Below, piece after piece: positions 1-64,000 of a stretch of 64,000 nt of DNA. Numbering within the stretch: the stretch's first letter is position 1; every line of letters starts with the position of its first letter. The stretch comes from Terriglobia bacterium. GTDB lineage: Bacteria > Acidobacteriota > Terriglobia > JAJPHL01 > JAPKYU01. The position numbers and the translations under genes were made by a program. The notes under the pieces were generated by a model. It did not search any database and was not told the DNA's origin. It saw only the letters and a list, made by a program, of their open reading frames with translations. Location of the stretch: positions 1,472,001 to 1,536,000 of the forward strand of contig CBDCVK010000010.1 of NCBI GenBank assembly GCA_965223005.1, read 5' to 3'.

Positions 1-1014
1 GCAGACGCCTACGGCCACGGCTCGGTCGAGGTGGCAGGGGCGCTGGCCGAGGAGGGGGCCGACTGGTTCGGCGTCACCTGCGCTTCCGAGGCGACGCCGC
101 TACGCCGCGCCGGCCTGACCCAGCCGATCCTGCTGTTTAGCGGCTTCTGGCCGGGCGAGGAAGAGCTGTTGTTCGAGCAGCGGCTAACCCCGACTGTGTT
201 CGCCGAGCCACACCTGTGTCTACTTGACGCCTGCGCCCGAAAGCGCGGCGTCCGGCTTCCTGTTCATCTCAAAGTGGATACCGGAATGACCCGCCTGGGC
301 ATCGCCGCCTCCGAGCTGGCCCTGTTCCTGGAGCTTCTGCGCACCTGCACGCATCTCCAGCTCGAAGGCCTCTACACTCATCTGGCCTCGGCCGAAGAGC
401 CTTCGCTGGAGCAAACCCGCCAGCAACTGGAGTTGTTCGGGAGCATCCAGCAGCAGGTGAAAGAGGCAGGCTTTCACCCGCCCTACGTCCATCTGGCCAA
501 CAGTACGGCAATGGCCCGCTGTCCCGAATCCTGGGGGACCATGGTGCGGCCGGGGTTGGCGCTCTACGGCTACCAGCTTGGGGAATCCGCGCTGGAGGTG
601 GAGCCGGTGCTAAGTCTGAAGTCGCGGGTGCTTTCCTTACGGTGGGTGCCTGAGGGGACGGCGGTGGGCTATGGCGCTAGCTACGTGACGCCAGCCCGGG
701 CGCGGATTGCCACCGTGGGCGCCGGCTATGCCGATGGTGTCAACCGCTCCCTCTCCAACCGCGGCCGCGCCCTGCTGCGTGGCCTGCCGCGCGGCTGCTT
801 CGCCCCGGTGGTGGGCCGCGTCAGCATGGATTTCACCCTCTTGGACGTGACCGCCATTCCCAACGTCGAAGTAGGCGATGAGGTGGTGTTCATCGGCTGC
901 CAAGGAGCGGCCCAGATCACGGCTGCCGAAATCGCCGAGTGCGCCGGCACCATCCCTTACGAGATCCTCTGCAACATCGGCCCGCGCGTCCCCCACGTCT
1001 ATCTTTCCTCTTGA
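1..1014 (+). CDS. alr: Alanine racemase (5' end outside window)
   Basis: Frame is open from base 1 (ADAYGHG, just after the PLP lysine); HLKVDTGMTRLG, HLANS, MVRPGLALYG, VGYG, GYADG, GRVSMD and TIPYEILC motifs. Confidence 0.96.
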   Translation, partial: ADAYGHGSVEVAGALAEEGADWFGVTCASEATPLRRAGLTQPILLFSGFWPGEEELLFEQRLTPTVFAEPHLCLLDACARKRGVRLPVHLKVDTGMTRLGIAASELALFLELLRTCTHLQLEGLYTHLASAEEPSLEQTRQQLELFGSIQQQVKEAGFHPPYVHLANSTAMARCPESWGTMVRPGLALYGYQLGESALEVEPVLSLKSRVLSLRWVPEGTAVGYGASYVTPARARIATVGAGYADGVNRSLSNRGRALLRGLPRGCFAPVVGRVSMDFTLLDVTAIPNVEVGDEVVFIGCQGAAQITAAEIAECAGTIPYEILCNIGPRVPHVYLSS

Positions 1015-1219
1015 TTGTGGATATTCCAGTGCTCCCAGGAAGTCGCGCTCGCCCAGCCCCCAAAGTAAGTTCCGACAGCTCCGCACCGGCGCCCGTAGGA
1101 ACGCTCTGATCCAAGAAGGAAATTTCTTTCCCCCTCGGGATACCCTTTAGTATCCTGAGTCCCTAGTGTGCCGGTTCGCAGATGTGTTCCAGGCCGGTTA
1201 TAGAGTGCGAGGAGGCGAT

Positions 1220-2266
1220 ATGGAAGAGAAATCAAGACGGGATTTTCTGCGCGACGCTGTAGCGGTAACCTCAGTGGCTGTCTTGGCCGAGGAATTCATC
1301 GCGCAGACTGCCAGCGCCACAGCGTCTGGGCTGCCCACGCGCCCGCTGGGCAAGACCGGGCTTCGGGTGTCGATTGTTGGTCTGGGGGGCGGGCATATTG
1401 GCGCGCTCAACGACGACAGCCTGGCCATCCGAATTATGCACGCGGCGATTGACGAGGGGCTCACCTTCTTCGACAACGCTTGGGAGTACTCCGGTGGGGT
1501 CGCCGAGGAACGAATGGGCCGGGCCCTCGCCATGGATCGCCGCCGCGACAAGGTCTTCCTGATGACCAAGGACTGCGAGCGTGATTACCAGGGCTCGATG
1601 AGAAACCTGGAGGAGAGTCTTCGACGCTTGCGGACGGACTACCTCGACCTCTGGCAATTCCATGAGATTAACTACCACAACGATCCTGACTGGGCCTTCG
1701 ATAGAGGCGCAATCCGGGCCGGCCTGGAAGCGAAAAAAGCGGGCAAGGTGCGGTTCATCGGATTCACCGGGCACAAGGATCCGCTCATTCACCTGAAAAT
1801 GATCTCCAAACCCTACCCTTGGGACGCGGTCCAGATGCCGATCAACGTGATGGACGCGCACTATCGGAGCTTCCTAAATGAAGTCGTCCCAGTGTGTTTG
1901 AAAAGCAAGATTGGCGTGCTCGGAATGAAGGGCCTGGCCGGCGGCAGGCCCGAGGGTCGGCTAACGTCGGAAGCCGGGCTGAGCGCAACGGACTGCTATC
2001 GGTTTTGCCTGAGCCAGCCGGTATCCACTCAGATCCTGGGAATCACCACCATGGAACAGTTAAACGAGAATGTCGCGATGGCCCGACATTTCAAGCCAAT
2101 GTCTGGGGAGGAAAAGAACGCTTTGATGGCCCGCGTGAAAGACGAAGCGACCGACGGACGCCACGAATTGTTCAAAAGCAGCAAACAGTTCGATAGTACG
2201 CATCACCGGCTACAGCACGGCTTCGAGGCGAGGGCGGCGATTGATGACCCTCAGCATGCCTCTTGA
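1220..2266 (+). CDS. Aldo/keto reductase with Tat-type signal
   Basis: SRRDFL twin-arginine motif; FFDNAWEY, SLRRLRTDYLDLWQFH, GKVRFIGFTGH; GGAGG RBS before ATG 1220. Confidence 0.9.
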   Translation: MEEKSRRDFLRDAVAVTSVAVLAEEFIAQTASATASGLPTRPLGKTGLRVSIVGLGGGHIGALNDDSLAIRIMHAAIDEGLTFFDNAWEYSGGVAEERMGRALAMDRRRDKVFLMTKDCERDYQGSMRNLEESLRRLRTDYLDLWQFHEINYHNDPDWAFDRGAIRAGLEAKKAGKVRFIGFTGHKDPLIHLKMISKPYPWDAVQMPINVMDAHYRSFLNEVVPVCLKSKIGVLGMKGLAGGRPEGRLTSEAGLSATDCYRFCLSQPVSTQILGITTMEQLNENVAMARHFKPMSGEEKNALMARVKDEATDGRHELFKSSKQFDSTHHRLQHGFEARAAIDDPQHAS

Positions 2267-2390
2267 GGCTGAAGGAGATCACTCCAGCCCGATCCTGACT
2301 TAAATGACTTGGTACTTCCGACAGCGCGCGCCACTAGCACTGTCTCGCCCATAGAATCAAGTTCGTCCGGTGTTATACTGAGGCTAAAGA

Positions 2391-3578
2391 ATGGCAAGTA
2401 ATTTGCCGACGAAAGTTCCGGCCGGTATTTCAGCGCCGGAACGGAAAGGGGTTACTGTGCTTGACCTTGCGATTGTAAGGGCAGTGTTCGCCGCCGTCCT
2501 CACCGTCGCTTGCTACTACTTCCGTCCTTTTGGGCTTGGCGCGGAGTCTGCCTTGCTTGTGGGCCTGGCGCTTTCAGCAGCTATCATCAGTTTTGAAATT
2601 CGATTAAGGCGCGCCAGCCTGACCCGGTTGATCGGCGCGGCGGTGGGTTCCACGTTGGGAATCCTCGGCGCCTTCCTGATCAGCCTGGTGATCGGACACG
2701 CCGTGAACGAGCCCACCACGAAGTCCTTCCTGCAGGTGATGACGCTCCTGCTGATGGGCTACGTGGGGCTGGTAGTGGGAGCGAGCAAAGGCGACTTGCT
2801 GAACCTGGCCGCCTTGGGGGACCTGTTTGGCAGCGAGAAGCAGGTCAGGGAGTCTCTTAAAGTGCTGGACACCAGCGTCATCATTGACGGCCGCATCGCT
2901 GACATCTGCGAGACCGGTTTTGTGGACGGCGTCCTGGTGATCCCGCGGTTTGTGCTGCGCGAGCTGCAACTGGTGGCCGACTCGGCCGACTCCCTGAAGC
3001 GCAACCGTGGCCGTCGCGGTCTCGACGTGCTGCAACACATCCAGAAGATGGCCGAATTGCAGATACGGATCGTCGAGGACGACTTCCTGCACATCCGCGA
3101 AGTGGACATGAAGCTGATCGAATTGGCCAAGAGGTACGACGCCAAGATCGTCACCAACGACTTTAACCTGAACAAGGTGGCCCAAGTGCAGGGCGTCCCG
3201 GTGTTGAACATCAACGAGCTGGCTAATTCCCTGAAGCCGATTGTCTTGCCGGGCGAGACCATGAGGGTGTTCATCCTGAAAGAAGGCAAGGAGCACAACC
3301 AGGGAGTGGCCTATCTGGACGACGGGACGATGGTCGTGGTGGACAATGCCAGGAAGATGATCAGCAGGACCATAGACATCACGGTCACTTCAGTGCTGCA
3401 GACGACGGCCGGCAAGATGATTTTCGGTAAGTACGACGAGCGGACGCATCACCGCCCAGCTCCCGCAGCTGGCGGGAGCAGCCCGGAAAGCCCCGGAGCG
3501 GCTTATCCCTCTGGAGTTGGTGGGCGTTCTCAACACCGCGAGCGTTCCGAACCCACGAATCTGTCGGAACGGCTGTGA
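2391..3578 (+). CDS. Membrane PIN/TRAM-domain protein (YacL family)
   Basis: Four N-terminal TM segments; LDTSVIIDGRI, TNDFNLNKVA, QGVAYLDDGTMVVV, TSVLQTTAGKMIF; directly upstream of ispD-ispF. Confidence 0.93.
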   Translation: MASNLPTKVPAGISAPERKGVTVLDLAIVRAVFAAVLTVACYYFRPFGLGAESALLVGLALSAAIISFEIRLRRASLTRLIGAAVGSTLGILGAFLISLVIGHAVNEPTTKSFLQVMTLLLMGYVGLVVGASKGDLLNLAALGDLFGSEKQVRESLKVLDTSVIIDGRIADICETGFVDGVLVIPRFVLRELQLVADSADSLKRNRGRRGLDVLQHIQKMAELQIRIVEDDFLHIREVDMKLIELAKRYDAKIVTNDFNLNKVAQVQGVPVLNINELANSLKPIVLPGETMRVFILKEGKEHNQGVAYLDDGTMVVVDNARKMISRTIDITVTSVLQTTAGKMIFGKYDERTHHRPAPAAGGSSPESPGAAYPSGVGGRSQHRERSEPTNLSERL

Positions 3579-4336
3579 AGGTCGCTGCCATCATTCCGGC
3601 AGCGGGGATGGGGACGCGGATGGCGTTGATGCCGGGAGCCTCGGCTCGCTCCGGGGTACCCCGCGCGGGCGTGGAGGTGGCCGCCGGCTCCCCCCGCAAG
3701 CAGTTCCTGCTGTTGGACGGCGTACCGATCCTGATCTATACCCTGCGGAAGTTCGCGTCCTGCCGGCTGGTGGGGCGGATGTACGTGGCCGTCCGACCTG
3801 AAGACCAAGCCGTCTTTGTGCCGGCTCTGGAGCGCGAGCCCTTCGCCGCCCAGGTGGAAGTGGTGCCCGGCGGCGACTACCGCCAGGAATCGGTGGAGAA
3901 CTGCCTGCTATGCATCTCGCCCGATACCGATCTGGTGGTGGTGCATGATGCGGTGCGCCCTTTCGTAGAAGGCAGCGCCATCGAACGGGTGATTCAGGAG
4001 GGGGAAAAGACCGGGGCCGCCATCCTCGGCATTCCCAGCGTGGATACGGTGAAGCAGGTCGAACGGACCCGGGTGCTGGGAACGATCCCTCGTGAGCGGA
4101 TTGTGCTGGCCCAAACCCCGCAGGTGTTCCGCCACGCGCTCCTGAAACAAGCCTTCGAACGGGCGGCGGAGGACGGCTTCCAGGCCACCGACGAGGCCAG
4201 CCTGGTGGAACACCTGGGCGCGGAAGTTAGCGTGGTCATGGGATCGGACCGCAACATCAAGGTCACCAAACCCGGTGATTTGGAACTGGCCCGCCTATTC
4301 CTGTCGGAGGAGCGCGCTCGCGCCAGCCTTGCCTGA
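3575..4336 (+). CDS. ispD: 2-C-methyl-D-erythritol 4-phosphate cytidylyltransferase
   Basis: PAAGMGTRM, KQF, RQESV, VHDAVRP, AQTPQVF, TDEA, NIKVT. Confidence 0.95.
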   Translation: MKVAAIIPAAGMGTRMALMPGASARSGVPRAGVEVAAGSPRKQFLLLDGVPILIYTLRKFASCRLVGRMYVAVRPEDQAVFVPALEREPFAAQVEVVPGGDYRQESVENCLLCISPDTDLVVVHDAVRPFVEGSAIERVIQEGEKTGAAILGIPSVDTVKQVERTRVLGTIPRERIVLAQTPQVFRHALLKQAFERAAEDGFQATDEASLVEHLGAEVSVVMGSDRNIKVTKPGDLELARLFLSEERARASLA

Positions 4337-4349
4337 GGTTCCTCCCGCC

Positions 4350-4829
4350 ATGATTCGTGTGGGGATCGGCTACGACTCGCACCGGCTGGTGGAAGGGCGC
4401 AAACTCATCCTTGGATTAGTCGAGATTCCCTTCGAGCGGGGCTTGGCAGGACACAGCGACGGCGATGTGCTTTCCCATGCCATTGCCGATGCGCTGCTCG
4501 GCGCCGCCGGATTAGGCGACCTGGGCCGCCATTTCCCGGACACCGACCCGGCCTTCCGCGGGGCCTCCAGTACCCTGTTCTTCTCCAAGGTCCTTGCCCT
4601 GCTGGCGGAGAAGGGCTACCGTCCGGCGTCAGTGGACGCGGTGGTGATCCTGGAACGTCCCCGGCTGGCCCCGCACCAGCAGGCTGTTGGTTCGGCGCTA
4701 GCCGCGGCTCTGCACCTGGCTCCGGAAAACGTCAACGTCAAGGCGAAAACGGCCGAGGGCCTGGGCGAGATCGGGCGCGGGGAGGCAGCCGCGGCGCACG
4801 CGATTGCAGTGATTGAACCACTCCGCTGA
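4350..4829 (+). CDS. ispF: 2-C-methyl-D-erythritol 2,4-cyclodiphosphate synthase
   Basis: RVGIGYDSH, GHSDGDV, DALLGAAGLGDLG-HFPD, NVKAKT; start taken at ATG 4350. Confidence 0.95.
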   Translation: MIRVGIGYDSHRLVEGRKLILGLVEIPFERGLAGHSDGDVLSHAIADALLGAAGLGDLGRHFPDTDPAFRGASSTLFFSKVLALLAEKGYRPASVDAVVILERPRLAPHQQAVGSALAAALHLAPENVNVKAKTAEGLGEIGRGEAAAAHAIAVIEPLR

Positions 4830-4936
4830 GCCGGTCCACTGGCCCGTCGCCTCGGGCGCGCTGATTCGCCGGGTCGACAGACGGCGTCAGCATTCACTTC
4901 GGAACAACATGCAGGCAACGGTTCTTGAGCACCTTG

Positions 4937-6013
4937 TCAGGGCGCGGCGTCCTCAAAGTCGATCTTGGTGTCGGCGGTGAAGCGCCGGTACTGGCGGAAT
5001 TGAATCTCGTTGCGGGTGGCGACGCGTCCTTCGTCCATTTCCATCACGGCACGGGACGGCAGCAGGAAGGAGCGCCCGGCGATGGTGGCGTAATCGTAGT
5101 CCAGAGTGGTGGAGGCAGCGCGGATGGGAAAGTCGCGGGGGATCTCCTCGGCTTCGATCGAGAGACGCAGCACCTGGTGATTCTCTGCGTCCACGACCAC
5201 CTGGCCCCCGTACGGGGGAACGATAGTGAGCTCGTTGTTCCAGGTGATACGCCAGCGGGAACGGTCTTCTGCCACGCGGTATTCGTACTCGTAGACCGCA
5301 CGACCACGGAGGGAAGCCGGCCCCACCCAGGCGAAGCGAGTTCGGGTCTTCGGCAGGAACAGGTTGTGGAGTAGACTTCCAAATTCGCCAGTGGAGGTGG
5401 CGCCGCCCAGTGATTCATAGCTGCGGTTGGTGATCTGGTCGTTGATGGTCACCACCTGATAGCTTTCCCGGTGCTCATTGTAGGTGAGCCGCAACTGAAT
5501 GGTGTCCAGGGTCCTCCAATAGCCGCTGCCGTCCAGGTTCACCTTGCGTTTGGTGACCTGCACGCAGATGAAGTTGGGCAGCTTGTCCGTGTATTGGAGG
5601 GCATTTTGGCGCACCTGCTCCAGTAGGCGAGTTTGCTCTGAGGGATCGAGCGGCGGAGGTTTTGGGCCCGCTTTGGGAGCCGGCGCCGGGCGGGCGCCAC
5701 CGCTGCGATGCTTCAATTCCTCGGCTGCCTGATCCAGGGCCTCCAGCAACGCGGTGCTGGCTCCCTGTTTCTTCAGTTCCTTGCGGATGGACTTGGTGAG
5801 CAAGAAGCCGATCCCGCGGCTCTGGACCATTTCCAGCACCTGCTCCTTGCTGAACAGACCCTTGCTGCGCACCAGGAGGAACAGTTCGTCCCGGCTGATC
5901 GATGGGTCTGGGCTCTCCTGCGCCGCAGGCACGTTCTGGGGCGCGAGAAGGAGCAGGGACACCAACAGAAAAACCACGGCATCCCTAGGATACCACCGAC
6001 GGCAGGCAAACAT
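4937..6013 (-). CDS. Exported hypothetical protein (small helical domain, Pro linker, beta-rich C-terminal domain)
   Basis: Signal-like hydrophobic stretch; LPNFICVQ...GEFGSLL...FLLP...FRQYRRF pattern recalled from Acidobacteria hypothetical proteins; start uncertain. Confidence 0.75.
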   Translation of the reverse strand: MFACRRWYPRDAVVFLLVSLLLLAPQNVPAAQESPDPSISRDELFLLVRSKGLFSKEQVLEMVQSRGIGFLLTKSIRKELKKQGASTALLEALDQAAEELKHRSGGARPAPAPKAGPKPPPLDPSEQTRLLEQVRQNALQYTDKLPNFICVQVTKRKVNLDGSGYWRTLDTIQLRLTYNEHRESYQVVTINDQITNRSYESLGGATSTGEFGSLLHNLFLPKTRTRFAWVGPASLRGRAVYEYEYRVAEDRSRWRITWNNELTIVPPYGGQVVVDAENHQVLRLSIEAEEIPRDFPIRAASTTLDYDYATIAGRSFLLPSRAVMEMDEGRVATRNEIQFRQYRRFTADTKIDFEDAAP

Positions 6014-6129
6014 AGGCACGTCTCCGATCTTGGCAGCATTGACGCCCTGTGCCCTCAATCATAGAATTTGTTCCTTGGGTAAGGTTTGGAATGGAACTAT
6101 AGATCGGTGAACCATGGATCGGTGAATCA

Positions 6130-6978
6130 ATGGTCCGAGTCTCCACCATCGGGTATTTGAACACGGTGCCGCTCACCTGGAGCCTGCTGCGGCAGCGCGC
6201 GGACGAGCTGGAATTCAGCTTCACCGTGCCCTCGCAATGCGCCGAGCAGGTCGCAAACGGGCAGGCCGACGTGGGCTTGATTCCCTCCATCGAATACGCG
6301 CGAATTCCCGGGCTGGCGGTGCTGGCGGGTCCGGTGATCGCCAGCCGTACGCAGGTACGCAGCATCCTGCTGCTGGCGGCCGGCCCACTGGAGAAGATTC
6401 GGACTGTTGCCGCCGACACTTCTTCGCGGACCACCGTGGCTCTGGCGGATCTATTGCTGCGCTGCCGCTACGGCACCCGCGTCGAAATGGCGCCCTGCTC
6501 TCCCGAGCCGGCCAGCATGTTGGAGCGCTGCGATGCCGCGGTGCTGATTGGTGACCCGGCGCTGCGCTACGGGCTGCGGCCCCTGCCCGGCATCCGCGCC
6601 ATAGACCTGGTGGCCGAATGGCGTGCCTGGACCGGCCTGCCGTTTGTGTTCGCTTTTTGGGTGGCGCGGCAGGAGGTCGCCAGCCCGGAACTGGCCCAGC
6701 TTTTCCTGGAGGCGCGCGAGCGGGGCCTGGCCGCGATCGCTCAGATTGTTCATGAGGAAGCACGCAGCCGCAGCCTGCCGGAATCTGTGGTACAGGAATA
6801 CCTCTGTCGCAATCTCTGCTACGATATGGACGCGGAGTGCCGGGCCGGGCTGGATCACTTTTACCGCCTGGCGGCCGAGCACGGTGTGATTCCAAACGTC
6901 CCGCGCCTGCACATGGTGCTGCCGGAAAGCGTATCGCGGGCCGCGGCGGGCTCGGCCTCCTTGGACAACACTCAATGA
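6130..6978 (+). CDS. mqnA: Chorismate dehydratase (futalosine pathway)
   Basis: IGYLNTVPL, SSRTT, VLIGDPAL, WTGLPFVFAFW; overlaps mqnC (ATGA). Confidence 0.92.
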   Translation: MVRVSTIGYLNTVPLTWSLLRQRADELEFSFTVPSQCAEQVANGQADVGLIPSIEYARIPGLAVLAGPVIASRTQVRSILLLAAGPLEKIRTVAADTSSRTTVALADLLLRCRYGTRVEMAPCSPEPASMLERCDAAVLIGDPALRYGLRPLPGIRAIDLVAEWRAWTGLPFVFAFWVARQEVASPELAQLFLEARERGLAAIAQIVHEEARSRSLPESVVQEYLCRNLCYDMDAECRAGLDHFYRLAAEHGVIPNVPRLHMVLPESVSRAAAGSASLDNTQ

Positions 6979-8006
6979 CGGAAGCGGAAGCCCTGGATCT
7001 GTTTCAAAGCGATGACCTGATCGGGATCGGCCTGGCTGCCGACGCCGTGCGTCGCCGCCTGCATCCGGACGGCGTTGTCACCTATCTGATTGACCGCAAC
7101 ATCAACTACACCAACCTCTGCACCGAATACTGCTCCTTCTGCGCCTTTTACCGCCCGATGGACTCCAGCGAAGGCTACCTGCTGTCACAAGCAACGATGT
7201 TCCACAAGATCCAGGAGACGCTGGCTCTGGGCGGGACGGGTGTCCTGATGCAGGGCGGGCTGCACCGCGACCTGAAGATCGAGTGGTACGAGGAGTTGTT
7301 GTCGGCCATTCGGCAGCGCTTTCCGCGCGTGCACCTGCATTGTTTCTCAGCTCCTGAAATCTTGAACATCGCCCAGATCAGCGGGCTGACCATTCGCGAC
7401 ACGATCGCCCGGCTGAAGGACTCCGGGCTGGATTCGATCCCGGGCGGCGGAGCCGAAATCCTGGACGACGAGGTGCGGTGGCGCATCAGTCGCCTGAAGT
7501 GCACCACCGAAGAGTGGCTCACGGTGCACCGCACCGCGCACGCGCTCGGGTTGAGCACTACGGCCACCATGATGTTCGGCTGCGGGGAAACCTACGCGCA
7601 CCGCGTCCGCCACTTCCTGCGCATTCGGCAATTGCAGCAGGACACCGGCGGGTTCACCGCCTTCATCCCCTGGATCTTCCAGCGCACCAACACGCCGCTG
7701 GGCAGCTTCATCAAGGAAGAAGCCACTGCAGTGGAGTACTTGAAGACCCTAGCCATCGCCCGCCTGTTCCTGGACGACATCCACAACGTGCAGGCTTCCT
7801 GGCTGACACCGGGCCTGAAGATGGGCCAGATCGCCCTGCGCTTTGGTGGCAACGATCTGGGCAGCATCCTGATCGAGGAGAATGTCGTTTCCGCGGCCGG
7901 CTGCGAGAACCGTACCAACGAAGAAGAGTTGCGCCGCATCATCCGCGACGCCGGTTTCCGGCCCGTGCAGCGCGACACCCTCTACCGTGTCTACTTCCTG
8001 AAATGA
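6975..8006 (+). CDS. mqnC: Cyclic dehypoxanthine futalosine synthase (radical SAM)
   Basis: DRNINYTNLCTEYCSFCAF (CxxxCxxC), QGG, IPGGGAEIL, ATMMFG, IEENVV. Confidence 0.92.
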   Translation: MTEAEALDLFQSDDLIGIGLAADAVRRRLHPDGVVTYLIDRNINYTNLCTEYCSFCAFYRPMDSSEGYLLSQATMFHKIQETLALGGTGVLMQGGLHRDLKIEWYEELLSAIRQRFPRVHLHCFSAPEILNIAQISGLTIRDTIARLKDSGLDSIPGGGAEILDDEVRWRISRLKCTTEEWLTVHRTAHALGLSTTATMMFGCGETYAHRVRHFLRIRQLQQDTGGFTAFIPWIFQRTNTPLGSFIKEEATAVEYLKTLAIARLFLDDIHNVQASWLTPGLKMGQIALRFGGNDLGSILIEENVVSAAGCENRTNEEELRRIIRDAGFRPVQRDTLYRVYFLK

Positions 8007-8698
8007 GCCGTGGACAGGCCCATTCCCGCACCCTCAGTCTTCCATCGGTGTTGGCCTCGACGTTGACCCTGAGCTTTTTGCTGTCGCTTCTGCTGGTGCC
8101 ACCCTCACTTCGGGGCCAGCAATCCGGTTCCGGCGAAGACGTCAACGCATGGAAATACAAGCACCTGGCGGTGGTGGTCCACAATTCCGGCGCCCACCGA
8201 TCGATGGCACTCTATTGCATTGATGTCCTGAACCAGCTGGCGGGGATCAAACCGCCTCCAGTGTCGGTCAGCCTGTTTGGGTTTGAGGAAGCGTTCCGGC
8301 AACTGGAAGGAGGACGTTTTGCCCGCAAAGTCCGCCTGCTCCTGCCCGACACGACCAGCGCCGAAGCCATGCGTGAGGCGGCCGATGAGCTGGTATTCCG
8401 TGGCCCCTCTCCGGTGTATGACGCTGTGGACGCCGCTTTGAATGCTGCAACTGAGCACCCCGCCGCCGCCGTGCTGCTCCTGTCGAACGCGATTGACAAT
8501 GCCAGCGCCGCTTCGTTCAAGGACCTGGCTCGCCGCGCGAAGAAGACTGGCGTGCCCATCCTCGCGGTTTACCTTCCCACCAACCCGCCGCAAAAAGGTC
8601 CCTCCCGCATGCGCCGTCTGGCCAAGGTTTCCGGCGGCCGCTTCATTGACGCGAGCGCCGAAGATGCCTGGCAGCAACTGCTGGCCGCGTTGCGCTGA
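8003..8698 (+). CDS. Exported VWA-like domain protein
   Basis: Signal peptide; SPVYDAV, VLLLSNAIDNAS, RRLAKVSGG resemble a degenerate VWA fold; ATGA overlap with mqnC. Confidence 0.6.
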   Translation: MSRGQAHSRTLSLPSVLASTLTLSFLLSLLLVPPSLRGQQSGSGEDVNAWKYKHLAVVVHNSGAHRSMALYCIDVLNQLAGIKPPPVSVSLFGFEEAFRQLEGGRFARKVRLLLPDTTSAEAMREAADELVFRGPSPVYDAVDAALNAATEHPAAAVLLLSNAIDNASAASFKDLARRAKKTGVPILAVYLPTNPPQKGPSRMRRLAKVSGGRFIDASAEDAWQQLLAALR

Positions 8699-8730
8699 CG
8701 GATTCTGTAGATTAGCCGGAAAGATAGCTG

Positions 8731-9438
8731 CTACGGCTGGCTGGCGGAGGAGGCAGCCCGGAGCTGGGTGACGCGTTCGCGCAATTGCATGGCGTTGTCG
8801 GCGTCCGGATTTCCCCGCAGGTACCACTCCAACGCCTGCGCCTCCTGAAATGGCTGGTTACGGCGACTGTAAAGCTTGGCCAGCTGCAGGTGGACCGCCG
8901 TCAGTGTTCCCGACTTCCGGTAGGCCAGTGCTCGGTTGAAAGCGATTTCGGCCCGGTCCAGCTTACCTTGCCGGAACAGCGCTATACCCAGGTGGAAATG
9001 GGCCCTGGGATCAGCGCTGTTGGCTGCAATTGCTTTCTTCAATGTGGCAACCGCGCGCTTCACATCGCCTTGCGCCAACAGCATGCGGCCTTGAATCGTG
9101 CGGCAGCGCCAGGAGTAGGAATGTTTCTTGACGCAGCGCGCCAGCAGTTCGGCCGCTTCCTGCTGTCGCTGGTCCCGCAAGTACACCTCAGCCAGCACCT
9201 CCAGGGCCTGGCGTTGGGTGGGCTTCCGTTTCAGAACGGCCTGCAACCGATGAATTCCGGCTGCCCGCTGGCCTCGGTTGATCAAGTCGGCGGCAGCTTC
9301 CACCCGAAGGAGGAGCGGATCGGGGTTCCGCAAGTAGGTTTTCTGCCTGGTTTGTGCGCTGGCCCCGGGCTCCATCCACCCCAGGCACACCACCAATCCC
9401 CAGGCCAGACAGAGGCGGCGAGGCCGCCCGTCAGCCAC
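8731..9438 (-). CDS. Exported TPR-repeat protein
   Basis: Signal-like N-terminus and several TPR-like helix pairs (AHFHLGIALFRQGKLDRA); GTG 9438 with GGAGGGG RBS. Confidence 0.8.
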   Translation of the reverse strand: MADGRPRRLCLAWGLVVCLGWMEPGASAQTRQKTYLRNPDPLLLRVEAAADLINRGQRAAGIHRLQAVLKRKPTQRQALEVLAEVYLRDQRQQEAAELLARCVKKHSYSWRCRTIQGRMLLAQGDVKRAVATLKKAIAANSADPRAHFHLGIALFRQGKLDRAEIAFNRALAYRKSGTLTAVHLQLAKLYSRRNQPFQEAQALEWYLRGNPDADNAMQLRERVTQLRAASSASQP

Positions 9439-10204
9439 GGCTCCCCTCCGGCGACACCGCCGGAGCCGGCTGCGGCTCAGGGGGCTTCTGTGACTCATGC
9501 GACGCCACGTAGTAAAGGATCCGGCCGCAGTTCTCGCAGCTCCGAATCTGGTCGTTGGGTCTCACCTCCTGGTAGGCCTGAGGGCGAAGCCGCACGTTGC
9601 ACTCACAGCAGGTACCGTCCCGCAGCGAGGCCACCGCTACCCCTTTTCGGTGGCGTAACAGCGTATCGTAAGAACCCAACACCTCGGGCGATATCTGCCG
9701 GCAATACTCTTCCCGCCGTTGCCGCAACTCGGCCAACGCTTCCTCATCGACCTGGGTCTGGGCAGTGGCTTCCGTCTTCTCTTTCTCCACCGCCTTGCGC
9801 TCGCCCGCCAGTTGCTCTTCCGCCTGCCGAACTCGTCCTTCCAGTTCCTCGGCGGCAATCATCCGCTCCAGGATGGTGTCTTCGATCTTGCGAATTTCCC
9901 CCTCGGCAAACTCGATCTCATGCTGGAGCGCCTTATACTGGTCGTTGGTCTTGACTTCATAAACCTGGTCCTTGTACTTGGAGATTTTCAGCTGGTGCGG
10001 CGAAATTCCACCTTCCAATCTTCGGCGCTCCAGCTGATTGTCAGCCAAGACCTGCCGGTCCCTTTCTAGCTGACGTTGGGCGCCGGCCAGCTTACTTTCG
10101 ATCTGCTGGATATGTCGGGGCAGATAAGCGACTTCTGCGGAGAGGCGTGCGATCTCTCTGTCGACAGCTTGCAACTCGATGGCAAGCTTCAGGTCCGCGT
10201 GCAT
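9431..10204 (-). CDS. Coiled-coil protein with C4 zinc ribbon (DUF164 family)
   Basis: Long coiled coil, KTNDQYKALQHEI, C-terminal CCECNV...CENCGRILYY. Confidence 0.9.
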   Translation of the reverse strand: MHADLKLAIELQAVDREIARLSAEVAYLPRHIQQIESKLAGAQRQLERDRQVLADNQLERRRLEGGISPHQLKISKYKDQVYEVKTNDQYKALQHEIEFAEGEIRKIEDTILERMIAAEELEGRVRQAEEQLAGERKAVEKEKTEATAQTQVDEEALAELRQRREEYCRQISPEVLGSYDTLLRHRKGVAVASLRDGTCCECNVRLRPQAYQEVRPNDQIRSCENCGRILYYVASHESQKPPEPQPAPAVSPEGSRG

Positions 10205-10392
10205 GAAATTCCCGTTGACATCCCAGGCTTGCTCCATTCTAACACGTGCCTGAGTGGTCGCATCCCTCTGCGACTGGGTGTCGTTTCCGCTTTCCTGCGT
10301 TTTTGCGAGGGCTATCGCCCAACCGGATCTGGAAAGCGCCCCTAGTCGCAAGGCCCTAGCCGCAAGGAACGCCGGCTGGTATCGTAGAGTAG

Positions 10393-11391
10393 ATGCATCT
10401 TGCGGAGCTGACGCGTAAATTGGTGGATATCGAGTCCATCACGGGACGGGAGCACGAGGTCGCGCTGTTTGTGGCCGACTACCTGCGCGGCCTAGGCGCC
10501 CAGGTGGAAGTGGCGGAAGCCGCGCCTGGACGCCCGAACGTCTTTGCCTGCTGGGGCCAACCGCTGGTGACTCTCTCGACTCACAGCGATACGGTGCCTC
10601 CCCATAGCAGCTCCGGGGAAGACGGCGAGTACATCTACGGCCGGGGTTCCTGTGACGCCAAAGGCATCATGGCCGCCCAGATCAAAGCCGCCGAGCGCCT
10701 GCGGGAACAAGCCACCGAGAATTTCGGACTGCTGTTTGTGGTGGGCGAGGAGCGGGACTCGACGGGAGCCGCCTTCGCAAACGACCATCCGCGCGGCTCG
10801 CGCTTTCTGATCAACGGCGAGCCCACCGAAAACCGGCTGGCCTTGGGTTGCAAAGGCGCTCTGCGGCCGGTATTGGAAGCGCGCGGGCGGGCGGCCCACT
10901 CGGCCTATCCTGAACTGGGAGAATCGGCCATTGAAAAGCTGCTGACGGCGCTGGTCAACCTGCGCTCCATCCCGCTGCCCAGTGACGACCTGCTGGGTGC
11001 CTCCACTTATAACATTGGCCTCATCGAGGGCGGCTGTGCTCCCAACGTCATCCCCGACCTGGCCCGCGCGGAGGTGCTGTTCCGCCTCGTGGGATCCTCG
11101 GAGCCGGTCAAGCAGGCCATTGCCCGCGCCGTCGCCGGATTGGCCGAGGTCCGCTACGCGCTGGAGATCCCCGCCATCCGCCTCGAAGCCATGGAAGGCT
11201 TCCCGACGACGGTGGTATCCTTCACTACGGATATTCCCAGGCTGAGCAACTGGGGACGCCCCTACTTAGTCGGGCCTGGGTCCGTCCGGGTGGCACACAC
11301 GGACCATGAACGCGTAGCTAAGCAGGAGCTGGAGCAAGCCGTGGGAATCTATTCGGAAATGACAAGGAGACTGCTGGCCGAGTGCAGGTAG
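10393..11391 (+). CDS. M20 family metallo-amidohydrolase (ArgE/DapE-like)
   Basis: HSDTV, YGRGSCDAKG, GEE, GEPT, AHSAYPE, GPG-AHT motifs. Confidence 0.9.
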   Translation: MHLAELTRKLVDIESITGREHEVALFVADYLRGLGAQVEVAEAAPGRPNVFACWGQPLVTLSTHSDTVPPHSSSGEDGEYIYGRGSCDAKGIMAAQIKAAERLREQATENFGLLFVVGEERDSTGAAFANDHPRGSRFLINGEPTENRLALGCKGALRPVLEARGRAAHSAYPELGESAIEKLLTALVNLRSIPLPSDDLLGASTYNIGLIEGGCAPNVIPDLARAEVLFRLVGSSEPVKQAIARAVAGLAEVRYALEIPAIRLEAMEGFPTTVVSFTTDIPRLSNWGRPYLVGPGSVRVAHTDHERVAKQELEQAVGIYSEMTRRLLAECR

Positions 11392-11514
11392 CGCCGACCT
11401 TGAACATAGCAAGCGGGGAGGCAGCAGACTGAAGCTTATCGTCACCTAGCGCCGCCCTTCAGGGCAGCAAGGCTCGGCGGCGGAAGCCAGCGCTCGGGGA
11501 CTTGGAAGTTACGT

Positions 11515-12556
11515 ATGAAAATCGAAGTAGGAATTTTGGGCGCCACCGGGATGGTGGGGCAGCAACTGGTCCGGCTGCTGGAAAATCATCCCTGGTTTGA
11601 GTTGAAGTGGGTGGCAGCTTCGGGCCGCTCTGCGGGCCGCACCTACGTTGAAGCCGCGCCTTGGCGGCTGGCGTCGCCGATGCCCGCCCAGACCCGGGAC
11701 TTGCGAGTGGAGGAGTGCCGACCGGGCGGTGGGCCACGCCTGGTCTTCTCCGGGTTGGATACCTCGGCGGCGCGGGAAATCGAGCCGGAATTTGCCCGCT
11801 GCGGTCATATCGTCGTCAGCAACGCCGGCAATTTCCGCATGGAACAGGATGTGCCCTTGCTGGTGCCGGAGATCAACGCCGAGCATCTCGGGCTGCTGGC
11901 CGCACAAGAACCGCGCGGGTGGAAAGGAAAGCTAGTCACCAATCCCAATTGCTCGGCCATCACCCTGACGATGGCGCTGGCTCCGCTGGAGCGGGCTTTT
12001 GGGCTGAAGCGCGTGCTGGTAACCACTTTGCAGGCCGTCTCCGGCGCCGGCTACCCCGGCGTAGCGTCGCTGGACATCCTGGGGAACGTGATCCCTTTCA
12101 TTCGCAACGAGGAAGAAAAGATCGAAGAGGAAACGCGCAAGATTCTCGGGCGGCTGCGCAACGGTAAGGTGGAAGAGGCAGCCATCACGATGAGCGTGCA
12201 GACCAACCGTGTGGCGGTGCTCGACGGCCACACCGAGAGCATAGCGGTGGAACTCAACCAGACTGCCGGTCTGGAGGATCTGAAGCAAGCCTGGCGCCAG
12301 TTCCGGGGCGCGCCGCAGGAGCGGCGCTTGCCAAGCGCGCCAGCGAATCCGGTAGTGGTGATGGAGGAACCCGACCGGCCACAGCCACGACTGGACGTGG
12401 AGCGAGAGGCCGGAATGGCCACTTTCGTCGGGCGTGCCCGGCCCCTGCCCTGTGCTCAACTACAAGTTCATCGCGCTGGGGCACAACACCGTGCGGGGCG
12501 CCGCCGGCGCGGCTCTGTTGAATGCCGAGCTGATGAAATCCGAAGGACTGTTGTGA
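11515..12556 (+). CDS. asd: Aspartate-semialdehyde dehydrogenase (archaeal/eukaryotic-like type), +1 frameshift at 12442-12445
   Basis: GILGATGMVGQ, PEIN, NPNCS, QAVSGAGYPG; conserved C-terminus KFIALGHNTVRGAAGAALLNAE lies in the shifted frame and ends at TGA 12556. Confidence 0.93.
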
Positions 12557-12635
12557 ATTGACGATTTGAGTTTTATTGGTCCTTTGACGGTTAGTCTGTT
12601 TCTTCCCTTCAATCGCCAATGATTCAACATCCTCC

Positions 12636-14009
12636 ATGATTATCCTGAAATTCGGTGGAACCTCGGTAGGAAGCGCCGAGGCCATCGTACGCGTGGCCGA
12701 TATCGTCGCGGGGCGCGCGGCGGAGCGTCCGCTGGTGGTGGTCTCGGCCATGGGGAAGACCACCGACCGGCTGCTGGAGCTGGCCACCACTGCAGTCGAG
12801 GGCGCCCGCAAGCGGGTCGTGGAGCTGCTCGGCGACCTCCGCGACTTCCACGGTCGCGAGGCTCGTAAGCTAGTTCCGCCAGCGCGTCGCGCGCCACTGG
12901 AAACCTGTCTGGAGGAGCACTTCCAGGAACTGTCCGAGCTGGTCAAGGGACTCTCGGTGCTGGGAGAGTTGACCCCACGCGCTACCGACGCCATTGCCAG
13001 CTACGGCGAGCGGCTCTCGTCGCTGGTCGTCAGCCAGGCCTTCGATCACCGCGGCCTGTCCGCCGCGCTGCTGGATTCTCGCCGCTACATCGTGACCGAC
13101 CAGCGGCACACTCAGGCGGCACCGCTGTTCGAGCCAACCGAAGAGCGGCTGCGCCAGATGGTCCCCGGACTGCTGGCCGAAGACCGCATCCCGGTGATGG
13201 GTGGCTACATCGCCGCTACCGAGCAGGGCGTCACCACCACTTTGGGCCGCGGCGGCTCCGATTTCACTGCCTCCCTCGTCGGGGCGGCGCTGGGGGCCGA
13301 GCGGATTGAGATCTGGACCGACGTGGATGGCATGCTCACTGCCGACCCAACGCTGTACCCCGAAGCCCGCCGGGTGAAGATGATTTCCTTCGAGGAGGCC
13401 AGCGAGCTGGCCTATTTTGGCGCTAAGGTGCTCCATCCCAGCACGCTGCTTCCCGCCGTCGAGAAACAGATCCCGATTTCGATCCTGAACTCGCACAAGC
13501 CGAAGACGGCGGGCACCGTCATCACCCAGCAGGCCCCCAGGACCGGCAATATTTTCAAGTCCATCGCCTGCAAGAAGAACATCACCATCGTGGACATCTG
13601 CTCGACACGGATGCTGATGGCTTACGGATTTCTGCGGGCCATCTTCGAGGTGTTCGAGCGCTACCAGACGCCGGTGGACATGGTGTCCACCAGCGAAGTC
13701 AGCGTGTCGCTGACGGTGGATAACCCGAGCCGCCTGCTGGAAATCGTTGCCGAGCTGCGCCACATCGCTCACGTTTCCTACGAGGGGGGCAAAGCCATCG
13801 TTTGTCTGGTGGGCGACAACATCAAGTTCACCCCGGGCGTCGCCGGCAAAGTATTCAAGGCCATTGAGAAGGTAAACGTGCGCATGATCTCGCAGGGGGC
13901 ATCGGCGCTGAACATCAGCTTTGTGGTGGACGAGGACCGGCTGAAAGAGGTAGTCTCCCGCCTGCACCGGACCTTCTTCCGCGAAGTGGACCCCAGAGTT
14001 TTTGAATGA
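12636..14009 (+). CDS. lysC: Aspartate kinase (lysine-sensitive type)
   Basis: LKFGGTSV, VVSAMGKTTD, TTLGRGGSD, IWTDVDG, FGAKVLHP, two ACT domains. Confidence 0.96.
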   Translation: MIILKFGGTSVGSAEAIVRVADIVAGRAAERPLVVVSAMGKTTDRLLELATTAVEGARKRVVELLGDLRDFHGREARKLVPPARRAPLETCLEEHFQELSELVKGLSVLGELTPRATDAIASYGERLSSLVVSQAFDHRGLSAALLDSRRYIVTDQRHTQAAPLFEPTEERLRQMVPGLLAEDRIPVMGGYIAATEQGVTTTLGRGGSDFTASLVGAALGAERIEIWTDVDGMLTADPTLYPEARRVKMISFEEASELAYFGAKVLHPSTLLPAVEKQIPISILNSHKPKTAGTVITQQAPRTGNIFKSIACKKNITIVDICSTRMLMAYGFLRAIFEVFERYQTPVDMVSTSEVSVSLTVDNPSRLLEIVAELRHIAHVSYEGGKAIVCLVGDNIKFTPGVAGKVFKAIEKVNVRMISQGASALNISFVVDEDRLKEVVSRLHRTFFREVDPRVFE

Positions 14010-14033
14010 TGCTTTCTCGATGAAGAGCCTCCC

Positions 14034-14732
14034 ATGAAGATCGTGCTTCTCGGTTACGGCAAGATGGGGAAACTGCTGGATGAGCTGGCCCCCTCCCTCG
14101 GCATGGAGGTCGTCGAGCGCCTGGACATCTGGAACAACCAGGGCGGGGCCGGCATCACCAAGGAGAATTTTCGAGGTGCTGAGGTGGCGCTGGACTTTTC
14201 GATGCCGGAGGCGGCATTGGAAAACATTCCCCGAGTGGCCGGGCTGGGCGTCAACCTGGTGGTGGGCACGACCGGCTGGCACGACAAGCTGGATCAAATG
14301 CGGGCCGCGGTGGAGAAGCACGGCATCGGGATGGTCTACGGCTCCAATTTTTCGATCGGTGTGAACATCTTCTACCGCGTGGCGGAAACTGCCGCCCGGT
14401 GGTTAAAGGAACGTCCTGAGTATGACCCCTGGGTTTACGAAATCCACCATCGGGCGAAGTTGGACGCGCCGTCAGGCACAGCACTGAAGCTCCGCGACCT
14501 GCTGCTGACCCAGTACGGGACGCGCTCCATCTGCGTTTCCAGCGCCCGTGCCGGCGCTGTTCCGGGCGAGCACACGGTAGGGTTCGATTCCGAGGCCGAT
14601 ACCATCACCTTGACGCACACCGCCCGTAGCCGGAAGGGCTTTGCCTTGGGAGCGCTCCGCGCAGCCGACTGGGTTCGCGGCAAGCGCGGCCTCTACGAGT
14701 TTTCGGAAGTCTTGTTCGGGGACGCCAGCTAA
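14034..14732 (+). CDS. dapB: 4-hydroxy-tetrahydrodipicolinate reductase
   Basis: GYGKMG, VVGTTG, NFSIG, EIHHRAKLDAPSGTA, GEH, GFALGA. Confidence 0.95.
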   Translation: MKIVLLGYGKMGKLLDELAPSLGMEVVERLDIWNNQGGAGITKENFRGAEVALDFSMPEAALENIPRVAGLGVNLVVGTTGWHDKLDQMRAAVEKHGIGMVYGSNFSIGVNIFYRVAETAARWLKERPEYDPWVYEIHHRAKLDAPSGTALKLRDLLLTQYGTRSICVSSARAGAVPGEHTVGFDSEADTITLTHTARSRKGFALGALRAADWVRGKRGLYEFSEVLFGDAS

Positions 14733-14806
14733 ATGACTCCGTACTGTGGATTGGCGAAAGGTAAACCCAAAGCCGAATTCCGAAATTAGCAATCAGGAGG
14801 GCTGCA

Positions 14807-15721
14807 ATGGGCGCCACAACACTGAAGGGCTGCGGCACTGCGCTGGTCACTCCGTTCCGGAGCGACGGCGCGCTGGATGAGGGCTCGCTGCGGCGCCTGG
14901 TCCGTTTCCAGGTGCAGGAGCGTATTGACTTCCTGGTGCCCTGCGGGACCACCGGGGAAAGCCCCACGCTCACGCACGAGGAGCACCTGCGCGTGGTCGA
15001 GATCACACTGGAGGAGTCGCGGGCAGGCGGGCGGGCGGTGCCAGTGTTCCCCGGGGCCGGCGGCAACAACACCGTGAAGATCGCCGCGCTCATCCGCGAA
15101 CTGGAAGCGATGGGTGTGGACGGGATCGTGTCGGTCTCGCCCTACTACAACAAGCCCACCCAGGAGGGCATCTACCAGCACTACCGCGCGCTGAACGACA
15201 CCACGCGCCTGCCCCTCATCGTCTACAACGTACCTGGCCGCACCGGCTCCAACATCGAGCCGGCGACTCAGGCGCGTCTGGCAGCGCTGCCCAACATCGT
15301 GGGCGTGAAGGAAGCCTCAGGGAACATCACCCAGATGGCCGAGGTCCTCCAGTCTGTACCGGAGGGGTTTGCCGTGCTGTCAGGCGATGATGCCGTCACG
15401 CTGCCGCTGATGGCTCTGGGGGGCGTCGGGGTCATTTCGGTAGCCTCAAACGAAGTGCCCGGCGAGATGGCGCGGCTGACGGCGAAATGCTTGGCCGGCG
15501 ATTTTTCAGCGGCCCGGCAACAGAACCGCCGCCTGTTGCCGCTGATGCAGGCCAATTTCATTGAGTCGAATCCCATCCCGGTAAAGGCGGCGCTGGCCAT
15601 GATGGGCCTGATCGAGGAGCGCTACCGCCTGCCGCTGGTGCCCATGAAGCCGGAGAACCGCGCCCGGCTGGAAAAGGTACTGGACGCGCTGGGTCTGCTG
15701 GCCGTACAGGTCCCAAAGTAA
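14807..15721 (+). CDS. dapA: 4-hydroxy-tetrahydrodipicolinate synthase
   Basis: ALVTPF, GTTGES, PYYNKP, YNVPGRTG, GVKEASG, SGDD, NPIPVK. Confidence 0.97.
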   Translation: MGATTLKGCGTALVTPFRSDGALDEGSLRRLVRFQVQERIDFLVPCGTTGESPTLTHEEHLRVVEITLEESRAGGRAVPVFPGAGGNNTVKIAALIRELEAMGVDGIVSVSPYYNKPTQEGIYQHYRALNDTTRLPLIVYNVPGRTGSNIEPATQARLAALPNIVGVKEASGNITQMAEVLQSVPEGFAVLSGDDAVTLPLMALGGVGVISVASNEVPGEMARLTAKCLAGDFSAARQQNRRLLPLMQANFIESNPIPVKAALAMMGLIEERYRLPLVPMKPENRARLEKVLDALGLLAVQVPK

Positions 15722-15785
15722 GAGGTCCAAAGTCGCTACTCCTTGCACTTGTCTGGTTTGGACATAGGACGTTGGCCCTGAACTC

Positions 15786-16619
15786 ATGACCCTTCAGCAA
15801 CGCATCGAGCGACTCTTCGAAGCCTCGCCTGTCGGCGAGGAGCACCTGGCCGCGTTTGAAGAACTGAAGGCCGAGCTGAATGCAGGCCGCGTGCGCGCCG
15901 CTGAGCCCGATCAAGGGGCCAAGCCGACCGGCTGGCGAGTCAATCCCTGGGTCAAGAAGGGCATCCTGATTGGCTTCCGAGCCGGAGCGCTCCAGGAGAT
16001 GTCCGTAGACCGCTGGCCCTTCTTTGACAAGCACACCTTCCCGCTGAAGCGGCTCGAGGTGGCCAGCGGGGTGCGGGTTGTTCCCGGAGGTTCCTCGGTC
16101 CGCGACGGCTGCTTCGTTGCCAGCGGCGTCACCTGCATGCCCCCCATGTACATCAACGCGGGTGCGTACGTGGACGAAGGGACGATGGTGGACTCGCACG
16201 CGTTGGTCGGCTCCTGCGCCCAGGTGGGCAAACGGGTGCACCTGAGCGCGGCGGCGCAGGTCGGCGGCGTGCTGGAGCCAGTGGGCGCCCTGCCGGTGAT
16301 CATCGAGGACGAGGTGCTGGTGGGGGGCAACTGCGGCATCTACGAAGGCACGGTCGTCAAGCGCCGCGCGGTGCTGGGCGCCGGCACCATTCTCACCGGT
16401 GCAACCCCTGTCTACGACCTGGTGCGCAGCCAGGTCTACCGCCGCGAGGGTGACCACCCGTTGGTGATTCCTGAGCAGGCCGTCGTCGTTCCCGGCTCGC
16501 GCGCCGTCTCTTCCGGGGTAGGCCGCGAGTGGCAGCTTTCGCTCTACACCCCGGTCATCGTCAAATATCGCGATCCCAAGACCGAGCGCAGCATCCAGCT
16601 CGAAGACCTGCTTCGGTAA
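15786..16619 (+). CDS. dapD: Tetrahydrodipicolinate N-succinyltransferase
   Basis: [18 protein letters not shown], hexapeptide repeats, [14 protein letters not shown]. Confidence 0.94.
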
Positions 16620-16734
16620 GAACCCAAGAGACAACTTAAAGGCACTAAGACCCGAAGTTCACAAGGGAAGCGGCTTCCCTGTCGAGGGCGCAGACTCCTT
16701 GGAGCCATCCAGAGATTGGTGTAGCCTTGCGCTC

Positions 16735-17634
16735 ATGAAAGCCCAGCGAAAGTTTACCGTGGCGCTGATCCAAATGAGCCTGACGCCCGACTCCGAGGAA
16801 AACCTGGCACGGGCAATCTCAGGGGTCGAGGAAGCGGCCCGCGTCGGTGCCGAGGTGATCTGCCTGCCGGAGTTGTTCCGAACGCAATACATTTGCCAGC
16901 GAGAAGACACGGCCTTCTTCGACTTGGCCGAGCCGGTGCCCGGCCCCACCACCGAGGCCCTGGCGAGAGCTGCACGGAAGGTACGTGTCGTGGTGATTGC
17001 GCCGGTCTTTGAACGCCGGGCCGCGGGCGTCTATCACAACAGCGCCGCAGTCATTGACGACCGCGGGGAGCTGGCTGGGCTTTACCGCAAGATGCATATC
17101 CCGGACGACCCTGCCTACTACGAGAAGTTCTACTTTACCCCCGGTGACCTGGGCTTTCCGGTCTTCCAGACGCGCGTGGGGCGAATCGGGGTACTCATCT
17201 GCTGGGACCAGTGGTACCCGGAGGCAGCACGCCTGGCCGCGCTTCAGGGAGCCGACGTGCTTTTCTACCCCAGCGCGATTGGCTGGCACCCTTCCGAGAA
17301 GGAGAGCTGCGGCGAAACACAGCGGGACGCCTGGCGCACCGTGCACCAGGGACATGCGATCGCGAACGGGGTTTACATCGCAGCGGTCAACCGCGTCGGC
17401 CATGAGGTCCCAGCCGCAGGCGGGCCGGGAATCGAGTTCTGGGGCTCGTCCTTCCTCGCGGACCCTCAGGGAATTGTTGTAGCCGAGGCGCCAGACGACC
17501 ACGAGGCCATCCTCCTTGGCCAGGTAGATCTGGAGCGACTGGAGGAGGTGCGCCGCGACTGGCCCTTTCTGCGCGACCGCCGGATTGAAGCCTACGCCGG
17601 GCTGAACAGCCGCTATCTGGACAAAGCGCCGTGA
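16735..17634 (+). CDS. aguB: N-carbamoylputrescine amidase (nitrilase family)
   Basis: LPELF, YRKMHIPDDP, EKFYFTPGD, ICWDQWYPEAAR, WPFLRDRR; adjacent to aguA. Confidence 0.88.
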   Translation: MKAQRKFTVALIQMSLTPDSEENLARAISGVEEAARVGAEVICLPELFRTQYICQREDTAFFDLAEPVPGPTTEALARAARKVRVVVIAPVFERRAAGVYHNSAAVIDDRGELAGLYRKMHIPDDPAYYEKFYFTPGDLGFPVFQTRVGRIGVLICWDQWYPEAARLAALQGADVLFYPSAIGWHPSEKESCGETQRDAWRTVHQGHAIANGVYIAAVNRVGHEVPAAGGPGIEFWGSSFLADPQGIVVAEAPDDHEAILLGQVDLERLEEVRRDWPFLRDRRIEAYAGLNSRYLDKAP

Positions 17635-18791
17635 GGCTAAAACCCGTAGTGGAGCGCCGGAGCCAGGCCCGGAGTGAGGCCCAAAGTGAGGCAATGACAC
17701 CGGCCGCCTTGGGGTTCCGCCTGCCCGCCGAGTGGGAACCGCACGAGGCCACCTGGATCGGCTGGCCGCATAACCGAAGCGATTGGCCGGGAAAGCTAGC
17801 CCCGATCCACTGGGTTTACGGCGAGATTGCGCGGAAACTCGCGCCGGGGGAGCTCCTGCGAATTCTGGTGAACTCGAGCGCACAGGAGGCGCGCGCCCGG
17901 CGACTTCTCAGTCGGGTCGGGGTGGACCTCACCCGTGCCGAGTTTTTCCGTTTCCCCACCAACCGGGGCTGGACGCGCGACTTCGGGCCGGTCTTCGTCT
18001 GGCGCGGCGTGACCGGTGCGCCGCAGAACTCAAGGCACCCCGCGGCCAGCGAAGTGGCTATCGTGCGCTTCCGGTTTAACGGCTGGGCGCGCTATCGGGA
18101 CTGGCAGAAGGACGATGCGGTGCCAGAGCGCGCGGCTCGCGCCCTGGGCCTTCGTTTGTTTCGCGCCACCAGCGATGGCGGCTCGCCGCGCCGGTTCGTG
18201 TTCGAAGGCGGCAGCATTGAGGTGAACGGCCGCGGCACGCTGCTGACCACCGAGGAGTGCTTGCTTGACCCGGCCGTTCAGGTGCGCAACCCGGGCCTGA
18301 GCCGAAAGCAGGTCGAGGCGGCGCTGCGAGTCAACCTTGGTGTCAGCAACGTTCTCTGGCTCGGCCGCGGGATTGCGGGCGACGATACGCACGGGCACGT
18401 GGACGACCTGTGTCGCTTTGTCGGGCCCCGCACGGTCGTGCTGTGCCAGGAAGACAACTCGGACGACGTCAACCACCGGCCGCTGGAGGAAAACCGGGAA
18501 CGCCTGGAAGGAATGCGCCTGGAGGACGGACACCGGATCGAGGTAGTGCGGCTGCCCATGCCCGCGCCTCTTTATCTGGACGGGCAGCGGCTCCCGGCCA
18601 GCTACGCCAACTTCTACATTGCGAACGCAGCCGTGCTGGTCCCGACCTTCAACGATCCCCACGACCGCATCGCCCTGGGCACGCTGGCCGAGCTTTTTTC
18701 CGGCCGGCCGGTGGTCGGCATCCATGCGGTGGACTTGGTCTGGGGGCTCGGGACACTGCACTGCCTGACACGTGAGCAACCGGCCAAGTAG
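17631..18791 (+). CDS. aguA: Agmatine deiminase
   Basis: PAEWEPH, WTRDFGP, FEGGSI, DDTHGHVD, ASYANF, GTLHCLT. Confidence 0.92.
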   Translation: MRLKPVVERRSQARSEAQSEAMTPAALGFRLPAEWEPHEATWIGWPHNRSDWPGKLAPIHWVYGEIARKLAPGELLRILVNSSAQEARARRLLSRVGVDLTRAEFFRFPTNRGWTRDFGPVFVWRGVTGAPQNSRHPAASEVAIVRFRFNGWARYRDWQKDDAVPERAARALGLRLFRATSDGGSPRRFVFEGGSIEVNGRGTLLTTEECLLDPAVQVRNPGLSRKQVEAALRVNLGVSNVLWLGRGIAGDDTHGHVDDLCRFVGPRTVVLCQEDNSDDVNHRPLEENRERLEGMRLEDGHRIEVVRLPMPAPLYLDGQRLPASYANFYIANAAVLVPTFNDPHDRIALGTLAELFSGRPVVGIHAVDLVWGLGTLHCLTREQPAK

Positions 18792-18886
18792 GCAGATTAC
18801 CGCCCGATTGCAGAAATCCTGCCTGCTGGTTTTCACTGCCTGGTCGCAACAAGTTCACGGCAATACATGGCAAAGGAGGAGAAGCA

Positions 18887-19096
18887 ATGAAAGTCGGAGC
18901 GCGCAACCGCATCGTCGGGACCGTGACCAGCATCGCCAAGGGTAAGCTGATGTGTCTGGTGAAGGTGGAAGTTCCGGCACGGTCCCGCATGGCGTCGGTG
19001 ATGACCATCGAGTCGCTGAAGGGGCTAAGCCTCCGTAAAGGAGACCGGGTCGAGGTGGTTGTGAAAGCGGTGAATGTGCTCTTGATCAGGCGCTAG
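18887..19096 (+). CDS. Mop/TOBE molybdate-binding protein
   Basis: ARNRIVGTV...SVMTIES...L-KGDRV...VKA Mop signature; GGAGG RBS. Confidence 0.85.
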   Translation: MKVGARNRIVGTVTSIAKGKLMCLVKVEVPARSRMASVMTIESLKGLSLRKGDRVEVVVKAVNVLLIRR

Positions 19097-19115
19097 GGGA
19101 CAACCGCTTAAGGAC

Positions 19116-19970
19116 TTAGGCGCCCGAGTTGGAAGACCGGTCAAGCTTGATGCTTTCCCAGGCTGGCTCGCGCCTACCGACTACGCTTGCGGGCCATCGC
19201 AGCAGGCCAGCAGGACTGAAGTCGGCGATCCTGACCTGCTTTTCGGTGACCGTGATGGGAGCCTGAAGTTTAAACGTGATCACCGTCTCGCTCGGGCAAA
19301 CTGCCGGATCTCCCCGTGTGGCGAGCACAACACCCGTCCCCGCTCCAGCTCCGGTGGCAGCACCAATCCCTGCTCCCTTTTTACCCCCAGCGATGGCGCC
19401 AATCCCGGCGCCAATGCCGGTCGCGATGCCGACTTTCGTAGCGTCCTTTTTCTTCGTGGTCTTTGCCTTGCAGCTACGGACGTTGGTATCAATGGCGATC
19501 GTCTGGCCATCGGCCGTCTCGAGTTGCGTCAGTTGAATTGCCAGACTAGCTACACCTTTGACGCGTCCCCCTTCATCCGCTTCAGCAATGCGGCCTTCCA
19601 CTGTGGAACCCTTGGGAGCGATCACCCACTCGCCTTCCACCAGGGGTTCTTCCAGGCTCGCCGTGAAAGTATCTCCTGTCTTGTTCGTCTTTGTGGAAAG
19701 CGTACTTGTGGTGCGCACCTTCAGCTCAGTTCCCTCAGGGAGAGTGACGGTCCGGGGTTGAGGTTCGGCGGCTTCTTCTGTCGCGGTGGCCCCCTCGGAG
19801 GAGGCGCCGGCAGAGGGAGCGGGATGTGTGCTTCTCGTGGGCGTGCTAGAAGTCTCGGCGGCAGACTCGCTGGCTGGCTCGTTAGCTGTGGTGCATCCAG
19901 GCTGCAAAACCAACACTGCAGCTAGCCCACAGATTAAGAAGAAACCAAATCTCTCACGCTTCCTAAACAT
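19116..19970 (-). CDS. Putative lipoprotein with TrbI/VirB10-like beta domain and glycine zipper
   Basis: Hydrophobic signal then Cys (PGC); LPEGTELKVR, GDTFTASL, GRVKG, GAGIGAIAGGKKGAGIGA. Confidence 0.75.
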   Translation of the reverse strand: MFRKRERFGFFLICGLAAVLVLQPGCTTANEPASESAAETSSTPTRSTHPAPSAGASSEGATATEEAAEPQPRTVTLPEGTELKVRTTSTLSTKTNKTGDTFTASLEEPLVEGEWVIAPKGSTVEGRIAEADEGGRVKGVASLAIQLTQLETADGQTIAIDTNVRSCKAKTTKKKDATKVGIATGIGAGIGAIAGGKKGAGIGAATGAGAGTGVVLATRGDPAVCPSETVITFKLQAPITVTEKQVRIADFSPAGLLRWPASVVGRREPAWESIKLDRSSNSGA

Positions 19971-20166
19971 GGAAATTACCTCCTGAGCAACCATTCCTGA
20001 CAGCGCAGCCATCCTGCGCGCGTCTTGTAGCGGGTGTCAAGGTCGGGGGAAGGTCGGGCGGACAGTGATTTGGCCGCAATGAACATCGGATTGCTTTGCA
20101 AGGCAACGTCCCCGTCCCGCCTCACCCGCTGCCGAGGTTTTGGTGCCGGTAATTCGCTTGCGAGTC

Positions 20167-20555
20167 CTACTTGGTCTTGCCTTTGGCTTTTCCCTTGCCG
20201 TCGGCTTTGGCCTTATCCTTGGTCTTACCCATTGGCCTTGGCCTTACCCTTGCTCTTAGCTTTCGTCTCCGCCTCGTCGCTGGAGCCGCCGCTCCTTTTT
20301 ACCAGGCCAGAGGGCTGCTCGAAGCCGCGGTGCTCCTGTCCCTGGCCCAGCTCCTGGGCTTCGCCTGCCCGCGTAGTACCTGCGGCTGCCGGTGGCGTGC
20401 GCTGACTTGCCGGACGCGCCATGCTCCGTGTCGGCAGCAGCGGACTTCGGCTTGTCTTTCCCTTTCGCTGCGCCTTTTCCCTTCCCCGTCCGTGCCGGCA
20501 CAGCTATGGCCAGCACGACCAAGGCCGCCAGGGAAAGATAGATCAGTCGTCGCAT
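20167..20555 (-). CDS. Small exported Lys/Gly/Ala-rich protein, two apparent +1 indels (~20381, ~20229)
   Basis: GAGGAGG RBS, signal peptide MRRLIYLSLAALVVLAIAVPA; removing two bases gives a 128-aa ORF ending ...KAKGKTK-TAG at 20167. Confidence 0.6.
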
Positions 20556-20775
20556 CGGGACCTCCTCGTATCGTGCGCGCTGTGGTTGTGTGCGCTGTGG
20601 GTAAGAGAATTATACCCACAGAGGGCGCCACAACACTAAGGCATGATTCACAACCTTCTCCTGGGATCTTCACAGGCCTCGCCAAACGGCACACGGGCCG
20701 CCTCACCCTTCCCTGTTGCGGACTCCCACGTGCTGCCCAGCAGGTTCACGCGGGCGGTTCAGACCGCAAATGGGG

Positions 20776-21705
20776 CTATCCGGCACGGGCATGCGTTGGT
20801 TCAAAAATCCTCCCCACCGCGTCGGCCGCCGCAGCCAACGAGGGTCTCTGCAGCACTTGGACCGCTTTCCCGCGCGGCGCCCACATGTGTGGGTCAGAGT
20901 CTTGGAAGATGGCCACGGTCGGCAAAGCCAGGGCGGCGGCCAGGTGGGTGACACCGGTGTCGTTGCCGATGAACAAGTGGCAGCGGCTGAGAACAGCAGC
21001 CAGGAGCCGCAGGTTGCCGGTGTGCATCCGGCGGGCGCCCAGGCCGGGCGCCGAGGTCATCACAGCTTCGACCGCGTCGGCGTCGAGCGGACCTTCGCAT
21101 AACAAGATGTGAGCATCCCATTGCCGTGCGAGGTGTCCGGCGAGCGCGCCGAATCTCTTGGTGCCCCACTGTTTCCGTCGGCTGCTGGCGCCCGGGTGAA
21201 TCACCGCCACAGGCCGACCGCCAGCGCGTAGCTTGGCAAGGTAGTCTTCAGCGAACAACGTGTCCGAGTGGTTCAGAAAAATCTCCGGGTGAGCAGGAAA
21301 ATCACCGATTTCGCCAAACAGCGAGCGAAGCTGGGTACGCCGAAAGTCGCTGAAGTGGAGCCTCTGCTCCGGCGCGGGAAACTGCGGCAAAAAATGGGCG
21401 TGCGGCTGGACCGCGGCAACAGCCGCAACCAGCTCGGGCAGGTTCGCTCCCCGCCAGGAGACCACCAGGTCGAAGGACTCCAGCGCATGGAGGGTGCGGG
21501 CCGGCAGTGGGTAGCTGTCCAGGCCGGTTTCGGCCAGCGGGCGGGCCCGGTCCGCGTACGCCGGGTGTTCCACCAGTGGCACAGTCGCCCGCTCGCACCA
21601 AATTTCCATACCTTCCTCACCGAACCTTTGCCGCAGCCAGCGCAGCGTAGGGAGCGACAGGATCAGGTCACCGATAGCACCTGGTTGGATCGCCAGCATC
21701 TTCAT
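20776..21705 (-). CDS. Glycosyltransferase family 9 (heptosyltransferase-like)
   Basis: PGAIGDLIL, IHPGAS-KQW, FIGNDTGVTHLAAA, WAP. Confidence 0.9.
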   Translation of the reverse strand: MKMLAIQPGAIGDLILSLPTLRWLRQRFGEEGMEIWCERATVPLVEHPAYADRARPLAETGLDSYPLPARTLHALESFDLVVSWRGANLPELVAAVAAVQPHAHFLPQFPAPEQRLHFSDFRRTQLRSLFGEIGDFPAHPEIFLNHSDTLFAEDYLAKLRAGGRPVAVIHPGASSRRKQWGTKRFGALAGHLARQWDAHILLCEGPLDADAVEAVMTSAPGLGARRMHTGNLRLLAAVLSRCHLFIGNDTGVTHLAAALALPTVAIFQDSDPHMWAPRGKAVQVLQRPSLAAAADAVGRIFEPTHARAG

Positions 21706-22538
21706 GCTTGGCGCTTTCGGCTGAGCAGCGTCGCGGCCGCCTCGGCCGCCTCCTTCACCAGGTAGCCCATGCGCGGGTGCTGCGCCTCCAGGTCTACATC
21801 CAGGCCGTATTCCCGAAGGCCGCCGCTGGCGGTGGGGCCGATGGAAGCAATCACCACACGGCGGAACGCCTGTCGAAGCTCATCTGCCAGGCCCTCTTGC
21901 CCGGCCACCTGAAACAGGTGAACCACCTGGACGATATTGGTGAACAGCGCCAGGTCCACCTCGCCGGCGATGATGGCGTTGATGGCGGAGCGCAGCGGCG
22001 CCAGGTCCTGCGGCAAGGTCCAGCGGTAGACCGAAACGCGGGTGACCACGGCGCCTCTGGCTTCCAGTTCGCGCACCAGCTCCGGGTTAGGGACGCCGTA
22101 CTCCTGCACGGCTACCCGGCGTCCTTCCAGGGGCACCTTGTCCCGCCGCCCGTCCAGTTCGGCGAGTATTTCGCGCCACGTGTTGGGCTCGGGAACGGTG
22201 ATGGTGATCGGAACACCCATCTCCCGTAGGACCGCGGTCGGCTTCGGCCCGCGCACGACCACTGCCATGTGCTTCAGGGCAGCCACCAGATCCTGGCGGG
22301 AATAGCGTTTCTCCAGCAACTCGAAGAGCGTCCGTGTGCCCACCCCGGTGAGGAAAATGATCACTTGGTAGCCGCCAGCCAGCAGTTCCTCGCCGAAGGC
22401 CAGCGCCGTGGGGTTTTCCTCAAGGGGGACTTCGCGCAGGGTAGGAGCGGACATCGGACGGCCGCCTTTGGCGGCGATCAAACGGGCCATCTCCTGGGCC
22501 CGGCGACTTTCAAACGAAACCACGCGCAACCCGTTCAT
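21702..22538 (-). CDS. hemD: Uroporphyrinogen-III synthase
   Basis: FESRRAQEM, FLTGVG, RGPKP, VYRWTLP, SIGP; adjacent to hemY. Confidence 0.88.
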   Translation of the reverse strand: MNGLRVVSFESRRAQEMARLIAAKGGRPMSAPTLREVPLEENPTALAFGEELLAGGYQVIIFLTGVGTRTLFELLEKRYSRQDLVAALKHMAVVVRGPKPTAVLREMGVPITITVPEPNTWREILAELDGRRDKVPLEGRRVAVQEYGVPNPELVRELEARGAVVTRVSVYRWTLPQDLAPLRSAINAIIAGEVDLALFTNIVQVVHLFQVAGQEGLADELRQAFRRVVIASIGPTASGGLREYGLDVDLEAQHPRMGYLVKEAAEAAATLLSRKRQA

Positions 22539-22560
22539 CGGCTACCTTCCCTGCCCTGCC

Positions 22561-23991
22561 TCACGATCTAATGTAGCGCAGGCAGGCAGCGGCCGCAGCC
22601 CGTCCGCTGCGAATACAGTCGGAAATACCCACGCCCGACTCCCAGTTCCCGGCCAGAAACAGCCCCGGATGGCGCAGCAATCGCTGCTGGACTGCTGCCA
22701 CCCGCTGCTGGTGCCCGAGAGCATATTGGGGCATGGAGCGAGGCCAGCGGTAGATGCGCACAAACAGCGGCGCTTCGCCCAGCCCGAGAATGCTTTTCAG
22801 TTCTTCCCGCACCAGCGCCGCAACCTGCTCATCGTCCAGTTTCAGGACGGCCTCATCACGGCTGCCGCCCAGGAAACAACGCAGCAGTGCGCGGTCCGGC
22901 GGCACCCGCGTGGGGAACTTGGTGTGGACGAACGTGCAGGCCAGGAGCCGCCGCCCTTCCTCGCGGGGCACCAGGAAACCAAAGCCGGGCGGAAGCTGCT
23001 CGCGGACGTGCGATGGGTAGCCCAGGGCTACCGTTAGGGACGAGGAGTACGGCGTGGCGGCCAACGGAGTGGCCAGTTCCCCATCCAGCCCCCGAATCAG
23101 GCGCGCCGATTCATGACTCGGCAGCGCCAGAACCAGCGCGTCAAAATCCAGGAAGATTCGTCCTTGTGCCACCAGGTTGTAGCTGCGCCGACCGGCCCGC
23201 TCGGTGACCTGAATCGCCGCCACGGGTGTCCGGTAGAGGATTCTGGGCCTGTCTTCCCCGCCCTCCAGTCGCGCCTGGATCGCCTCGACGAACTGCGCCA
23301 GGCCGCTCCGCAGCGTGGAAAACAGCGGCCGTGGCGCGGGCGCGGGTGGCGCCCGGCGGGCGTTCCTGCGCGCTTGGAGCGCGGCGCGAATCAGGCTGCC
23401 GTGCTGTTGCTCCATTCCGACGAAACGCGGCAAGGTGGCCTGCATGCTTAGCTGCGCGGCCTCGCCACCGTAGACACCCGCCAGTAATGGGTCGGCGATG
23501 CGCTCCACCATGGCCTTGCCAAAGTGCCTGGAGACGAAGCTGGCCACTGTCTCCTCTTGAGCGCGGCGGGTTCCATGGAACAGCTCGCGCAGCATCTTTA
23601 GCTTTTGCCCCCACGGGATAAGGGGCGTAGTCACCATGGGCAGCAGCTGCGTCGGGACCAGGAACTGCAGCCCGTCGGGCAGCGGGACGAGCTTCCGACG
23701 GTGCAGGATATAGGTGCGGCGCGCGGAGTCATTTGAGCCAATGACGTCAGCCGCAATCCCCAGTTCCGTCGCCAGCTCGAAAGCCTGTGGTTTTTCGGTG
23801 AGAAACGAATCAGGGCCGGCTTCGACGACGCAGCCCTCGGCGCGGTCGGTGTAAATGACACCCCCCAGCCGCGCGCTCCCCTCGAACAGGTGCTCCTCGA
23901 TCGACTGCCCGGCCGCCCGCGCCATCGCCAGGTCGAAAGTCGCGGCCAGTCCCGAGATGCCGCCGCCCACGACCGCTACCCGGCCGGGCAT
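22561..23991 (-). CDS. hemY: Protoporphyrinogen/coproporphyrinogen oxidase (HemY family)
   Basis: VVGGGISGLAA, RLGG, EAGPDSF, PLLAGVYGG, GFGFLVP, MPQY-LGH, GVGISDCI. Confidence 0.93.
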   Translation of the reverse strand: MPGRVAVVGGGISGLAATFDLAMARAAGQSIEEHLFEGSARLGGVIYTDRAEGCVVEAGPDSFLTEKPQAFELATELGIAADVIGSNDSARRTYILHRRKLVPLPDGLQFLVPTQLLPMVTTPLIPWGQKLKMLRELFHGTRRAQEETVASFVSRHFGKAMVERIADPLLAGVYGGEAAQLSMQATLPRFVGMEQQHGSLIRAALQARRNARRAPPAPAPRPLFSTLRSGLAQFVEAIQARLEGGEDRPRILYRTPVAAIQVTERAGRRSYNLVAQGRIFLDFDALVLALPSHESARLIRGLDGELATPLAATPYSSSLTVALGYPSHVREQLPPGFGFLVPREEGRRLLACTFVHTKFPTRVPPDRALLRCFLGGSRDEAVLKLDDEQVAALVREELKSILGLGEAPLFVRIYRWPRSMPQYALGHQQRVAAVQQRLLRHPGLFLAGNWESGVGISDCIRSGRAAAAACLRYIRS

Positions 23992-24110
23992 CGCTTGTTC
24001 ATTTTTCCGAATCGCGTCCATCTTCGGCAGGGGCTTCGGGCCCTTCGCACGACGGAACGGAAAAGCCGCGCGAACGCTCCAGGAGTAGCGCCTTCCCCCG
24101 CCATTTGGAA

Positions 24111-24380
24111 CTAGTCAGGCAGAATTTCCGCGTCCAAGACCCGGGGCTGGTCGAGATAATGAGGCAAGGCAAACTCAGCCAGGAAGCGCTCCACCCTGAT
24201 GAATGCTCCTCGCCACTCGCCGGGCGGGTGCGGCTGATCGGCCGGGTGGCGGCACGGACCGCTGCTGCCGTACTGGTGACCAAAATCGCTCTCGACAATC
24301 TCGTCGAAGTGTTTGAGGCTTTCCCAGGCTTCATTGCTCACAGTACCACCGAGATCGATCTTTATGCTGATAGTCCGCAA
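24111..24380 (-). CDS. Small hypothetical protein
   Basis: Protein-like ~89-aa ORF (RTISIKIDLGG...CRHP...HYLDQPRVLDAE) co-oriented upstream of hemY; TTG start inferred. Confidence 0.55.
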   Translation of the reverse strand: MRTISIKIDLGGTVSNEAWESLKHFDEIVESDFGHQYGSSGPCRHPADQPHPPGEWRGAFIRVERFLAEFALPHYLDQPRVLDAEILPD

Positions 24381-24425
24381 CTGCAGTGAATCTTTCACAG
24401 CTCCACGTTGCAAGGTGCGAACGGG

Positions 24426-26393
24426 TCAGGGCTGGCAGGGTTGCACGTCGGCGTTGACCGCCAGGGTAGTGAAGGGTGGGCTGCTTACTCCTTCTATGGT
24501 CACTATAATGGGCACGGCCGGCCCCGAGGGAGGATCCTCATTCTCATCCGGAATGCGAATATTGATCTGCCAGGATCCAACAAAGTCGGGCGCGGCTCCG
24601 CTGTATTCGACAGTGACGGGAACACCGCCTAGCGTGACATCCGGAAGCGTGGGCGCCTCCGACAGAGGGCTGGATGGAGCGGGTTCCCCAGTAGCTGGCT
24701 CCGGCGTCAAGGCACCCTGACCGGTGCCAAACAATTGCACCACTGAATCCGGCTCCGCGGGCTTGGCGTTGACCAGGCAGCCATCCACCGAAACCACCGA
24801 GCCATCTTCGTTGAGCGCCGCGGCGGGGCCGAAACCGGTCTGGGCTCCAACGACCGTATCCCCTACCGCGTGGTTATTGGCAAGAAAAGCAGCGAAGGTA
24901 GTTTCCGTGACCGATATGACTTTGACGACTTCGGCGTTGTCTCCTGAGCCAACCAGAAGATATATGCCGGTGTAAATCCCAGCCATGCTCGCTGGCGTTA
25001 TCGTCTCCAATCCCAGAGAAGCCGGCGTATTCAGGGTCGTGCTTACCGTCGTCAATTGCGAGAAAAGCGCAGGACTGGCCACGCCCAGCAAGAGATCCTC
25101 CCGCACCTGACTGCCGCCTGATCTGAAGACAACAAAGGGAACGGTCCGTACTTCGCCGGCCTGAATGTCTTGCGCCAGTTCGGCGGGAATTTGGAAATTA
25201 ATCTGAGTCGGGGAAACGAAAAACAGCGGCGCATTCAGCTCCACGCTGCCTCCTGGGCCAATCACCAGCCCGCCCGTGTCCAGGCGGACTCTGACGCCCC
25301 CCAGCGTGGTGGGCAGGGGAAAGCCGGTGGCGAACTCGGTTTGGCTGGCCAAGTCGGTCCCGAAGCCGGAAACGATCATGCCGGGCGCCAAGGAGCCGCC
25401 TTGGAAGGCAGCCGCGTTGACGATTGTGAAGCTCCCAACCACGGGAATATCTATGAGGGCGACGCTGTTGTTTGAGGGCAGAACCACCGCCGTTTGGCGC
25501 CCCCACTGGTTGGTTGCCGCAGCGGTCGGGCCGGTTAGGCTGCTGAACTGCCCTATCACCTCGTTGGTGGTCAAATCCAGAAGTACCGCCTGATTGGTGG
25601 TGTTACTGGAGATGACAGCCGTATTGGTACGGATGTGGATGGCGACCCCTTGCGGAGACCCGATGGGGAGTTCTTCGATCTCCCCGGTACCCAGCTTCAC
25701 GATGGAAATGCTGTTCCCATTGGCATTGCACACCACCGCCACGTTGGTGACAGGATTGACGGCCACGGCTACCGGGGACGCTCCCAGGGGCAGCGTGCCG
25801 ACGACGCGCGCCTCCACCAGATCCACCAGAATAATGCTGTTCTGTGCCGGGCTGGCCACCACCGCCACGTTAGTGGCGCTGTTGACCGCCACCGCCTGTA
25901 CGGCGCCCGACAGCACCGCGCCTGCCAGCACCGGGACATCGGGTACCGTGCCCACGACGGTGCGCGTGGTCAAGTCAATCAGGGACAAGGAGTCGCTGTT
26001 GGCATTGGACACGACTGCGATATGGGTGCTGCTGTTGATGTCCACGCTAAAGGGCCTGCTCCCGACCGGAACGCGGGCGACAACCTGTAAGGTGACCAGG
26101 TTAATTAGCGTGACCTCGTTGCTTTCCGAATTGGCCACCACGGCCAGGCCTAACCGGTCGTCCACGGCCACCCCAGCCGCTGTGGACACCGACTCTTCTA
26201 CCGTGCGCAACTCCAGAGTTCCCAGGTCCAGCACGTTCACTGAGTTGTTGGCGAAGTTGCTCACGATGAGCTGATTCCCCGACGGGTAAAAAACCACACC
26301 GCGCGGTACCGCACCAACGGGAATCTGCTGCGCCTCTTGCGCAAAAGCCGACACACACACGAGCGCCAGAAAGCAGCAAGCGGAAATCCGCAT
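24426..26393 (-). CDS. Exported YVTN beta-propeller protein with C-terminal TIGR03437 (Soli_cterm)-type domain
   Basis: Signal peptide; repeated VG-P--VAV---T--AVV-N---N-VS blades; VNAAAF...APGMIVSGFG...PLFFVSPTQINFQIP...FGTGQG...YSGAAP..VG.WQINI. Confidence 0.88.
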   Translation of the reverse strand: MRISACCFLALVCVSAFAQEAQQIPVGAVPRGVVFYPSGNQLIVSNFANNSVNVLDLGTLELRTVEESVSTAAGVAVDDRLGLAVVANSESNEVTLINLVTLQVVARVPVGSRPFSVDINSSTHIAVVSNANSDSLSLIDLTTRTVVGTVPDVPVLAGAVLSGAVQAVAVNSATNVAVVASPAQNSIILVDLVEARVVGTLPLGASPVAVAVNPVTNVAVVCNANGNSISIVKLGTGEIEELPIGSPQGVAIHIRTNTAVISSNTTNQAVLLDLTTNEVIGQFSSLTGPTAAATNQWGRQTAVVLPSNNSVALIDIPVVGSFTIVNAAAFQGGSLAPGMIVSGFGTDLASQTEFATGFPLPTTLGGVRVRLDTGGLVIGPGGSVELNAPLFFVSPTQINFQIPAELAQDIQAGEVRTVPFVVFRSGGSQVREDLLLGVASPALFSQLTTVSTTLNTPASLGLETITPASMAGIYTGIYLLVGSGDNAEVVKVISVTETTFAAFLANNHAVGDTVVGAQTGFGPAAALNEDGSVVSVDGCLVNAKPAEPDSVVQLFGTGQGALTPEPATGEPAPSSPLSEAPTLPDVTLGGVPVTVEYSGAAPDFVGSWQINIRIPDENEDPPSGPAVPIIVTIEGVSSPPFTTLAVNADVQPCQP

Positions 26394-26622
26394 AGCAGCT
26401 ATTTTGACGTGTCAAACCAGCGCGGACAAGGAGGAAAAGGGGCCGCGGGTGAATTACTTTGGCACACCGGTTTCGAACGCCCGGCACCAGATGTTCGAAC
26501 CGGTTCTACACTGGTTCGCACACCGTGTTTCCGGCGACTCGCGCCCTCCGGTGAGGGCACCACCCTTCCCCCTTTGCGGATAAGAATCTTTGATGGCTGT
26601 CATCGGAAAGTTCGATTTGCGT

Positions 26623-26637
26623 GGGCACCCTGCTTGT
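26623..26637 (+). promoter_or_regulatory. Possible sigma54 -24/-12 promoter for amtB
   Basis: GGGCAC-CCTGC-TTGT has the correct spacing but the -12 C is replaced by T; ~105 bp upstream of amtB. Confidence 0.3.
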
Positions 26638-26741
26638 GATCAACTTTCGTTCCCGAAAGCGTTGCGGGAGGGAAGGATAATGAAGAAGCGAATCGCAGTT
26701 CTTGTGCTTTGGGCGGAGGGGCGGACAAGAGGGGTGAGAAA

Positions 26742-28118
26742 ATGAAATGTCGTACCGCATTGCGTTTGATTTCCGGTTTGTTCTTGTGTCTGCCGGCGTG
26801 GGCGCAAGCTGGGGAAGCGCAAGCCGCAACCGCAGAACTCAAGGTGTCGGTCGACACCGTTTGGGTCCTAGTTGCCGCCTTTCTGGTCTTTTGGATGAAC
26901 GCTGGATTCGGTTGCGTCGAGGCGGGGTTCTGCCGCGCCAAGAACACAGTCAATATCGTCGGCAAGAATTTTGTCGTCTTCGGGCTTTCCTCTATCGCGT
27001 TTTGGATAGCGGGCTTCGCCATCATGTTCGGCGACGGCAATTCCTTCATGGGCCTCAAGGGGTGGTTCTTGGCTGGTCTCGATAATAGCCCGGCCATCGA
27101 GGCTTATGAGGGCGTCTATAGTTCTATCTCGTGGACCGGTGTCCCGCTGCTGGCGAAGTTTTTCTTCCAACTCGTGTTTGCCGGCACGGCTGCCACGATC
27201 GTCTCCGGCTGCGTTGCCGAGCGGATTCACTACCGAGCCTACATGATTTTCACGCTGGTGCTGGTCGGGGTGTCCTATCCGATTACGGGCCACTGGATTT
27301 GGGGTGCCGGTTGGCTGGCCGATCTGGGCTTCTGGGACTTTGCTGGCTCAACGGTAGTTCATTCGGTCGGCGGTTGGGCCGGCCTGGCCGGTATTCTGCT
27401 GCTGGGCGCAAGAACTGGGAAATACACTGCTGACGGCTCCGTGCGGCCCATCCCAGGCCATAGTATGGCTCTCGCTTTCCTGGGCGGGTTGATCCTCTGG
27501 CTCGGCTGGTTTGGCTTCAACCCCGGCAGTACGATGGCGGCCGATGGCGTATCGATCGCCCACATTGTGGTGACCACCAACATGGCTTGTGCTGCGGGCC
27601 TGTTGGGCGCGACGATGACTGCCTGGTTCTGGCTAGGTAAACCCGATTTCAGTATGACGGTCAACGGCGCCTTAGGGGGCTTGGTAGCGATTACGGCTCC
27701 TTGTGCGTTCGTCGACGTTTGGGCTGCCATCGTGATCGGTCTAATTGCAGGGATTCTTATTGTGCCTGCCGTGCTCAGTTTTGACCGGCTGCGGATTGAC
27801 GACCCTGTGGGAGCCCTCTCGGTCCACTTGGTCAACGGAATCTGGGGAACGCTTTCGATCGGGCTTTTTGCCACTGCGGCAGCTCCCGGAGGCGGTCCCG
27901 ACGGCCTGCTCTATGGCGGAGGATTCGCTTCGCTTTGGGCCCAATTCATTGGAGTTGTCGCGGTTGGCGCATTCACGATAACCCTTTCGCTTTTGGTCTG
28001 GGTCATCATTAAATGGACGTTGGGCCTGCGAGTCAGCCCCGAAGATGAAAGTCGCGGCCTCGATCTGAGCGAAATGGGAATGGAAGCCTATGCCAGCGAC
28101 CCGATGCACCGACGCTGA
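26742..28118 (+). CDS. amtB: Ammonium transporter
   Basis: FQLVFAGTAATIVSG, DFAGSTVVH, WFGFNPGS, NGALGGLVAITA, IDDPVGALSVH; cleavable-looking signal peptide. Confidence 0.97.
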   Translation: MKCRTALRLISGLFLCLPAWAQAGEAQAATAELKVSVDTVWVLVAAFLVFWMNAGFGCVEAGFCRAKNTVNIVGKNFVVFGLSSIAFWIAGFAIMFGDGNSFMGLKGWFLAGLDNSPAIEAYEGVYSSISWTGVPLLAKFFFQLVFAGTAATIVSGCVAERIHYRAYMIFTLVLVGVSYPITGHWIWGAGWLADLGFWDFAGSTVVHSVGGWAGLAGILLLGARTGKYTADGSVRPIPGHSMALAFLGGLILWLGWFGFNPGSTMAADGVSIAHIVVTTNMACAAGLLGATMTAWFWLGKPDFSMTVNGALGGLVAITAPCAFVDVWAAIVIGLIAGILIVPAVLSFDRLRIDDPVGALSVHLVNGIWGTLSIGLFATAAAPGGGPDGLLYGGGFASLWAQFIGVVAVGAFTITLSLLVWVIIKWTLGLRVSPEDESRGLDLSEMGMEAYASDPMHRR

Positions 28119-28250
28119 TGTCCTGGGCCTGCATCAGCGTGCTCCCGTATGGGCTTCAAGGGGTGGTTCTTGGTGGACATTACCCAGTACTGTGAGCAGG
28201 GCTACGTCTTGGAGTAAATCTATGCACCGACCGGCACTCAACCGGGCTAA

Positions 28251-28619
<369 letters not shown>

Positions 28620-28871
28620 CGCTTTTTCGCCATTCTGCGTACATCGTCAAGTTAATAACGCTACTTTTTCCGTCCTGCGCGGAGCGTGTAGTCCTTTGCT
28701 AAATCAAACATTTTTATTTTTGTCCATTTCCAGCGCGGCATAAGTCTATAATTTATATTCATAATAGGAAAAATCGATCACGCCAATCCAAAGAATAATC
28801 TTTATATTTGTGCGCCATTTTTCCTAGACTTGGAAAGTGAAGTGGCATTGTGTGAAGGAAGGAGACCTGGA

Positions 28872-29642
28872 ATGGGGAAGATCTTAAGCTTTGTGGTGAT
28901 TGTACTGTTGGCAGCGCCAGCCGCATGGGCGGGCGAACCAGCGCAGGGCGAACCAACTCAGAGCGAACCCGCACAGGAAGAGAGACCTTGGAGCCTGTCT
29001 TTTGACAGCACGTTCGTAAATAAGTATATCTGGCGCGGCCAAAACCTGAACAACAACGCTTCGTTCCAGCCCGGACTGGCGTTCAGCTACAAGAACCTCA
29101 CGATTTCTACATGGAGTCAAATCTCGCATACGGCGTTCGGCGATAGCGGTGTGGCCGGTAACCACTGGACCGAGCACGACCTGACTGTCGACTACGGCTT
29201 TGCACTTAGCGAGAAGGTTTCTATGAACGCGGGTTGGATTAATTACGCGTTTCCGAACGTGATGGAGGACCGCTACACGAACGAGTTCTACGGCGGCGTC
29301 AGCGTCGACACGCTTTTACAGCCGAGCTTCAGCGTCTACGTTGACCCGCATCTTGGAGACGGCGCCTACTACAACCTCGGCATCGGTCATGGCCTTGACC
29401 TAGGCAAAGGTTACGCTCTCAACTTGTCAGCTGCGGCCGGCCTGAACCAGGGCCAGTGGATCGACATCACGACGGTTTCCGACGTGGTGCTCGGGGTTGG
29501 CCTAGACGTTCCGGTCAGCGATAACGTCACGTTGTCCCCGTTCTGGAACTACATCACGGGCAATGACAGCCTGCGGAGGGGACCGGACGCGTTCTACTTC
29601 AGCGGCCACCTCGCGGGGGTGAATCTGAACATCAGCTACTAA
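28872..29642 (+). CDS. Outer-membrane beta-barrel, TorF/gcw_chp-like putative porin
   Basis: Signal peptide; KYIWRG, SFQPG, EHDLTVDY, GWINYAFP, TNEFYGG; C-terminal aromatic residue (NISY). Confidence 0.75.
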   Translation: MGKILSFVVIVLLAAPAAWAGEPAQGEPTQSEPAQEERPWSLSFDSTFVNKYIWRGQNLNNNASFQPGLAFSYKNLTISTWSQISHTAFGDSGVAGNHWTEHDLTVDYGFALSEKVSMNAGWINYAFPNVMEDRYTNEFYGGVSVDTLLQPSFSVYVDPHLGDGAYYNLGIGHGLDLGKGYALNLSAAAGLNQGQWIDITTVSDVVLGVGLDVPVSDNVTLSPFWNYITGNDSLRRGPDAFYFSGHLAGVNLNISY

Positions 29643-29737
29643 CCCCGGGTTCAATAGTTGAGACTCGGGCATTCCGAAGAGCAGGGACTCCGCCTGCTAG
29701 GAATGCCGTGCCTGACTCAGTTATTAAGTTCCGGGGT
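29642..29737 (+). other. Long nested hairpin immediately after the porin stop codon
   Basis: ACCCCGG/CCGGGGT, AATAGTTGAG/CTCAGTTATT, GGCATTCC/GGAATGCC and AGCAGG/CCTGCT are nested. Confidence 0.55.
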
Positions 29738-30722
29738 GTGATGACCGGTCACCCGTTCCAATAAGCTTCATTGGTGGCTCTTTCCTGCTTCACATATGGC
29801 GCGGAAGCAGCCACAGAAGGCAGTTTTTCCATCTCCCACCTTTTTGGGGACGCTTGGCAGGTCCACCCGAGCAAAAGACGACCTTGGCCGGCCTGAGCTT
29901 CACCTTTTCTTCGCCTCTGTATTCTGCTGCACGGTGGCCGACTGGCGGCGACCGCCGCCGCTTCGTGTAGGCCGCCGGTCTCAAAGCGGCCGACGCAAAC
30001 GAGGCTGCGCGCCCACCCCAAGACAGACTGGGCGCGCATTTACACGTGTGTGTTCCGCCATGCCTCTCCGCTTGATTCCTGCAAGGTGTGTGATAGTGTA
30101 AAGTAAGCTCGGGTTTTTGTGAGCCAATTCCGTTACGGCTTTGAAATGGGGAAAATCCTCGTCATCGACGACGATCCGGTGGTGCTGGCAGTGGCAGTTG
30201 AAAAGCCAATTGTTTTTGAAACGCCTCTGAATCGTGGACGTGGTTTTTGAAAAGGCCAGCAATCTGAGGAAGTTCCAGCTGTTTTAGTTCCTCCGGGTCC
30301 AGCTGCGCCAGGTTGGCAGCCCGCTCGTTCGCCATAGCCTCCATTCTGGACTGCGTCATCTTCATGGATGCCAGAGGCCGGGTGGTGATAGGGACTTATG
30401 GTGCTGAGCTTCCTGGCCTTCGGGGGGGTTCTGGCCTTGTGGATTCACCTCATTCATGGGAACCCGCCATTTGTTCTCAAAAAGACCAGCCCCGGCCGAA
30501 GCCAGCCCCGGAGTTGCAAACCGTTGCTGATCATACGCAGTGTTCATCGGGAAACAAATTACTGGTGCCGGTTGCGCAGGCACGGCAGCGAGCACCTCGG
30601 GCACCCCAACACTGTAGCGGTCTGTTCTGCATGGCAGGGTTTGCCTCTGGAGCACCGGCATTCCACCAACGCCGCGCTGCTTTAGAGCGATGCCCGGGGC
30701 GCGACGGCCCGTCCTCGGCTAT

Positions 30723-30917
30723 TCATCTTGTCCAGGAGCGGACGACGCGCGCAAGCAGCAGTGCACCAAAGGCAAGTGCGGCCAGTAGGGCGGGCGAGAC
30801 GGCCGCCAGCACCAGCAGGTCGCGATCCAGGATCAGCCGATGGGAAACGTGCAGCGAGCTGGCAATCAACAGGACACCCATGGCGAAATAGATTGAGCGT
30901 AACACCTAGGTTGCCAT
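30723..30917 (-). pseudogene. Possible small two-TM membrane protein, in-frame TAG at codon 4
   Basis: ATG GCA ACC TAG GTG TTA CGC...; two hydrophobic stretches downstream. Confidence 0.3.
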
Positions 30918-30957
30918 TTTTCCGCCTGAGACCATAAGTGGTCAACCAACGCCGAAC

Positions 30958-31680
30958 TTACTGGACGGCCATTTTCGCGGGATTGCTCGCTTGGCCGTCG
31001 GTTTGGATCACGACGCCGAGATCGCCCGAGGGTGCATCAAGCGGCACCACAAGGTTCACCTGGTAGAGCCCCACAAATCCTGGGGCCAAGCCGGAGAAGA
31101 GCACTTCGGCAACGATACCGCCTACCGTCACCACCGGCGGAATCGAGGTGAGAGAGAGCGGAGAAGCCGAGGCGGGCGCTCCCGTGAGCGGAGCGGGAGC
31201 GACCGGTCCCAGGCCCGTGGCGTAAACAACCACCGGCTCACCCGGCGACGCCGGATTTTCGGGCGTGACAAGCTGGAAGGTCTCATTATGCAGAATGGCG
31301 CCTGCCGTGCCGTCGAGGGTAAGAATTCCCGGCTGGGCGAGCGAAATGTTGACCTCGACCGGATCGCTTAACACGCCGTTGTTGTTAACCACTACGGTCA
31401 CAGTCGCCTGCCCGGTCAGCTCGTAGGGAACCTGCAGGTTGATCTGCTCCTGGCCATCCACGGTGGCGACGGTAAACAGCGGCACGGCAATGCCACTCAG
31501 CGTCACTGAAGTTCCCTGCAACTCGGTGGGCAGCGGAAGCTGCTCGGCCAGCACGACGCCGCTCACGTCTGTGGTGATCCCCGTCCCGAAGATGGTGACG
31601 ATGGCCCCCGGCGTCACACCAGGCACAAAGCTTGCACCGTTCGCATCAGAAAACGCCGCCTCCTGCACGCTGTGGCAGTG
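30958..31680 (-). pseudogene. Isolated TIGR03437 (Soli_cterm)-type C-terminal domain with no credible N-terminus
   Basis: ANGASF.PGV.PGAIVTIFG, LPLPTEL.G, QINLQVP, YATGLG, FSGLAPGFVGLYQVN; upstream sequence lacks a signal peptide and is bounded by a terminator at ~31970. Confidence 0.7.
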
Positions 31681-31967
31681 AGAGGACATGGGGAACGCCT
31701 CGGTCACCGACACCGCGAAGGGTACATGTGGTTTCCGGGTGACTCGTGGTGGGTCGAAGAACCAAAACCCGCCGTGCTCTGGCGGGTGAACGGAAGGACC
31801 ACCGGGACTGCCCATGTCAGTCCCAATCTGATGCCGATCTACCGCAAGCCGGATGCTGAGCACCTGGACCTGGTGCACCTCCGGGCCGGTGTAGACTCTC
31901 AAAGCAGCTTGGGCCGATCTCTCGACCTACGTTCAGCCTCACTAGCCGCTTGCCGATTGGATGATCC

Positions 31968-32007
31968 AAAAGAAAAGGGGAGCCCGATTCGGATCGGACT
32001 CCCCTTT
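31968..32007 (-). terminator. Intrinsic terminator of the S-layer-like gene
   Basis: Minus strand GGGGAGTCCGAT-CCGA-ATCGGGCTCCCC followed by TTTTCTTTT. Confidence 0.85.
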
Positions 32008-32076
32008 CGGTTTCTAGTCTCGTGCGTAAGGCTCTTTCCTCACAAGAGGAGCCGCTGCACGATGGCCCTTCTTAAC

Positions 32077-33597
32077 TTACTCCGTCCGCACCGCGAGATA
32101 GCCCTGCGCCAGGGTGTTGTCTCCGTCGGTGATGAAGGCAAAGCCGTGCGCATTCCGAAATTCACAGGTTGCAGTGATATAGCCCTGGAATTCGGCGGCA
32201 ATATTTGACAGAAGATCGACCCACTGTGCCCCACCCGCGACAGGCTCGGGCGTCATCAGATCATCAGGAGCATCGGGACCGCTGTACTCGATGGTGCAGT
32301 AGCCCTTTCCCTCCGAGGCATTCGTGATGACCAGTCCGGTATTGAAGCCGAGCTTGTTGGTCACGAACGGGAACAGCAGCGTCGTGGTGCAATCGCTGAT
32401 CTCGATCACATCGTTGGTGGGGCCGCTGGCATAACGCGTCATCTTTGAAACGTCATCGGTCACGGGATGATAGCTGACGGTCACGGAACCGGTATTAAGC
32501 GCCGGCTCTCCCGCCTCCCACGTGAACGTGATCTCCAACTCATTCCATTCCATTGCTTTCTCGGCGTCCGTCCCCTCGCGCACGTCGGTAGTATCCGAGT
32601 CCTCATCGACGAAGTTGTATATGATCTGACCCGCACGTGCTGTTGACAGAGCGACGTTTCCGTCCTCATCAAGGCCGCTCATCTCCCCCTCGGTCATCAA
32701 CGTGAGTGGGGCTAAATCGCCCGATATAACTTGTGGGGAAGCGGTGAGATCTGTCATCTCGAGTGCCATTCCCGTTCCCATCATGCTCGGCGTCACGGTC
32801 ACACCCTCAGGAATGTCGCGGAAAGCCACCACGAGCGAATCTGTATCTCTGATCGCGCTCGCAAAACCTTCCACGAACTTGATGGTGGCTACATTCATGG
32901 TCATGTCCGATGGGGCCTCACACTGCAGGCCGGTTGCCGAGGTTACCGTAATGTCGAGTCCGGCTGTCACGTCGGCGAGTTTAATCGGACTGTGTTTAAT
33001 CATCACACCGTTGACACGAACTTCCGCGGTGACATCATTACCATCTCCCACCATGGAGGCGTTGGCCATGATCCCGCCGATAGTTACCGTGCTACCCGTC
33101 GCAGTGTTAGGGAAATTTATACCACCGTCCTCGTTGGCGTCGGTGGGGATAGTCCACGTGATCGTGGTGTCACCGTCCGAGAGTACTTCCTTACCCTCCC
33201 CCACATAATCTAGATGGAAGTGGCTGGCAGCCCCAAGGCTAGGGGTACCGTAGGTGAGGCCCATGACCACATCACCATCGTCGTTCGTTGCATTGGTGAT
33301 AGGCGCCGGTGTTCAGCGTAATGCTGATTACGGCTTTATCGTCAATGGGCGGCTGGCCAAAGGTTTCTTGGCGCTACCCTCCTGAAAAGGAAAAAATCCG
33401 ATGACCTCGTCACGGCACTGCAATTCCGGATACTTCCCACCGCCTCGGTGATGCCCTCGGCGCGAACCGTGTTCGCACCGCTTTGGAAGGCGAAACACTC
33501 CTGCGCCTGCGCCACGCCGCCTGCTCGCCACGGTTAGCGCGAACAGGGACAGCATGACGATGCTGTTTCTCAAGACCGCCTTTTGAACCTTCTTCAT
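32077..33597 (-). CDS. Acidic exported S-layer-like surface protein; N-terminal third broken by about 4 frame switches
   Basis: Reconstructed signal peptide plus VRAEGITEAVGSI.ELQCR...ISITLNT.ITN; intact part has EGFASA and C-terminal CTTTLLFPFVTN..GFNTG...FQGYITATC.F..AHGFAFI...AQGYLA. Confidence 0.65.
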
Positions 33598-33850
33598 TGT
33601 TCTTCCTTTTTCCATCTCGCCTCTTCTCCTTCTTGGTTTCAGATCAGAATTTTTAATTCCTGGTGACGTTGGATACCTCAACGTTATACCTCAACATGCT
33701 CCCCCGTCACGAGAGCTACTGAACAACACGCTCGCCCCAACTTCGCCGCTTCCGGGCGGCAAGCTCGGGCAAACCGTACACTCTCGCCGGAGATCGTCCT
33801 GAAAGCCTCACACAGTTTGCCTTGGATCCGCCCGGGGCGACGACGCATCT

Positions 33851-33880
33851 TTTGTATCAACTCCAGCTGTGCCGCGTCAA
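33851..33880 (-). promoter_or_regulatory. Second sigma70-type promoter upstream of the S-layer-like gene
   Basis: TTGACG-N18-TACAAA with an A-tract upstream. Confidence 0.4.
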
Positions 33881-34012
33881 CTGTTTTTTTACTTTCCCGT
33901 TTACCACCCAAACGGCCAGAGGCGGGATGGCGCGCTCTCGCCCCGATCATCACTGCCAGTCCAAGCCGGTCCAAACGTTCCCTGCCGCCTTACATACAAA
34001 GCGGCCATCGTG

Positions 34013-34041
34013 AAATTAACAACTGGCAGGGGGCATGTCAA
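34013..34041 (-). promoter_or_regulatory. Strong sigma70-type promoter upstream of the S-layer-like gene
   Basis: TTGACA-N17-TAATTT with extended TG and upstream A-tract. Confidence 0.65.
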
Positions 34042-34095
34042 GATTTTTTTTCGAAATGTGCCAGGAAAAAACAGGCCACTAGGGGGGGGCAAGGG

Positions 34096-34114
34096 GGCAG
34101 TAGGCAGTAGGCGG
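34096..34114. repeat. 7-mer array downstream of the four-helix-bundle gene
   Basis: GGCAGTA GGCAGTA GGCGG. Confidence 0.75.
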
Positions 34115-34486
34115 CTATCCGGGGAGAAATGTTTGCGGATCCGCCATCATACGACCCAACATTCTGCCTAACGGCTCATACCTGGTGACGATGCGCCTAT
34201 GCAGAATCCTGCGATAAGTAGCCGCAATTACGGGCGAAGTCGAGCCACACTTGCGTTTCGGTTGCCTCCGCGTCGGCGTCAGCAAGCTTACTCACAAACA
34301 TACTCGGATATTGCCGCTTTCTGAAGCCTTCGGCGAGGTTCGCGGCAACGCTGCGTGAGGAGCGGCGTATTTGATCGGTCAAGGAGAAACGCTCATCCCT
34401 GGGGAATACCTTAGAATGCTGGAAGACCTCCATCGCTAGCTTGTACGCCAGTTGATAAGCTTTCAGATCCGATGTCCCTGTAGCAA
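34115..34486 (-). CDS. Four helix bundle protein (TIGR02436 / 23S rRNA IVP-like), compensating indels at ~34470 and ~34205
   Basis: Reconstructed MLQGHRDLKAYQLAYKLAMEVF...FPRDERFSLTDQIRRSSRSVAANLAEG...EATETQVWLDFA..CGYL...LGRMLGRMMADPQTFLPG. Confidence 0.88.
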
Positions 34487-34506
34487 TTGAACCTTCCGTC
34501 CACCGC

Positions 34507-34534
34507 CCGCTTTCCGCCTTCTGCTTTCTGCCGA
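34507..34534. repeat. 7-mer array upstream of the four-helix-bundle gene
   Basis: CCGCTTT CCGCCTT CTGCTTT CTGCCGA; complementary to the 34096 array. Confidence 0.75.
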
Positions 34535-34540
34535 CCGGCC

Positions 34541-36802
34541 TTACTCGCTCTCCTGCCTGAGCGCCTTGCGCAATTCCTTCAATTTGTCGTGGAACTCCTT
34601 GGTGGCCATCTTGGCCTCGCCCATGTCCTTGATCACCCTGGGCGTGAGCAGGATGATCAGCTCGTTGCGGCTGGTGGAATCGCGGGTGGTGCCGAACAAT
34701 AGCCCCAAGCCGGGAATGCGCCCTAACAGCGGCACTCGATTGGTGGAGACGATCCGGGTTTCCGAGATGATGCCGCCCAGGGCAATGGTCTCCCCGTCCT
34801 GCACCGTCACCTGAGTGGACACGGAACGCTTCTGGATCGAAGTCAGAGTGCCGCTGCTGGTCGGCAAGCTGACTTCCTGGTCGATACGCAACGTCACCAG
34901 CCCGCTGGGATTGATGCGCGGTGTCACCGACAGGATCACGCCGGTATCCCGCCTCTGGTAGGAACTGACAGGTGAGATGGTCCCGAAGGCTACACCCTGC
35001 TGAGTCTGGATGGGAATCTCCTGTCCTACCTGGATGCGCGCCTCGGTGTTATTGCTGGCCAAAAGCGTGGGCGCGGAAAGCACCCGTGTGCGTCCCCGGT
35101 TCTCCTGGGCATTCAGGAACAGGAACAACTCGCGGCTGCGGCCTATCAAGGTGCCCACCGAAGCGCTCAGGCCGGCGTTAGGAAACGTCTCCGTCCCGAA
35201 AGCGCTGAATTGCCCAACGGGATTCCGGGAGGCGCTGCTGCGCCGCTGGAGGAACGCTTCGACCCCGAAGGACAGCGCCCCCGATAAGGTGACCTCGTAC
35301 ACCTTGGCTTCAATGAGCACCTGCCGGGGCGCCACGTCCAGCTCCTTCAGGGTCTCAAGGATGACTTCGTAGTCCTGCGGGGTAGCCTGGACGACCAGGG
35401 TATTGTTGATGGGGTCCGGAACAATGCGCGCCGGACTCTGCAACATTCCGCCCGGCACAGCAGCTATGAAGATTTGCCTGGAACCCCGGTACATAGAACC
35501 CCGCGATGTTTGGCCCACCCCGCCGACAGGAAACGACACACCTCCGGGCGTCATTCCTCCACCAGCCGCTCCCATCCCGCCGGGCGGTATCATCCCCGGC
35601 GCTGTCATCCCGGGCGCCGACGCTCCTGTTGCCTCCGCACCCATCATCGGCCGAGCTGCTCCGTAAAGGCCCGCCAATACGAAAGCCAACTCCCCCGCCG
35701 CCCTGTTTTCCACCTTGTAGGCAAAGTTCTGCAGTCCCCCACGGCGCACGGGCTTGTCCAGCTTCTCAATCCACTGCTGCACTTCCGAGTACACCTCGGA
35801 ATTCGGAGTCGCCACCAGGATGGAGTTGATTCGCTCCAGTGCAATAAACCGCACCGCCGAGCCTTCCTTCGAGAGGGCATACGCCTTGAAGATTTCCTCC
35901 AGGTCCTTGACCAGGCTGCTGGCCTGGCTGTTCTCGATGGCAAACAACCGGACCCGCTGCTGCTCCAGCGCCGAGGTGTCAAACAGGTTCACCATCCCCA
36001 TTAGCCGCTTCAGGCTGCGGCTGGTGTCGGTGATGAGCAGGATGTTGCCCGGCTCGTGGGTCACGATGTGGCCCGCTTCCGACAGGTAGCTGCTCAGGAT
36101 TTTCGACATATCCGCGGCGGTGACGAAGCTGAGGGCGACCACGTTCATCACCATGCGGTCATCAGGCGGCAGGCTGGCTCCAGTGGGATCCTGGGTGAGC
36201 GGTAGCGGAACACGCGGCGCTCCCTTCAGGGGCACGATCCGCCAGAAGCTGCCGCTCTGGACGGCCGAGGCCCCGTTGGCCCGCAGGATGGCCTGCAGCA
36301 GGGGCAGCAGGTCCTCATGACTCAGGTTGCCCAGGGTGTTGATGTTCACCACACCCTTCACCCCAGGGTCCACGACATAGTTCATCTTGAGTTCGGCGGC
36401 AATGATCCCAATCACCTGAAGCAGGTTGGCATTCTCCAGGTGGAGGCTGATGCGCGCCCCAGCTCGCGTCTTCCCCGTTGCCGGTGCCGCTTCCGCCTCC
36501 TGCGCGGGAGGCTCTGCCGATGGCTGGTCTTGAGGCTGGGCAGTCGGTTGTTGCGGTTCCTGAGCCTGAGGCTCTGTCGGTTCCCCCTGCGCTGGCGGCT
36601 GGACCGGTTGCTCGGTTTGAGACTGCGCAGGTGGTTGCGCGGGTTCCTGGACCGGCGCGGCCTTCCTCGGAGTGCTGCCTGCGGCGACCGTCGACATCAG
36701 CCCCCAAGCTGCTAAAACTAGGACGGCGCTACCCAGTTGGCCTCTCAGTACATCGGATGTGAAATTCTGCATCCTCTTCATGGTTCGTTTTATTCGGCTC
36801 AT
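34541..36802 (-). CDS. gspD: Type II secretion secretin
   Basis: N0-N3 domains, LDVAPRQVLIEA, LSAP...A.IQVG.EIP, DTGVILSVTPRIN, VPLLGRIPGLGLLF, ELIILLTPRVI; Q/P-rich N-terminal linker. Confidence 0.95.
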   Translation of the reverse strand: MSRIKRTMKRMQNFTSDVLRGQLGSAVLVLAAWGLMSTVAAGSTPRKAAPVQEPAQPPAQSQTEQPVQPPAQGEPTEPQAQEPQQPTAQPQDQPSAEPPAQEAEAAPATGKTRAGARISLHLENANLLQVIGIIAAELKMNYVVDPGVKGVVNINTLGNLSHEDLLPLLQAILRANGASAVQSGSFWRIVPLKGAPRVPLPLTQDPTGASLPPDDRMVMNVVALSFVTAADMSKILSSYLSEAGHIVTHEPGNILLITDTSRSLKRLMGMVNLFDTSALEQQRVRLFAIENSQASSLVKDLEEIFKAYALSKEGSAVRFIALERINSILVATPNSEVYSEVQQWIEKLDKPVRRGGLQNFAYKVENRAAGELAFVLAGLYGAARPMMGAEATGASAPGMTAPGMIPPGGMGAAGGGMTPGGVSFPVGGVGQTSRGSMYRGSRQIFIAAVPGGMLQSPARIVPDPINNTLVVQATPQDYEVILETLKELDVAPRQVLIEAKVYEVTLSGALSFGVEAFLQRRSSASRNPVGQFSAFGTETFPNAGLSASVGTLIGRSRELFLFLNAQENRGRTRVLSAPTLLASNNTEARIQVGQEIPIQTQQGVAFGTISPVSSYQRRDTGVILSVTPRINPSGLVTLRIDQEVSLPTSSGTLTSIQKRSVSTQVTVQDGETIALGGIISETRIVSTNRVPLLGRIPGLGLLFGTTRDSTSRNELIILLTPRVIKDMGEAKMATKEFHDKLKELRKALRQESE

Positions 36803-36815
36803 CTCAGATTCTGCC

Positions 36816-37613
36816 TCATTGGGTTTTCTGCGCCGCCGGGAGATCCTCATACCAGGTCTGTACACCAAATGGCGTTACCCGGTCGTATCTCTTCCGGTTA
36901 CCTTCGACGGTGACGGTTAAATAGCGATCCCCGGTGGGGGAGCCGGTCGCTGGGGCGACAGCGGGAGCGGTGGCGGCTCCTGGGGCGGGTGTAGACGCCG
37001 GCCCTGCAGAAGAAGCTGAAGGGGAAGCCGGAACAGCGGTCAACACCTGGTCGGCCGCGGTGCCGGCCGGGCGGGCGGGCCGAACGGCGGCCCGCCCGGC
37101 GGCCTGGCGCACGTTTTCGGCTGATTCGTAGACATCAATGGTGGTCTTCTGGCCCTCGAATTCGATAATCACCTGGTGCTCGGCGATTTCCGCCACGCGA
37201 TAGCCACCGATTTCATCGCCCACCTTGAGCCGGCGGAATGTGGCCTGCCTGGCCTGTTGCGGCTCGGCCATCAGGGCCACCGGACCGCTGCCGAGGTTCA
37301 AGGTTCCAATCACCAAGGGGACCGGCGGCCGGACCTTGGATACGCTTGCCAACGCCTGGTCGTTGTTGCGGTCGGGGCTGAACAGGTTGCGGGTGAGCAG
37401 CACGGAGTGGCTGTCCGGGACAGCCGCCAGTCCAGCTTCAGCCATGCCTGCTTTGGACACACTTGGCCCGGGGGTGGCTGCTGAGGTCACAAACTGCTTG
37501 TAGCGGGCATGATTGCTCTGCCAGGTATCGTGGATGGCGGCGGCAACCCACATCGCCAGCGTCAAGAGGGCTAGGTTGAGATAGGTTATCGGTTTGCGCA
37601 TGCTTTCTCTCAC
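36816..37613 (-). CDS. GspC-like T2SS protein
   Basis: N-terminal TM, RNLFSPDR, HR-like domain (LKVGDEIGGYRVAEI); lies between gspM and gspD. Confidence 0.65.
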   Translation of the reverse strand: MRESMRKPITYLNLALLTLAMWVAAAIHDTWQSNHARYKQFVTSAATPGPSVSKAGMAEAGLAAVPDSHSVLLTRNLFSPDRNNDQALASVSKVRPPVPLVIGTLNLGSGPVALMAEPQQARQATFRRLKVGDEIGGYRVAEIAEHQVIIEFEGQKTTIDVYESAENVRQAAGRAAVRPARPAGTAADQVLTAVPASPSASSAGPASTPAPGAATAPAVAPATGSPTGDRYLTVTVEGNRKRYDRVTPFGVQTWYEDLPAAQKTQ

Positions 37614-38272
37614 GCTTTGGGAGTTGGCGCGGGCTCGGCGAACATCAACCCGCGAATCACCATTCGCACCGCCACCATCTTTTGCGGCTTTTGTGGTTTT
37701 TGTGGCCGACCGGGCCGCGAGGGCAGCGCCCTAATGGAGAGCTGATCCAGCGCCAGTACCTTGCGACTGGCGTGGGCAGCCAGCAGAAAACTCGTGAGCT
37801 GGTCCAGCCTGCATTGGAACGACAACGACAAGGGCACGACGTTATAGCTCGCCCCGGCGACCTTGAGAACCCGCACCGGCCGGAAGGCGGCGTTGCGCAT
37901 TTCCATGCCCTGCTTCGCCATCAGTTGCTTGATCACTTCCTGCAACTCGGCCGCAGCCAGGGCCGACGTGCTGCTGCTCAGCAGGCCTTTCTCGGCTTCA
38001 GCCAGACGAGCCTGCATTTCCTGAAACTCCTTTTTCTGATCTGCGGCCAGGGCTACAAGTCGCCGGTATTTGCGCAGGGTCTTCTCCTTCAGTGGCAGCG
38101 AGGCACGGAGCTTCTCGGCGGGGTCCATGACGGGCAAGACAAGCAAATCCAGCAGCAGGAACAGAGCAGTGGCAGCTGCCAGCAAGAGCAGAGCCCGCTG
38201 GTCTCGAGCGCTCAAAGAACGCAAGAAAGACGCAGCTGTCGCTGGCTCCCTCTTCCTGCCTCCGTTAGTCAT
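37610..38272 (-). CDS. gspM: T2SS GspM/PilO-like protein
   Basis: LSARDQR-TM, coiled coil, ferredoxin-like C-terminus. Confidence 0.75.
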   Translation of the reverse strand: MTNGGRKREPATAASFLRSLSARDQRALLLLAAATALFLLLDLLVLPVMDPAEKLRASLPLKEKTLRKYRRLVALAADQKKEFQEMQARLAEAEKGLLSSSTSALAAAELQEVIKQLMAKQGMEMRNAAFRPVRVLKVAGASYNVVPLSLSFQCRLDQLTSFLLAAHASRKVLALDQLSIRALPSRPGRPQKPQKPQKMVAVRMVIRGLMFAEPAPTPKA

Positions 38273-39791
38273 GACTGGCCACCTCCTCCGCTCGTGCCTG
38301 CGTCTCCCGCAACCGCATCCGGATCTGGAAGGCCTCCCGCCCTTGTTTGTTCTTGGTGATCGCGGTGATGAATTCCGGCTGTTGGAAATGCGGCGACTGA
38401 TTGATGGCCTGTAGAATGCCGGAAGCGGATTGGGCTTGCCCGGAGGCCGTCACCTGGTTATCCTTAAAATGGAGTGTTTGCAACCAGGCCGTATCGGGAA
38501 CCAGGCGAGTTAGTTCCTTCCACGCCTCGAGCCTGAGCGCGATATCCTGCCGCTGGCCCTGTAGCAGATCCCATTTCAACAACAGCGCCTGGTGGCGGGA
38601 ATTCAGCTGTTCCACATGCTCCACATGGGGCTGCAACTTGCTGATCTCCGAGTTCAACCAGGAGGAATAGAAGCGGTCCTGCACCCATGTGGTTGCGAGC
38701 CAGGCAGCGCCGAGCAACAGCACAAGTACCACCAACGCATAGGCCGAGGTATGTGTCCAGCGGGAGCGCCAGTGGGAACGATAGCCGCGCTTCTCGACAG
38801 GCAGCAGATTCCAGCGCAGGCCGGGGGGGGAGGCCAACCCCGGCAGGCGGAGTTCGAGCTCTGGCAGGGCCGCCGCGTAGGCCACAAGATGCTTTCGGAG
38901 GTGGAACTCCGCTGGCCCCGCCTCGGGAATGACCACCGGAATATCCTCTGCCGAGGACCGGTTCGCTGGTGCAGAGTCTTCTGCTGCCGGTTGTTCTCTG
39001 ACTTCCGATTTTTGCGCGATGACTTCGCCAGTTTCTAGCAGCGGCGGACTATCCTGGGGATCGAGTCGCAACTCGGCCACGCAAAACTCCACTTCGCGCT
39101 CGAACGAGGTCGTAGCCGCAACTTCTTTAGAGTAGAACGAGCCATCGGGTGCGACTCCCAGCAGTTCCAGAACTTGCCCGCAGTGATCCATCAACAACAG
39201 CGGGCGAGGCAGTCCTGGCTTGTTCCGGCCCCGATGGAAGGAAGCCCCGCGCAGCGCCTGGTACAGCACGGCTGTAGAAAGGGTGAAGCCGGCCACGTCC
39301 ACGCCCGCCTGGAGGAACCACTGGTAGAGCGGCTCCAGCGTATTCTTCTGGACAATCGCCACAGCCACGCGCAGCCGCCCGCGTTGACCTTCCTCCCCAG
39401 CGCCGGCCCCATTGCCCGTGTTGCGCGCAGGTGGTTCGGGAAGGAGCGCGTAGTCGAAATAGACGCTGCCTTCCTCGAACGGGTGGAGCTGATCCACCTG
39501 GTAGCCGACCGTCTGCCCCAGTTCTGACGCAACTTCGGCGGGCAATTCCAACGTTCGGACCAGGCCAGCGCCGCGCGGGAGCGCCACCAGTGCGCTGGTG
39601 GTCAACGCATGGTTCTCTTCACGGAAGCGCCGGTATTGCTGGGCCACCTCGGCCACCGGCCGGGCGCGGAAATCCTCGATCCGCAGGAACCCGCTGACGC
39701 GCAGGCGGCGCCCGCGGCCGCGCAAGCAGACAGCGTCCAGGTGGCTTCCCCGAACAGCAATGCCGATACTGGTTCCCAGATAGAAGGTCAT
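38265..39791 (-). CDS. gspL: T2SS GspL (PilM/PilN-like)
   Basis: Actin-like cytoplasmic part, NLLP motif before the TM, ELTRLVPDTAWL...SPHF PilN domain. Confidence 0.8.
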   Translation of the reverse strand: MTFYLGTSIGIAVRGSHLDAVCLRGRGRRLRVSGFLRIEDFRARPVAEVAQQYRRFREENHALTTSALVALPRGAGLVRTLELPAEVASELGQTVGYQVDQLHPFEEGSVYFDYALLPEPPARNTGNGAGAGEEGQRGRLRVAVAIVQKNTLEPLYQWFLQAGVDVAGFTLSTAVLYQALRGASFHRGRNKPGLPRPLLLMDHCGQVLELLGVAPDGSFYSKEVAATTSFEREVEFCVAELRLDPQDSPPLLETGEVIAQKSEVREQPAAEDSAPANRSSAEDIPVVIPEAGPAEFHLRKHLVAYAAALPELELRLPGLASPPGLRWNLLPVEKRGYRSHWRSRWTHTSAYALVVLVLLLGAAWLATTWVQDRFYSSWLNSEISKLQPHVEHVEQLNSRHQALLLKWDLLQGQRQDIALRLEAWKELTRLVPDTAWLQTLHFKDNQVTASGQAQSASGILQAINQSPHFQQPEFITAITKNKQGREAFQIRMRLRETQARAEEVASHD

Positions 39792-39834
39792 TTCCGATAC
39801 GTTCCTTGCTTCAAGTCCTCGTTCACAGCCCCGT

Positions 39835-40833
39835 TCACAAAATGGCCCACTCCTCCTCAATTGCCTGTTCATCCCAGGCCAATAGCTGCGTCCGGCCGGT
39901 GGCTTCCCGCTGGAAGACGGCGCGCACCGACGCCCGGGTGGCCGAGCCGCGGAACCGGCCGGTGGCAGTCAGGGTAAACAGATCCCGGATTGGATAGACT
40001 CCAAGGTGCGGCAAAGCCTCCGCGGGAAGCGAAATCGGTAGCTCGGTCAGGTTTCGGTAGAGCTTCTCCCGGCGTCCGGCGACGACTGCCCGTACCCGCT
40101 CTTCGTCCATCCCCGGCACGCTCAGCAACACTTCGTGAGGGACGTAGTTGACATCCAGTCTTGTGGAATTCCCATACACCGTCAGCAGGCGGTTGAACCC
40201 GCCGCGCCGGACCAGCCGGTCATTGGCGTCGCGCTCCATCCAGCCGTAGAACAGCTCCGGTGTGACTCCTTTCACCTGCAGCAGTTCTTCCAGCCGCTGG
40301 AAGGGCTGGTGCGCTGCCTGGTAGGGCTGCTCCAGACCAGAGTAGAACTGGTCAAAGACGCTTCCAACGCTCGAAGTGGCTGGCGCGCGCCAATCGGCAA
40401 TGGCCCGGACGATCTCCTCGGCGTCCCTCTCCCCCACTCCGGCAGCCTGAAACAGTGCATGCAGCCGCTCCACCGACGCGGTGTTGACGTTCAGCTTGCC
40501 TGCTTCGGAGGCCACCCGGACCCGTGCCGTTCCGGTGGCGTAGGAAAACTCCAGATAGGGCTGACCCGGTTCGTAAAACAGCTTCTGTTCGGCGTCATGC
40601 AAGCCGGGGGTTTGCAGCACGTAGAGCGCCTGTTCCAGCGCGCCGCGGGCCAGGAAGCGAGCTTGCTCGGCTTCCAGGCGGTAACGGGTAGCGGACAGTT
40701 CGGTGCGCACCGAGACAGCCACCGCCAGCGCGACCAGCGACAGCGCCGCCGTCAGCCACATCACCAGCAACAACACCGCACCTTTGTGGGAATTCGAGCT
40801 TGGACCATCGGCTTTGGACTTTGACTTTCTCAT
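39835..40833 (-). CDS. gspK: Minor pseudopilin K
   Basis: KG-AVLLLVMW, EAGKLNVNTA, IADWR, EELLQVKGVT. Confidence 0.9.
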   Translation of the reverse strand: MRKSKSKADGPSSNSHKGAVLLLVMWLTAALSLVALAVAVSVRTELSATRYRLEAEQARFLARGALEQALYVLQTPGLHDAEQKLFYEPGQPYLEFSYATGTARVRVASEAGKLNVNTASVERLHALFQAAGVGERDAEEIVRAIADWRAPATSSVGSVFDQFYSGLEQPYQAAHQPFQRLEELLQVKGVTPELFYGWMERDANDRLVRRGGFNRLLTVYGNSTRLDVNYVPHEVLLSVPGMDEERVRAVVAGRREKLYRNLTELPISLPAEALPHLGVYPIRDLFTLTATGRFRGSATRASVRAVFQREATGRTQLLAWDEQAIEEEWAIL

Positions 40834-41555
40834 CGGCCCGCTCCCGCGATGCCCAGGCGCGCATAGAGGGGCACCGGCTCCAGGCCTCTCCACACGGCAT
40901 CTTCCACGCCTACCTGTAGAGCGACTGCTGAAGGCATCTCCCTGCGCCCCAATAACGACCAGGAGGACACCCACTCCCCCAGCTCGGGCCGGTCGTCCCG
41001 GTACTGGAACCGGCACTCGCGCAGTCCTTCCCACAGCAGCAGGGCCCGCCTTGTGTCAAAGGGACGTAGACCCGGCCGGACCCCCTCCGGAGTGCGAAGG
41101 AGATCCACCACCACGCCGGCCAGCTGCTCGCCGTCCAGTGCCGGCCTTTCCTCGAGCCACAGCTTCCAGGTCCTGTCTCGCTGCCGCTCGACGAAGTAGT
41201 CGGCCACCACGATGCCCCCGCGCCCGCGCTCGAGCGCCGAATACGAGGTCAGAAAGACCAAGCGTTGCTCCTCGCCAAAGAAGAACGGCACTTGCTGGCG
41301 GCGGTCGGGCAACTCCATCACGATGGTCCGCAGCAGGTGATTGGAAAGCTGGAAATGCAGGATGTCCTCCACCTGGGTAACGCGACGCAACTGCACAACT
41401 GCCTGCTGCTCTTTCTCCCAGGCCCGCAGGCCAATCCGCAGCGAGGTGAGAGCCGCCAGAGTTACCAGGCCGGCGATGGTGGTGGCGGCCATCAACTCCA
41501 GCAGCGTCAGTCCCGCGGCGGTTCGTTGCTTACTGCCGTTGTAGTTGCGGCTCAT
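40830..41555 (-). CDS. gspJ: Minor pseudopilin J
   Basis: AG-LTLLELM prepilin motif; W..SW....MP.AV C-terminus. Confidence 0.8.
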   Translation of the reverse strand: MSRNYNGSKQRTAAGLTLLELMAATTIAGLVTLAALTSLRIGLRAWEKEQQAVVQLRRVTQVEDILHFQLSNHLLRTIVMELPDRRQQVPFFFGEEQRLVFLTSYSALERGRGGIVVADYFVERQRDRTWKLWLEERPALDGEQLAGVVVDLLRTPEGVRPGLRPFDTRRALLLWEGLRECRFQYRDDRPELGEWVSSWSLLGRREMPSAVALQVGVEDAVWRGLEPVPLYARLGIAGAGR

Positions 41556-41982
41556 ATTTGCAGGTCTCGAACGTGGCACGCTGCTCCCCACTGGCGCCTT
41601 TCCAGAACACCGTCAGGGTCACCAGCACCAACGGCGGCAGCGCCGCCCTTTGCTCGACGGCAGCTATTCCGGCAGGCCCGGGAGGCCCAGCAGGGTTCCA
41701 GCGCCGAATTTCCGCCTCCCAGCGAACGCTTTCGTCCCAGCGGCCGGCCAGTCGGCCCGGCGCGAGCGGTTGCTCGACCAGCAACCGGTTCAATTGCGCG
41801 CGGCCCACCAGCACCGCCCTTTCGTAGTTTTCCGCGCGAGCCAGGTTGCGCAGTGAGCCCGACATGCCGCTCATCAACGCCGCGACCGCAATTCCCACCA
41901 GCGCCATGGCTATCAGCACTTCCAGCAGCGTGAACCCAGCGCCGGCAACCGCGGATTGCGGATTGCGGATTGCGGGTTTCAT
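41530..41982 (-). CDS. gspI: Minor pseudopilin I
   Basis: AG-FTLLEVLIA prepilin motif; size and position. Confidence 0.8.
   Translation of the reverse strand: MKPAIRNPQSAVAGAGFTLLEVLIAMALVGIAVAALMSGMSGSLRNLARAENYERAVLVGRAQLNRLLVEQPLAPGRLAGRWDESVRWEAEIRRWNPAGPPGPAGIAAVEQRAALPPLVLVTLTVFWKGASGEQRATFETCKYEPQLQRQ
41951..41978. repeat. 7-mer tandem repeat in the gspI leader
   Basis: GCGGATT x3 plus GCGGGTT (encodes IRNPQSA). Confidence 0.85.
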
Positions 41983-42497
41983 CGGCGCTCCCACTCCACG
42001 CGAGGCAGCGCGGTCAGCACATCAAACTCCACCGTGGCGGCGCGGCCGCGGGCATTCACCAGCCGAAACGTCACCTGAGGCGTCCCACCGTCGGGCGGGA
42101 AAACGAAGGTGCGCCTCCGTTCTGGCTGGAGCACGATTTCTGGAGGCAATTGCCACGTCCGCCGGTAGGACGGTTCCCCGCTGGCTGCGGCTCCTTTCAG
42201 GTCCTCCAGTTCAACAAGGCGCCGTTCCGGGTCCACCGTCACCTGGCAGACGGTCTGTTGACGCAAGGCGCGCACGCGGGCGTAGCGGAAGGTGTTCGCC
42301 AGCCGGTCGGCAGCCGACTTCAGCCGCAAGGTATCCAGACCGGCGGTCACGCTGGGAAACACGATGGCTCCCAGCAGAGCGATGATCGTCAGCACGACCA
42401 CCATCTCCAGCAGCGTGATGCCGCGACAGTGGAGACAGGTCTTCCGGCCTGTCCGACCCGCGGTGACATTTGTCCTAGTGCTTCCAGCTCGCCACAT
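41979..42497 (-). CDS. gspH: Minor pseudopilin H
   Basis: RG-ITLLEMVVV, LKSAADRLA...AR..A, F.PDG. Confidence 0.82.
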   Translation of the reverse strand: MWRAGSTRTNVTAGRTGRKTCLHCRGITLLEMVVVLTIIALLGAIVFPSVTAGLDTLRLKSAADRLANTFRYARVRALRQQTVCQVTVDPERRLVELEDLKGAAASGEPSYRRTWQLPPEIVLQPERRRTFVFPPDGGTPQVTFRLVNARGRAATVEFDVLTALPRVEWERR

Positions 42498-42909
42498 CGG
42501 CGTCTTCACCCTCTCCACCTTCTTGGCCGTCAGCGCCATGGGAAATAATCTCGGGCTCATCGCCATGCTCACCCGGGTAGCGGTAGATGTAGGACCGCCC
42601 CCAGGGATCGTCAGGGATGTCCTGGGGCAGGTAGGGACCGTCCCAAAGCTCCACTCCTTGCGGCTGGATCCGGAGAGCTTCCAGGCCCTGCTCGGTGGTG
42701 GGGAATCTGCCGGTGTCCAGTTTGTGTATGCCCAGGGCGGTCATGAAGCCGTTGATCTGCTCCCGGGCCGCTGTTTGCTTGGCGGCGCTGACTTTCTTCC
42801 ACATGCGCGGCAGCACCAGCGCGCTGAACAGCGCAATGATGGTTACCACCACCAGCAGCTCAATCAGCGTCACGCCGCGGGCGGTTGCCTTTTCCCTTTT
42901 GCTTTTCAT
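42475..42909 (-). CDS. gspG: Major pseudopilin G
   Basis: RG-VTLIELLVV, LDTGRFPTTEQGLEAL, W.GPYL, DPWG..Y.Y, S.GADG..GGEG. Confidence 0.95.
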   Translation of the reverse strand: MKSKREKATARGVTLIELLVVVTIIALFSALVLPRMWKKVSAAKQTAAREQINGFMTALGIHKLDTGRFPTTEQGLEALRIQPQGVELWDGPYLPQDIPDDPWGRSYIYRYPGEHGDEPEIISHGADGQEGGEGEDADVASWKH

Positions 42910-42976
42910 ATTGTCTGGCAAGGTCCTCCCCTCACTGTGCATCCATACTGTTGGCGGGCAACCCATCACGTCCCTC

Positions 42977-44194
42977 CTAGAAGGGCACATCATTGATGCT
43001 GACGATGCCCAACAACATGGATAGCACCATCCCTCCGACCAGCAACCCCATGACCAGGATCACCAGCGGTTCAAACAGAGCCGTGGCGCGCTTGATCGCG
43101 GCCCGGGTGTCGTTGTCGTAGATGTCAGCCATGCGCTGGAACATGGCATCCAGCCTGCCAGTCTCCTCGCCGACGGTGAGCAGGTGTCCCGCCAGCGGAG
43201 GAAAGGCACCGGTTTTGCGCAGCGGCCCAGCCAGGCCCTCACCGCGCTGCACGCCCTGCGCGACTGCCGCCAGGGACTCTTCCATCACGACGTTGCCCAG
43301 CAAACCCTTCACGACCCTCAAGGCCTGCAGCAGCGGCACGCCGTTGGCCAGCAGGGTGGCCATGGTGCGGGCGAATCGCGCCGTCTCCACCTTGCGGAAC
43401 ACGTCGCCGGCCAGCGGCAGCTTCAACTTCCACGCGTGCCAGCGCCGCCGACCCGCAGGAGTGCGCACGTAGTAGCGCGCACCGCCGATCACGGCCGCTA
43501 GGGCCAGTGCTGCCATCCAGCCGTAGCGGCGGAGCAGGTCACTGGCCGCCAACAGCAGGTAGGTGGGCGTGGGCACGGGAACGCCCGATTCGGAAAACAC
43601 CTGCGCAAATCTGGGAATCACGTAGTTCATCATCACGAAAATCGAACCGACCCCGACCAGCGCCAGCAGCAGCGGGTAGATCATCGCCGAGATCAGGTAG
43701 CCGCGCAGCTCATCGGAGGAGCGCTCCAGGTCCGCCAGCCGCTCCAGCGCCACGCCCAGAGCCCCGGAGGCCTCGCCGGCGCGGATCATGTTCCGGTACA
43801 GTTCGGAAAACACCTCCGGGTGCGTCTCCAGACTGTCGGCCAGCGACTTGCCCCCCTTCAACTCCTGCAGGGCTTCGGTAATGACGCTGCGAAACGCTTT
43901 CCGCTCCGTCAACTCCGCGCAGATGGAAAGCGCGCGATCCAGCGGCAGTCCGGAATTGGCCAAGGTGGAAAGCTCCTGGGTAAAGAAGAGCCGATCGCGC
44001 GAGCGCACACGACTCCGGCCGAGCCAGGGCAGCGCCACGCGCGCCGCGGCTGGCTGACTGCGGGTACCGATGTAGACCGGCACCAGCCCCCGTTGTTGCA
44101 ACTCGCGGGCGACGGCCTTCTCGGTCGCTCCGGAAAGAGCGCCCTGAGCGGGTTTGCCAGCCATCGTCACCGCGCGGTAGAAAAACTCAGGCAT
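42977..44194 (-). CDS. gspF: T2SS inner-membrane platform protein
   Basis: FTQELSTL..SGLPL, AGEASG.L, AMIYP, FARTMATLL..GVP, GEETG.L, FEP. Confidence 0.95.
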   Translation of the reverse strand: MPEFFYRAVTMAGKPAQGALSGATEKAVARELQQRGLVPVYIGTRSQPAAARVALPWLGRSRVRSRDRLFFTQELSTLANSGLPLDRALSICAELTERKAFRSVITEALQELKGGKSLADSLETHPEVFSELYRNMIRAGEASGALGVALERLADLERSSDELRGYLISAMIYPLLLALVGVGSIFVMMNYVIPRFAQVFSESGVPVPTPTYLLLAASDLLRRYGWMAALALAAVIGGARYYVRTPAGRRRWHAWKLKLPLAGDVFRKVETARFARTMATLLANGVPLLQALRVVKGLLGNVVMEESLAAVAQGVQRGEGLAGPLRKTGAFPPLAGHLLTVGEETGRLDAMFQRMADIYDNDTRAAIKRATALFEPLVILVMGLLVGGMVLSMLLGIVSINDVPF

Positions 44195-44222
44195 TTTTTA
44201 CACTCGCGCCGGCATCGCGGCG

Positions 44223-45863
44223 CTACACGTCTTGCGTCACCCGAACCACTTCCTCCACTGTGGTCACGCCTTGATAGACCTTGTCCCAGCCGTCCTCTTT
44301 CAAAGTGCGCATCCCATTGCTCCGGGCAGCGCCCGTTAGCACGCTGGCATCGGCGTTCTGCACCACCAGGCGGCGAATTTCGTCGTTCACATCCATCAGC
44401 TCAAGGATGCCCAGTCGCCCGCGGTAGCCGATGTGGGAACAGCGATCGCACCCGGCGCCGCGATACACCGGGCGGTCAAGCGCCGCCTGGCGCTCATCCA
44501 CCACCCGGCAGTGCGGGCAAATCACGCGCACCAGCCGCTGGGCCAGCACCGCCAGCAGAGAAGAAGAGATCAGGTAGTTCTCCACTCCCATGTCGGTCAG
44601 CCGGGTCACAGCGCTAGGGGCGTCGTTGGTGTGCAGCGTGGAGAAGACCAGGTGGCCTGTCAGGGCAGCCCGGATGGCGATCTCGGCCGTTTCCAGGTCC
44701 CGGATCTCCCCGACCATGATCACGTCCGGGTCCTGACGCACGATGTGCCGCAGGCCGGCGGCAAACGTCAGCCCGATCTGCGGGTTGACGTGGATCTGGT
44801 TGATGCCGTCCATCTGGTATTCCACCGGGTCCTCGATGGTGATGATCTTCTTGTCGGGCAGATTGATTCGCTTCAAGGCCGAGTACAGAGTGGTGGACTT
44901 GCCGCTGCCAGTCGGTCCGGTCACCAGGAAGATCCCGTGGGGCTGCGAGGTGTGGTGCTCCATACGCGCCAGCATTGTTTCGGGAAAGCCCAGGCTGCGG
45001 AGTTCGTAGAAGTCGCCGGCCGAGCGGTCCAGCAGGCGCATCACGACGCTCTCGCCGTACAGGGTGGGCAGCGTGGAGACACGCAGGTCCACCTCCTTGC
45101 CGAGCGTCCGCAGTTGGATACGGCCGTCCTGAGGCAAGCGCCGCTCGGCGATGTTGAGCCGGGCCATCAGCTTCAGGCGTGAGATCACCGCCGCACGCAA
45201 CTCGCGCGGCGGCGCGTCGCGGTTGTAGAGCACCCCGTCAATGCGGTAGCGGACGCGAAACTCCTTCTCGAAGGGCTCCAGGTGGATGTCGGAGGCGCGC
45301 TGCTCGACAGCCCGCGCGATCATGTTGTTGACCAGCCGGATCACTGGGGCTTCGCTGGCCATGTCGCGTAGCTGCTCGACATCCTGGGTCTCGGCGCCAC
45401 CGACGGCGGCCGTTGCACTGCCGGAGCCAGTCGCCTCCTCCTCGCCCGGGAAGTACTTCTCCAGGGCCGCAAGAATGTCAGTCTCGGGTGCCAGCAGCGC
45501 GCGCACGTTCAGCTTGGTGTAGAGCCGGACCGCAGAGATGGTTTCAAAGTCGAGCGGGTCAGCCATAGCCAGCGTCACGGTGGAATCCTCTACCGCCAGG
45601 GGCAGGAAACGGAACTGGCGCAGGAAGCGGGCTGAAAGGCCTTCGATGGCCGGTGACACGGCTGGAAATTCCGCTGCCCCGACGATGGGGATTTCCAACT
45701 GCTCGGAGAGCGCGGCCAGCACGTCGCGGGCGGCGACGTAGCCCAGGTCCGAGAGGAGCTTGCCCAGCTTGTCGCGCCGCAGCGACTGCACCGCCAGGGC
45801 CTTCTCCAGTTCCTCGGTCTCCAGCTGTCCTCGCTCCGCCAGGATCTCGCCCAGGCGGCGCAT
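44223..45863 (-). CDS. gspE: T2SS ATPase
   Basis: ASDIH, RLPQDG, TGPTGSGKST, TIEDPVE, RQDPDVIMVGEIRD, STLHTND, CxxC...CxxC. Confidence 0.96.
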   Translation of the reverse strand: MRRLGEILAERGQLETEELEKALAVQSLRRDKLGKLLSDLGYVAARDVLAALSEQLEIPIVGAAEFPAVSPAIEGLSARFLRQFRFLPLAVEDSTVTLAMADPLDFETISAVRLYTKLNVRALLAPETDILAALEKYFPGEEEATGSGSATAAVGGAETQDVEQLRDMASEAPVIRLVNNMIARAVEQRASDIHLEPFEKEFRVRYRIDGVLYNRDAPPRELRAAVISRLKLMARLNIAERRLPQDGRIQLRTLGKEVDLRVSTLPTLYGESVVMRLLDRSAGDFYELRSLGFPETMLARMEHHTSQPHGIFLVTGPTGSGKSTTLYSALKRINLPDKKIITIEDPVEYQMDGINQIHVNPQIGLTFAAGLRHIVRQDPDVIMVGEIRDLETAEIAIRAALTGHLVFSTLHTNDAPSAVTRLTDMGVENYLISSSLLAVLAQRLVRVICPHCRVVDERQAALDRPVYRGAGCDRCSHIGYRGRLGILELMDVNDEIRRLVVQNADASVLTGAARSNGMRTLKEDGWDKVYQGVTTVEEVVRVTQDV

Positions 45864-46468
45864 CAGAATTGCCGTAAGCTGATCACCCTGGCCAGCCCTG
45901 CCGACCCCGGCTTGCGCCCCCCATCTTGCAGCTCCAGCAGGGCCTGGCGTTGCGCCTGCAGGACCACCTGGCCGGGAATTTCCGGGTAAGGCCGGGGATT
46001 GAACAGGTGAATGACCAAGGCCAGATTCTCCTCCGCGCCCAGTTGCGTTAGCCCGGCGCTTTCAGCCAGAAGCAGATCCCGGAGCCTGGATTGCAACTGT
46101 TGTAGCCGTCTCCGCTTCTGCTCGCGTTCGGTTTTCAGCTCCTTCTCCGAGAAGGCACTCGGCGCAAAGGGGGAAATAAAGCGCATCGGGTAGAGGTTCA
46201 CTTCCGCATGAACCATGACTCCGAATCCGGCGAGATAGGCGCTCTTGGGTTCCTGAAGAACGGCAAACGGCCGGTTCTCGAACATCTGCTGCAGGGAAGC
46301 GTTGACGGCGAGCTCCAATTGCTGCATCTGCCGCTTCAGCTCCGCTTGCTTCTTGCCAGCCGCAGTGGCCTGCGACTGCGGCACGGCAAGCCACAGCGCC
46401 GCCCCCATGGCCAGCAGAATCGCCAGACAAATCCGCAATCCGAAATTCGCAATGTGCAATCGTTTCAT
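45863..46468 (-). CDS. Exported hypothetical protein
   Basis: Signal peptide; YLAGFGV; overlaps the anti-sigma gene by 4 bp and gspE by 1 bp. Confidence 0.75.
   Translation of the reverse strand: MKRLHIANFGLRICLAILLAMGAALWLAVPQSQATAAGKKQAELKRQMQQLELAVNASLQQMFENRPFAVLQEPKSAYLAGFGVMVHAEVNLYPMRFISPFAPSAFSEKELKTEREQKRRRLQQLQSRLRDLLLAESAGLTQLGAEENLALVIHLFNPRPYPEIPGQVVLQAQRQALLELQDGGRKPGSAGLARVISLRQF
46430..46461. repeat. Degenerate 7-mer array in the signal-peptide n-region
   Basis: AATCCGC AATCCGA AATTCGC AATGTGC AATC. Confidence 0.75.
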
Positions 46469-47190
46469 GGCTGTTCGCCTTTCTCCGCCGGCAGACGGCT
46501 GGCTACCATTTCCAGCGCCAGACGGTTCCGGTCGGCATCCTTATAGAAAATGGTTTGGGTCCGCTCAAAGTACCGCATCTGTTCGGCGAGGGAAGCGAAC
46601 GCTGCCCGTTGGCGGCGTTCCAGTCGCGCGGCTGCGGTTCCGATGAGCGCCTCGGCTTCCGCCTGCTGCCGCGCTTCGCTCTGGTGAACGGCAGCGTCCA
46701 CCAGCCCCGCCACCTGCTCGCGGGTCAAGCCCGCTGACACCGGGCCGGCGGCCGCGGAGCCGGTGGCCGGCGCCGCCAGGCCGGCGGAGGCAGAGCCAGT
46801 CGCCGGCGCCGCTCTCTGCTGAGAAGCGCCGAAGGCAATCTCCCACCGTTCCTGTTCCAGGACGACTCGCACGCGGGCCAGCGCCAGTGCCCCAACCAGC
46901 AGGGCGACAGCCGCGGCCACTCCCACCGGCACAGCAAAGGCGCGCCGCCAGAACCCACTGCGTCCGAACAGACCTGCCTCCTGGCTGGCGCCCACGAATG
47001 CAATGCGCCGTGGCACTTCCTCCTGCGGCAGGCCCTGGACGAGAAGCTTCCGCGCCAGGTCCAGATCGGTCAGCTGGGCCCGGCAGGCATCGCACACCTG
47101 CAGGTGCTCCTGTACCTGTTTCCGTTCGACCGGACCGGCCTCGGCCAGCGCCAGGTCCATTAGCATTTGTTTTGCTTGTCCGCACGTCAT
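46465..47190 (-). CDS. Zinc-binding membrane anti-sigma factor (zf-HC2)
   Basis: MTC...HLQVCDAC (HxxxCxxC), one TM, coiled-coil C-terminus. Confidence 0.88.
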   Translation of the reverse strand: MTCGQAKQMLMDLALAEAGPVERKQVQEHLQVCDACRAQLTDLDLARKLLVQGLPQEEVPRRIAFVGASQEAGLFGRSGFWRRAFAVPVGVAAAVALLVGALALARVRVVLEQERWEIAFGASQQRAAPATGSASAGLAAPATGSAAAGPVSAGLTREQVAGLVDAAVHQSEARQQAEAEALIGTAAARLERRQRAAFASLAEQMRYFERTQTIFYKDADRNRLALEMVASRLPAEKGEQP

Positions 47191-47267
47191 GACTCACCTC
47201 CTGCCCGCCGTAAGGGGGCAGCGCAGCCTCTCCGGCTGGACAGCAACAACGCCTGTCCAGGGGGTGG

Positions 47268-47903
47268 CTAGTGGTTGTGAAAGGCAGCCCGCGTCGCCAC
47301 ATCCTCGCCGAGAGCGTGCTTCAGTTGCTCGAACCCGGCGTAGACGCGGGATTTCACTGTGCTGAGGGGACAGGAGAGGATTTCGGCAATTTCGGCGAAC
47401 TTAAAGCCGTGAATCACCTTGAGCAGCAGGGCCTGGCGTTGCTCGAAGGGAAGCTCCTCCAGGGCGCGGGCGACTATCAACTCCAGCTCCAGCGGATACA
47501 GGCGCGGACCAGCGCCCAATACCACCTGAGCCTCGCCCCGCGAGGTGATTTCCCTTTCGCCCTCCTCCGGCCAACCGTCCGAATCAGCCCAGGCCGAATC
47601 AGCCTGGGGGCGGCGTCCGTCAGTGCGGAACTTCGAGCAGGCCAAGTTGTGCGCGATCCGGAAGAGCCACTGGGGGAACTTCTCGACATCGCCGAGCCTG
47701 ACCAGGCCGCGGTAAGCCTTCAGAAAGGCTTCCTGCGCCAAGTCCTGGGCGTCTTCCCGGTTGCCGGTGGTGCGCAGCAAGTAGTTGTACAGCTTTTTTT
47801 CCCAACGGGATACAAGGACGTTGTAGGCGTCCACCTCCCCGTGGGCCGCGCGGTCCACCAGCTCGCTATCCTCTGCCGTCCGAAACAGCAAATGGGCTCC
47901 CAC
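47268..47903 (-). CDS. ECF RNA polymerase sigma factor
   Basis: DAQDLAQEAFLKAY, F.QWLFRIAHN, EIAEILSCPLSTVKSR. Confidence 0.93.
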   Translation of the reverse strand: MGAHLLFRTAEDSELVDRAAHGEVDAYNVLVSRWEKKLYNYLLRTTGNREDAQDLAQEAFLKAYRGLVRLGDVEKFPQWLFRIAHNLACSKFRTDGRRPQADSAWADSDGWPEEGEREITSRGEAQVVLGAGPRLYPLELELIVARALEELPFEQRQALLLKVIHGFKFAEIAEILSCPLSTVKSRVYAGFEQLKHALGEDVATRAAFHNH

Positions 47904-48292
47904 TTGGTCAGACGCCGCCGAAGCTCAAAAAGTCGAACCCGCCGGCCGAAAGGTTGATAGGGAGTATACCACGCGCCCGATCAGCCCACGGGGCGTTCCG
48001 ATGCCCGATTCTGGATCCCCGAAGGTCACCGCGGAAAGCCTATGTATAGCCGTTAGTTGGCTTTGCATTGCAGTACATCCCCGGGTTGCGGTTTCTGATA
48101 CAGTGGGAGGGTGAGCTGCGGACGCTTTCGCCTGGGGCGGCCGCTGGGTACCGGCAAGCCGGAGGCTGCGGCCGCGATGGACTGCCCGTTCAGGAAGCAA
48201 GCTGAGGGAGCACCAGTTGAGTGAGCCGATGAAACGCCTGCCTCACCCAGCGCATCCATATTAGGAAACCCCTTAGGAAGCATGGAGAGATC

Positions 48293-49162
48293 ATGACAAG
48301 TTACGATTGGATCAGGAAGTGCAGCTTTGCTTTCATCGCTTTTATCCTGGCCGTTTCTCTGCCCCTGGTAGCGGTCGGCGGATCCCAGACGAACAACCAG
48401 CCGGCGGCCCCGCAAGTTGGACAGGCCAGGCCGGAGGCGCCGTCGGTGCCCACCGAGGAAATCATCCGCCGCTTCGCGGCTAAGGAGAAGGAATTCCAGA
48501 TCGCGCGCGGCAATTACACCTACCGGCAGACCGTCAAGGTGCAGGACCTGGAAGACGACGGGCGCATGCGCGGCCAGTTTGAAATGGTTAGCGACATCAT
48601 CTTCACCCCGAAGGGGAAGCGCATTGAGAGGGTAGTGTATGCACCAGTGAGCACCCTGCGCCGCTTTTCCATTTCGCCTGAAGATGAGCGGGACCTGCGT
48701 GAAATCCAGCCCTTCGTGCTCACCAGCGATGACATCCACAAGTACAACGTCCGCTACCTGGGGCGGCAGCGCGTAGACGAAATTGACACCTACGTCTTCT
48801 TCGTCAAGCCCAAGGCAATCAAGAAGGGCGAGCGCTACTTTGAGGGCCAGATCTGGGTGGATGACCGGGATCTACAGATCGTGAAAACTTACGGGAAAGC
48901 CGTTCCAGATATTCGGGGGAAAAAGGGGCGGGAGAACCTGTTCCCGCGCTTTGAAACCTACCGCGAGCAGATTGACGGCAAGTACTGGTTCCCCACCTAC
49001 ACCCGGGCTGACGACACGTTACATTTCCAGACCGGCCCGCAGCGCATCCGTATGATTGTGCGTTACCAGGATTACAAGCAGTTCCGCAGCCAGATCAAGG
49101 TCACCTTTGAGGGAGTCGACGAGCCGAAGTCGCAGCCACCGGCAGATCCAACGTCCCAATAG
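48293..49162 (+). CDS. Exported hypothetical protein (beta-rich, possibly LolA/MucB-like)
   Basis: Signal peptide; NYTYRQ, FEGQIWVDD.D.QIVK, FPRF.TYR..IDGKYWFP.YT.ADD.L.F. Confidence 0.8.
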   Translation: MTSYDWIRKCSFAFIAFILAVSLPLVAVGGSQTNNQPAAPQVGQARPEAPSVPTEEIIRRFAAKEKEFQIARGNYTYRQTVKVQDLEDDGRMRGQFEMVSDIIFTPKGKRIERVVYAPVSTLRRFSISPEDERDLREIQPFVLTSDDIHKYNVRYLGRQRVDEIDTYVFFVKPKAIKKGERYFEGQIWVDDRDLQIVKTYGKAVPDIRGKKGRENLFPRFETYREQIDGKYWFPTYTRADDTLHFQTGPQRIRMIVRYQDYKQFRSQIKVTFEGVDEPKSQPPADPTSQ

Positions 49163-49404
49163 CTGCGAAACTCGTAGCGCTTGACCCACCTGGCAGCAGT
49201 GTTCACCTCTTTACGGTTGCGGTTCGGGTTTGCTCCATCTGATGAGCCGCACACAGGTACTTGGCATGAGCTACGGTCGTCAGCGATACTAGACGGGAAC
49301 GGGACTCGGGCAAAGAACTGAATCGAGATAGTTGTGAGGGCACGAGCGGGGGTTCATACTCCCGCCGGAGATTTCCCTCTGCCGGTGTCGGTGGCCGGTT
49401 TCCC

Positions 49405-50325
49405 ATGCTCTCCAAAGTTTTTCACGGGATTGGCAGCTTCATCTTCTGGACGTACGAGCGCGGAAGCTGGCAGTACGACCTGATGTCTGCCCTCATCCTG
49501 GCGTTCATCTTTTTGACTCCGCGCCAGTTTTTTCACGACCGGCCTATCTCTACCGAGGCGCGCCAGGTCATGGAACTGCCGGCGGCGCTACTGCTCCCCT
49601 GGCTGAGCGAGACCGCTGTTGCTGCCGCCACCAACAGCAGCTCCAGAAATTCCTACCGCCTCGCTGCTGAGGAAGGAACGCCCGGCCCGGCGCCCACACT
49701 GAAACAAGTGCTGGCGGCAATGGATGCGGCCGCCGCCCGCTTCCGGAGCGCGGTTGCCAAGGTCACCTACACGAAGGTGACTCTCCTGGTAGACGACAAG
49801 TCCATCGAGGAGGGCACTGTGTACTTCAAGCGCCATCGGCGCAAGCGCGATTTCAAGGTGCTGATTCACTTCCGCGAGCCGGCGGAAAAAATTGTGCTGT
49901 TCCGCGACGGCAAAGCGTGGATCTACCGGCCGGCGATTGCCCAAGTAGAGGAATACGACGTCTCGCGCAACCGGGAAGCCGTGGAGCAGTTCCTGCTGCT
50001 GGGCTTCGGCACCCCTGTCCGCCAGCTACAGGAGGCCTATCACGTCGTCCTGGCGGGCCCCGGGAGCAGCCAGGCGGGGGACCAGAAAACCTTGAAGCTG
50101 GAATTGGTTCCCAGATCGGCCACCACCAGCCGCCACATCCGGAAAGTAGAACTGTGGCTCTCCCGGGATACCTGGCAGCCCGTCCGGCAGCACTTCATCG
50201 AGCCCAGCGGCGACTACATGATCGTCGAATTCACAGGGACCAAACTAAACACCGCCATCCCCAATTCCCGCTTCAAGCTGAAACTGCGGGGCAAAGTAAA
50301 AAAGATCCGCCCCCAGGCCCTGTAG
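49405..50325 (+). CDS. LolA-like lipoprotein carrier with an extra N-terminal membrane segment
   Basis: G..YFKR, DGK.WIYRP...QV, FLLLGFG, LELVP, P...F; N-terminal WTYERGSWQYD plus TM. Confidence 0.78.
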   Translation: MLSKVFHGIGSFIFWTYERGSWQYDLMSALILAFIFLTPRQFFHDRPISTEARQVMELPAALLLPWLSETAVAAATNSSSRNSYRLAAEEGTPGPAPTLKQVLAAMDAAAARFRSAVAKVTYTKVTLLVDDKSIEEGTVYFKRHRRKRDFKVLIHFREPAEKIVLFRDGKAWIYRPAIAQVEEYDVSRNREAVEQFLLLGFGTPVRQLQEAYHVVLAGPGSSQAGDQKTLKLELVPRSATTSRHIRKVELWLSRDTWQPVRQHFIEPSGDYMIVEFTGTKLNTAIPNSRFKLKLRGKVKKIRPQAL

Positions 50326-50431
50326 GGCCAGTCCATGTAGGAATAGACCTTGCCCTTCCCGTCGGATTCAAAGCCAGCGACCAGCTTCAGAGCAAGCGAC
50401 CAGCTGGCCCAAGCAAACAGCGCCCGGCATT

Positions 50432-50464
50432 GAGTAGGTGGGGAGTAGGTGGGGAGTAAGTGGG
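50432..50464. repeat. 11-bp G-rich tandem repeat x3
   Basis: GAGTAGGTGGG GAGTAGGTGGG GAGTAAGTGGG between convergent genes. Confidence 0.8.
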
Positions 50465-50477
50465 CAAACGCTCCGTC

Positions 50478-53051
50478 TCAGCGCCAAGTGATCAGGCCGG
50501 TGCTCATAGGCTCCAGGGCATCGGAGTGAGCCGGCAGCGCGCGCGCCGTGTACCCGTGCCGGACGCTGCGCTCGCAGGGGATCACACCCGTGTAGTGGTG
50601 GATGCCGTCCTGGCAGTTCTGCCAGTTCATAGGCACGGCGCGGGCTTGGCTGATATGCCGTTCGGCACTGAGCGGCCCATAGTAGAGTTCGATGCTGACG
50701 TCTTTCGGCTCGATCGCCCCCAGGCGCACCCCGGCCCGCACTTCCAGCCCCTGGCCCACGTTGGGCATGTCCTTGTTCTGCGCCGCCAAGCTCTCGAAAC
50801 GGATCTGGGACCAGTTCTGTTGCATGTTGCGTTTCCACTGGGCCAGTACCCGGGAACGCTCCAGATTATTGGCTGTCATACGCGCCCCGAAGCGGGCCGC
50901 CGGCAGGTAGAAGCTCTCGGTGTACTCGTGCAGCATGCGGTTGCAACTGAACTGCGGACAGAGCAAGCGCATGGAGTTTTTCATTTTGGTGAGCCAGGGG
51001 CGCGGCAGTCTGTCTTCGTCGCGACGGTAAAACAACGGCACCACCTCGCTCTCCAGCATGTTGTAGAGGGCATTGGACTCCACGTAGTCCTGGTAGGCGG
51101 CGTCCTGGTATTCCTCCCCGGAGCCGATGGCCCAACCGGCTTCCCCCCGGAAGCCTTCGTCCCACCAGCCATCCAGAACGCTCAGGTTCAAGCCACCGTT
51201 GCCTAACACCTTCATGCCGCTGGTGCCGCTGGCTTCCAGCGGCCGCCGGGGGTTGTTCAACCAGATGTCCACCCCATGCACCAGGTAGCGAGCCAGCTGG
51301 ATGTCGTAGTCCTCCAGAAACACCATGTGGCGGTGCAGTTCCTCCTGCTGGCAGGCGGCCACCAGTTCCTTGATGAACTCCTTGCCTTCGTTGTCGCGCG
51401 GGTGCGCCTTGCCCGCAAAGACAAACTGCACCGGCATGGAGGGGTCCAGCAGGATTTTCTTCAGCCGCTCCGGATCGGACAGCAGCAGGGTGGCGCGTTT
51501 ATAGGTAGCAAAGCGGCGGGCAAAGCCGATGGTCAGCGCGTTGCTGTCCAGCACGCCGCGCGCCTTGCGCAGCTCGGCCGGCGGCGCTCCGCGCCGCTGC
51601 AACTGCGCGTGGAGCCGGCGCCGGATAATGGCGATCATCCGCTGGCGGCGCCGCTCGTGCGTGGCCCACAGCTCCTCGTCGGGGATATCCTTCACACGCT
51701 CCCAAATCCAGGCCTCCGCGGGACGGCTCCACCACTCCGGACCCAAGTATCGGTCGAACAGGGTCCCCATCTCGTTGGAGACCCAGGAGCGAAGGTGGAT
51801 GCCGTTCGTGATGCTGGCGATGGGCACTTCGTGTTCCGGAACCTTGGGGAAAAACTTCTGGAACAAGTCGCGCGAGACCTGCCCGTGTAGCTTGCTCACC
51901 CCGTTGGCGGAGGCGCTGGTGCGCAGCGCCAGTACAGCCATGTTAAAGGCCTCCTGGGGATTAAACGGGTTGGCCCGGCCCAAGGCCAGCAACTCGTCGC
52001 GCGAAATTTTCGCTTCCTGCAGGTACTCGCCGAAGTACTTGTCCATTAGGTCTGGGGTAAACACGTCGAAACCGGCGGGCACCGGGGTGTGGGTGGTGAA
52101 GACGCTGCCGGCCCGGGCCGCCTCCAGAGCTTCGCGGAAGCCCACTCCGGCCTCCTGGATGTAGCCGTGGATGCGTTCCAGAGCCAAGAAAGCCGAGTGT
52201 CCTTCGTTCATGTGGTAGACCACGGGCCGGATGCCCACGGCGTAAAGCGCGCGCACCCCACCCATGCCCAACACGATTTCCTGACGGATGCGCGTTTCCC
52301 GGTCGCCACCGTAGAGTTGGTCGGTAATGTCCTGCAATTCGCGTGGGTTGTCGGGGATGTTGGTGTCCAGCAGGTACAGCGGCACCCGGCCCACCTGTAC
52401 CTTCCACACCTTGATCTTCACTCGCGCCCCGGCCAGCCGCAGTTCCACGAAGAGGGGCTGACCGCCTGCAGTCAGCACCGGTTCGAGCGGCAGGTTGTAG
52501 AAGTCGTTGGCTGGATAGCGCTCCTGCTGCCAGCCGTCGGGGGTCAAGTACTGCCGGAAATAGCCCTGTTGGTACAGCAGCCCGACGCCAACTAGCGGGA
52601 TCCCCAAATCGCTGGCCGTCTTCAGATGGTCGCCAGCCAGCACTCCCAGGCCTCCCGAGTATATCGGCAGGCATTCGGCCAACCCGTACTCAGCCGAAAA
52701 GTAAGCGATGCACGGGCGCTCGTCGCCGTGCTTCTTGTCCCACCAGGTGGCCTCTTTCATGTAAGTGGTGAATTTTTCGTAAGCCCGCGAATAAGAGGCC
52801 ATGTAACTATCGTCGCGAGCCGCGGCTTGCAGACGTTCCTGGGCGATGCTGCCCAACAACAGCACCGGATTGTGGTAGGTTTCCTCCCACAAGTCGCGAT
52901 CCAGCCGCCGAAAGATTTCGCGAACAGGTTCGTCCCATTGCCAGACTACGTTGTAGGCCATTTCCCGGAGTCCCTTGAGTTCTTCGGGAAGAGTCGGCTG
53001 TACTTGGAAGGTATCAAGTTGCAGCTTCATCATGGCATCGTTGATCGGCAT
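50478..53051 (-). CDS. glgP: Alpha-glucan (glycogen) phosphorylase
   Basis: [61 protein letters not shown]. Confidence 0.96.
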
Positions 53052-53201
53052 CGAAACCCTCCTGCGGAAAAGCCCGCGGACCGGAGAACAGGCCGAGCCA
53101 TCTTACCTCATAACCGAATTGCATATATCCGCTGAACCTTGCCAACGGTGCGTTCCCTGCCCAAATCGCGACGGAGCCTTCGGATCGCTTGGCGCCAGCC
53201 A

Positions 53202-53231
53202 TTGACACTCCCAACGAATCCTTCGTAGAAT
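53202..53231 (+). promoter_or_regulatory. Sigma70-type promoter of the dksA-like gene
   Basis: TTGACA-N18-TAGAAT about 50 bp upstream of the ATG. Confidence 0.6.
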
Positions 53232-53280
53232 CGCGGGTTGGCCAAATATCGGTCCGCCAAGTACCCTGCGAGAAGGCCAG

Positions 53281-53634
53281 ATGGATAAAAAGAAACTCGA
53301 GCATTACAAACGGCGACTGCTTGCGAAGCGGGAAGAACTGGAGCGGATCGTGTCGCGGGCCGAACTGGATGGCCGCTCGGCGGACGAAGAGACCCCGCAG
53401 GATCTGGCCGACACGGCAGCCAATTCTTATACCAAGGAATTCTTGTTTAGCCAGAGCAACCACGACCGCGACGTGCTCCAGCTAGTCCTCGAAGCGTTGG
53501 AGCGAATCGAAGAGAAACACTACGGCGAGTGCGTCCACTGCGGCGGCGAGATGCAACAGAAGCGCTTGGAAGCCGTGCCCTGGGCGCGCCATTGTATTCC
53601 CTGCCAGGAAAAGCAAGAGCAGGGGCTGCTGTAG
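53281..53634 (+). CDS. DksA/TraR family protein
   Basis: DLADTA coiled-coil tip, YGECVHCG...RLEAVPWARHCIPCQ. Confidence 0.92.
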   Translation: MDKKKLEHYKRRLLAKREELERIVSRAELDGRSADEETPQDLADTAANSYTKEFLFSQSNHDRDVLQLVLEALERIEEKHYGECVHCGGEMQQKRLEAVPWARHCIPCQEKQEQGLL

Positions 53635-53662
53635 GCCCTTCCAGACTGCTCCGTTTCCCACC

Positions 53663-54436
53663 GTGTCGAATCAGCCTGAAGTGGCGCAATTTGATTCCAC
53701 GACTGGTCAGTTTTTTCACTCCCTGTTCGCTGTTCTGTTCCCCGACCAGTGCCGGCTGTGTGCCGAGCCTCTGGAGGAGCTGACGCGGGTTCCCGTCTGC
53801 CGGCCCTGCCTGCAGAACCTCCACCCGCTTCGGACGGGCGCCGGGCTCTGCCACTGCTGCGGGATTCCCCGCGAGGTGGCAGCGGGGTCGTTGTGCGCCC
53901 GCTGCATAGCCGGCGAATATGATTTCCAGCAGGCCCGCGGCTTCGGCGCCTACGACGGCGCCTTGCGCGAGGTCCTGCACCTGTTCAAGTACCAAGGGAT
54001 GCGCCCGCTGGCGGCGCCACTGGCCGAGCGGCTGGCCGTTGCCTTCCACCAGCAGCAGTGGGACGGCGGCGAGTTTGCCGGAGTGGTAGCCGTGCCGCTG
54101 GCGCGAGCGCGCCAGCGGCAGCGCGGCTTCAACCAGGCACACCTGTTGGCCCGCGAATTGGGTCGCCGGGTAGGACTGCCGGTATTGGAAGACGCCTGCC
54201 GCCGCATCCGCGCCACCGCGCTGCAGACCGGACTGACCCGCGCACAGCGTTTGGAAAACGTGCGCGGCTCCTTCGCTCCAGGTCCCCGCGCCACTCTGTT
54301 AGCCGGCCGTGACATTCTGCTGATTGACGACGTGCTGACCACCGGCGCCACCCTCAGCGCCTGCGCTCGGACGCTCCGCCAGGCCGGGGCGCGGCGGGTC
54401 TGCGCGCTCACCGTCGCCCGCACCGTGGAATCCTGA
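53663..54436 (+). CDS. comF: ComF family phosphoribosyltransferase-like protein
   Basis: N-terminal double zinc ribbon, FKY, RGFNQA, LLIDDVLTTGAT. Confidence 0.92.
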   Translation: MSNQPEVAQFDSTTGQFFHSLFAVLFPDQCRLCAEPLEELTRVPVCRPCLQNLHPLRTGAGLCHCCGIPREVAAGSLCARCIAGEYDFQQARGFGAYDGALREVLHLFKYQGMRPLAAPLAERLAVAFHQQQWDGGEFAGVVAVPLARARQRQRGFNQAHLLARELGRRVGLPVLEDACRRIRATALQTGLTRAQRLENVRGSFAPGPRATLLAGRDILLIDDVLTTGATLSACARTLRQAGARRVCALTVARTVES

Positions 54437-54471
54437 GTGCCTCCGTCGCGGTTTTGTTGTACATTGGCGCC

Positions 54472-55197
54472 ATGAGACGAGCGGCTTTTCTCTGCCTTCT
54501 ATGTGCGGTGGCAACGTGTGCCCAACAGCGGCCGCTGGAAATCATCTCCAGCCCGCAGGGCGATATCCGCATCACCCCCATACGCCACGCCAGCGTGATG
54601 CTGCAGTTTAACGACAAGATCATCCACGTGGACCCGTGGAGCCAGGGCAACTACAGCGGCCTTCCGCAGGCCGACCTGATCCTGATCACTGACATCCACG
54701 GCGATCACATGGACCCGAAGGCCATCGCCCAGCTGAAAAAGGCGGACACCAAGATCGTGGCACCAGCCGCCGTGCAAGAGACGGTGACCGAGGCGGAGGT
54801 GATCCAGAACGGCGAGACGAAGACGGTCCTGGGCATCCAGGTCGAAGCGGTCCCGATGTACAACCTGGAGCGCGGACCCAAGCCGGGAACCCTGTACCAC
54901 GACAAGGGCCGGGGCAACGGCTACGTGCTCACGCTGGGGGGGAAGCGGATGTATTTTTCCGGCGATACGGCATGCGTCCCGGAGGTCAAGAAGCTCAAGA
55001 AGATTGACGTGGCCTTCCTCACCATGAACCTGCCTTACACGATGCCACCGAACGAAGCCGCCGCCTGCGTCAAGGCGTTCCGGCCCAAGATCGTCTACCC
55101 GTACCACTACCGCGGCTCGGATCTGAAGGTGTTCAAAAGGGCCTTGCGGAAGTACGAGGAAATTGTGGTGGTTCGCCTCCGCGACTGGTACTACTGA
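54472..55197 (+). CDS. Exported metallo-beta-lactamase-fold hydrolase
   Basis: HAS, VDPW, TDIHGDHMD, YFSGDT, MNLPYTM, YPYHY. Confidence 0.9.
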   Translation: MRRAAFLCLLCAVATCAQQRPLEIISSPQGDIRITPIRHASVMLQFNDKIIHVDPWSQGNYSGLPQADLILITDIHGDHMDPKAIAQLKKADTKIVAPAAVQETVTEAEVIQNGETKTVLGIQVEAVPMYNLERGPKPGTLYHDKGRGNGYVLTLGGKRMYFSGDTACVPEVKKLKKIDVAFLTMNLPYTMPPNEAAACVKAFRPKIVYPYHYRGSDLKVFKRALRKYEEIVVVRLRDWYY

Positions 55198-55239
55198 TGA
55201 ATGCTGGTACTGCGGATGAGTGGCGGCACTACTGATGAA

Positions 55240-55270
55240 TGAAGGGTGAGCGGCGATTTCTCACCCTTCA
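55240..55270. terminator. Hairpin between convergent genes
   Basis: TGAAGGGTGAG-N9-CTCACCCTTCA, perfect 11-bp stem. Confidence 0.6.
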
Positions 55271-55382
55271 CTCTTAGAATTCGGAATCAACGCAGATTAA
55301 TCCCTTCTCTTACTGACTTGCTAGCCAGATTACGATGCTGCCTGCACCGCGCCTTGGCTACAAGCTGCATGGTCGCGTCCGT

Positions 55383-55889
55383 CTAACGGGTAGACGTGCC
55401 GACCAACGCTAATCTTTGCATGTCCCCTTGTGCGGTGGCGAATGACCGCCCATCGTCGTGTTCCTCCGCGATGAACGCGGTGATAGTGGGCAGCTCGATA
55501 GGAAGCGGAAACTCTGTCCAGAATGTGGCGTCCCCAGTGAAGTCCACGTTGAAGACATGGTACTGGGGATGGTATGGTTCGAGCCCAGCTTGCGGTGCAA
55601 AGTAGAGAGCGTGGGCTACGCCCATACGGGGTTGTCTGAGACCAGTTACGCTAACGTGTGCTTCCCCGCTCCCTGCACCTTGACTAAATGTGTGCAGAGT
55701 TATGGTCGCGTTAGGCGGGACTCTATCCCTAAGTGGGGCACATGGTTGGCAGTTTTCGACCGGGTCAAACATGATTACCCTGGCATTGTTTGAGCCGGCG
55801 AAGCTAACGTCTCCGGGACTAAACAGCAAAAACAGAGCCACCGCAGTCATCAAGAGTCCCGACAGTACAAGTTTCACAGAGCTTCTCAT
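55383..55889 (-). CDS. Exported hypothetical protein
   Basis: GGAGG RBS, signal peptide, CQPC, several His; own promoter. Confidence 0.65.
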   Translation of the reverse strand: MRSSVKLVLSGLLMTAVALFLLFSPGDVSFAGSNNARVIMFDPVENCQPCAPLRDRVPPNATITLHTFSQGAGSGEAHVSVTGLRQPRMGVAHALYFAPQAGLEPYHPQYHVFNVDFTGDATFWTEFPLPIELPTITAFIAEEHDDGRSFATAQGDMQRLALVGTSTR

Positions 55890-56064
55890 TGTTCCTTCCT
55901 CCTTCGTTTTGAGCTGCTGATTTCGCCGCTTCTGGTCCATGCGGTCAGTGCGCACTTCTCTTTTGAGCTTTAGCGGGTAGGGATAGGAACGGTCGGCTTC
56001 CTGGGGTTCAACCTGAGATTCGTCGAACGAAAATCCCCCTGCCAGTCCCCCCTAAGCTATGCGC

Positions 56065-56093
56065 AGTCTGCTAGGGGACAAAGCTGTTGTCAA
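56065..56093 (-). promoter_or_regulatory. Sigma70-type promoter
   Basis: TTGACA-N17-CAGACT. Confidence 0.4.
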
Positions 56094-56115
56094 TGAAGCA
56101 AAAGTCCTATCAGTA

Positions 56116-57459
56116 CTATAGGGACCTCTTCTCGGTGGCATCGTGCACTGACAATCGGGCTTGTAGGGAAGAGCCTAATCTTCCGCCCCTCGCAAGCCAA
56201 CCACCCACCAGCACCGCGTAGAACGGTACGTACACCAGCAGCAGGATCATAGGATTGTCTTCCCAGACTCCCAGCGCTGCATAGCCGATGAGGACTTCAT
56301 AGAAGAGGAAGACCAGCACCGTAAACAACAACCAGGCAGGGTTAGGGAAAATGGCCAGCAGCGGCAGAATCCAGGTGAGGTACCAGGGAAAGACGTTGGC
56401 CGCGCACGCCAGAGTGGTTCCCAAGATGACAAAGGCCGCCCGCAGGAGGGCAACTCGGCGACCAGCCAGAAATCCGGCCATTCCGGCCACGACCGCGACA
56501 AAGACGACGCTCGCTCCCGTGTGCGATCCGGTCACCGCGTGAAACAGGGCAAACAGGCCGTCGTTGTTGCGCCATTTCTGGGCGAACATGGACAACCCGG
56601 GTAGCACCTGAACCAGGCCCTCGCGAAAAGGCCAGTACCCAACTGCCCCGCACAGCACCGGCAGCAGCAACCAGCGCCAGCGCCCACGTTCCAGCCACCG
56701 GGCCAGCACCACCGGCCAGAGAAAAGCGGTGAATAGCTTGGTCAACGTAGAGAGGGCAAGGGCCACCAGGGACCAGGCCTTCTCGCCGGCTGCAAACCCG
56801 AGCAGCGCCAGGAGAAGAAAGAAGACGGCCACCGAATCGTTGTGACCACTGGCGGCAAACTCGATCACGGCCAGCGGCGACCACCAGTAGACCAGCACCC
56901 GCTGCTTCGGCAACCCGAGCCGCCCCAGCAACAGCACCAATAGCAGAGCCGCGCCGAAGTCGAAGGCCAGCATCGGCACTTTCATCAGCAAGACAGAGAG
57001 GTAAACGCTGCCCGGCGCCATAGCGACTGGGTACCAGAAGCGGAAAAGCAATTCGGTGAACGGGCCGTAAATGGCCACATAGTGCTTGCCGGCCACGCCT
57101 TGGTAGGTTTCGTCCCGCAGGTGCTCGAGCTGCGGGTCGGCCGGCGGGAGCAGGTAGGGGTTGTAGCCAGCCACTTGCATCTTGCCGTCCCAGCGGTAGC
57201 GGATCAGGTCATCGGAAAGCGAGGGATAGAGAGGAAACAGGGTCGCGCGAAACACCAGGCCCGCGACAAAGATGAACCGCAACGTCCACCGGCCGGCCGC
57301 GGGCAAAGGGCGAAAAACCAGCCAGACCGAAATCAGGTATAATAGGCCGGCCGCCAGGGCGAGCGGAATGAACCGCACCACCTGCTCCTTCAAATTACCG
57401 AGGAGCAGGATGAGGACGTAGGCAGCCTCCAGCGCTCCGGCCAGCAGCCAAAGGGTCAT
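56116..57459 (-). CDS. GT-C fold membrane glycosyltransferase (GT87-like)
   Basis: SDDLIRYRWDG, GYNPY, IYGP, W.PL...E....GHND, FPWYL.W; many TMs. Confidence 0.82.
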   Translation of the reverse strand: MTLWLLAGALEAAYVLILLLGNLKEQVVRFIPLALAAGLLYLISVWLVFRPLPAAGRWTLRFIFVAGLVFRATLFPLYPSLSDDLIRYRWDGKMQVAGYNPYLLPPADPQLEHLRDETYQGVAGKHYVAIYGPFTELLFRFWYPVAMAPGSVYLSVLLMKVPMLAFDFGAALLLVLLLGRLGLPKQRVLVYWWSPLAVIEFAASGHNDSVAVFFLLLALLGFAAGEKAWSLVALALSTLTKLFTAFLWPVVLARWLERGRWRWLLLPVLCGAVGYWPFREGLVQVLPGLSMFAQKWRNNDGLFALFHAVTGSHTGASVVFVAVVAGMAGFLAGRRVALLRAAFVILGTTLACAANVFPWYLTWILPLLAIFPNPAWLLFTVLVFLFYEVLIGYAALGVWEDNPMILLLVYVPFYAVLVGGWLARGGRLGSSLQARLSVHDATEKRSL

Positions 57460-57520
57460 TGGGGGATTTCTGCTACCCGTTGTTCAGCGGGTCGCTCGTT
57501 TGAGCAAAGTATCATAGCGG

Positions 57521-59158
57521 ATGGGCACCCTTCTTTTATATCTAGTGTTTCCCGCTGGGCAACCTTCTTTATGGAAGCAGGTCAAGGTATTTCTCTTCGA
57601 CCGAACCTTCGAAAATGTCTACCAGCCCAACGCCTTCGATGTGGCGATCCTGACACCCTACTTTCTGGTGCTGGCGGTGCTTTCGGCCTACGGGCTGCAC
57701 CGCTACTGGCTGGTTTACAGCTACCACCGGCACCGTCGCCGGCGCGCGGTGCCGCCGCCGGCCCGCTGGGAACGGCTGCCGCGCGTCACGATCCAGTTGC
57801 CGGTGTATAACGAGCGGTTCGTCGTGGAGCGCTTGATTGACAGCGTCTGCCAGATTCAGTACCCGCGGGAGCTGCTGGAAATCCAGGTCCTGGACGACTC
57901 GACGGATGAGACGGTGGAGGAGGCCCGGGCCGCCGTGGAGCGCTACGCGCTTCTGGGGCACCCAATCCGCCACTTCCATCGAACCCACCGGCGGGGCTTC
58001 AAGGCCGGGGCGCTGGCTGCCGGGCTGGAGAAAGCCACCGGGGATTTCATCTGCATCTTCGACGCTGACTTCCTGCCGCCGGCCGACTTCTTGCAGCGCA
58101 CCATCCATTGCTTCACCGACCCGGGCGTGGGAATGGTGCAAACGCGTTGGACGTTCCTGAATCGCGAGTACTCGCTGCTGACCCGGGTGCAAGCCATTCT
58201 GCTGGATGGGCACTTCGTGCTGGAGCACGGCGCGCGCTTCGGCTCCGGCTGCTTCTTCAATTTCAACGGCACGGCGGGCATCTGGCGGCGCGCGGCCATC
58301 GAGCAGGCGGGCGGCTGGCAACACGACACCCTCACCGAAGACACCGACCTCAGCTACCGCGCGCAGTTGCGTGGCTGGAGGTTCCTCTACCTGCCGGACG
58401 TCGAATGCCCCTCGGAGCTGCCGGTGGAGATGACCGCGTTCAAAACCCAGCAGGCTCGCTGGGCCAAGGGCCTGATCCAGACGGCAAGAAAACTGATGCC
58501 GCGGATCTGGACTGCCCCCATCCCCCTGCGCCAGAAAGTGGAGGCCTGGTTCCACCTGACCGCCAACATCAGCTACCCGCTGATGGCCGTTCTGGCTGTG
58601 CTGCTGCTGCCGGCCATGATTGTGCGCTTCTACCAGGGCTGGTTCCAGATGCTCTATATTGACCTGCCCTTGTTTGTGGCGGCCACCTTCTCCATTTCCT
58701 CCTTCTACCTGACCAGCCAGCGTGAACTGTTCCCGCGGCAGTGGACGCGTACCTTCCGCTACCTGCCGTTGCTGATAGGCGTGGGCATCGGGCTCACCAT
58801 CACCAATGCTCGGGCTGTGCTGGAGGCGCTGTGCGGAGTGGCCTCGCCCTTCCAACGCACTCCGAAGTACCGCATCGAATTCCACGCTCAACGGGTACGC
58901 TTGCAGCGGTACCGCGGCCGCGCCGGCTGGGTTCCGGCCATCGAGCTGGCCGTCGGCACCTACTTCCTGGCCACGGTGTTTTACGCGGTAGACTGCCGCA
59001 ATTTTGCTTCCGTCCCCTTTCTGCTGCTCTTCGTCCTGGGCTACTACTACACCGGCTTGATTTCTCTGTTGCAGGGACGGTGGGAGGTGCTGGCGCGTCC
59101 TTTTCAGGCCCTCCGCCTGCGCTGGAACAGGGTCCAGGTTTCAGGCGTCAGGTATTAG
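57521..59158 (+). CDS. GT2 glycosyltransferase (cellulose synthase/Csl-like)
   Basis: QLPVYNE, VLDDSTD, FKAGAL, FDADF, LTEDTDLS, QQARWAKG (QxxRW); C-terminal TMs. Confidence 0.93.
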   Translation: MGTLLLYLVFPAGQPSLWKQVKVFLFDRTFENVYQPNAFDVAILTPYFLVLAVLSAYGLHRYWLVYSYHRHRRRRAVPPPARWERLPRVTIQLPVYNERFVVERLIDSVCQIQYPRELLEIQVLDDSTDETVEEARAAVERYALLGHPIRHFHRTHRRGFKAGALAAGLEKATGDFICIFDADFLPPADFLQRTIHCFTDPGVGMVQTRWTFLNREYSLLTRVQAILLDGHFVLEHGARFGSGCFFNFNGTAGIWRRAAIEQAGGWQHDTLTEDTDLSYRAQLRGWRFLYLPDVECPSELPVEMTAFKTQQARWAKGLIQTARKLMPRIWTAPIPLRQKVEAWFHLTANISYPLMAVLAVLLLPAMIVRFYQGWFQMLYIDLPLFVAATFSISSFYLTSQRELFPRQWTRTFRYLPLLIGVGIGLTITNARAVLEALCGVASPFQRTPKYRIEFHAQRVRLQRYRGRAGWVPAIELAVGTYFLATVFYAVDCRNFASVPFLLLFVLGYYYTGLISLLQGRWEVLARPFQALRLRWNRVQVSGVRY

Positions 59159-59981
59159 CTGGGTCTCCTGACTTTGCCAGCAGCAGAATATCCTGGGTCC
59201 CGTACATGATGTTGACGCGCAGTCGAAAACCAAGCGACTGAATCAGCTCTAGCAAGAAGGACTCTTCATAAGCGATCGCATTCTCCGGATAGCAACCGCT
59301 GTGGGTGGCAAAGTGCCCGTGGCAGCAAGGAAAACAGAGGGGGTGCCTGCCTGTACCCCTGATGGCTTCCTCTCGGGAACGGTAGGTAAAAAATGACGCG
59401 TAAATGGTCCCGCTGCTGTCCAGCATGCGAAACAACTCCCCGAGATAGTGTCGAAGGTCTTCCTCCAGCAGGTGTGTGAAAAGTGAGGTTGCAATGATCA
59501 GGTCAAAGGAGCCATCGGGATGGGGGAAGCGGAAATCTCTGGCGAGTTGTTTTCCCTTGGGATTGTAGGAGCGATTGTAAAGATCGGCACAGTAGAACTG
59601 AAATCGAGTGTTTTTCGAAGCGATGTGCTTTTGGCACCAAAGGATGGCCTTTGCGTTGATGTCCATCCCTGCGTACTGTACGTTCAAACGTAGAAGCTCA
59701 GGATCGGTGGCGAAGCAGTAGGCGACCCGGCCGCAACCACACCCTACATCCAAGATCCGGTAATTCTCTTTGAACAATCCCAGTCGGAAAAATTCGTGCA
59801 AAAACCAGGGTCCCACGTTCTTAAAACCTTTCGATCCGCCGGCCAGAGTGCGAAGGGAATAAGGTGGGAGGTAGAGCTGTCTGGTAAACAACCGATAGAA
59901 AAAATCTAACTTATCAATGACCGGCTCATAAAACCACCGGTATCGGACGTAACTTCTTTCACGCCGCAGCAGAGTCGTCAT
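59148..59981 (-). CDS. Class I SAM-dependent methyltransferase
   Basis: ILDVGCGCGR, GMDI, FDLIIATSLFTHL. Confidence 0.88.
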   Translation of the reverse strand: MTTLLRRERSYVRYRWFYEPVIDKLDFFYRLFTRQLYLPPYSLRTLAGGSKGFKNVGPWFLHEFFRLGLFKENYRILDVGCGCGRVAYCFATDPELLRLNVQYAGMDINAKAILWCQKHIASKNTRFQFYCADLYNRSYNPKGKQLARDFRFPHPDGSFDLIIATSLFTHLLEEDLRHYLGELFRMLDSSGTIYASFFTYRSREEAIRGTGRHPLCFPCCHGHFATHSGCYPENAIAYEESFLLELIQSLGFRLRVNIMYGTQDILLLAKSGDPANT

Positions 59982-60388
59982 GGTCTCGCTATCAAACACG
60001 GCCCCAGACAATTTACTCTTTTTCCAGTCCCGCGACCGGCTGTGTATGCCCCCTTCCCTCCCCGACAGTCTCGCATTCCAGCCGGAGGGCAAACAGAGAT
60101 TCGAGCTCCTGGACACGCCCTGTAACAGGGACGCGCTCCTGGGCTGGGCTCACTCAGGTGCTTACAAGGCATTTCATAGTAGACTAACTGACACCGGAAG
60201 CGCGTTTTCAGTGATTTGGGTCGCAGGCTGCTCCAGTCAAAACGGCAGTGGATCAGCAGGCGAAAGGAGCGTGACAGCGAGGCGACCGCGCGCGAAGGAA
60301 ATCCTTGTAGCCATCGGGCCGTGCTTTCTGCTGCCACTTGTTTGGCGCTACGATGCAGGAACCTGAAGGCTGACGCCCGAGGCCCACC

Positions 60389-61732
60389 ATGTTGCGACTC
60401 TACCTTTTGATCGTCTGCTTGCTGGCGGGGCCAGTCGCGGCTGCTCGGGAAAAAGAGTCGCTGGAAAGCTACCAGCGCCGCCGGACGGCCCTCTCCTCGA
60501 AACTCAATGATGGAATCACAGTCGTCTTCGCTTACGAGGAGCCGGAGGGCCCGTCGGCCACTCTCGGTTTCCGACAGAACGAAAATTTTTACTATTTGAC
60601 CGGCATCGCTGGGCCAGGGGGCATCCTGGTACTGGTGCCGCGGCTGACGGACCGCTCTTCGCCGCACTCTGCCAAGGCAGACAAGTTTCCCCGCGAGATT
60701 TTGTTCCTGCCACCCCGCGATCCGAAACAGGAGCGCTGGACCGGCCCTAAGCTCGGCCCCCGAGATCCGGACGCGCGCCAGCGCACCGGGTTTCAGACGG
60801 TGCTCAGCCAGAAAGTCTTCGAGCAAGAGCTTCTGCGGCTGCTGCCCGCCTACGGCGTGCTCTATACAGTGCTCCCCTCAGGCCATAACAGGGGGAATCG
60901 CAGCTTCGAGCACGACCGCTCGAATCGCCTGAAGACGCTGGCGCCATTCGCCAAAATCCGCGATGCCGGGCCCGAGATTGCGAGCCTGCGTCAGGTGAAA
61001 TCCAAGAGCGAACTGGCGCTGTTGGAGAAGGCCACAGACGCTTCGATGGAGGCGCACCGGGAGGCGATGCAGGCTGTGCGCTCAGGGATCTACGAATACG
61101 AAATCGCGGCCCTGATGAAGTACGTCTTTGAGCGGCTAGGCTGTGAGCGGCCTGCCTTTGCCCCGATTGTCGGCTCCGGGTTCAACTCCACCGTGCTGCA
61201 CTACAACGCCAACACGCGACGCATGCAGGCCGGCGACCTGGTGGTTCTGGACGTGGGTGGTGAGTATGGCGGCTACGCGGCTGATATCACACGCACCTTG
61301 CCGGTCTCGGGCAAGTTCACCAGGCGGCAGCGCGAGATTTATGAAATCGTGCTCGGGGCGCAGAAGGCGGCTATCGCCGCCGTCAAGCCGGGTGTGACCA
61401 TCGGTCGCAAGACGCGGAACAGCATTTACAGGATTGCCTATGACTACCTGGACAGTCACGGCAAGGACCGGAATGGGCACCGTCTGGGCAAGTATTTTAT
61501 CCACGGTGTTGGCCATCATCTGGGACTGAACGTTCACGACCCCGGTGATGTGGGCCGGCCTCTGGAGCCGGGCATGGTGATTACCGTCGAGCCCGGCATC
61601 TACATCCCTGAGGAGAACCTCGGAGTGCGTATCGAAGACGTGGTTTTGGTCACCAAAGACGGCGCCCGCGTGCTGACCGAGGCCCTCCCGCGCGAGGCCG
61701 ACGCCATCGAGCGCGCCATGGTCCAACAATGA
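60389..61732 (+). CDS. pepP: Exported Xaa-Pro aminopeptidase (M24B)
   Basis: FRQNENFYYLTG, R.VKS..E, LHY, D.G...GY.ADITRT, HG.GH..GL.VHD, EPGIY, G.RIED. Confidence 0.93.
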   Translation: MLRLYLLIVCLLAGPVAAAREKESLESYQRRRTALSSKLNDGITVVFAYEEPEGPSATLGFRQNENFYYLTGIAGPGGILVLVPRLTDRSSPHSAKADKFPREILFLPPRDPKQERWTGPKLGPRDPDARQRTGFQTVLSQKVFEQELLRLLPAYGVLYTVLPSGHNRGNRSFEHDRSNRLKTLAPFAKIRDAGPEIASLRQVKSKSELALLEKATDASMEAHREAMQAVRSGIYEYEIAALMKYVFERLGCERPAFAPIVGSGFNSTVLHYNANTRRMQAGDLVVLDVGGEYGGYAADITRTLPVSGKFTRRQREIYEIVLGAQKAAIAAVKPGVTIGRKTRNSIYRIAYDYLDSHGKDRNGHRLGKYFIHGVGHHLGLNVHDPGDVGRPLEPGMVITVEPGIYIPEENLGVRIEDVVLVTKDGARVLTEALPREADAIERAMVQQ

Positions 61733-61815
61733 AGGCCGGCCCGGAGGGGGCAGCCCGGTCTCGGTTGGCAAAACTTAGTGGTTCCGGCTGTGGCTCTCAA
61801 GTGCAGAGGGTATTC

Positions 61816-61851
61816 AAAAAATTCGGCCCCGGAGTTGCAACCTCCGGGGCC
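61816..61851 (-). terminator. Intrinsic terminator (possibly bidirectional with pepP)
   Basis: GGCCCCGGAG-N7-CTCCGGGGCC then GAATTTTTT on the minus strand. Confidence 0.8.
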
Positions 61852-61956
61852 ATATCCTTTTCTACTTCCCCTCCCACCGAGAGGAAAGCCATCTTTCCCA
61901 CCCAATCGCAACTCCACCTCGCGGGGGCCACCAAGCAGGGCACGAGCTAATCTTGC
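61816..61956 (-). ncRNA. Candidate sigma54-dependent small RNA
   Basis: Bounded by a sigma54-type promoter and a terminator; no credible ORF; several small hairpins and four GGTGG motifs. Confidence 0.6.
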
Positions 61957-61966
61957 CTTCTATCTG

Positions 61967-62009
61967 AGCAATCAGGATGCCAGCCCGGCTTTCAGCTAAG
62001 TACTTGAAA
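61967..62009 (-). promoter_or_regulatory. Sigma54 -24/-12 promoter plus IHF-like site
   Basis: TGGCATC-CTGA-TTGCT at 61982-61967; TTTCAAGTACTTA at 62009-61997 with an AT tract. Confidence 0.75.
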
Positions 62010-62126
62010 ATAAACTATAAAGTGGAATTTTCCATTTGGCAAGAATACAAAAATCCGTAGAAGCCAGCCGGCCCTCCAAATTCCCGTATTAGTTGTAGTA
62101 GCGCTCGGGGCCCAAGCTTGTCTTTG

Positions 62127-62273
62127 TCACCGGTCTCGCTCAGTGGCCTGGCTCAGCCGGCGACGCACGTGGTCGGTCATGATGCCGTCTTTGGTCTCCT
62201 GATCGCTGGCAACAACGGGAACAGCACAAGGCATCAGAATCAGCAAGCAAACAAGGAGGCGTAGTATGATCAC
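62127..62273 (-). pseudogene. Truncated exported BON-domain-like gene
   Basis: GTGA overlap with the era stop; MIILRLLVCLLILMPCAVPVVA signal then DGIMTDHVRRRL (BON first helix-like); stops after 48 aa. Confidence 0.45.
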
Positions 62274-63223
62274 AGCGTCAACGGCCCTTCGTCGGAATCG
62301 CTTTTCTCTTCCCCCACCATGCTGCGCCAGTCAATAGCCTGCAAGAACCGCGGGCTTTCGCGCCAGCCAGGACGCACCTTCACGAACAGCTCCAGGTAGA
62401 CCCTCAGGCCGAACAGTTTCTCAAGCTCCTCGCGGGCCCGGGTGCCGATCTTCTTCAGCTTTTCGCCGCGGGCCCCGATCATGATCCCCTTCTGGCCGCC
62501 ACGCTCGACGTAGACGGTGGCGTGAATGCGAAGCAGGCCGGGCTTCTCCTCGAAGCTGTCCACCAGCACCATCGTCGCGTAGGGCAATTCCTGGCGAGTC
62601 AGCAGGATGACCTTTTCCCGGACGATCTCGCCAGCCAGGAAGCGAGCGGGCTGATCGGTGAGGTGGTCCGAAGGGAAGTACTGGGGACCCTCCGGCAGGG
62701 TGACGATAATCCGTTCAACCAGCGTCTCCAGGCCGTCGCCGGTGAGCGCGGAAGTGAAAAGGAATTCAGCAAAATCATGCCGCTGGCGATACTGTTCCAT
62801 CAGCGGAAGCAGGATGCGCTTGTCGGAGAGCAGATCAATCTTGTTCAGTAGCAGGAAGCTGGGCTGGCCGGTCTTCTTCATCAGCTCCAGGGCGTACTGG
62901 TCGCCACGGCCGAAGGCGCGGGTGGCGTCCGCCAGTAGCAGCAGCAGATCACACCCCTGAAGCGCCTCGCGTACCTCGGCCATCATCCTCTGGTTGATCC
63001 GGCTGTCGGGTTTGTGGATGCCGGGGGTATCCAGGAAGATGATCTGCGCGCTAGGTCGGTTCACGACGCCCTGGATACGGTTGCGTGTGGTCTGCGGCTT
63101 GTCCGTGACGATGGCGATCTTGGAGCCGATCAGAGCGTTCAGCAGAGTGGACTTGCCAGCGTTGGGGCGGCCCAGGATCGAAATAAACCCGGAAGCAAAA
63201 CGGCCCTGCGGCACCGCCTTCAT
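62270..63223 (-). CDS. era: GTPase Era
   Basis: GRPNAGKST, KPQTTR, DTPG, NKID, SA..G, KH domain (QKGIMIG..G..LK.IG). Confidence 0.97.
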   Translation of the reverse strand: MKAVPQGRFASGFISILGRPNAGKSTLLNALIGSKIAIVTDKPQTTRNRIQGVVNRPSAQIIFLDTPGIHKPDSRINQRMMAEVREALQGCDLLLLLADATRAFGRGDQYALELMKKTGQPSFLLLNKIDLLSDKRILLPLMEQYRQRHDFAEFLFTSALTGDGLETLVERIIVTLPEGPQYFPSDHLTDQPARFLAGEIVREKVILLTRQELPYATMVLVDSFEEKPGLLRIHATVYVERGGQKGIMIGARGEKLKKIGTRAREELEKLFGLRVYLELFVKVRPGWRESPRFLQAIDWRSMVGEEKSDSDEGPLTL

Positions 63224-63228
63224 CGCCT

Positions 63229-64000
63229 TTATCCTGGGACCGACGACGGCTTCTCGGTGTCGGCAGGACGCATGGAAATGCGGAGGCGATCGACCTTGAG
63301 GCCATTGGCAGCCAGGACCTCAAAGCGCAGCCCGTTGTGATCGAAGACCTCGCCGGGCTGCGGCACATGGCCGGCCAGCGCATTGACCAGGCCGGCCACC
63401 GTGGCCACCTCAGCCGGCGTCTCGGGTCGCACGCCGAACAATTCCTCCAGCCGGTCGATATCTGCATGGCCAGCCACGAGGTAAGAATTGTTTCCTTCAG
63501 CCACCACTTCGCCCGGCGTTTCGGTCTCGTCGTGAATTTCGCCCACGATCTCCTCGACCAGATCTTCCATAGTGGCCACGCCGGCCACCGAGCCATATTC
63601 GTCAATCACCACGGCCATGTGGATGTTCTGTTGCTGCATCTCGCGGAACAGCTCGGCCACCGGCTTGGTTTCCGGCGCGAATAGGACCGGTCGGAGCCGC
63701 TTGCCGGCTCGGATGCGCTTCAGCTCCTGGTCCTCCAGTTGGATGATCTCCCGGGTGTAGACGAAGCCTTCGATGTTGTCTAGGTCGCCGGAGTACACCG
63801 GGACGCGGGAGTAGTGCTTGGTCTCGATCGTCCGCAGCAAATCCTCCAGCGTGACGTTTTTTTCCACGGCTACAATGTTCGGACGCGCGGTCATAGCCTC
63901 GCGCACGGTCTTGTCGCCGAACTCCATCACCGATTGGATCAGCCGCCGGTCTCCCTCCTCGATCAGCCCCGTTTCCTCGCCGCGCTCGATCAGCGCTTCA
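63229..64000 (-). CDS. Hemolysin/CorC-family CBS-domain protein (5' end outside window)
   Basis: VREAMT.R, YSRVPVY, MAVVIDEYG...G.AT.ED..EEIVGEI.DE, CorC_HlyC domain. Confidence 0.93.
   Translation of the reverse strand, partial: EALIERGEETGLIEEGDRRLIQSVMEFGDKTVREAMTARPNIVAVEKNVTLEDLLRTIETKHYSRVPVYSGDLDNIEGFVYTREIIQLEDQELKRIRAGKRLRPVLFAPETKPVAELFREMQQQNIHMAVVIDEYGSVAGVATMEDLVEEIVGEIHDETETPGEVVAEGNNSYLVAGHADIDRLEELFGVRPETPAEVATVAGLVNALAGHVPQPGEVFDHNGLRFEVLAANGLKVDRLRISMRPADTEKPSSVPG

Follow-up and report, generated by a model that had tools for sequence, protein, structure and literature searches.

The convergent genes pepP (60389-61732, plus strand) and era (62270-63223, minus strand), both confirmed with Pfam, are separated by 537 nt (era stop at 62270 to pepP stop at 61732), and this gap raises the question of whether it holds a gene of its own. 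A first-pass annotation of the window, by which we mean the whole 64,000-nt stretch of DNA that was analysed, had placed in the gap an unannotated small transcription unit with a sigma-54-type promoter and a candidate regulatory RNA as its product. We found all of the features that it listed at their places on the minus strand, and the unit has what appears to be its own sigma-54-type promoter, an IHF-like site, an upstream element, and a terminator (Table 1). The promoter reads TGGCATCCTGATTGC at 61982-61968 on the minus strand, and the full -24/-12 word TGGCAT-N5-TTGCT spans 61982-61967; the consensus is TGGCAC-N5-TTGCW, with the -24 GG and the -12 GC ten bases apart. The 5' end of the RNA was placed at 61958/61957 because sigma-54 promoters usually have 11-13 nt between the -12 GC and +1. 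At the other end, the terminator with a U tract ending at about 61816 that had been described is a stem of 11 pairs (61852-61824; nine of them G-C) followed by T6 at 61821-61816. It can be read on the plus strand also, as the pepP terminator. The reading that we favor, and that we regard as probable, is that the unit, which is restricted to one lineage, encodes a trans-acting regulatory RNA that is driven by sigma-54 and switched by an activator.

Table 1. Features of the candidate transcription unit, in window positions, ordered from upstream to downstream on the minus strand.
Feature	Position	Strand	Description
Upstream site A, TACGGGAAT	62080..62088	-	Candidate half-site for an enhancer-binding protein
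Upstream site B, TCTAC-N8-GTA, with TAC/GTA inverted ends	62046..62061	-	Candidate activator site
Sigma-70-like words TTGCCA, 17 nt, TATAGT	62014..62042	-	10/12 positions match; possible second start or chance
Imperfect palindrome	62037-62020	-	
IHF-like bend site TTTCAAGTACTTA	61997..62009	-	TTTCAA-N4-TTA, with an A/T-rich run before it
Sigma-54-type -24/-12 promoter	61968..61982	-	TGGCAT-N5-TTGC = GG-N10-GC
Predicted RNA, about 141-143 nt	61816..61958	-	5' end inferred; 3' end is the terminator
5' module, 31 nt	61928..61958	-	Ends in CCYGCUUGGUGG (first GGUGG)
Second GGUGG unit	61914..61918	-	C run before it
Hairpin H3	61865..61887	-	Pyrimidine-rich 5' arm, purine-rich 3' arm
Intrinsic terminator	61816..61852	-	G+C-rich stem plus U6

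A 48-codon ORF at window positions 62127-62273 (minus strand) overlaps the era stop codon. Its N-terminal stretch is hydrophobic, its C-terminal 24-35 residues are 72-92% identical in three relatives from the genus (tblastn), and it has no Pfam match.

The first-pass annotation would have been refuted by a lack of homologues with the promoter-plus-motif layout, but such homologues exist. One Terriglobia order has the unit in 8 of its 11 genomes, comprising all seven genomes of family f1 and one of the four of family f2 (G010). In a BLASTN comparison with 41 relatives, only the three remaining genomes of the genus gave the region. Applied to the order's 11 genomes, a covariance model limited to the RNA body (R1) yielded weak matches with E values of 0.038 to 0.65 per genome, three of which were true by eye (G005, G006, and G010, the last from the other family); each of these has its own TGG-N9-TTGC, IHF-like site, and terminator. 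The other four of the seven R1 matches inspected outside the genus were not homologues: one was a lone terminator, and three had no promoter, core, or terminator and read like coding sequence. A sequence model of the promoter and the 5' part (R2), searched with strict filters against 151 genomes of the class, added an eighth homologue in G004 (E = 2.7e-7). With these filters it gave nothing credible in the 140 genomes from other orders of the class, and 20 weak R2 loci outside the order lacked the promoter plus core. Searches of three genomes of the order gave no copy of the unit: G007 (97% complete), G008 (92%), and G009 (77%).

Pattern scans gave little more. Two GGTGG motifs occurred in 91 stretches of the genome contigs, of which only one (L015, a copy from the genus) matches the RNA by BLASTN; three matches to this pattern titled Acidobacteria were coding sequence. 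A metagenome scan for promoter and core gave at least 120 stretches, and three among the matches listed had the full layout. All three are close to G005, one is identical to it, and they add little diversity and no information on distribution. The comparative evidence comes from only about five independent lineages, all of them metagenome-type assemblies.

An Rfam 15 scan of 60500-63500 gave a best score of 18.8 bits, to a ctRNA model with a gathering score of 45, and this match covers only the terminator. A scan of five homologous loci gave no consistent match up to E = 1. Acido-1 (RF01686) and Acido-Lenti-1 (RF01687) have been reported as candidate non-coding RNAs of Acidobacteria (PMC2864571). 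The unit differs from both, which had no match up to E = 10 in 60500-63500 or up to E = 1 in the five homologous loci. No Rfam family matches, GlmY, GlmZ, CrcZ, and Qrr included, as the first-pass annotation had suspected. A literature search returned no paper on a sigma-54-dependent RNA in Acidobacteriota and no described Acidobacteriota regulatory RNA tied to a defined promoter type. Judged from these sequence comparisons, the RNA family appears to be real, conserved, so far undescribed, and of a known kind.

The homologous RNA bodies are approximately 140-165 nt long and every one has an intrinsic terminator, which in a metagenome variant shows a compensatory change from G-C to A-U. In 6 of 9 sequences the conserved block starts 11-15 nt after TTGC, where a sigma-54 start would be expected. 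The best-kept stretch is the core CCYGCUUGGUGG, which is invariant except at 2 positions in all eight homologues. The second GGUGG unit lies 14-18 nt after the first in all lineages and reads AGGUGG or GGGUGG, with UGUGGUGG in G010. The four GGTGG motifs reported earlier are at 61932-61928, 61918-61914, 61902-61898, and 61878-61874 (minus strand), a number reached by 1 of 1000 dinucleotide-preserving shuffles of this RNA (mean 0.44). Counts were also high in G001 (four; 0/1000 shuffles), G003 (three; 8/1000), and G010 (four versus a mean of 1.12; 18/1000). The enrichment is weak in three lineages, namely G005 (two; 60/1000), G004 (two; 120/1000), and G006 (one; 177/1000). GGA is not enriched (6 versus 5.8 in shuffles), and in 7 of 7 homologues its count is that of the shuffles.

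The RNA folds better than its shuffles (z = -2.77; 3 of 200 shuffles as good). Among seven sequences, hairpin H3 has 46 of 49 cells paired, and 2 of its 7 pairs change on both sides. Its covariation score is 0.551 versus 0.416 in shuffles (7 of 500 reach it), and controls in which the stem was slid along the alignment were at most 77.6% paired. H3 is the second of two hairpins that had been proposed to display the G-rich motif in their loops. Its stem is kept but its loop is not: GGUGG in the genus gives way to GGUA, GGUG, or GAAA in the other genera. G010 lacks the hairpin, and G004 has a different one. The other proposed hairpin, CGCGA-GGTGGAG-TTGCG, exists in the genus only, and the GGAAAG/CTTTCC stem is likewise confined to it. 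There is no stable consensus for the central fold, where MAFFT and RNAalifold give only the terminator and one short helix. The centre of the RNA has C runs and G runs that permit several pairings.

Two further observations concern the G-rich stretches. Four or more GGG runs lie close together in the RNA bodies at L105:1560-1600 (G010) and at window positions 61870-61905, and the run pattern in G010 (GGG-UU-GGG-UAGGU-GGG-UA-GGG) makes a G-quadruplex possible on paper. In a metagenome variant (L235:4093-4255 compared with L102:1341-1504) both GGUGG units are changed alike, from GGUGGGG to GGUGGGC. A single reader of both units could explain this, as could gene conversion.

The earlier claim of a near-consensus -24/-12 element is borne out by TGG and TTGC, which are unchanged in all eight homologues, whereas the 7-nt spacer between them is free and occurs in 7 forms. 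The promoter is also present in all three of the homologues found with the RNA-only model, which contains no promoter. By itself the word is not special and its frequency in the genome is at chance. The two strands of the 3.24-Mb genome together contain TGGCA-N6-TTGC 26 times, versus about 24 estimated from base composition, and the stricter TGGYAY-N5-TTGCW occurs 3 times versus about 8 estimated by chance. The promoter is raised above chance because it is conserved in eight genomes.

Upstream of the promoter, three elements are kept in all eight homologues. The first is site A, which reads TACGGGAAT, TACGGGATT, or TATGGGTTT, 29-32 nt before site B and about 106 nt upstream of the -24 TGG. The second is TAC-N8-GTA in site B, which is 76-77 nt from the -24 TGG in the seven family f1 genomes and 56 nt from it in G010. 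The third is the IHF-like site that had been seen at 62009-61997, which is kept as TTTCA-N-TTR at 27-28 nt from the -24 TGG in family f1 and 17 nt in G010. Between site B and the IHF-like site there are 48-50 nt in family f1 versus 39 nt in G010. The stretches that separate these elements from one another and from the promoter are not conserved. The spacing steps between family f1 and G010 are thus 10 and 20-21 bp, or one and two helical turns; the loss in G010 falls on both sides of the bend site, 10 nt on each. An enhancer-dependent promoter is expected to have an activator site about 80-150 bp upstream and a bend site in between, and changes by whole turns are what an activator, a bend, and a polymerase on one face of the DNA would be expected to tolerate.

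Sites A and B are found together at only one place in the genome; a look-alike of the upstream sites at C2:54988 led nowhere. We consider this conserved pair, which lies outside the interval first annotated, to be the candidate enhancer. The imperfect palindrome at 62020-62037 that had been given that role does exist, but it is absent beyond the genus and is not kept even within it, and the conserved sites lie further upstream, at 62088-62080 and 62061-62046. The anatomy, conservation, and geometry of the unit are directly apparent in the aligned genomes, and they provide good evidence for the predicted promoter architecture.

The proposal presupposes rpoN, and the genome encodes it (191 bits). 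Six genes of the HU/IHF family are present, as is Hfq (95 bits). Nine proteins carry the Sigma54_activat and HTH_8 domains; of these enhancer-binding proteins, five contain a receiver domain and one a GAF domain, and the other three are short. None of the nine matches the distribution of the RNA across the genomes of the order. Three (L152, L156, and L157) are in nearly all genomes of the order, including those that lack the RNA, four (L150, L151, L154, and L158) have a patchy distribution or occur in the genus only, searches of G005 and G004 gave no L155, and L153, which was looked for in five genomes, was not found in G010. The L153 gene (G000 C10:1063554-1064525) has an in-frame TGA before the ATPase domain and its N-terminal part is missing. 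Its orthologues have 462-465 residues, and in G005 the orthologue is about 7 kb from the RNA on the same contig.

According to the reading that we favor, RNA polymerase with sigma-54 would bind the -24/-12 element at 61982-61968 and would be activated by an enhancer-binding protein at sites A and B, approximately 75-105 bp upstream. An IHF/HU-type bend at 62009-61997 would bring activator and polymerase together. The transcript would then run from near 61957 to the terminator (61852-61816), a length of about 141 nt. We infer that one signal, through one activator, switches the unit on and that the G-rich repeated units are the working surface of the RNA, either pairing with C-rich RNA or holding an RNA-binding protein. 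The first-pass annotation had likewise suggested an RNA that would titrate an RNA-binding protein or pair with CCACC-containing targets.

Hfq-aided base pairing is possible, since the genome encodes Hfq and the predicted RNA ends in a terminator whose U tail is of a type that Hfq binds. Complementary 10-mers number 607 in the genome. Complementary 12-mers outside the locus number about 45 by a rough count versus about 27 expected. Sites of both lengths are at about chance level. We found no conserved target, and the best-placed site, in the rplU-rpmA spacer, is present only in G000, the genome that holds the window. A sponge of the CsrA type is unlikely because no csrA was found (no match to PF02599 in this 96% complete genome) and GGA is not enriched.

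As a comparison, several known RNAs share parts of this design. CrcZ and CrcY of Pseudomonas are transcribed with sigma-54, CbrB, and IHF, and their A-rich repeats hold Hfq/Crc. As in that system, an enhancer-dependent type of promoter would drive an sRNA built of a repeated short motif; here, by contrast, the motif is the G-rich GGUGG in 1-4 copies and there is no sequence relation. The Qrr sRNAs of Vibrio depend on sigma-54 and LuxO and act by Hfq-dependent base pairing. They resemble our candidate in being short RNAs with a sigma-54-type promoter and a terminator U tail in a genome that encodes Hfq, but there is no sequence relation, the RNA described here is single copy, and no conserved target was found for it. 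The likeness to CsrB/RsmZ lies in repeated purine-rich motifs, some of them in hairpin loops, and the difference lies in the absence of a detectable csrA from the 96% complete genome and of GGA enrichment from 7 of 7 homologues.

R2 also matched a second locus in six genomes, always with model positions 35-67. In G000 this locus is on contig C1 at about 9,900-10,060 (minus strand; L142:1400-1570), and others are L141, L143-L146, and L166-L172. The second RNA has a 10-pair stem with compensatory changes, a conserved inner hairpin, CCGCUUGGUGGG as in the first RNA, and a conserved AUGCAAG followed by a U run. For its GCUUG there are two possible partners, CAAGC close to the 3' end and CAAGU in the loop of the stem. 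No Rfam family matches it. It is present in the six genomes plus four more, which probably make up the remainder of the order, and is more widespread than the first RNA; its exact core occurs in only seven stretches of the species collection, all titled Terriglobia or Acidobacteriota. Its flanks vary, with a tRNA-Val gene following in 4 of the first 6 genomes examined. This tRNA-Val(TAC) gene (L142:1293-1347, minus strand, L141, and L143) stops matching just past the anticodon loop. This holds in the three genomes of the genus, where ARAGORN found no tRNA; the gene is complete in G010. The copy in the genus may be an integration-site remnant or an interrupted gene.

In G000, 26 of the 31 letters of the 5' module of the first RNA are identical at the second locus, with a local score of 37 versus a shuffle maximum of 22 (n = 200). 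Scores for the module alignment were above the shuffle maximum in 6 of 7 genomes. No TGG-N9-TTGC was found upstream of the second RNA. It looks as if the sigma-54 RNA was derived from the older second RNA and gained a regulated promoter.

Among known systems, the closest architecture is that of glmY/glmZ. These genes of Enterobacteriaceae are described as having sigma-54 promoters that are activated by GlrR/QseF at three upstream sites, with IHF, and GlmY and GlmZ as two homologous RNAs of which one mimics the other, with an extra sigma-70 promoter in some species (PMC3045617, PMC4152352). The likeness consists of a free-standing sRNA gene with a sigma-54-type promoter, upstream sites (here candidate sites from sequence), and IHF (required there, an IHF-like site here), and of two homologous RNAs in one genome. 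The differences are that there is no sequence or Rfam relation, that the phylum is another, that no link to glmS is known here, and that the second RNA here lacks a sigma-54 promoter. GlrR recognizes TGTC-N10-GACA, whereas the site motif here is TAC-N8-GTA plus a half-site.

The alternative that ranks highest is that the induced RNA is a decoy that copies the 31-nt module of the second RNA and competes for its binder in the manner of GlmY and GlmZ, with the repeated units of C run plus GGUGG as binding sites. In its fullest form it would be a two-RNA circuit, in an order of Acidobacteria that has not been cultivated, in which the signal-induced sigma-54 RNA titrates the partner of the second RNA via tandem GGUGG units, a mimicry similar to GlmY/GlmZ that arose independently. 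The paralogy of the modules points this way, as do the wider distribution of the second RNA, the fact that a model built from the first locus alone matches the second in six genomes, and the tandem duplication of the unit of C run plus GGUGG in every homologue; the like change of both units in variant L235 would also agree. On the other hand, the paralogy may reflect only an origin by duplication. The shared letters are mostly base-paired in the second RNA (the 3' strand of P1, and GCUUG with CAAGC), which sets the two contexts apart. There is no known or predicted binding protein, and the missing csrA and the level of GGA also weigh against it. We consider the decoy to be rather unlikely, and the full circuit no less so.

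A different alternative accepts the RNA and disputes its promoter. The RNA could come from the housekeeping polymerase or from read-through of upstream transcription, with TGG-N9-TTGC being a part of the transcript or another kind of binding site. The chance frequency of the promoter word would allow this, and the sigma-70-like TTGCCA-17-TATAGT at 62042-62014 could serve as a start. However, these words have no counterpart in the other genera with homologues, and within the genus the -10 word degrades to TGTAAT, TGCCAT, and TGTTAT. The only RNA-library data available consist of Logan contigs that two metatranscriptome runs of a single study provide; their source is a relative that is about 90-93% identical, and they carry no strand or end information and may include DNA. 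One contig is unbroken over 61700-62101, from pepP through the RNA, and another covers 61700-62032; both run past the predicted start at about 61957. The run X16 covers only 61700-61806, and the run X19 covers none of the region. These contigs give no support for a start at 61957, which is a mild caution, and the coverage up to 62101 is consistent with read-through.

The neighborhood of the unit argues otherwise. In the genus it is between era and pepP, in G004 it is flanked by a divergent alcohol dehydrogenase gene and pepP, in G005 by a divergent aminotransferase gene and pepP, and in G010 by an amidase gene and a convergent glycosyltransferase gene; in G006 it is between a divergent alcohol dehydrogenase gene and a TonB-type receptor gene. 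Because the flanking genes differ between genomes, the unit is an independent gene. In 4 of 5 contexts the gene upstream is another one or is divergent, and read-through therefore cannot be the general source. Moreover, the letters that are kept in the promoter are exactly those contacted by sigma-54, and distances that change in steps of whole helical turns belong to the geometry of DNA and not to that of an RNA. Together, these points make a housekeeping or read-through origin improbable.

The same contexts bear on the idea that the unit is a cis-acting leader, either a riboswitch or an attenuator, or the 3' untranslated region of a neighbor. In G006 the TonB-type receptor gene is on the same strand about 130 nt past the terminator, as a leader would have it, but in 4 of 5 contexts the next downstream gene is convergent. 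Similarly, the unit follows era on the same strand in the genus, yet era adjoins it only there. With the promoter and terminator that the unit appears to bring along, both versions are very improbable. That the unit encodes a small protein is scarcely credible, since ORFs of 31-48 codons can be read in G000 but, as the first-pass annotation had stated, none is credible: we found no ORF or reading frame common to the nine homologues, most ORFs run through the terminator, the ATG of the 31-codon frame is missing in G003, and indels of 11 and 13 nt occur inside the RNA body within the genus.

If the favored reading of a sigma-54-driven regulatory RNA is correct, the unit is a complete, testable regulatory module with activator sites, a bend site, a promoter, an RNA, and a terminator. 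Although these organisms are known only from assemblies, the module could be transferred to a reporter host. The spacing changes by whole helical turns would amount to a natural experiment in how enhancer geometry works. The paralogy between this RNA and another conserved one points to a pair of new RNA families and, should the unlikely mimicry circuit prove true, both of its RNAs and their partner would be ones so far undescribed.
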